Below the pieces are notes generated by a model. That model had not been told where the DNA came from, searched no databases, and saw only the letters and a list, made by a program, of their open reading frames with translations. This document shows positions 1-20,035 of a stretch of DNA of 20,035 nt, piece after piece; the first letter of the stretch is position 1; each line of letters opens with the position of its first letter. The stretch is taken from the NCBI GenBank assembly GCA_051382335.1, contig JBBCAX010000324.1, positions 1 to 20,035 on the forward strand, in the 5' to 3' direction. A program made the translations under genes and the position numbers. Source of the stretch: Deltaproteobacteria bacterium TL4. Lineage in GTDB: Bacteria > SAR324 > NAC60-12.

Positions 1-131
1 TGATTGCATGGTTCATTCGGGTGAGAGGGTTAACATGATTTTTGAAAAATTGTTAATACACTACTCCTGATTGAGTTGCAATTTCTACTAATTTTTAGAC
101 AGGGTGGCCGAACTTACGACCAAGCCCTTTA

Positions 132-866
132 TTGCCATCTCAAATGATTGAAATTATTGAGTTATTGAATGAGGAGGGCCTTGCTGTACTCAATGTTTCG
201 CTAGCGGGACATGGCGCTAATTACGACTCGACATCTTATCGTCCCACCGCCTCCGCACGGATGGAATCGTTTCAATCCGTAACTAAAGAGCAATGGCAGA
301 CAGAAGTTTATGACGCTTATGGTGAGGCCAGAGCCCTAAGTCAGCAAAAACAACTGCCCCTATTTTTTGTCGGATTTTCTATTGGAGGTTTGATTGGCTG
401 TGATTTATTGGTTTCTCATCCTCGTGTCTGGTTTGATAAAATGGTCCTCTTTGCTCCGGCTTTGAAACTCCGTTTTGCTCCTCATCTAAGTCGAATTGTT
501 GCACCTTTTCCCCGAATGATTATTCCCAGTTTCACTCCCGACACTTATCGCTCAAATTATGGAACGCCCCTTGCCGCCTATAATGCCTGCTTTCAATTAT
601 TAAGACACTTTGAATTATACTGTTCGCGAAAGCTGGACATTCCAACCCTGATTTTTCTGGATCGAAAGGATGAATTTATTTCCTATTCCGGGTTGCGAAC
701 AATGATTCATGTGTGGAGTTTGAGTCGATGGAAAATAGCGGAAATTCACAAAACTCCGAGTTCTCGTGCTTACCGGCATCACCATTTAATCATTGATTCC
801 AAAACCGTAGGAACAGAAACATGGGAACAGATGAAAAATAAAATCAGGGCTCATTTATTCGTGTGA
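132..866 (+). CDS. Alpha/beta-fold hydrolase (lysophospholipase/serine esterase-like), possibly 5'-truncated
   Basis: SLAGHG motif, nucleophile elbow GFSIG, candidate Asp (KDEF) and His (HHL). The start is uncertain and no N-terminal HG oxyanion motif is present in frame. Confidence 0.75.
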   Translation: MPSQMIEIIELLNEEGLAVLNVSLAGHGANYDSTSYRPTASARMESFQSVTKEQWQTEVYDAYGEARALSQQKQLPLFFVGFSIGGLIGCDLLVSHPRVWFDKMVLFAPALKLRFAPHLSRIVAPFPRMIIPSFTPDTYRSNYGTPLAAYNACFQLLRHFELYCSRKLDIPTLIFLDRKDEFISYSGLRTMIHVWSLSRWKIAEIHKTPSSRAYRHHHLIIDSKTVGTETWEQMKNKIRAHLFV

Positions 867-915
867 GTTGTCTGCGTTCATCCTATCGTTGTTTCTGTTT
901 TATGTAATCAGGTCC

Positions 916-988
916 TTTTAACGCAGAGTCGCAAAGAGCACTGAGGAACGCAGAGAAATAAAACTAAATAATTTCCTCTGCGTTAAAA
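916..988. repeat. Inverted repeat with ~9-bp CGCAGAG-type tandem units, between convergent genes
   Basis: ttttaacgcagag (916-928) and ctctgcgttaaaa (976-988) form a perfect 13-bp IR. Internal units are cgcagag, cgcaaag, cactgag, cgcagag. Confidence 0.7.
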
Positions 989-1006
989 AGAAACTAAGCT
1001 GAAACA

Positions 1007-2062
1007 CTAAGCGGTTAAGAATGATTTATAAATTTGGATGAATTGACGGGTTGAAGACACCGTTCCTACATTCATGCGAAACGTGTGCGCAATTGGGGGC
1101 GCCATGGGACGTACCAAGATGCCTTTCTGTTTTAAGAATGTAATCGCCGTTTGAATATCGCCCTTAGGAACGACTAGCATGTAATGAGCGTTTCCTGGGA
1201 AATAGGTGACGCCATATGCTTTGAAAAACTGTTCCAGTTCCGGTTTTGCCTTTAACATCACCTCGTCAACCACTGCTTTCCAGGGTTCGGGGTTCTCCAG
1301 TTGTGCTGTCGCGGCAATAAGCGCCATCATGTTGACATCGTAAGGACCTCGAATCTTGTAAAGGTGTTGAATGAATTCGGGGGCTCCAATGGCATATCCC
1401 AGACGTAAGCTGGGCATGGCAAAGGCTTTTGAAAAAGTACGGGTAATGATCAGGTTTGAATATTGGGGGAGTAACGACACGCAGCTTTTTTGTGTGAACT
1501 CAAAATAAGCTTCATCCACCAAGACTGGCAGCTCAGGATAAGTTTTTAAAAAATATTCAATCTGCTCCAGGCTGGCAGAGGTGCCTGTTGGGTTGTTAGG
1601 ATTGATGATGACCAATAAACGTGTTTGGGAACTGACGGCAGACTGTATGGCTTCAAAAGGAAAACTCATATCTTCGTTGTAAAAGGGGGAAACCATTTTT
1701 GCGCCTAGCGTTCCCGCAATTTGGAAAAACATACTGAAGCCCGGTTTGGCTAAAACCATCTCATCCCCGTCCTCAAGAACACACCTTAGAATGATGTCTA
1801 TGGCTTGGTCCGAACCATTGCACAAAATTAAGGAATCCGGGGAAACGTTTACATAACGTCCTAAAAGATTCAAAAAATCTCCGTATGAGGGATAAATATG
1901 TAAATGATTCTGCTGGAGATAAGCCATCAAGCGATCCACAACATGGGGCGGCAGAGCAAGAGGGGATTCGTTAAAATCCATCAAAATAAATTCTTTGGGG
2001 TTCCTCCCCTCCAAAGGGGGTTTATACGTACTCAATTGTGCAATCGTTTTTCTTATTTTCAC
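1007..2062 (-). CDS. hisC: Histidinol-phosphate aminotransferase (class I/II PLP aminotransferase)
   Basis: MDFNESP, NGSDQAI, NPNNPTG, DEAY and the PLP-lysine motif RTFSKAFAMPSLRLGY. GTG start, 351 aa. Confidence 0.85.
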   Translation of the reverse strand: MKIRKTIAQLSTYKPPLEGRNPKEFILMDFNESPLALPPHVVDRLMAYLQQNHLHIYPSYGDFLNLLGRYVNVSPDSLILCNGSDQAIDIILRCVLEDGDEMVLAKPGFSMFFQIAGTLGAKMVSPFYNEDMSFPFEAIQSAVSSQTRLLVIINPNNPTGTSASLEQIEYFLKTYPELPVLVDEAYFEFTQKSCVSLLPQYSNLIITRTFSKAFAMPSLRLGYAIGAPEFIQHLYKIRGPYDVNMMALIAATAQLENPEPWKAVVDEVMLKAKPELEQFFKAYGVTYFPGNAHYMLVVPKGDIQTAITFLKQKGILVRPMAPPIAHTFRMNVGTVSSTRQFIQIYKSFLTA

Positions 2063-2152
2063 GGGATTCCTTATTAATTTTTTGTAGGCCAGGCCCTCTC
2101 TAAGCTTTTGCCATTCCGCAAAAGCGGCTCACTCCGCATTTCGGACAGCTAC

Positions 2153-2791
2153 CTAGCGATTTCCTCTGAATAATCGACGTACTGGCAACACGGTATCCAT
2201 AATATTTTCCATCAAAGAAGTCGGCTTTTCTCCAGGAAATGTTTGGTCTAAATAGGAAAGAATATCCTGAATTCCATCCATCCACAAATCCCCGTGTTGT
2301 AGAACCGGTAATTTAAAGCGCCCCATTCGCTCATTGATCTCATGGATGTACTCAGACTTTCGTTTGACCGTAATGGCTTCATATTTCAATTGTTTCCGCT
2401 CCAAAGCGGAACGTATTCTTTTGCAGGAAGGGTTGTGCTTTTCCTGAAACAGGACCAGCGGCACAGATGTTGACGGTTTCGGAGGAGAGACCACCATGGA
2501 AATGAAACTGTCTGCTCCTGTACCCGATAGGGACGTGTTGCCGCCTAATGCTTTTTTGGGAGACTTCACGGTCTTGGGACTCGAAACTTGAGCTCTTGGG
2601 TGGGAAGCTGCCGCCTTCTTCTTTCGCTCATGTTTTTGCCATAAGTGGAGTATTTCTTCTTCCAACACCTTTGAGCCAATGTTGCCTTGCTTTTTAAGCA
2701 CAGTACCACGACTTCTTCCAAGCTTTTCTGAAACAGCGGCTTGGGAACCATATATTGTGATGAGCTCATCCAATGCTTCCAGGGCAGTCAT
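2153..2791 (-). CDS. Protein with a C-terminal GST-N/glutaredoxin-like domain and a possible N-terminal HTH
   Basis: C-terminal LFQEKHNPSCKRIRSAL...KLPVLQHGD...DILSYLD resembles the thioredoxin-like GST N-domain. GGAG lies 6 nt before ATG 2791 (the ORF track starts at 2803). Confidence 0.65.
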   Translation of the reverse strand: MTALEALDELITIYGSQAAVSEKLGRSRGTVLKKQGNIGSKVLEEEILHLWQKHERKKKAAASHPRAQVSSPKTVKSPKKALGGNTSLSGTGADSFISMVVSPPKPSTSVPLVLFQEKHNPSCKRIRSALERKQLKYEAITVKRKSEYIHEINERMGRFKLPVLQHGDLWMDGIQDILSYLDQTFPGEKPTSLMENIMDTVLPVRRLFRGNR

Positions 2792-2868
2792 GAACATCTC
2801 CAATTAAAAGGTGATAGAACGATTTCACGGGTATAGTTACCTAAACAATAGCATCGGATAGAAGAACC

Positions 2869-3158
2869 ATTATCATTTAGATCAGAGGCACACTCTTTAA
2901 TCACTTGCTGAACTTGATAGCCTCTGGCATTGCAGTAGGAACCAATCTGTCCGCTTGAGCATCCAAATTTTTCTTGTTTTCAGAGGAAGAAACACGGGCA
3001 TCGCAAACGACATGTTCTGTTCGGAGTTGATCGTCAGGTAGAAGAACTTTACCATAGTTGCTCTTGAGGGCTCCAGGAATTTTGCCGACTTTGAAATGGT
3101 TCCATGCGGTTCGATAGTGAATCCGGTTTTCTTGAGCTTAGTCTTTCAACGTTTTCAG
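2869..3158 (-). pseudogene. IS607-family serine transposase TnpA pseudogene
   Basis: Manual translation: LKTLKD*AQENRIHYRTAWNHFKVGKIPGA...VVCDARVSSSENKKNLDAQADRLV/(frameshift)SYCNARGYQVQQVIKECASDLNDN. This is a MerR-like HTH plus the (Y)ARVSS serine-recombinase motif, with an internal stop, a frameshift and a truncation. Confidence 0.85.
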
Positions 3159-3318
3159 TGATAATCTGATTATAAATAATTACATTCTTTTTCTATCAGG
3201 TTCTGTTACATCAGTCAATGTTTATTATACCTATAGTACTAGGAATCAGGTTTGGTATTGTGTTGATATTATAAAATATTATGAGATATTCTTCCTTTAT
3301 TTTTTAAAAGAGATGCCT

Positions 3319-3444
3319 ATGAAATTGGAAGAATATCAGTTTAGTTCTGGAGAAATTAAAGAACTTGAGCAGTACCGAGATAAGCAACCTGATTCTCGAC
3401 TCAAACAACGTTTTATCAGCTTACTGATGTTGGCTGAAAAATAG
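3319..3444 (+). pseudogene. N-terminal stub of a probable IS630-family transposase
   Basis: MKLEEYQFSSGEIKELEQYRDKQPDSRLKQRFISLLMLAEK* resembles IS630 HTH N-termini (from recollection). The TAG stop is supplied by the first 3 nt of the repeat starting at 3442. Confidence 0.55.
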
Positions 3445-3629
3445 ACATCTTTCCAAAATATAGTGTTCCAGAAAAGTATTTTGGACTGGGAGCGCAGGCG
3501 TCCCGCCTGCTTTTGCGAGCAAGAGGCCCGCGTTCCCAGGAAAGACTTATCTGAAAGTCTATAGAGCCTGGATTTTAAAGGATTTGTGGGTATGAGCCTC
3601 CTCCTTTACAGTTTTTCAGAATTTCAAAT
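3442..3629 (+). repeat. Repeat A, copy 1 (TAGACATCTTTCCAAAATA...GCCTGGATTTT...TTTCAAAT), interrupted by a MITE
   Basis: Collinear with 3776-4186 once each copy's insert is removed. The first 19 nt are identical. Confidence 0.8.
3461..3561. mobile_element. 101-bp MITE with TA duplication (IS630/Tc1-mariner-like) carrying a CTGGGAGCGC-type REP-like doublet
   Basis: IRs tagtgttccagaaaag and (rc) tagactttcagataag match 12/16. TA lies at 3459-3460 and 3562-3563. The sibling repeat copy shows the empty site (caaaaTAaagcctgg). Internal inverted hairpin pair at 3486-3510 and 3515-3539. Confidence 0.75.
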
Positions 3630-3652
3630 ACACAGGGATCCCTTTGAAAAAA

Positions 3653-3775
3653 GGCTCTTCGAGATTTCCCGTGGTTTTTTATTTCTATAAATGTTAATAA
3701 AATCAAATTACTGTAAAATTCTAACATTTATTGAATAAGGAATCATGGCAACATTTGAAGTGGAATTGGATATAT
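3653..3775 (+). mobile_element. Probable ISL3-family left end and transposase start, truncated
   Basis: Begins GGCTCTTCGAGATTT (GGCTCT-type terminus typical of ISL3). 10-bp IR at 3687-3696/3722-3731. RBS AAGGA and ATG 3745 give MATFEVELDI, cut by repeat A copy 2. Confidence 0.45.
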
Positions 3776-3869
3776 TAGACATCTTTCCAAAATAAAGCCT
3801 GGATTTTAGCGAGTTCACGGGTATCCTCCTCTTTTACAAAATTTTCGAGCTGTGCAGGTGGTTTGAAAA

Positions 3870-3984
3870 TTAACCACGAAAAACACGAAAAACACGAAAT
3901 AAATGATTTTTTAATAAATGAATTTCTCCGTGAACCCCTATTTTGCAGGTTTTATTTCGTGTTTTTAGTGTTTTTCGTGGTTAA
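3870..3984. repeat. 34-bp inverted repeat built from three 9-bp CACGAAAAA units
   Basis: 3870-3903 ttaaccacgaaaaacacgaaaaacacgaaataaa pairs with 3951-3984 at 33/34, with a 47-nt spacer. Confidence 0.9.
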
Positions 3985-3990
3985 AAAAAG

Positions 3991-4141
3991 GGCTACTGGT
4001 CTAAAGTGGGACAAAAACGTAGGTTGGGTAGAGCGTAGCGAAACCCAACGAAAAACGGACATTACTGCCTGGATGTTGGGTTTCGCTACCGCTCTACCCA
4101 ACCTACTGAAATGATGGCTGTCCCGTCTTAGGCCAGTAGCC
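3991..4141. mobile_element. 151-bp MITE (GGCTACT...GGGACA ends, 8-bp TSD, IS1595-like) carrying a GTAG REP doublet
   Basis: IRs ggctactggtctaaagtgggaca and (rc) ggctactggcctaagacgggaca match 19/23. TSD AAAAAAAG at 3983-3990 and 4142-4149. Confidence 0.85.
4019..4106. repeat. GTAG-type REP doublet (REPIN-like)
   Basis: gtaggttgggtagagcgtagcgaaacccaac (4019-4049) and its inverted copy (4075-4106), which differs by a 1-nt insertion. Each arm has a GTTGGGT/ACCCAAC hairpin. Confidence 0.9.
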
Positions 4142-4206
4142 AAAAAAAGGTACCTGCACAGGTGGAAAATTTTCAGTATTTCAAATGTATTGTAAGGAGG
4201 ACCTAT

Positions 4207-4307
4207 AGGGTGGGCAAGAGACTAATCCCCAATCCCTATTCCCTAATCCCTTGAAATGGCAACTTCATTAGATGGGGAATTGGGAATGTTATTTATGAGC
4301 CATTCCT
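4207..4307. repeat. Heptamer tandem/inverted repeat element, possibly with degenerate IS ends
   Basis: Four 7-mers (taatccc caatccc tattccc taatccc, 4223-4250) and two inverted copies (4274-4287). Flanks agggtgggcaagagactaa and (rc) aggaatggctcataaataa match only 10/19. Confidence 0.55.
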
Positions 4308-4395
4308 TAGTAAAACAAGATCCCGCCCAAGCGGTGAATCTATTTTTGTGTCCAGGGAGCGGTGTTTTTTTAGAGGCAAAGTGGTAAAAACGCCC

Positions 4396-4425
4396 TTGCT
4401 CATTTTATTTAAAATTTGCTAATAT
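4396..4425 (+). promoter_or_regulatory. Candidate sigma70 promoter for the 4558 gene
   Basis: TTGCTC-N18-TAATAT with a TG extended -10. Confidence 0.3.
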
Positions 4426-4557
4426 CAAGATTACGATTAAGATCACGAATCGCGAATGATCGTCGTAGAATCAACTCTGTTCCGCCTTGCGTGGATGCCT
4501 AATGTTCTCATCATTCCAAGTCTTTTGAGACCAACCCTGTTTAGTGATTGACAATTT

Positions 4558-5820
4558 ATGGAATCTACACCGACGAGCCAAATCAAAAATTCAAGTTCTA
4601 ATGTAAAACCGTCCGCGTGTTATTTAACCGCCAAGTTCAATCCGGCAATGACGGATTGTATTCCGGATCTGGGGGATTTTTACGCGAATGAACTCAAGTT
4701 AAGACGAGAGGAAATAAAGACGCACTCCAGTGGTCTCATCAACTCCGCGGGTCGACTTTTTCAATCGATCCTGGGCACCAAAGCGGATATTTCAAGTCAG
4801 AAAAGCGCACGAGTTTCGGGGTTGGAAATTGCCGCGTTTACCAAGCAAAACATGGTTGCGCTTACCAAACATTTAGAAAAGAAACCGCTGACTCACGCGA
4901 AACGCTTGCTGTTGGTTTCACAAGTCTCAAAAACGTCAGGGCAATACAATTTGACTCAATTGAGAAAACTTCTCATGCAAGCCTCGGTTCCTCCCTGTTT
5001 GGGGTATTATAATGTGGCCAATATCAGAACGATTCAAGAACTCTATGGTCTTTATTTGGGCGAGTTGCAAAAACGCATGGCTCAGGAACTGGAAAAATGC
5101 GACACGGCGATGATGAGGCTCGCGGATGAAGCGAAAGATGTGACCCCTTATAAAAAATTGAGGGTCCGTCTTAAGCGAAATCTGGATCTTATCGAAAAAA
5201 CGATTAAAGGCCTGCCCGCGAAATTAAAAGAAAAAGATAAGGGCGATCTGTCATTAACGAGGGACAAGCTGAATCAGGCGGTTGATGGTACGATCTCCTT
5301 AATCAGCAAAAACCTGGAACAAACCAGAAAAGACCTGGAAGATAAGTTGATTCACCTGGTTCGCGCGATGGCCATCCTTCCCTTTCTTCATTTTGAGTTG
5401 TTCGAACTTGCCAGGTTTTCAGCTAATTTGGTTTCAAAAAGTCCTTTCCCCGCTTATTTGGAGGCGTATATTTATTTAAAGAAAATTCAGCAGACCGTCC
5501 TGTTGTTTGAATGTGAATTTCCTGTGCAAAAACGGATGTCTACGGAATTTCAAAAATGCCTCCAGGCTTTTGCTCTTGCTACCAAACAACTTGCTCAGAT
5601 TCCAGAGCGGAATGTGGGACATCGTCAGATTCTGCTGGATCATGCTCGCTGCTGTCTTTTGGCCTACAGCATGAAAAACGCGCTCAATATGCCTCCTGCC
5701 GCCGCAAAAAAACTGGCGCAAGCCGGATTTCAGTCTTTGAAAAATTCTCAACTTCCACGTGAAGAGGATACCGGTAAGCTGCATGATCGGTATCTGGAAA
5801 TCATCATTGCTTCCGATTAA
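4558..5820 (+). CDS. Hypothetical protein, largely alpha-helical (420 aa)
   Basis: Long ATG ORF with Leu/Lys/Ala-rich helical composition and no recognised motif. Confidence 0.75.
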   Translation: MESTPTSQIKNSSSNVKPSACYLTAKFNPAMTDCIPDLGDFYANELKLRREEIKTHSSGLINSAGRLFQSILGTKADISSQKSARVSGLEIAAFTKQNMVALTKHLEKKPLTHAKRLLLVSQVSKTSGQYNLTQLRKLLMQASVPPCLGYYNVANIRTIQELYGLYLGELQKRMAQELEKCDTAMMRLADEAKDVTPYKKLRVRLKRNLDLIEKTIKGLPAKLKEKDKGDLSLTRDKLNQAVDGTISLISKNLEQTRKDLEDKLIHLVRAMAILPFLHFELFELARFSANLVSKSPFPAYLEAYIYLKKIQQTVLLFECEFPVQKRMSTEFQKCLQAFALATKQLAQIPERNVGHRQILLDHARCCLLAYSMKNALNMPPAAAKKLAQAGFQSLKNSQLPREEDTGKLHDRYLEIIIASD

Positions 5821-5825
5821 AGTCT

Positions 5826-7358
5826 CTAAAAAGGAGGGGTGTTAAGGTTTTTACGGATAAGGGTGTGGAGCAAATTTTTGATTTTCAGATAAAGGGCCTG
5901 TTTTTCCTGACGGTGTCCAGAAAAGAGTTCCGCGAACAGACGAAGTCCCATCATTCCGGCAAAAACCAGACACCCTCCTGTCATTTCAACCCAACGACCG
6001 GGTTGGTACCAGTACAGATAGAACGGCCAGAGCAACGCTACTCCAAAAAGCACAAAGGAGAGCTCAATGGGAGCAAGAATCGCTCTCCAGTTGAAATCGA
6101 GCAACTTTCCATAAACCCGGTTAATGTATAAAGTCTGCGGAAAGGTCGCCAAGCGCGAAAGTCCCGCACCCGCATCTCCAAAAAGGAGCATTAGGGGATA
6201 AATAAAAACGACGACAAATAAGGCTTCTAACCAGTTAAAAATGCTGGTTTCTTTTATGTTTTTTAACGCTAACAGGCCAAAGAGAGGAATAAAGGAATGG
6301 CAGTAAGCCAAGTTTTGTAGAGAGGCTAAGATCACAAATATTCGTGAACGTTCTCCAAATTCAGGCGTGACCATTAGTGTCATCATCAGCGGTGCAAAAA
6401 TCAGCATCCCCAAGCTGAAGGTAAAGACTATCAGGCTGACCACCCAGCGTTGAAGATAGTCGATTTGTTTCGCTTTGTGGAGGGCATTGGCGCCTTCCGC
6501 GGAAAGTACAGGAAAATAAGTTCGGCAAATTCCATCCAGGAGGAAGACAATCAGTTCCCGGAAGCGGTGTACCATAGCATAGACAGGAAGTGTGGAAACT
6601 CCTCCCCAATAACCCAAAATAAGACGATCTACCTGGCCATGCAGAGGGTCCGCCAGCGAGCCCAGATAGGCGGTTCGGGTAACAACGGGCATTTGAGACA
6701 GGAGCCGAAAGGACAAATTAGGCAGCCAGAACTTTTGCGTGATACGGCAAGCATAGAGATAAAAATGCAGGCTTTTTAATAAGCCCATGACAAACAGGCT
6801 CAAGCCGTAATTCAAAAGCGTTGGAGACACCCACGCCATTCCAAGGACAACCAGGGGGGTCACGAATTCATAAATCCCTTTGAGGGTATTGGCTAAGACG
6901 ATTTTCTGTTTTCCATTCAAATAGGCGCTGATGAGGAAATTAAACCGTTGTAGAAAATCGATACCGAGAATCAAGCTCAGATTGAGAAAGAGATCTGCTG
7001 TGTGGAGATGTAAGGGGTTAAGGCCCAGGAATTCAAAGCTGCCAAGCAACAAAAAAACCGCTTCAATCCCCGCATAGGTAAGGCATAAGAACCCCAAGGC
7101 CGCACCTAAGAGGCTTTGGTACTCAGAAAAAGGCGCGTTTTTTCTTTCCGCAACATATTGAGTGACCCCCCTGAAAAGAACAATATTTCCTGTGAAACAA
7201 AATAAAAAAGCGCAGCCCGCCTGAATGTAGTGGAAAAACCCGATGCCCACTTCACCAACACTCTTAATGACATAGCCTAACGACCCCAGCACGAGGAGCG
7301 ACTTTAACAGGGTGAAAAAAATGTGGACCAGGCCGCTCTTGAGTGCGATTTCTAGCAT
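5826..7358 (-). CDS. Oligosaccharide flippase family (Wzx/MOP) membrane protein
   Basis: 510 aa with ~12-14 hydrophobic segments. QVDRLILG...YAMVHR...TYFPVLS is a pattern typical of polysaccharide flippases. Confidence 0.75.
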   Translation of the reverse strand: MLEIALKSGLVHIFFTLLKSLLVLGSLGYVIKSVGEVGIGFFHYIQAGCAFLFCFTGNIVLFRGVTQYVAERKNAPFSEYQSLLGAALGFLCLTYAGIEAVFLLLGSFEFLGLNPLHLHTADLFLNLSLILGIDFLQRFNFLISAYLNGKQKIVLANTLKGIYEFVTPLVVLGMAWVSPTLLNYGLSLFVMGLLKSLHFYLYACRITQKFWLPNLSFRLLSQMPVVTRTAYLGSLADPLHGQVDRLILGYWGGVSTLPVYAMVHRFRELIVFLLDGICRTYFPVLSAEGANALHKAKQIDYLQRWVVSLIVFTFSLGMLIFAPLMMTLMVTPEFGERSRIFVILASLQNLAYCHSFIPLFGLLALKNIKETSIFNWLEALFVVVFIYPLMLLFGDAGAGLSRLATFPQTLYINRVYGKLLDFNWRAILAPIELSFVLFGVALLWPFYLYWYQPGRWVEMTGGCLVFAGMMGLRLFAELFSGHRQEKQALYLKIKNLLHTLIRKNLNTPPF

Positions 7359-7361
7359 ACG

Positions 7362-8054
7362 TTAGGGTTTGTGCTCCAACAGACCTGCTCGTTTTTTAAG
7401 TTCCAACAATTCCAGATCAACACTTGAGGACTTATTTTCCAGCTCTAAAAATTTCTTTTCTAAACTGTCTCGACCGGAGTCCATGGAAAGTTCTTGATAG
7501 GCTTCCGACTTCGCCTGCATGGCTTCGACCTTTTCTTCCATCCGTTCAATGGTTTCAATCGTGCTGGCATTGCTATTGATGCCTTCCAGCGTTTGGTAAA
7601 GTTTATTCTGAGCCTCGGCCTGGCGTTGTTTGGCGACAAGTAACCCTTTTTTACGTTTGATTTCTTCAATCTTGTCTTCAAGTTTTTGATAATTCAACCG
7701 TAAGGTTTCCGTATTTTTAGTATAGAGCGTGACCTGTTTTTCGTACTCCAAGGCCCGTTTGTCATGTTCATTTTTTCGCAACAAGGCTTCTTTTGCCAGT
7801 TCATCCCGGTCATTCTGAACGGCCAAGATCGCTTTTTGCTCCCACTTGTGAACTTCTTCCTGTTCCTGGGCCCAGGTTTTTTCCAAGCGTTTCTGATCGG
7901 CAAGGGTCTGGGCCAGTTGATCTTTGGCTTGCCGCTTTTGGGCTTCCAAATCAGTCACCATCTGATTTAACATTTTTTCGGGATCTTCCGCACTGTCCAA
8001 AAGACTGTTCACATTAGAACGGAACACATTGATGAATCTGGAAAAAATACTCAT
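7362..8054 (-). CDS. pspA: Phage shock protein A (PspA/IM30 family)
   Basis: MSIFSRFINVFRSNVNSLLDSAEDPEKMLNQ, LAKEAL and ERMEEKV coiled-coil motifs. GGAG precedes ATG 8054. Confidence 0.93.
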   Translation of the reverse strand: MSIFSRFINVFRSNVNSLLDSAEDPEKMLNQMVTDLEAQKRQAKDQLAQTLADQKRLEKTWAQEQEEVHKWEQKAILAVQNDRDELAKEALLRKNEHDKRALEYEKQVTLYTKNTETLRLNYQKLEDKIEEIKRKKGLLVAKQRQAEAQNKLYQTLEGINSNASTIETIERMEEKVEAMQAKSEAYQELSMDSGRDSLEKKFLELENKSSSVDLELLELKKRAGLLEHKP

Positions 8055-8085
8055 AAGACTCTCCACTCAAAAAACCGTTAAGGAA

Positions 8086-9765
8086 CTAAAAAAGTTGTTT
8101 CCGTTTATTAGAGGGCAAGATATTCAAGGCTTCCCTGTACTTCGCGACGGTTCTCCTGGCCACTCGAATATTGCTCCGCTTATAAAGGATATCCGCAATT
8201 TGCAAGTCGGTGTAAGGAGAACGCAAATTTTCATTTTGTACGAGTTGTTCAATCATTTCCTTGATACGTTTTGAAGAGATGGATTCTCCTCCGTCCTGAT
8301 CAATACCACTGGTGAAAAAATATTTCAGCTCAAAAATGCCCTGAGGGGTATGAACATACTTATTGGTCGTAATCCGGCTGACCGTCGATTCGTGGACATC
8401 AATATCTTCAGCGACATCTTTAAGAACTAAGGGTTTTAAGTAGTGAATGCCTTTGTCTAAAAAATCTTTTTGAAACTTGAGGATACTTTGAGTGACCCGA
8501 TAAATCGTTTTTTGGCGTTGTTCAATGCTTTTCATCAACCATTGACCTGATTTAATTTTTTCCTGGATGTATTCCTTGGTCAGATTTCCATCCTCTTCCA
8601 TGGTTTCTGAAAGATTTTTGTAGTAATTGCTGACTCGAAGCCGTGGAATGCCCTGTTCATTGAGCGCAACTTTATATTCGTTATTAGACTTATAGATGTA
8701 AACATCAGGAATGATATAATGATGAGAAGGGGTATCGACATAGGCTCGTCCAGGTTTAGGTTCAAGCGACATGATCAGCTTATAGGCCTCAATCACATGC
8801 TCCAGATCCTGCTTGTGCCGCCGTGCGATTTTTCTTAAGTCTTTGCATTCCAATAACGACATGTCTTTGCTGACAATCTGATAGCAAAGTAAATCTTCCA
8901 TCCCATTCATTCTTAATTGGATCAACAGACATTCCTGTAACTGACGGGCCCCCACTCCATTGGGGTCAAATTCCTGGATCCTGAGTAACACCTGTTCCAC
9001 AAAATAGGCAGCTTCCAACGAGACTTCAATCGGCTGTGACGTGTCCTCCTCCTCTTCGACGTTTTCCTCAAATGTAGGCGGTGTATTTTTCTTCCCCTTC
9101 ACCATATCGGTTTTTTTACCCGGCACAAATTTGTGATCCAATTGTGTGATATCGAAATCCTCAGGGACCTCCCAGGGGGACTCTTTAAATTGCTCCAAGA
9201 TGGCTTCATGCAATTCAGGGTCAAGTTCTAAGAGTTCTCGTATGCTTGTGGTTAAATAGCCGTCATTTTCAATGTTTCCAATGAGTTGAAGTCCAATCGC
9301 ATAATCCAGAGGTTCCACGTTGAGCATATTCAACTGCCAGGTGAGGTGCTCTACCAAAGATTTCTCATGGGTTAAGGTCGCTTCCAGAGAAGGATAGTCC
9401 TCATCATTAGAAGAAGAAGACACTCGTTTCTCTCCTTGGTAGGAACTGAACTCCACATACTGCTGCCAGTCAATGTCTTCTGGGCTTTGAACGGTTTTTT
9501 CGATCTCCCGTACCGTTTCAAAAATAGAAGAGGATTCTGAAACGACATCCATTTTTTCTGTGGTGTCTTCAGCTTTCTCATTCAAGGTGGGGTAGGTATC
9601 AATGTCGATCGATTCCTCTAAGACAGGATTCTCAATCAGAGACTGATCAATCAGTTCCTCCAGTTCTGTCCGGGACAATTGCAGCAACTTAATTGCCTGT
9701 TGCAATTGAGGAGTCATGATCAACTGTTGACTTAACCGCATTTGCAGCTTCATTTGCATAGCCAT
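8086..9765 (-). CDS. rpoN: RNA polymerase sigma-54 factor
   Basis: Region I QQLIMTPQLQQAIKLLQL, HESTVSR HTH, ELKYFF and RpoN box ARRTVAKYRE. Confidence 0.98.
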   Translation of the reverse strand: MAMQMKLQMRLSQQLIMTPQLQQAIKLLQLSRTELEELIDQSLIENPVLEESIDIDTYPTLNEKAEDTTEKMDVVSESSSIFETVREIEKTVQSPEDIDWQQYVEFSSYQGEKRVSSSSNDEDYPSLEATLTHEKSLVEHLTWQLNMLNVEPLDYAIGLQLIGNIENDGYLTTSIRELLELDPELHEAILEQFKESPWEVPEDFDITQLDHKFVPGKKTDMVKGKKNTPPTFEENVEEEEDTSQPIEVSLEAAYFVEQVLLRIQEFDPNGVGARQLQECLLIQLRMNGMEDLLCYQIVSKDMSLLECKDLRKIARRHKQDLEHVIEAYKLIMSLEPKPGRAYVDTPSHHYIIPDVYIYKSNNEYKVALNEQGIPRLRVSNYYKNLSETMEEDGNLTKEYIQEKIKSGQWLMKSIEQRQKTIYRVTQSILKFQKDFLDKGIHYLKPLVLKDVAEDIDVHESTVSRITTNKYVHTPQGIFELKYFFTSGIDQDGGESISSKRIKEMIEQLVQNENLRSPYTDLQIADILYKRSNIRVARRTVAKYREALNILPSNKRKQLF

Positions 9766-9994
9766 ACACACCTGTTCTTTGTTAATGTTAGTTGAAGCAT
9801 TTCTGTTGTTTCTCTTTGTGGGAATAGAGAATGAGTTACTCTAATCAGTGGCTATGAGTCTTTTGTGATTCTCATATTTTTTGTATCAACCCCGGCTGAG
9901 AATTTGCTCCTAACGGCAAAAATCGGACCAAAATATTGCACTGTTGTTTTTTACATAGGCTAACGGAAATAAAAAGTCAAATTTGAGGATGCGT

Positions 9995-10717
9995 TTACAT
10001 AGAAAAACTTTCTCCAAGGTAAACTTTCCTGGCTTGCTGATTTCTAAAAAGTTCTTTAGGGGTCCCCTGAACCAGCAATTCTCCCGCATTCATAATATAG
10101 CCGTGATCAATTATGCCAAAGGTTTCTCGGACATTATGGTCGGTGATCAAGACCCCAATATTTTTTTCGGTTAAGTGCCGTATGATTTGTTGAATGTCTA
10201 AAACCGCAATGGGATCAACTCCGGCAAAGGGCTCATCCAGCAGAATAAACGTAGGTTCCAGCGCCAACGCCCTGGCAATTTCCGCACGACGACTTTCACC
10301 TCCTGAAAGGGCATAGCCCTTGAGCTTGCGGACATGATGAATCCCCAGTTCATTGAGCAGTTGTTCGAGGCGCTGCTGTTTCTCTGCCTTCGAAAGGCTT
10401 AACATTTCCATGACCGCTAATAAATTTTGTTCGACCGTTAATTTTCTAAAAATAGAGCGTTCCTGGGATAAATAACCGAGTCCGGCTTTTGCCCGACGAT
10501 GCATGGGAAGTTGCGTGATATCCCGCTCGTCGATAAAAATAGAACCCGTATCCGGTCTGATCACGCCTGCAATCATATAAAAAGTGGTCGTTTTGCCTGC
10601 TCCATTAGGCCCCAGAAGTCCTACAACATGTCCTTGAGACACTTCGATGGAGACGCCTTTGACGACTTGACGACCTTTGTAAGATTTAATTAAGCCTTTA
10701 GCAATTAATCGTTTCAT
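9995..10717 (-). CDS. lptB: LPS export ABC transporter ATP-binding protein
   Basis: GPNGAGKTT, LSGGESRRAEIARAL, LLDEPFAGVDPIAV and LITDHNVRET. Located upstream of rpoN. Confidence 0.97.
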   Translation of the reverse strand: MKRLIAKGLIKSYKGRQVVKGVSIEVSQGHVVGLLGPNGAGKTTTFYMIAGVIRPDTGSIFIDERDITQLPMHRRAKAGLGYLSQERSIFRKLTVEQNLLAVMEMLSLSKAEKQQRLEQLLNELGIHHVRKLKGYALSGGESRRAEIARALALEPTFILLDEPFAGVDPIAVLDIQQIIRHLTEKNIGVLITDHNVRETFGIIDHGYIMNAGELLVQGTPKELFRNQQARKVYLGESFSM

Positions 10718-10776
10718 GTTGATCTCATAGAGGTACTCGTCAGTGAACAGTTTTCCGTGAGCAGTTATAAAATATT

Positions 10777-10803
10777 TTTCGTGTTATTTCGTGAATTTCG
10801 TGG
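10777..10803. repeat. Solo TTTCGTG triad arm
   Basis: tttcgtgttatttcgtgaatttcgtgg, the same unit as the right arm at 3955-3980. Confidence 0.6.
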
Positions 10804-10982
10804 ACTCCGTCAAAAATAACGCATTAAGACTTTACACTATTATTCTCGATTGTCGTTTGAGGGAAGTTGTCCTAAATTAATTTAACATTTGAGTATTTTT
10901 ATGTTACACTCCCTCCTCCTGTATTTAAGAATTCATTTCCAAATAAACAAACCATTTTAAAGAAAGTGGAGAGATAGTCAAT

Positions 10983-11330
10983 ATGCCAATCTACGAATAT
11001 ATTTGCAATGATTGTAATTATGAATTTGAAGAACTACAAAGATTCAATGACCCTCACCTTGAGCAATGTCCTCGCTGTGGAGTCCGCCACGTGGAGCGTA
11101 AAGTCTCCGCAAGCGCCTTTCATTTAAAGGGAGGAGGCTGGTACAAAGACGGGTATTCTTCCGCGCCAACGTCAGCATCAGAATCAACGTCAGCATCAAG
11201 CGAAGGCGCGAAGTCTTCCTCAAAGACGGGAGGCGAATCCAAGAAAAGTGACACAAGCAGTAAAGATTCAAAATCGTCTTCAGAGAACTCTTCCAAAGTT
11301 CCCGCGCCCAGTACGTCCAGTGCCGCTTAA
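10983..11330 (+). CDS. FmdB-family zinc-ribbon protein with Ser-rich tail
   Basis: MPIYEYICNDC...CPRCG...FHLKGGGWY, RBS GGAGA. Confidence 0.92.
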   Translation: MPIYEYICNDCNYEFEELQRFNDPHLEQCPRCGVRHVERKVSASAFHLKGGGWYKDGYSSAPTSASESTSASSEGAKSSSKTGGESKKSDTSSKDSKSSSENSSKVPAPSTSSAA

Positions 11331-11336
11331 ACAGAA

Positions 11337-11528
11337 TTAATCCCAGACAAAATCATCTTTACTGACTTTTTCAATCAGCGATTGCAGTTCCTCCCCTGAT
11401 GGGGGGGAAAACAAGCTTTTCTCGAGGGCCTCCTCTTCTGATTCAAAAGAGGGGACAAGCTCTGAGAGCTTCTTCCTTTGCTTCCAAATTTTCCTTTCAA
11501 TCCTATTGATTCTCTTACGATTTGCCAT
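11337..11528 (-). CDS. Small hypothetical protein (63 aa)
   Basis: GAGGG RBS before ATG 11528. Basic N-terminus (MANRKRINRIERKIWKQRKK) and acidic C-terminus. Confidence 0.55.
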   Translation of the reverse strand: MANRKRINRIERKIWKQRKKLSELVPSFESEEEALEKSLFSPPSGEELQSLIEKVSKDDFVWD

Positions 11529-11757
11529 TTTATATACCCTCATCAGCAATCTTAAACCCTAAACATCGCACACTCATTTATAGCGTTTTTAAAGATTATC
11601 TACAATGTTTAAACTAAGGAAAGGGTGAGGTTGGGTTCTATTGAGGACCCCTCGGGTTTCGCCCTTGCGTTTCGCCAGGGGTTCATGGTATTCACTACGG
11701 GAACACGCTGATTCAGCGGTTGTCAGGTTTTGAAAAATAGTTTAGACGAATGGCCGC

Positions 11758-12552
11758 ATGGCAATCTCACTAGCATTTCGTGAATATGGACTTAAGGGAC
11801 CTCCGCTCATTATCTTACACGGGTTACTGGGTTCTTCGAGCAACTGGGCGACTATTGCTCGTCAACTGCAGGCTGATTACCATCTCTGGGTGTTAGATTT
11901 GAGAAATCACGGGGATTCCGCGCATGTTGAAACCATGACTTATGAAGAAATGGCTGAGGATGTCTTTGCGTTTATGGACTGTCATGAGTTAGGTCCTTCC
12001 CTGCTTTTGGGCCATAGTCTGGGAGGGAAAATCGCAATGTGGTGCGCCTTGCAGGATCCCCTGCGCTTTTCGCGCTTATTGGTTGCGGATATTGCGCCTG
12101 TCGCCTATGATCATTCCCATTTAGAGCTGGTGCACCTCTTGAAAAAGATTGATTTAACGGCTGTTACCAAACGGGATGATGTCGAGCAGATGCTGACTTC
12201 TGAAATTCAGGCAAAACCTTTGAGACAGTTTTTAATGAAAAATTTGTACGTCAACCAGGGGAGCTTTCGATGGAAAGTAAATTTGGACGCAATTGAAAAA
12301 TCGGTGTCTCAACTCAGTAGTTTTCCACAAAGCGTGAATCAGGCTTACTTGGGAAAAACGCTGTTCATCGGGGGCGTTAAGTCGGACTATCTTACAAGAC
12401 AACACTATGCGGAGATTTACCGGTTATTTCCTGCTACCCAAATTGTGATGTTGAAGGAGGCAGGGCACTGGTTGCATGTCGATCAAGCGGAACATTTTGT
12501 CCAGACCCTCCGTGCTTTTTTAAGACCCCAGGGGACTGTTCAAAAATGCTGA
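11758..12552 (+). CDS. YbfF/ABHD11-like alpha/beta hydrolase (esterase)
   Basis: LHGLLGS, DLRNHG, GHSLGG, DIAP and AGHWLH. Confidence 0.92.
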   Translation: MAISLAFREYGLKGPPLIILHGLLGSSSNWATIARQLQADYHLWVLDLRNHGDSAHVETMTYEEMAEDVFAFMDCHELGPSLLLGHSLGGKIAMWCALQDPLRFSRLLVADIAPVAYDHSHLELVHLLKKIDLTAVTKRDDVEQMLTSEIQAKPLRQFLMKNLYVNQGSFRWKVNLDAIEKSVSQLSSFPQSVNQAYLGKTLFIGGVKSDYLTRQHYAEIYRLFPATQIVMLKEAGHWLHVDQAEHFVQTLRAFLRPQGTVQKC

Positions 12553-12556
12553 AATG

Positions 12557-12644
12557 GTAGGGGGCCGCTGAGCTTGCGAAGCGCACCAGAAAACTTGCTG
12601 TCCCTTGTTTTTGGTGCGCTCGCTTCGCTTAAGCGGCACCCTCC
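12557..12644. repeat. GTAG-type REP-like doublet
   Basis: gtagggggccgctgagcttgcgaagcgcacca versus the inverted copy (rc) ggagggtgccgcttaagcgaagcgagcgcacca. Confidence 0.7.
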
Positions 12645-12742
12645 TTAGGCGCGATATTCCCGGACTGACGATTGGTCTAGGTAAACGATGGGGCCCCCCG
12701 ATTAAGCGTTGTCAAATCATATCAATTCGTAGGATAAAATTT

Positions 12743-13117
12743 ATGAAACAGATATTGGTTGTGGAAGATAATGAAAATAATCAGCTAGTGATTGATGATA
12801 TTTTTCGTCGTTATCGAAAAGAGTATCAATTGCGTTTTGTCCAAAATGGTCAACAACTGTGGGCGTCTCTGGAGCAGGAGTTGCCCGACATGATTCTGCT
12901 GGATATGCGGCTGCCTGGAGTCTCAGGGTGGGAATTGGCGGAACAATTGAAAGCAAAAGCGGAAACAAGGCATTTGCCCCTGATTGCGGTGACAGCTCAT
13001 GCGATGAAAGGCGATGAAGAGCGAGCACGAGCCGCCGGGTGTAACGATTTTGTGACCAAACCTATTCAAAAGCAGACGCTCCTGGACAAAGTGAAACAAT
13101 GGATGGCTCAGACGTGA
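12743..13117 (+). CDS. Single-domain response regulator (DivK/CheY-like)
   Basis: ILVVEDN, ILLDMRLPGVSG, AVTAHAMKGD and VTKPI. AGGA RBS before ATG 12743. The longer ORF start reads through the REP. Confidence 0.93.
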   Translation: MKQILVVEDNENNQLVIDDIFRRYRKEYQLRFVQNGQQLWASLEQELPDMILLDMRLPGVSGWELAEQLKAKAETRHLPLIAVTAHAMKGDEERARAAGCNDFVTKPIQKQTLLDKVKQWMAQT

Positions 13118-14064
13118 TAGTAGGAACGATACCATTCAATGAATCTTGGAATACCTTCCTCAATTTTGGTGGTGGGGTGAAAACCATATAATTTTTGAAT
13201 TTTCTCTATATCCGCATAGGTCTCAGCAACATCTCCAGGTTGGAGGGGGAGATAATTTCTTTGAGCCTTTTTACCTAGACAGTTCTCGATGATCGTAATA
13301 AACTGCTCCAACGCTTCGGACTGGTGGTTCCCGATATTAAAGATTTCATAAGGCTGAGGGTTTTCCAGACAGGCGATTACTCCCGAAACGATATCATCAA
13401 CATAAGTAAAGTCCCGCTTCATTTTGCCATGGTTATAGACATCAATGGGCCTGTTTTCAAGAATCGCCTTGGTGAATAAAAATAAAGCCATATCCGGACG
13501 TCCCCACGGTCCATAGACGGTGAAGAATCTCAGTCCCGTTGTGGGAAGATGGTAAAGGTGGCTATAGGTGTGCGCCATCAATTCGTTTGCTTTTTTAGTG
13601 GCCGCATAGAGAGAAATCGGATGGTCCACGGGATCTTCAACACTGAAGGGGAGTTTTTTGTTTTTCCCATAAACTGAAGAAGAAGAGGCGTAAACAAAAT
13701 TAGCGACTTGGTGTTTTTTAGAGAGTTCAAGGATGTTGAGGAACCCTTCCAGGTTACTTTTTTGGTAGGCAAAAGGATTCGTTATGGAGTAACGTACTCC
13801 AGCTTGGGCCGCCAGGTTGCAGACCGCATGAATCGAATGTTGGTTGAAAACCAGTTGTAAGGCTGCCAAATCGGTCAAATCATAGGGGTAGAAGTGAAAA
13901 TTGGGTTCTTTCTGAAGAAGCGCAAGGCGGTCTTTTTTGAGCTGAACGTCATAGTAATCGTTTAAATTATCAAGCCCTATGACGGTTTTGTTGCCTTGTA
14001 ACAGACGCTGTGCTGTATGAAATCCAATAAATCCTGCGGCACCTGTGACTAAGTATGTATCCAT
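13108..14064 (-). CDS. NAD-dependent epimerase (UDP-glucuronate 4-epimerase/CapI-like)
   Basis: TGAAGFIG, LAAQAGVRYS, YAATKK and YGPWGRPDMA. AAGGAG RBS before ATG 14064. Confidence 0.93.
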   Translation of the reverse strand: MDTYLVTGAAGFIGFHTAQRLLQGNKTVIGLDNLNDYYDVQLKKDRLALLQKEPNFHFYPYDLTDLAALQLVFNQHSIHAVCNLAAQAGVRYSITNPFAYQKSNLEGFLNILELSKKHQVANFVYASSSSVYGKNKKLPFSVEDPVDHPISLYAATKKANELMAHTYSHLYHLPTTGLRFFTVYGPWGRPDMALFLFTKAILENRPIDVYNHGKMKRDFTYVDDIVSGVIACLENPQPYEIFNIGNHQSEALEQFITIIENCLGKKAQRNYLPLQPGDVAETYADIEKIQKLYGFHPTTKIEEGIPRFIEWYRSYYHV

Positions 14065-14205
14065 AAAATATCTCCTTAAACGAATTGAAGCGGGTAAGCT
14101 AGCGGATGCAAATCTGAAAATCAAGTCATCTGGTGTCGGACTTAAAGTTCCCTGTGGGAAACTTTGCGCTGTAGCTGAAGCTATGAATATAATAAGAGGA
14201 TCAAA

Positions 14206-14814
14206 ATGTTACGGTTATTTTTTGATGTTGATGGGGTTTTATTGGACTTTGAAAGTCGCTTTATTCGCGTCATAAAAAATTATTTCAGTTTAGATATTTC
14301 TGATAATTATCAGTCCAATAGTTGGGATTTTACGGAGTTATTGACGCCAGCACAACTTATCGAAAGTTGGGAATATTTTCTATCCAGCGAGCATTTTGGC
14401 ACATTGGACCCCCTCGTGGACCCTGTGATGTTTAACGAGGTTTATGGGGCATATCCTGTGCATTTCATTACGAACATTCCTCCTGATTATTTAGAAGTAC
14501 GACGAATGAACTTGCTCCATGCGGGATTTCAATTTGAATCTATCCATTGCGGAGGTATGCTTTCATTTGATGACAAGCCACCGTGCACGAAGGGGGAAAT
14601 GATCCAAAATATAAGACAAAAGGGTGAAACGATATTTTTTGTGGATGATCATCCTGATAATTGTGTGAATGTCCATACTTTGTGCCCACAGTCGATTGTG
14701 TGGTTAATGTCCCGTTCTTTCAATCAAGGATTTGAGCATCCTGAAATACGACGAGCAGAGCATTGGAATGAGGTTTTCGCATTTTCCAAAGAACTTGCGG
14801 GAACATTTCAATAA
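14206..14814 (+). CDS. HAD-superfamily hydrolase (5'-nucleotidase-like)
   Basis: Motif I FDVDGVL, motif II ITN, Lys (TKG) and motif IV FVDDHPDN. AGGA RBS. Confidence 0.75.
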   Translation: MLRLFFDVDGVLLDFESRFIRVIKNYFSLDISDNYQSNSWDFTELLTPAQLIESWEYFLSSEHFGTLDPLVDPVMFNEVYGAYPVHFITNIPPDYLEVRRMNLLHAGFQFESIHCGGMLSFDDKPPCTKGEMIQNIRQKGETIFFVDDHPDNCVNVHTLCPQSIVWLMSRSFNQGFEHPEIRRAEHWNEVFAFSKELAGTFQ

Positions 14815-14852
14815 AAGATGCCGATGACGGATGCGGTTTGGGTGAATCATCA

Positions 14853-15803
14853 ATGTTAGACCTTATACGTTATCGAAACGTGAAATGCTTGCTTATCCTC
14901 TTGTTTGGGACGGGGTTATTCGTTATGGGAACCCCTGTGCTTTTATATGCGCAGACGGAAGACCCCAATGCACCGGCCGTTGATAATGCGGCGAATGTTC
15001 CTGTAGAGGATACGGGAACCGCGGCAAGTAGTGCCGCTCCTGGTGGCGCTTTTTGGCGTGTTGCTTTTTATGAAGTCCTGGCACAGCGGTTCCTGCAGCA
15101 TCCGTTTTATCGAATGACAGGCAATTGGCGTTTCAAAGAGGGGGCGGGCTCTCTTAACTCCAGTCAGGATAATATCCGTTTGCTTTCAACAGAGCAGGAC
15201 CTAGACAGACACGACCAGGTGGAAAGCGATTTACAGCGCTTAACACATTCTTTGCCTGTGGGCTCTGTGGAATACATTACTCCCACAAATCTGATTTTCA
15301 TCACGGGGGTCAGTGTGATGGCCGGATACACGAACACCTGGCTGATGGATAATGTCGCGAAAATTACTAAAAATGATCCCATTTCTTCAACTCCTATTAT
15401 TCGATTACGGTCTCATTTCTTTTATTCTGCGGTTTCTGTTTATTTGTTTAGTCCTCCTCAAGCGGATACTATTGATTTTTACTATGGCCTTGGCTATACG
15501 TATGTCGAAAGTACCTTACGCACCGGGTTTCGCAGAAGAGGAACTCGTCTTCCTATCCCGACCAGTACGGTTGAAGAGCTGAATGCCTATGTAGCGGAAA
15601 AGCCTCTGTTTCTCAAACGGATCGGGATGGCCTCCTCAGGAGAAAATTTTGGATTTTCTTTTGAAACGATCATTCTCGATAATACACCGATTCTTGAAAA
15701 TCCTTTTTATGACAGCCCCTTAATCAAAACCCGTCCTTTAGATAAAAAAATCAATATCGGTGGAATTTTATTGCGGGCCACGGTGATCTATAGTTTTTGG
15801 TAA
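14853..15803 (+). CDS. Hypothetical exported protein, possibly an outer-membrane beta-barrel
   Basis: Signal-like N-terminus (…VLLYA|QTE), amphipathic strands (FYYGLGYTYV) and aromatic C-terminus ATVIYSFW. Confidence 0.65.
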   Translation: MLDLIRYRNVKCLLILLFGTGLFVMGTPVLLYAQTEDPNAPAVDNAANVPVEDTGTAASSAAPGGAFWRVAFYEVLAQRFLQHPFYRMTGNWRFKEGAGSLNSSQDNIRLLSTEQDLDRHDQVESDLQRLTHSLPVGSVEYITPTNLIFITGVSVMAGYTNTWLMDNVAKITKNDPISSTPIIRLRSHFFYSAVSVYLFSPPQADTIDFYYGLGYTYVESTLRTGFRRRGTRLPIPTSTVEELNAYVAEKPLFLKRIGMASSGENFGFSFETIILDNTPILENPFYDSPLIKTRPLDKKINIGGILLRATVIYSFW

Positions 15804-15815
15804 AGACGGCCATCG

Positions 15816-16745
15816 TTAACCTTTCTCCAGAAACTTCATAATATCCCGCAGGATCTGATTTTCGGAGCCTTTGGTGTACCAGTGTATTTGCGTTTCTTTA
15901 TGGAACCAGGTTAATTGGCGTTTTGCGTAATTTCTGGTTTTTTGTTGAATCTTTTCAATCATTGTTTCGCGATCTAATTCCCCTTGCAGAAACTGTAGAA
16001 TTTGATGGTATCCGATTGCGTGTAATGGTTTCAGATGGGGAGGATATAGTTTCAGGAGTGCTTCCACTTCCGCAACCCATCCTGAGCGGAGCATCTCATA
16101 GGTCCGCTGATTAATTCGTTCATAAAGGACAGGGCGCTCAAAAGCATATCCAACGGTAAAGAGTGAATATTTGAGAGTATCAAAAGGCTGTTGCTGTTGA
16201 AAGTGCAGGAGGGACTCTCCCGTATAGAGTACGACTTCCAAGGCCCGTAATATTCGAGTGGTATCATTCGGGTGGAGTTGTCGCGCCGCCTGAGGGTCTG
16301 TTTCCTGTAGCCGTTGAAAGCAATAAGCCAAGCCTTGCTCGTGATGCCAGGCTTCGATTTGTTGCTTGAGCTCTGGGGGAACGTTGGGGATTTTTGAAAT
16401 CCCATAGACGGCAGCCCGGTAATACAAGCCTGTTCCTCCAACAAGAATAGGAACGGTCGGTTGCTTCAGAAGTTGCGGTAATAACTCATCAAGATCCCGT
16501 TCATAGGCACCGGCAGAGTAATCACCGTCAGGGTCCACCAAATCCAATTGGTAGTGTGGAACCAGTTGTCTTTCCTGCAGGCTCGGTTTGGAGGTGCCAA
16601 TATCCAGCATACGGTAAACTTGCATGGAGTCTGTACCAATCAGGACTCCTCCCAATTGCTGCGCCAGCCATAAGGCTAAATCACTTTTACTACTGGCGGT
16701 TGGGCCGACAACGGCAATTATTTTAGGTTTTTTTGAGTCGGACAT
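15816..16745 (-). CDS. miaA: tRNA dimethylallyltransferase
   Basis: GPTASSKS, DSMQVYR.LDIGTSKP, VGGTGLY, RILRALEV and TRNYAKRQLTWF. Confidence 0.97.
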   Translation of the reverse strand: MSDSKKPKIIAVVGPTASSKSDLALWLAQQLGGVLIGTDSMQVYRMLDIGTSKPSLQERQLVPHYQLDLVDPDGDYSAGAYERDLDELLPQLLKQPTVPILVGGTGLYYRAAVYGISKIPNVPPELKQQIEAWHHEQGLAYCFQRLQETDPQAARQLHPNDTTRILRALEVVLYTGESLLHFQQQQPFDTLKYSLFTVGYAFERPVLYERINQRTYEMLRSGWVAEVEALLKLYPPHLKPLHAIGYHQILQFLQGELDRETMIEKIQQKTRNYAKRQLTWFHKETQIHWYTKGSENQILRDIMKFLEKG

Positions 16746-16958
16746 GGCGCTAATTAATTTCCCTTCCTGGTTTTAAGAAACCGCGTCAATTCGACACGGG
16801 CATAAAAGAATGGACTATGAAATGCATTTCTTTAAGATAAATATTGCTGAACTTTGTGTCTTTTGTCTTTTTGTAGAATATTTCACGCCGGTTTCCCAGT
16901 ATACGTGAATTCAATAGTCAAATCAACTTCATACGGAAATGAGTTGAATACTACAAGG

Positions 16959-17082
16959 GGCTACTCACTTAAGCGGGACATTGGTAGGCGGGGATTACAT
17001 GCCCCGCTTTTCTGATCGTTGAGGTTGCCGGACACGTAGTTCCGGCCTACCATCGGGGTGTCCCGGGCTTAAGTGAGTAGCC
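16959..17082. mobile_element. 124-bp MITE (GGCTACT...GGGACA ends, 8-bp TSD, IS1595-like) carrying a GTAG REP-like doublet
   Basis: Perfect 16-bp IR ggctactcacttaagc (16959-16974 and 17067-17082), followed by gggaca/tgtccc. TSD CTACAAGG at 16951-16958 and 17083-17090. Confidence 0.88.
16983..17051. repeat. REP-like doublet inside the MITE
   Basis: ggtaggcggggattacatgccccgc and (rc) ggtaggccggaactacgtgtccggc. Confidence 0.8.
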
Positions 17083-17113
17083 CTACAAGGGATGTTCAAG
17101 AAGAAACAAATTA

Positions 17114-18115
17114 ATGAAGAGGTTCTTTTTGAGAGTTGCTTTGATATTAAAAAAGCTGGTTGGGTTAGGAATTTTGATGGCGGCTTCTTCCGCTTTGGGC
17201 GGGACCCTGGTCATGCCCTCTCAATTTTTGCTCCATCGTCCACTCAATCCCGCGCTAAACTCCCGCTTGGAGACGGTAGGTCTTGCCTATGGAGAATGGG
17301 GAGGAAATCGCAATCTTTTCAATAAATCCCCGGGAAATTGTTTGCTCCGGGGGTATGATACGTGTGAGCAATCCAGTAATTACGGGTTGCTTCAGTTAGG
17401 CGGGGAAACCCATGTTTTGGTTGCGGAATCTTTAAGAGAATTAAGGTTAGAAGAGGTGGCGTATCAAAGTTACTCTATTGAATTGGAGCAGTTTGAACGA
17501 GATGTTCTCTATGCTTACACGTTTAAAGGGGATTTCATGAAATTTGGGTTTCAACGTCATGAAACTGAGTCGCGCTTAATCGAGCACTACCAGGATGCCT
17601 TAGTGGAAACCAATCGGCGTTTGGATCAGCAACACCTCAGTTATGGTGCCGGCCTGACCCTGGAGTTCGGTGATTCCTTTTCCCTGGCATACTATCATAA
17701 CGAAACCATTCATGAGAGTAATGATGTCCAGGACGGGCAATTACGACGGGTTGCTCCCAATATGGATGGCGGTGGTTTTGGCTTCCGTGTGGATATGGGC
17801 GGCAGTCGGGAACGTCCGGATGAGCTGATTTTAGAAGCATTTGTCTTGAATACTTTTTCCCCTGAGGACGAGGACGCCTCTTTAAGCGGAATCGATTTTG
17901 AAATTTCAATCAACTCCTTTGTCTTTTATGCTTTGATCCTCAATGATAATAACAACAACTATTTTGTCGGTGAATTGTCTCAAGACTATTCTGGCAGTTA
18001 TGCCGCCGGTTTTGGATGGAATGGAGAAACCCTACAAATCCTGATAGGCCGGGATACCCGTTATTTTGTCGGTGTTGACGGAGGCTTAATGGGGATTGTG
18101 AGCCTGCAATTTTAA
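17114..18115 (+). CDS. Hypothetical exported protein, possibly an outer-membrane beta-barrel
   Basis: Signal-like N-terminus, alternating strands (YGAGLTLEF, GFGFRVD, AAGFGWNG) and C-terminal Phe (GIVSLQF). Confidence 0.7.
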   Translation: MKRFFLRVALILKKLVGLGILMAASSALGGTLVMPSQFLLHRPLNPALNSRLETVGLAYGEWGGNRNLFNKSPGNCLLRGYDTCEQSSNYGLLQLGGETHVLVAESLRELRLEEVAYQSYSIELEQFERDVLYAYTFKGDFMKFGFQRHETESRLIEHYQDALVETNRRLDQQHLSYGAGLTLEFGDSFSLAYYHNETIHESNDVQDGQLRRVAPNMDGGGFGFRVDMGGSRERPDELILEAFVLNTFSPEDEDASLSGIDFEISINSFVFYALILNDNNNNYFVGELSQDYSGSYAAGFGWNGETLQILIGRDTRYFVGVDGGLMGIVSLQF

Positions 18116-18128
18116 CGACAAAGGATCT

Positions 18129-18662
18129 ATGTGTGGAAAAACCTTAAGCCAAGTTCTGTTTGTCAGTTGGGTCCTCTTTTTAACGCTCGGACCCACCTCT
18201 TCATGGGCTTTACCGCTCAAAACAACCATCCTTGATTCAGAAAAACAAGTGCTTGCCAGAGCCTGGGTTTATATTGATTATGTTGAGATTTTGGAGGTGA
18301 ACTCAAAGTTACTGGGAAAGGTGGGGATTGTTAATCTTGAAGGGCGACTCCAGTTGTTTTTAGTCCGGGAAAATCAAGAAAACCAACTGGTTGGATGGGC
18401 CGCAGAACGGAAGCTCTATAATAACCGGGATGAGTTGATCGGATATTTTGATTGGACGACCTTTTGGGTCTACGCCTATTCACGTACCGGAAAAAAACTG
18501 GGTCAGGCTAAATGCATCGCGTTTCGTGGGATCTGTGCCACAGGGGTTGCCGGCTATTTAACAGGACTCTTCACTGATTCCCTCCCTCCTTCCGTCAGTC
18601 CTGCAACACCGGAACAAGCTCTTCAGCCTAAAGTGGGAGCTGGCGGCTTAACCGCTCAATAA
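18129..18662 (+). CDS. Hypothetical exported protein
   Basis: AAGGA RBS, signal peptide ending SSWA, repeated beta-hairpin-like (Y/D..G..LG) motifs. Confidence 0.7.
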   Translation: MCGKTLSQVLFVSWVLFLTLGPTSSWALPLKTTILDSEKQVLARAWVYIDYVEILEVNSKLLGKVGIVNLEGRLQLFLVRENQENQLVGWAAERKLYNNRDELIGYFDWTTFWVYAYSRTGKKLGQAKCIAFRGICATGVAGYLTGLFTDSLPPSVSPATPEQALQPKVGAGGLTAQ

Positions 18663-18673
18663 TTCCCGGGACG

Positions 18674-19726
18674 TTAAATTTTTCTCCGATAAAAAAGCCC
18701 CAGGGCCAGCAGAAAAAACAAGAAGTTGGTGAGTGTGGTGGCACAAAAAGGCTCAAGGACTCCTGCCGAACCCAAGGCTAGTAAAATTTGGTTCATAATC
18801 CAAAATAAAATACCAATCAAGCAGCTAATGGCTATCGATTCTGATGCGCTTCCCATGCGGCCATGGGTTGCGGAAAGCGCGACTCCGATCAAGACCATAA
18901 TGAAGATGGTGACAGGATAAGTCAGCTTTTGATAAAACTCGACCCAATGTTTCGTCACATCATGCCCTTCCAGTTGCAGTTTTTGAATACTTTGGTACAA
19001 CGCCAGCAGCGGTTGATGGTGTGGAGAGGCGGGTTCATTAAAAGCGACTGCCGGTAATAGTTTTGAACGGACACTCCATTGAGACTGCTCGTTCAGGCTC
19101 AGTTGGTCCTTGGTAAAAACGCGATTTAATATTTGCTGGAAGGTCCAATCCTCCTGATGGTGAACTCCTTTGCCAATCACGGTCTGCTTGACAATCCGGT
19201 AGGGCGCGGATTCCCATTGAAAAATGGCGACGGATTCAACACTTTCATCCATGTTCCGCCTCCCGAAATAGTATATTTTTTGGTCCGCCCCGACTTTCCA
19301 TAAAGGAGGCAGGGATACGGTTTGTGTTTCTTCGTTCCAACGGTAATTCATCCAATTGAATAAATAATGCTGTACAACATAACTAAAAATGGCAATAAAA
19401 AGAGTAACACACAGAACAGGAAATGTCAGTTGCCGGAACCCCATCCCTGCCGCTCTCATGGCAACGATTTCAGAAGTACGACTTAACACGCTGTACGTGG
19501 CAATGGTCGCTAAAAGGACGGTCATGGGGATGGTTAATTCAAAAAGGGTGGGTAACAACAATGCGGTTTCTTTTAAATATATTTTAAAGTGATTCCAATC
19601 TTGCAGCGCGCCACTGAGCTGCTCAAACAAGTTCCCAACGAGTGTGATTAAGGTGAACGCTACCAGAATAAGAATAAAAAATTTGCCAAATTCGGAAGCA
19701 ATGTATTTTGAGAGAATTTTGAACAT
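18674..19726 (-). CDS. LPS export ABC transporter permease LptF/LptG family
   Basis: ILSKYI, LSRTSEIVAMRAAG, 3+3 TM layout with a periplasmic domain, and KLTYP. Confidence 0.9.
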   Translation of the reverse strand: MFKILSKYIASEFGKFFILILVAFTLITLVGNLFEQLSGALQDWNHFKIYLKETALLLPTLFELTIPMTVLLATIATYSVLSRTSEIVAMRAAGMGFRQLTFPVLCVTLFIAIFSYVVQHYLFNWMNYRWNEETQTVSLPPLWKVGADQKIYYFGRRNMDESVESVAIFQWESAPYRIVKQTVIGKGVHHQEDWTFQQILNRVFTKDQLSLNEQSQWSVRSKLLPAVAFNEPASPHHQPLLALYQSIQKLQLEGHDVTKHWVEFYQKLTYPVTIFIMVLIGVALSATHGRMGSASESIAISCLIGILFWIMNQILLALGSAGVLEPFCATTLTNFLFFLLALGLFYRRKI

Positions 19727-19972
19727 AGTCTACGGGGTTGAGTGTTGAAAAGATAGAGTTCACAATACTCTTTTCTCGAAAGGGTTTCAAGCGTTGTCTC
19801 AAGAGTTGTTAGCTTTTTGTGGCAAGTTTCATTTTCCATCTAACCTGCTTCGTAGCCTTTCCTCTGCGGTTCCAGCCGTTGCTGCTTTGAAATTCCGCTT
19901 GCTCTTCATCCAGTTTCTTGTCAGAATGGAATAAAACACCTGCTTAAAAAAACGCTTGTCTGAAAAGGGTTT

Positions 19973-20035
19973 ATGACCGATCAAGAACTCAAAGAACTGG
20001 TTGCCAGCTTGGCAATCGCCCAAAAAGAAACCGAC
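19973..20035 (+). CDS. Partial CDS, N-terminus resembling DUF3782-type coiled-coil proteins
   Basis: MTDQELKELVASLAIAQKETD runs off the window end. AAGGG RBS. Confidence 0.55.
   Translation, partial: MTDQELKELVASLAIAQKETD

Follow-up and report, generated by a model that had tools for sequence, protein, structure and literature searches.

Truncated IS ends and mini-elements in the window

The window (the whole 20,035-nt stretch of DNA analysed here) carries a cluster of truncated IS remnants, in which four short elements (A, B, C and E) are found, and a fifth element (D) further along. Truncated IS ends have piled up in the cluster, and MITEs nest in one another there. The window has no match in Rfam. 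Its features are as follows.

3231..3441, + strand: truncated IS630-family transposase gene, of which the left end and 5′ portion remain, counted as host DNA in the cluster; 80% identity to the left end of the C375 DDE_3 (IS630) element, protein match E 4e-14
3442..3650, + strand: truncated left end of the C126 DDE_Tnp_1 element, copy 1, the target of A; the same end precedes the C126 transposase
3461..3561, no strand: element A, IS630-like ends, REP doublet at 3486-3539, TA duplication at 3459-3460 and 3562-3563
3653..3775, + strand: truncated left end of another IS, presumably ISL3-like; a repeated end with 11 BLAST matches
3776..4206, + strand: truncated left end of the C126-type IS, copy 2, interrupted by B at AAAATTTT; empty versions in C356 and C419
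3846..4165, no strand: element B, bounded by a left and a right end of ISKra4/ISLre2-like type with an 8-bp TSD; holds a tandem-repeat palindrome (arms 3870-3903 and 3951-3984) and also element C
3991..4141, no strand: element C, DUF6399-type ends, 8-bp TSD, GTAG REP doublet at 4019-4106; nested in B
4207..4306, no strand: element E, remnant of a 164-bp element of the GGAATG family that retains the right two-thirds and a heptamer-repeat cargo but not the left end
16959..17082, no strand: element D, DUF6399-type ends, 8-bp TSD CTACAAGG, GTAG REP doublet at 16984-17050; supported by ends, TSD and genome copies

The ends of A are complementary at 15 of 20 positions with TA on either side, and copies of the host IS end that lack A read through a single TA. 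Including related subfamilies, 91 copies with at least 85% of its length are present in the genome; 32 run end to end, with TA on both sides in 20 and 30 distinct flanks. The ends of B pair at 12 of 16 positions and AAAATTTT flanks it on both sides, while C356 and C419 hold the empty target site. Separate B insertions occupy neighbouring positions of the same C126-type IS end in C132, C240 and C87. B containing C has nine copies with at least 85% of the length; eight are end to end, and the five of these with a TSD all have different ones. The C-inside-B composite has been copied as one unit. C itself (ends pairing at 19 of 23 positions; TSD AAAAAAAG) is present in 17 copies by the same length threshold, and 11 of its 13 end-to-end copies have a TSD, with four different sequences, one of them merely inherited inside B. 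The ends of D pair at all 16 of 16 positions, with CTACAAGG on each side. The genome holds 21 copies with at least 85% of its length, and in seven of the ten end-to-end ones a TSD is found, each time a different one. One end family is common to C and D.

These data bear out the earlier note's description of A–D as elements with the ends, TSDs and palindromic cores that it gave, and they add genome-wide copies at different target sites. The note had counted five elements with three clear end types; this stands for A–D, but the delimitation of E does not, since the ends assigned to it pair at only 7 of 16 positions and E belongs to a fourth end type, as a truncated copy. At 4207, its left border, a deletion has joined it to the host IS end. 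The intact element (C397:7398-7561, 164 bp) has terminal inverted repeats, TAA on both sides and ends that resemble the GGAATG family, and three copies with at least 85% of the length of E are found in the genome. A–D are MITEs: they are short and non-coding, with terminal inverted repeats, TSDs, dispersed copies and ends shared with ISs (for A, only a related right end).

Palindromic cores and their partner genes

The cores of A–D are pairs of inverted repeats predicted to fold as hairpins, with folding z-scores against 200 shuffles of −4.2 for A, −8.8 for the B core, −10.8 for the C core and −7.5 for D. E gave a z-score of 0.0 (200 shuffles), that is, no hairpin signal. The earlier note suggested a search for RAYT genes flanked by the same REPs, and such genes exist for A and C: the RAYT gene at C336:3128-3358 is flanked by the same REP as the core of A, and that at C287:20501-20830 by the REP of the core of C. 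RAYT genes are likewise flanked by the REPs of F, N and L and by a K-like REP; no RAYT gene flanked by the D or J REP was found in this assembly.

The cargoes are not all GTAG/RAYT REPs: those of B and E resemble flanks of PF13366 and PF05635 genes instead. The B core consists of repeats similar to those flanking GxxExxY (PF13366) genes, and the E core, a heptamer repeat, is of a type also present beside a four-helix-bundle (PF05635) gene. The genes flanked by B-like and E-like repeats have no HUH domain, so RAYT nicking is no explanation for these two cores. Genome searches for GIY-YIG and DUF559 yielded no genes flanked by cargo repeats (flanks of the GIY-YIG match excluded). Unshelled repeats, defined from the partner genes, occupy 2-7 loci, many of them on the gene's own contig.

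Many REP loci in the genome lie between paired IS ends

We grouped MITE candidates by end sequence and located REP loci relative to the ends, using 19 probes, most of them derived from the MITEs themselves. Of the 595 REP loci, a single end family encloses 295 (some of these both-sides calls may be nested shells) and mixed ends 24; another 179 have an end on one side only, and 97 have no end. On these counts the doublet by itself, free of IS ends and TSD, is not the unit that multiplies. The corresponding counts for 1500 random spots, drawn from the whole genome rather than from intergenic DNA alone, are 4, 1, 110 and 1385. Strict end pairs make up 4.3% of non-ORF DNA (48,082 of 1,119,091 bp) yet hold 246 of the 595 REP loci. 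REPs are commoner inside MITEs, against one of the conditions that the earlier note gave for refutation, with a roughly 10-fold enrichment in end pairs that is inflated because most probes come from MITEs.

Across the 14 end labels, ends and cargoes are joined in 24 different ways, and modularity runs both ways: one end type carries several cargoes (at least five for one type in this genome) and one cargo occurs in several end types. TSD length tracks the end type, not the cargo, and the shell ends are 22-45 bp long. The end-plus-cargo units are not unique but recur at many loci with different TSDs. Whether cargo-free shells are common, which the earlier note held would count against co-mobilisation, has a divided answer: near-empty shells are rare, about five in all, among the 14 cargo-bearing families, but three other MITE families (50 of 334 short end pairs) are REP-free, with copy numbers similar to those of the cargo-bearing families.

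REP doublets also reside inside a shell without terminal repeats, inserted after TTAA. Unit X has a fixed target and no TSD, which would fit an IS110/IS1111-derived element; the sole PF02371 locus has no X end in the stretches examined. No autonomous partner turned up for unit X, nor any shared transposase near 108 public X ends. Nesting was observed for C in B, for unit X in a GGCTAC end and for a heptamer element in a B copy of genome G009.

Shell ends and candidate transposases

Left and right IS ends are paired in the shells of B, GGCACC (with two different cargoes), C330-I and N. This left-end plus right-end build of most testable shells fits the option, raised in the earlier note, that cargo replaced the transposase gene of an IS. 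Family J has two left-type ends with an identical stretch of ~23 nt and related linkers, and the ends of the C, D and CATAGTC shells are not assignable as left or right. No REP-gene-REP arrangement occurs inside a shell among the long end pairs examined. Nor was a bare REP doublet found inside an otherwise long IS or transposase gene, in a search confounded by MITE sequence in the query.

In this draft genome we found no intact autonomous IS whose ends are exactly those of A, B, C or D, the partners being broken or cut by contig ends. The TA target of A agrees with IS630, and the likeness of its ends is limited to a related right end, that of the C86 IS630 element, for which no matching left end was found. 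The B end family also occurs on a transposase-coding element; transposase fragments near B-type ends match both the ISKra4 and the ISLre2 models (E 1e-8 to 2e-15, below the family cut-off). The CAATAC family likewise shares its ends with a transposase-coding element, as do C and D with DUF6399-coding elements. In public sequences, 14 GGCTAC (C/D-type) ends enter DUF6399 coding sequence, seven as left and seven as right ends, and over about 44 nt the linker of C443 is similar to the subterminal sequence on the right side of DUF6399 elements. IS1595 was considered as the source of the GGCTAC ends and rejected: the single PF12762 fragment lacks such an end in the flanks examined, and the ends lead into DUF6399 genes.

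In an alignment of 90 DUF6399 sequences, D143, D198 and E455 are invariant. A single-sequence structure model was discarded (pLDDT 40). The retained model (pLDDT 88) gave Hermes (E 6e-5) and ISCth4 (E 1e-3) as the best Foldseek matches, with TM-scores of only 0.3-0.4; a profile search against solved structures returned weak HTH matches only, and NCBIfam has no model for DUF6399. DUF6399 is likely a DDE transposase, with a predicted RNase H-like core and a Hermes/ISCth4-like fold.

Occurrence in other genomes

Matches to D are present in 1 of 30 other genomes, the GGCTAC end pattern in 5 of 87 and B in 3 of 87. Genome G009 has units related to D and several B copies that are about 82% alike. 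Among short GGCTAC-ended elements of other genomes, 41 of 57 have a strong hairpin and 16 of 57 none that is strong. DUF6399 ends enclose other REP doublets in other phyla, and closed genomes from other phyla show the ends-around-hairpin layout as well. Methylotuvimicrobium buryatense 5G contains filled (171 bp) and empty (71 bp) shells together, the difference being the cargo plus a 9-bp direct repeat, and a sister genome has a 97-bp partial-deletion form of the shell.

Proposed origin and spread of the units

These units are non-coding, multicopy IS derivatives built from two short IS ends around a REP doublet. We propose that they are probably moved in trans by DDE transposases, with the doublet as a likely passenger that spreads in this and other genomes on the borrowed ends and not by an enzyme of its own. 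Each end type is likely mobilised by its own DDE transposase. In a plausible route, a REP doublet, bare or within a smaller element, would enter an IS or MITE; the interior of the IS would then be deleted, an event that the hairpin or RAYT nicking might favour; and multiplication would continue only for trimmed units with both ends intact.

The layout could instead have arisen from one IS end beside a REP hairpin, copied across by fold-back template switching and then spread by a DDE transposase. The two left-type ends of family J, with their identical ~23 nt and related linkers, would fit such an origin, as would a 54-bp near-palindrome derived from the left part of a 232-bp element and lacking a TSD. 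However, a mirror copy cannot yield a left end paired with a right end, so the five testable shells with this pairing count against it; moreover, the arms of the 54-mer differ at four positions, and recombination of two inverted copies could explain it. We regard this origin as quite unlikely. An equally small chance attaches to shells that were empty at first and were then filled, repeatedly and in a favoured central position, when RAYT or a similar enzyme inserted REPs, the cargo staying exchangeable. The coexisting filled and empty shells of M. buryatense 5G, the cargoes (at least five) on one end type here and a copy in another genome with an extra 25-bp GTAG REP relative to four siblings all speak for this order of events, but the 97-bp form suggests cargo loss by slippage, linkers differ between cargoes with no one shared empty shell, and empties are rare in G000.

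That the same layout occurs with at least 14 end labels, and even in a shell lacking terminal repeats, points to selection or to a mutational route that is strong, and the hairpin might be retained for a benefit to the host or the element, as a two-way terminator, an RNA stabiliser or an aid to end pairing. We find this unlikely, as cargo-free families reach similar copy numbers and 17 of 104 classifiable cargo-bearing shells (16%; 178 of 284 were unclassifiable) lie between convergent genes, against 14% of intergenic DNA; a terminator role is thus unsupported by position. The cluster of truncated IS ends with MITEs nested in each other might suggest that the parts met by chance in hot spots of junk DNA, or that the assembly is at fault. 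Such an account is highly improbable given identical composites at many unrelated sites with clean, different TSDs, the existence of empty target sites and the presence of the layout in closed genomes of other phyla.

Extending the preferred reading of DDE-moved IS derivatives with a passenger doublet, we raise more tentatively, and with some doubt, the possibility that REP doublets are general MITE-makers whose arrival in any IS triggers trimming to bare ends. RAYT, GxxExxY and four-helix-bundle genes, together with DDE/recombinase elements, might then make up a single exchange network whose hairpin cores move between shells, and across phyla, without an enzyme of their own.

Relation to known systems

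Prokaryotic MITEs described as mobilised in trans include Correia/NEMIS, RUP, ERIC and Nezha (PMC3184786, PMC3733652). Like them, the units described here are short, non-coding and multicopy, with terminal inverted repeats shared with ISs and family-specific TSDs; unlike them as described in these sources, their interior is a REP doublet of another mobile system rather than an IS remnant, and cores are common to unrelated end types. The cores resemble REPINs of the RAYT (TnpA-REP) system, with an inverted REP pair and spacer, a GTAG tag (C and D) and the same REPs flanking RAYT genes (A and C) (PMC3116915, PMC3337134, PMC8266576, PMC6006769). REPINs have been treated as distinct from MITEs, RAYT-dependent and duplicating about a thousandfold more slowly (10.1101/2021.07.10.451892); in contrast to REPINs as described there, about half of the loci here have IS ends on both sides together with DDE-type TSDs, and partner repeats that lack a shell are local.

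A repeat of separate origin inside a MITE is also reported for BrickBuilt, with its internal minisatellite, and for microsatellites hitch-hiking in eukaryotic MITEs (PMC4596501). The BrickBuilt type, as described there, is a tandem satellite in one or two families, whereas here palindromic REP doublets occur in many end families and phyla. The TATAG-ended MITE of Ca. Thiomargarita nelsonii, in which IS630-like ends enclose a long hairpin with a wider distribution than the full unit, is possibly the same phenomenon; the main-text description does not identify the hairpin as a REP doublet or report modularity of ends and cargoes (PMC4853749). Mobile insertion cassettes and transporter ISs likewise hold a passenger between IS ends with a cognate transposase, but the passengers described are genes, not a non-coding palindrome (PMC3129680). 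IS1397, IS621 and IS1594 also link IS and REP physically in the opposite arrangement, with the IS inside the REP (PMC3184786). Our search of mostly open-access literature, without supplements, turned up neither an account of REP doublets enclosed by IS ends nor a paper that names DUF6399.

The way in which REP sequences spread is described as a still open question (PMC8266576). Amplification as IS-end passengers would offer REPs a second route, which would be fast, may cross species and would uncouple REP copy number from RAYT. It also offers one route by which MITEs arise. DUF6399 would gain a likely role, consistent with its predicted fold, as a DDE transposase that is widespread, has defined ends and makes an 8-bp TSD. 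Filled and empty shells lie side by side in a cultured methanotroph, which makes it a possible test system.

Mini-elements of the window

Re-reading of the window sequence bore out the ends and duplications that the earlier note had claimed for four mini-elements of the host draft genome (G000; 6.59 Mb, 445 contigs), each consisting of IS ends (the shell) around an enclosed hairpin (the core or cargo). Contig C324 of this draft supplies the window.

Terminal repeats and target-site duplications (TSDs) of the window elements
Element A, 3461-3561: ends 15/20 complementary; duplication TA
Element B, 3846-4165: ends 12/16 complementary; duplication AAAATTTT
Element C, 3991-4141, within B: ends 19/23 complementary; duplication AAAAAAAG
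Element D, 16959-17082: ends 16/16 complementary; duplication CTACAAGG

Versions of the target sequence that lack A or B confirmed the duplications of both elements, and A, D and the cores of B and C folded far better than shuffled sequences (z -4 to -11). The fifth element, E, folded no better than shuffled sequence, and the left border drawn for it in the earlier note proved to be a deletion junction; intact E is a 164-bp unit (C397:7398-7561) with a TAA triplet on either side. Positions 3231-4310 hold a row of truncated IS left ends that served as insertion targets for A and B. The first 130 bp of one such left end, the C126 type (window 3442-3650 and 3776-4206; contigs C132, C240, C87, C94, C104 and C22), form a MITE hot spot with independent insertions by several MITE families.

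At a length cover of at least 85%, the genome holds 91 copies of A (related subfamilies included), 9 of B with C, 17 of C, 21 of D and 3 of E. Identical end-plus-cargo units at several loci with different TSDs, which were to support co-mobilisation, were found for B with C and for D. Among end-to-end copies, TA stands on both sides of A in 20/32, and TSDs accompany D in 7/10 and B with C in 5/8, all 7 and all 5 being different. In the B-borne copies, C has the same TSD throughout, indicating that B moved with C aboard. The composites of ends and core are the replicating units.

Census of ends and cargoes

Short inverted-repeat elements with TSDs were scanned for and clustered by their ends, and 17 end families were carried forward; 19 REP probes gave 595 non-redundant loci, with 69 probe-level loci near contig edges excluded. 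These 595 loci lie within one end family (295), within mixed ends (24), beside one end only (179) or with no end (97), as compared with 4, 1, 110 and 1385 of 1500 random spots. Strict end pairs make up 4.3% of non-ORF DNA yet contain 246 of the 595 REP loci, an enrichment that is inflated because most probes were derived from MITEs. As an independent control, the repeats flanking two RAYTs, four GxxExxY genes and one four-helix-bundle gene were used as probes; these gave 2-7 loci each, many on the contig of the gene. The REP of the C374 RAYT has 31 loci and resembles the shelled cargo K.

The tabulation of ends against cargoes yielded 24 combinations from 14 end labels, some of which may be nested shells. 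Five probed cargoes turn up between GGCTAC ends, and two or three end types are recorded for each of the cargoes D, F, G, J, K and O (again with possible nesting in some). Three cargo-free families also exist: 77 of 334 short end pairs had no probe match, and 50 of the 77 make up these families, which count against hitch-hiking. Inspected examples of the remaining 27 mostly contain other palindromes, about five being near-empty or ordinary deletion forms. By position, there was no sign of a terminator role (convergent-gene gaps hold 17 of 104 classifiable elements vs 14% of intergenic DNA).

Origin of the shells

A broken IS4 element at C85 bears the CAATAC ends. The ends of A are similar to the right end found on an IS630 element at C86, and those of B adjoin fragments matching ISKra4 and ISLre2 models with scores below cut-off. 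IS1595 was ruled out as the source of the GGCTAC ends that C and D share; these ends belong to DUF6399-coding elements, with 7 DUF6399 matches in the host genome and 14 public GGCTAC ends leading into DUF6399 genes. The draft genome yielded no intact partner whose ends are exactly those of A, B, C or D.

DUF6399 is a large family, with 1788 hits out of 7999 scored, and D143, D198 and E455 are invariant in its alignment. A structure model (pLDDT 88) matched Hermes and ISCth4 best, with low TM-scores, and DUF6399 is a putative DDE transposase carrying a helical insertion domain. We predict that these proteins (aligned over 90 sequences) act as DDE transposases for a large IS family, which has GGCTA ends and an 8-bp TSD. 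No paper naming DUF6399 was found in the literature searched.

A further shell, unit X (109 bp; G000:C260:689-797 and about 20 other sites), has neither terminal repeats nor a TSD, carries a D-type REP doublet, follows TTAA in 17/21 copies and forms tandem arrays. Its left-end motif occurs at 108 metagenome loci, 50 of which have a recognisable right end; these enclose REP-like cargo (37), almost nothing (3) or other sequence (10). The shell family is widespread, and no partner enzyme was found in the host genome or at the metagenome loci.

Origin of the cores

The genome has 12 matches to Y1_Tnp, the RAYT-type HUH domain.

RAYT-like genes by flanking REP
REP A: C336
REP C: C287
REP F: C135
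REP N: C302, C414
REP L: C257
K-like REP: C374

Cores A and C match REPs beside resident RAYT genes; no RAYT-like gene flanked by REP D or J was found in the assembly. The core of B is of the same kind as, though not identical in sequence to, repeats flanking four PF13366 (GxxExxY) genes, and the heptamers of E are the kind of repeat that flanks a PF05635 (four-helix-bundle) gene. The F-REP-flanked RAYT gene (G000:C135:17002-17400) is itself broken by an A-type element and a D element. Contig C437 carries three GxxExxY genes with three distinct flanking repeats, and single repeats are scattered between its genes.

How composites may arise

Five shells (B, GGCACC-M, GGCACC-P, C330-I and N) pair an IS left end with an IS right end on the opposite side, with matches of 22-45 nt (66 nt in N), and the DUF6399 right subterminal sequence runs on into the C443 linker. 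Judged by these end matches, left-plus-right shells appear to be IS with the interior replaced. A shell could also arise as a mirror copy of one IS end, which fits J, whose two left-type ends are compatible with it; the end matches of the C, D and CATAGTC shells give no left/right call. Nesting offers a route to composites that can be seen directly: C lies in B, a heptamer element lies in a copy of B from G009 (another genome of the host's phylum), and unit X lies in a GGCTAC end. Since a genome search, itself confounded, found no bare REP doublet inside a long IS, we infer rather than observe a step in which the IS interior would be trimmed away around a REP doublet, leaving ends and core. 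RAYT cleavage falls at a CT or CA flanking the REP, as PMC8266576 states; nicking as the trimming route cannot extend to cores B and E. REP doublets probably hitch-hike on IS ends.

Occurrence in other genomes and known systems

The GGCTAC end was found at at least 110 loci in Methylococcales, Desulfobacterota, cyanobacteria, Beggiatoales and others. Short paired GGCTAC elements in public genomes contain a hairpin of -10 kcal/mol or below in 41/57 and none in 16/57, a count made without a shuffle control and with many elements from the same genomes; their cargoes are mostly unlike those of the host genome. Filled (171 bp) and empty (71 bp) forms coexist in M. buryatense 5G, and the 97-bp partial form in a sister genome favors loss of cargo. 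The elements are patchily distributed across the host's phylum.

In its sequence features and its workings, each unit is MITE-like. Its core is a REP doublet, as in REPINs, but does not behave as a REPIN does in moving on its own. The nearest published systems are BrickBuilt (PMC4596501) and the Thiomargarita hairpin MITE (PMC4853749), the latter of which may bear on priority. REP doublets inside IS ends had no account in the available portions of the literature searched (including PMC3184786, PMC3733652, PMC10969869, PMC3116915, PMC3337134, PMC6006769, PMC4766695 and PMC3129680). The elements are real.

Other loci

Window 12557-12668: degenerate F-type REP doublet that escaped the earlier note, with about 200 BLAST hits; it overlaps a called ORF at the ORF's start and probably sits in a decayed shell
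Window 911-990: tandem-repeat palindrome of the GxxExxY-flank kind, with further copies inside GGAATG shells
Window 101-127 and 11641-11705: one GGGGTT-family end and a decayed K-type REP
G000:C103:28795-29856: sequence resembling a group II intron, lacking an ORF and enclosed by an A-type MITE
Window 2153-2803 (-): glutaredoxin/GST-N protein whose long N-terminal region is unexplained
Window 4558-5820 (+): 420-aa helical protein with no family match above cut-off
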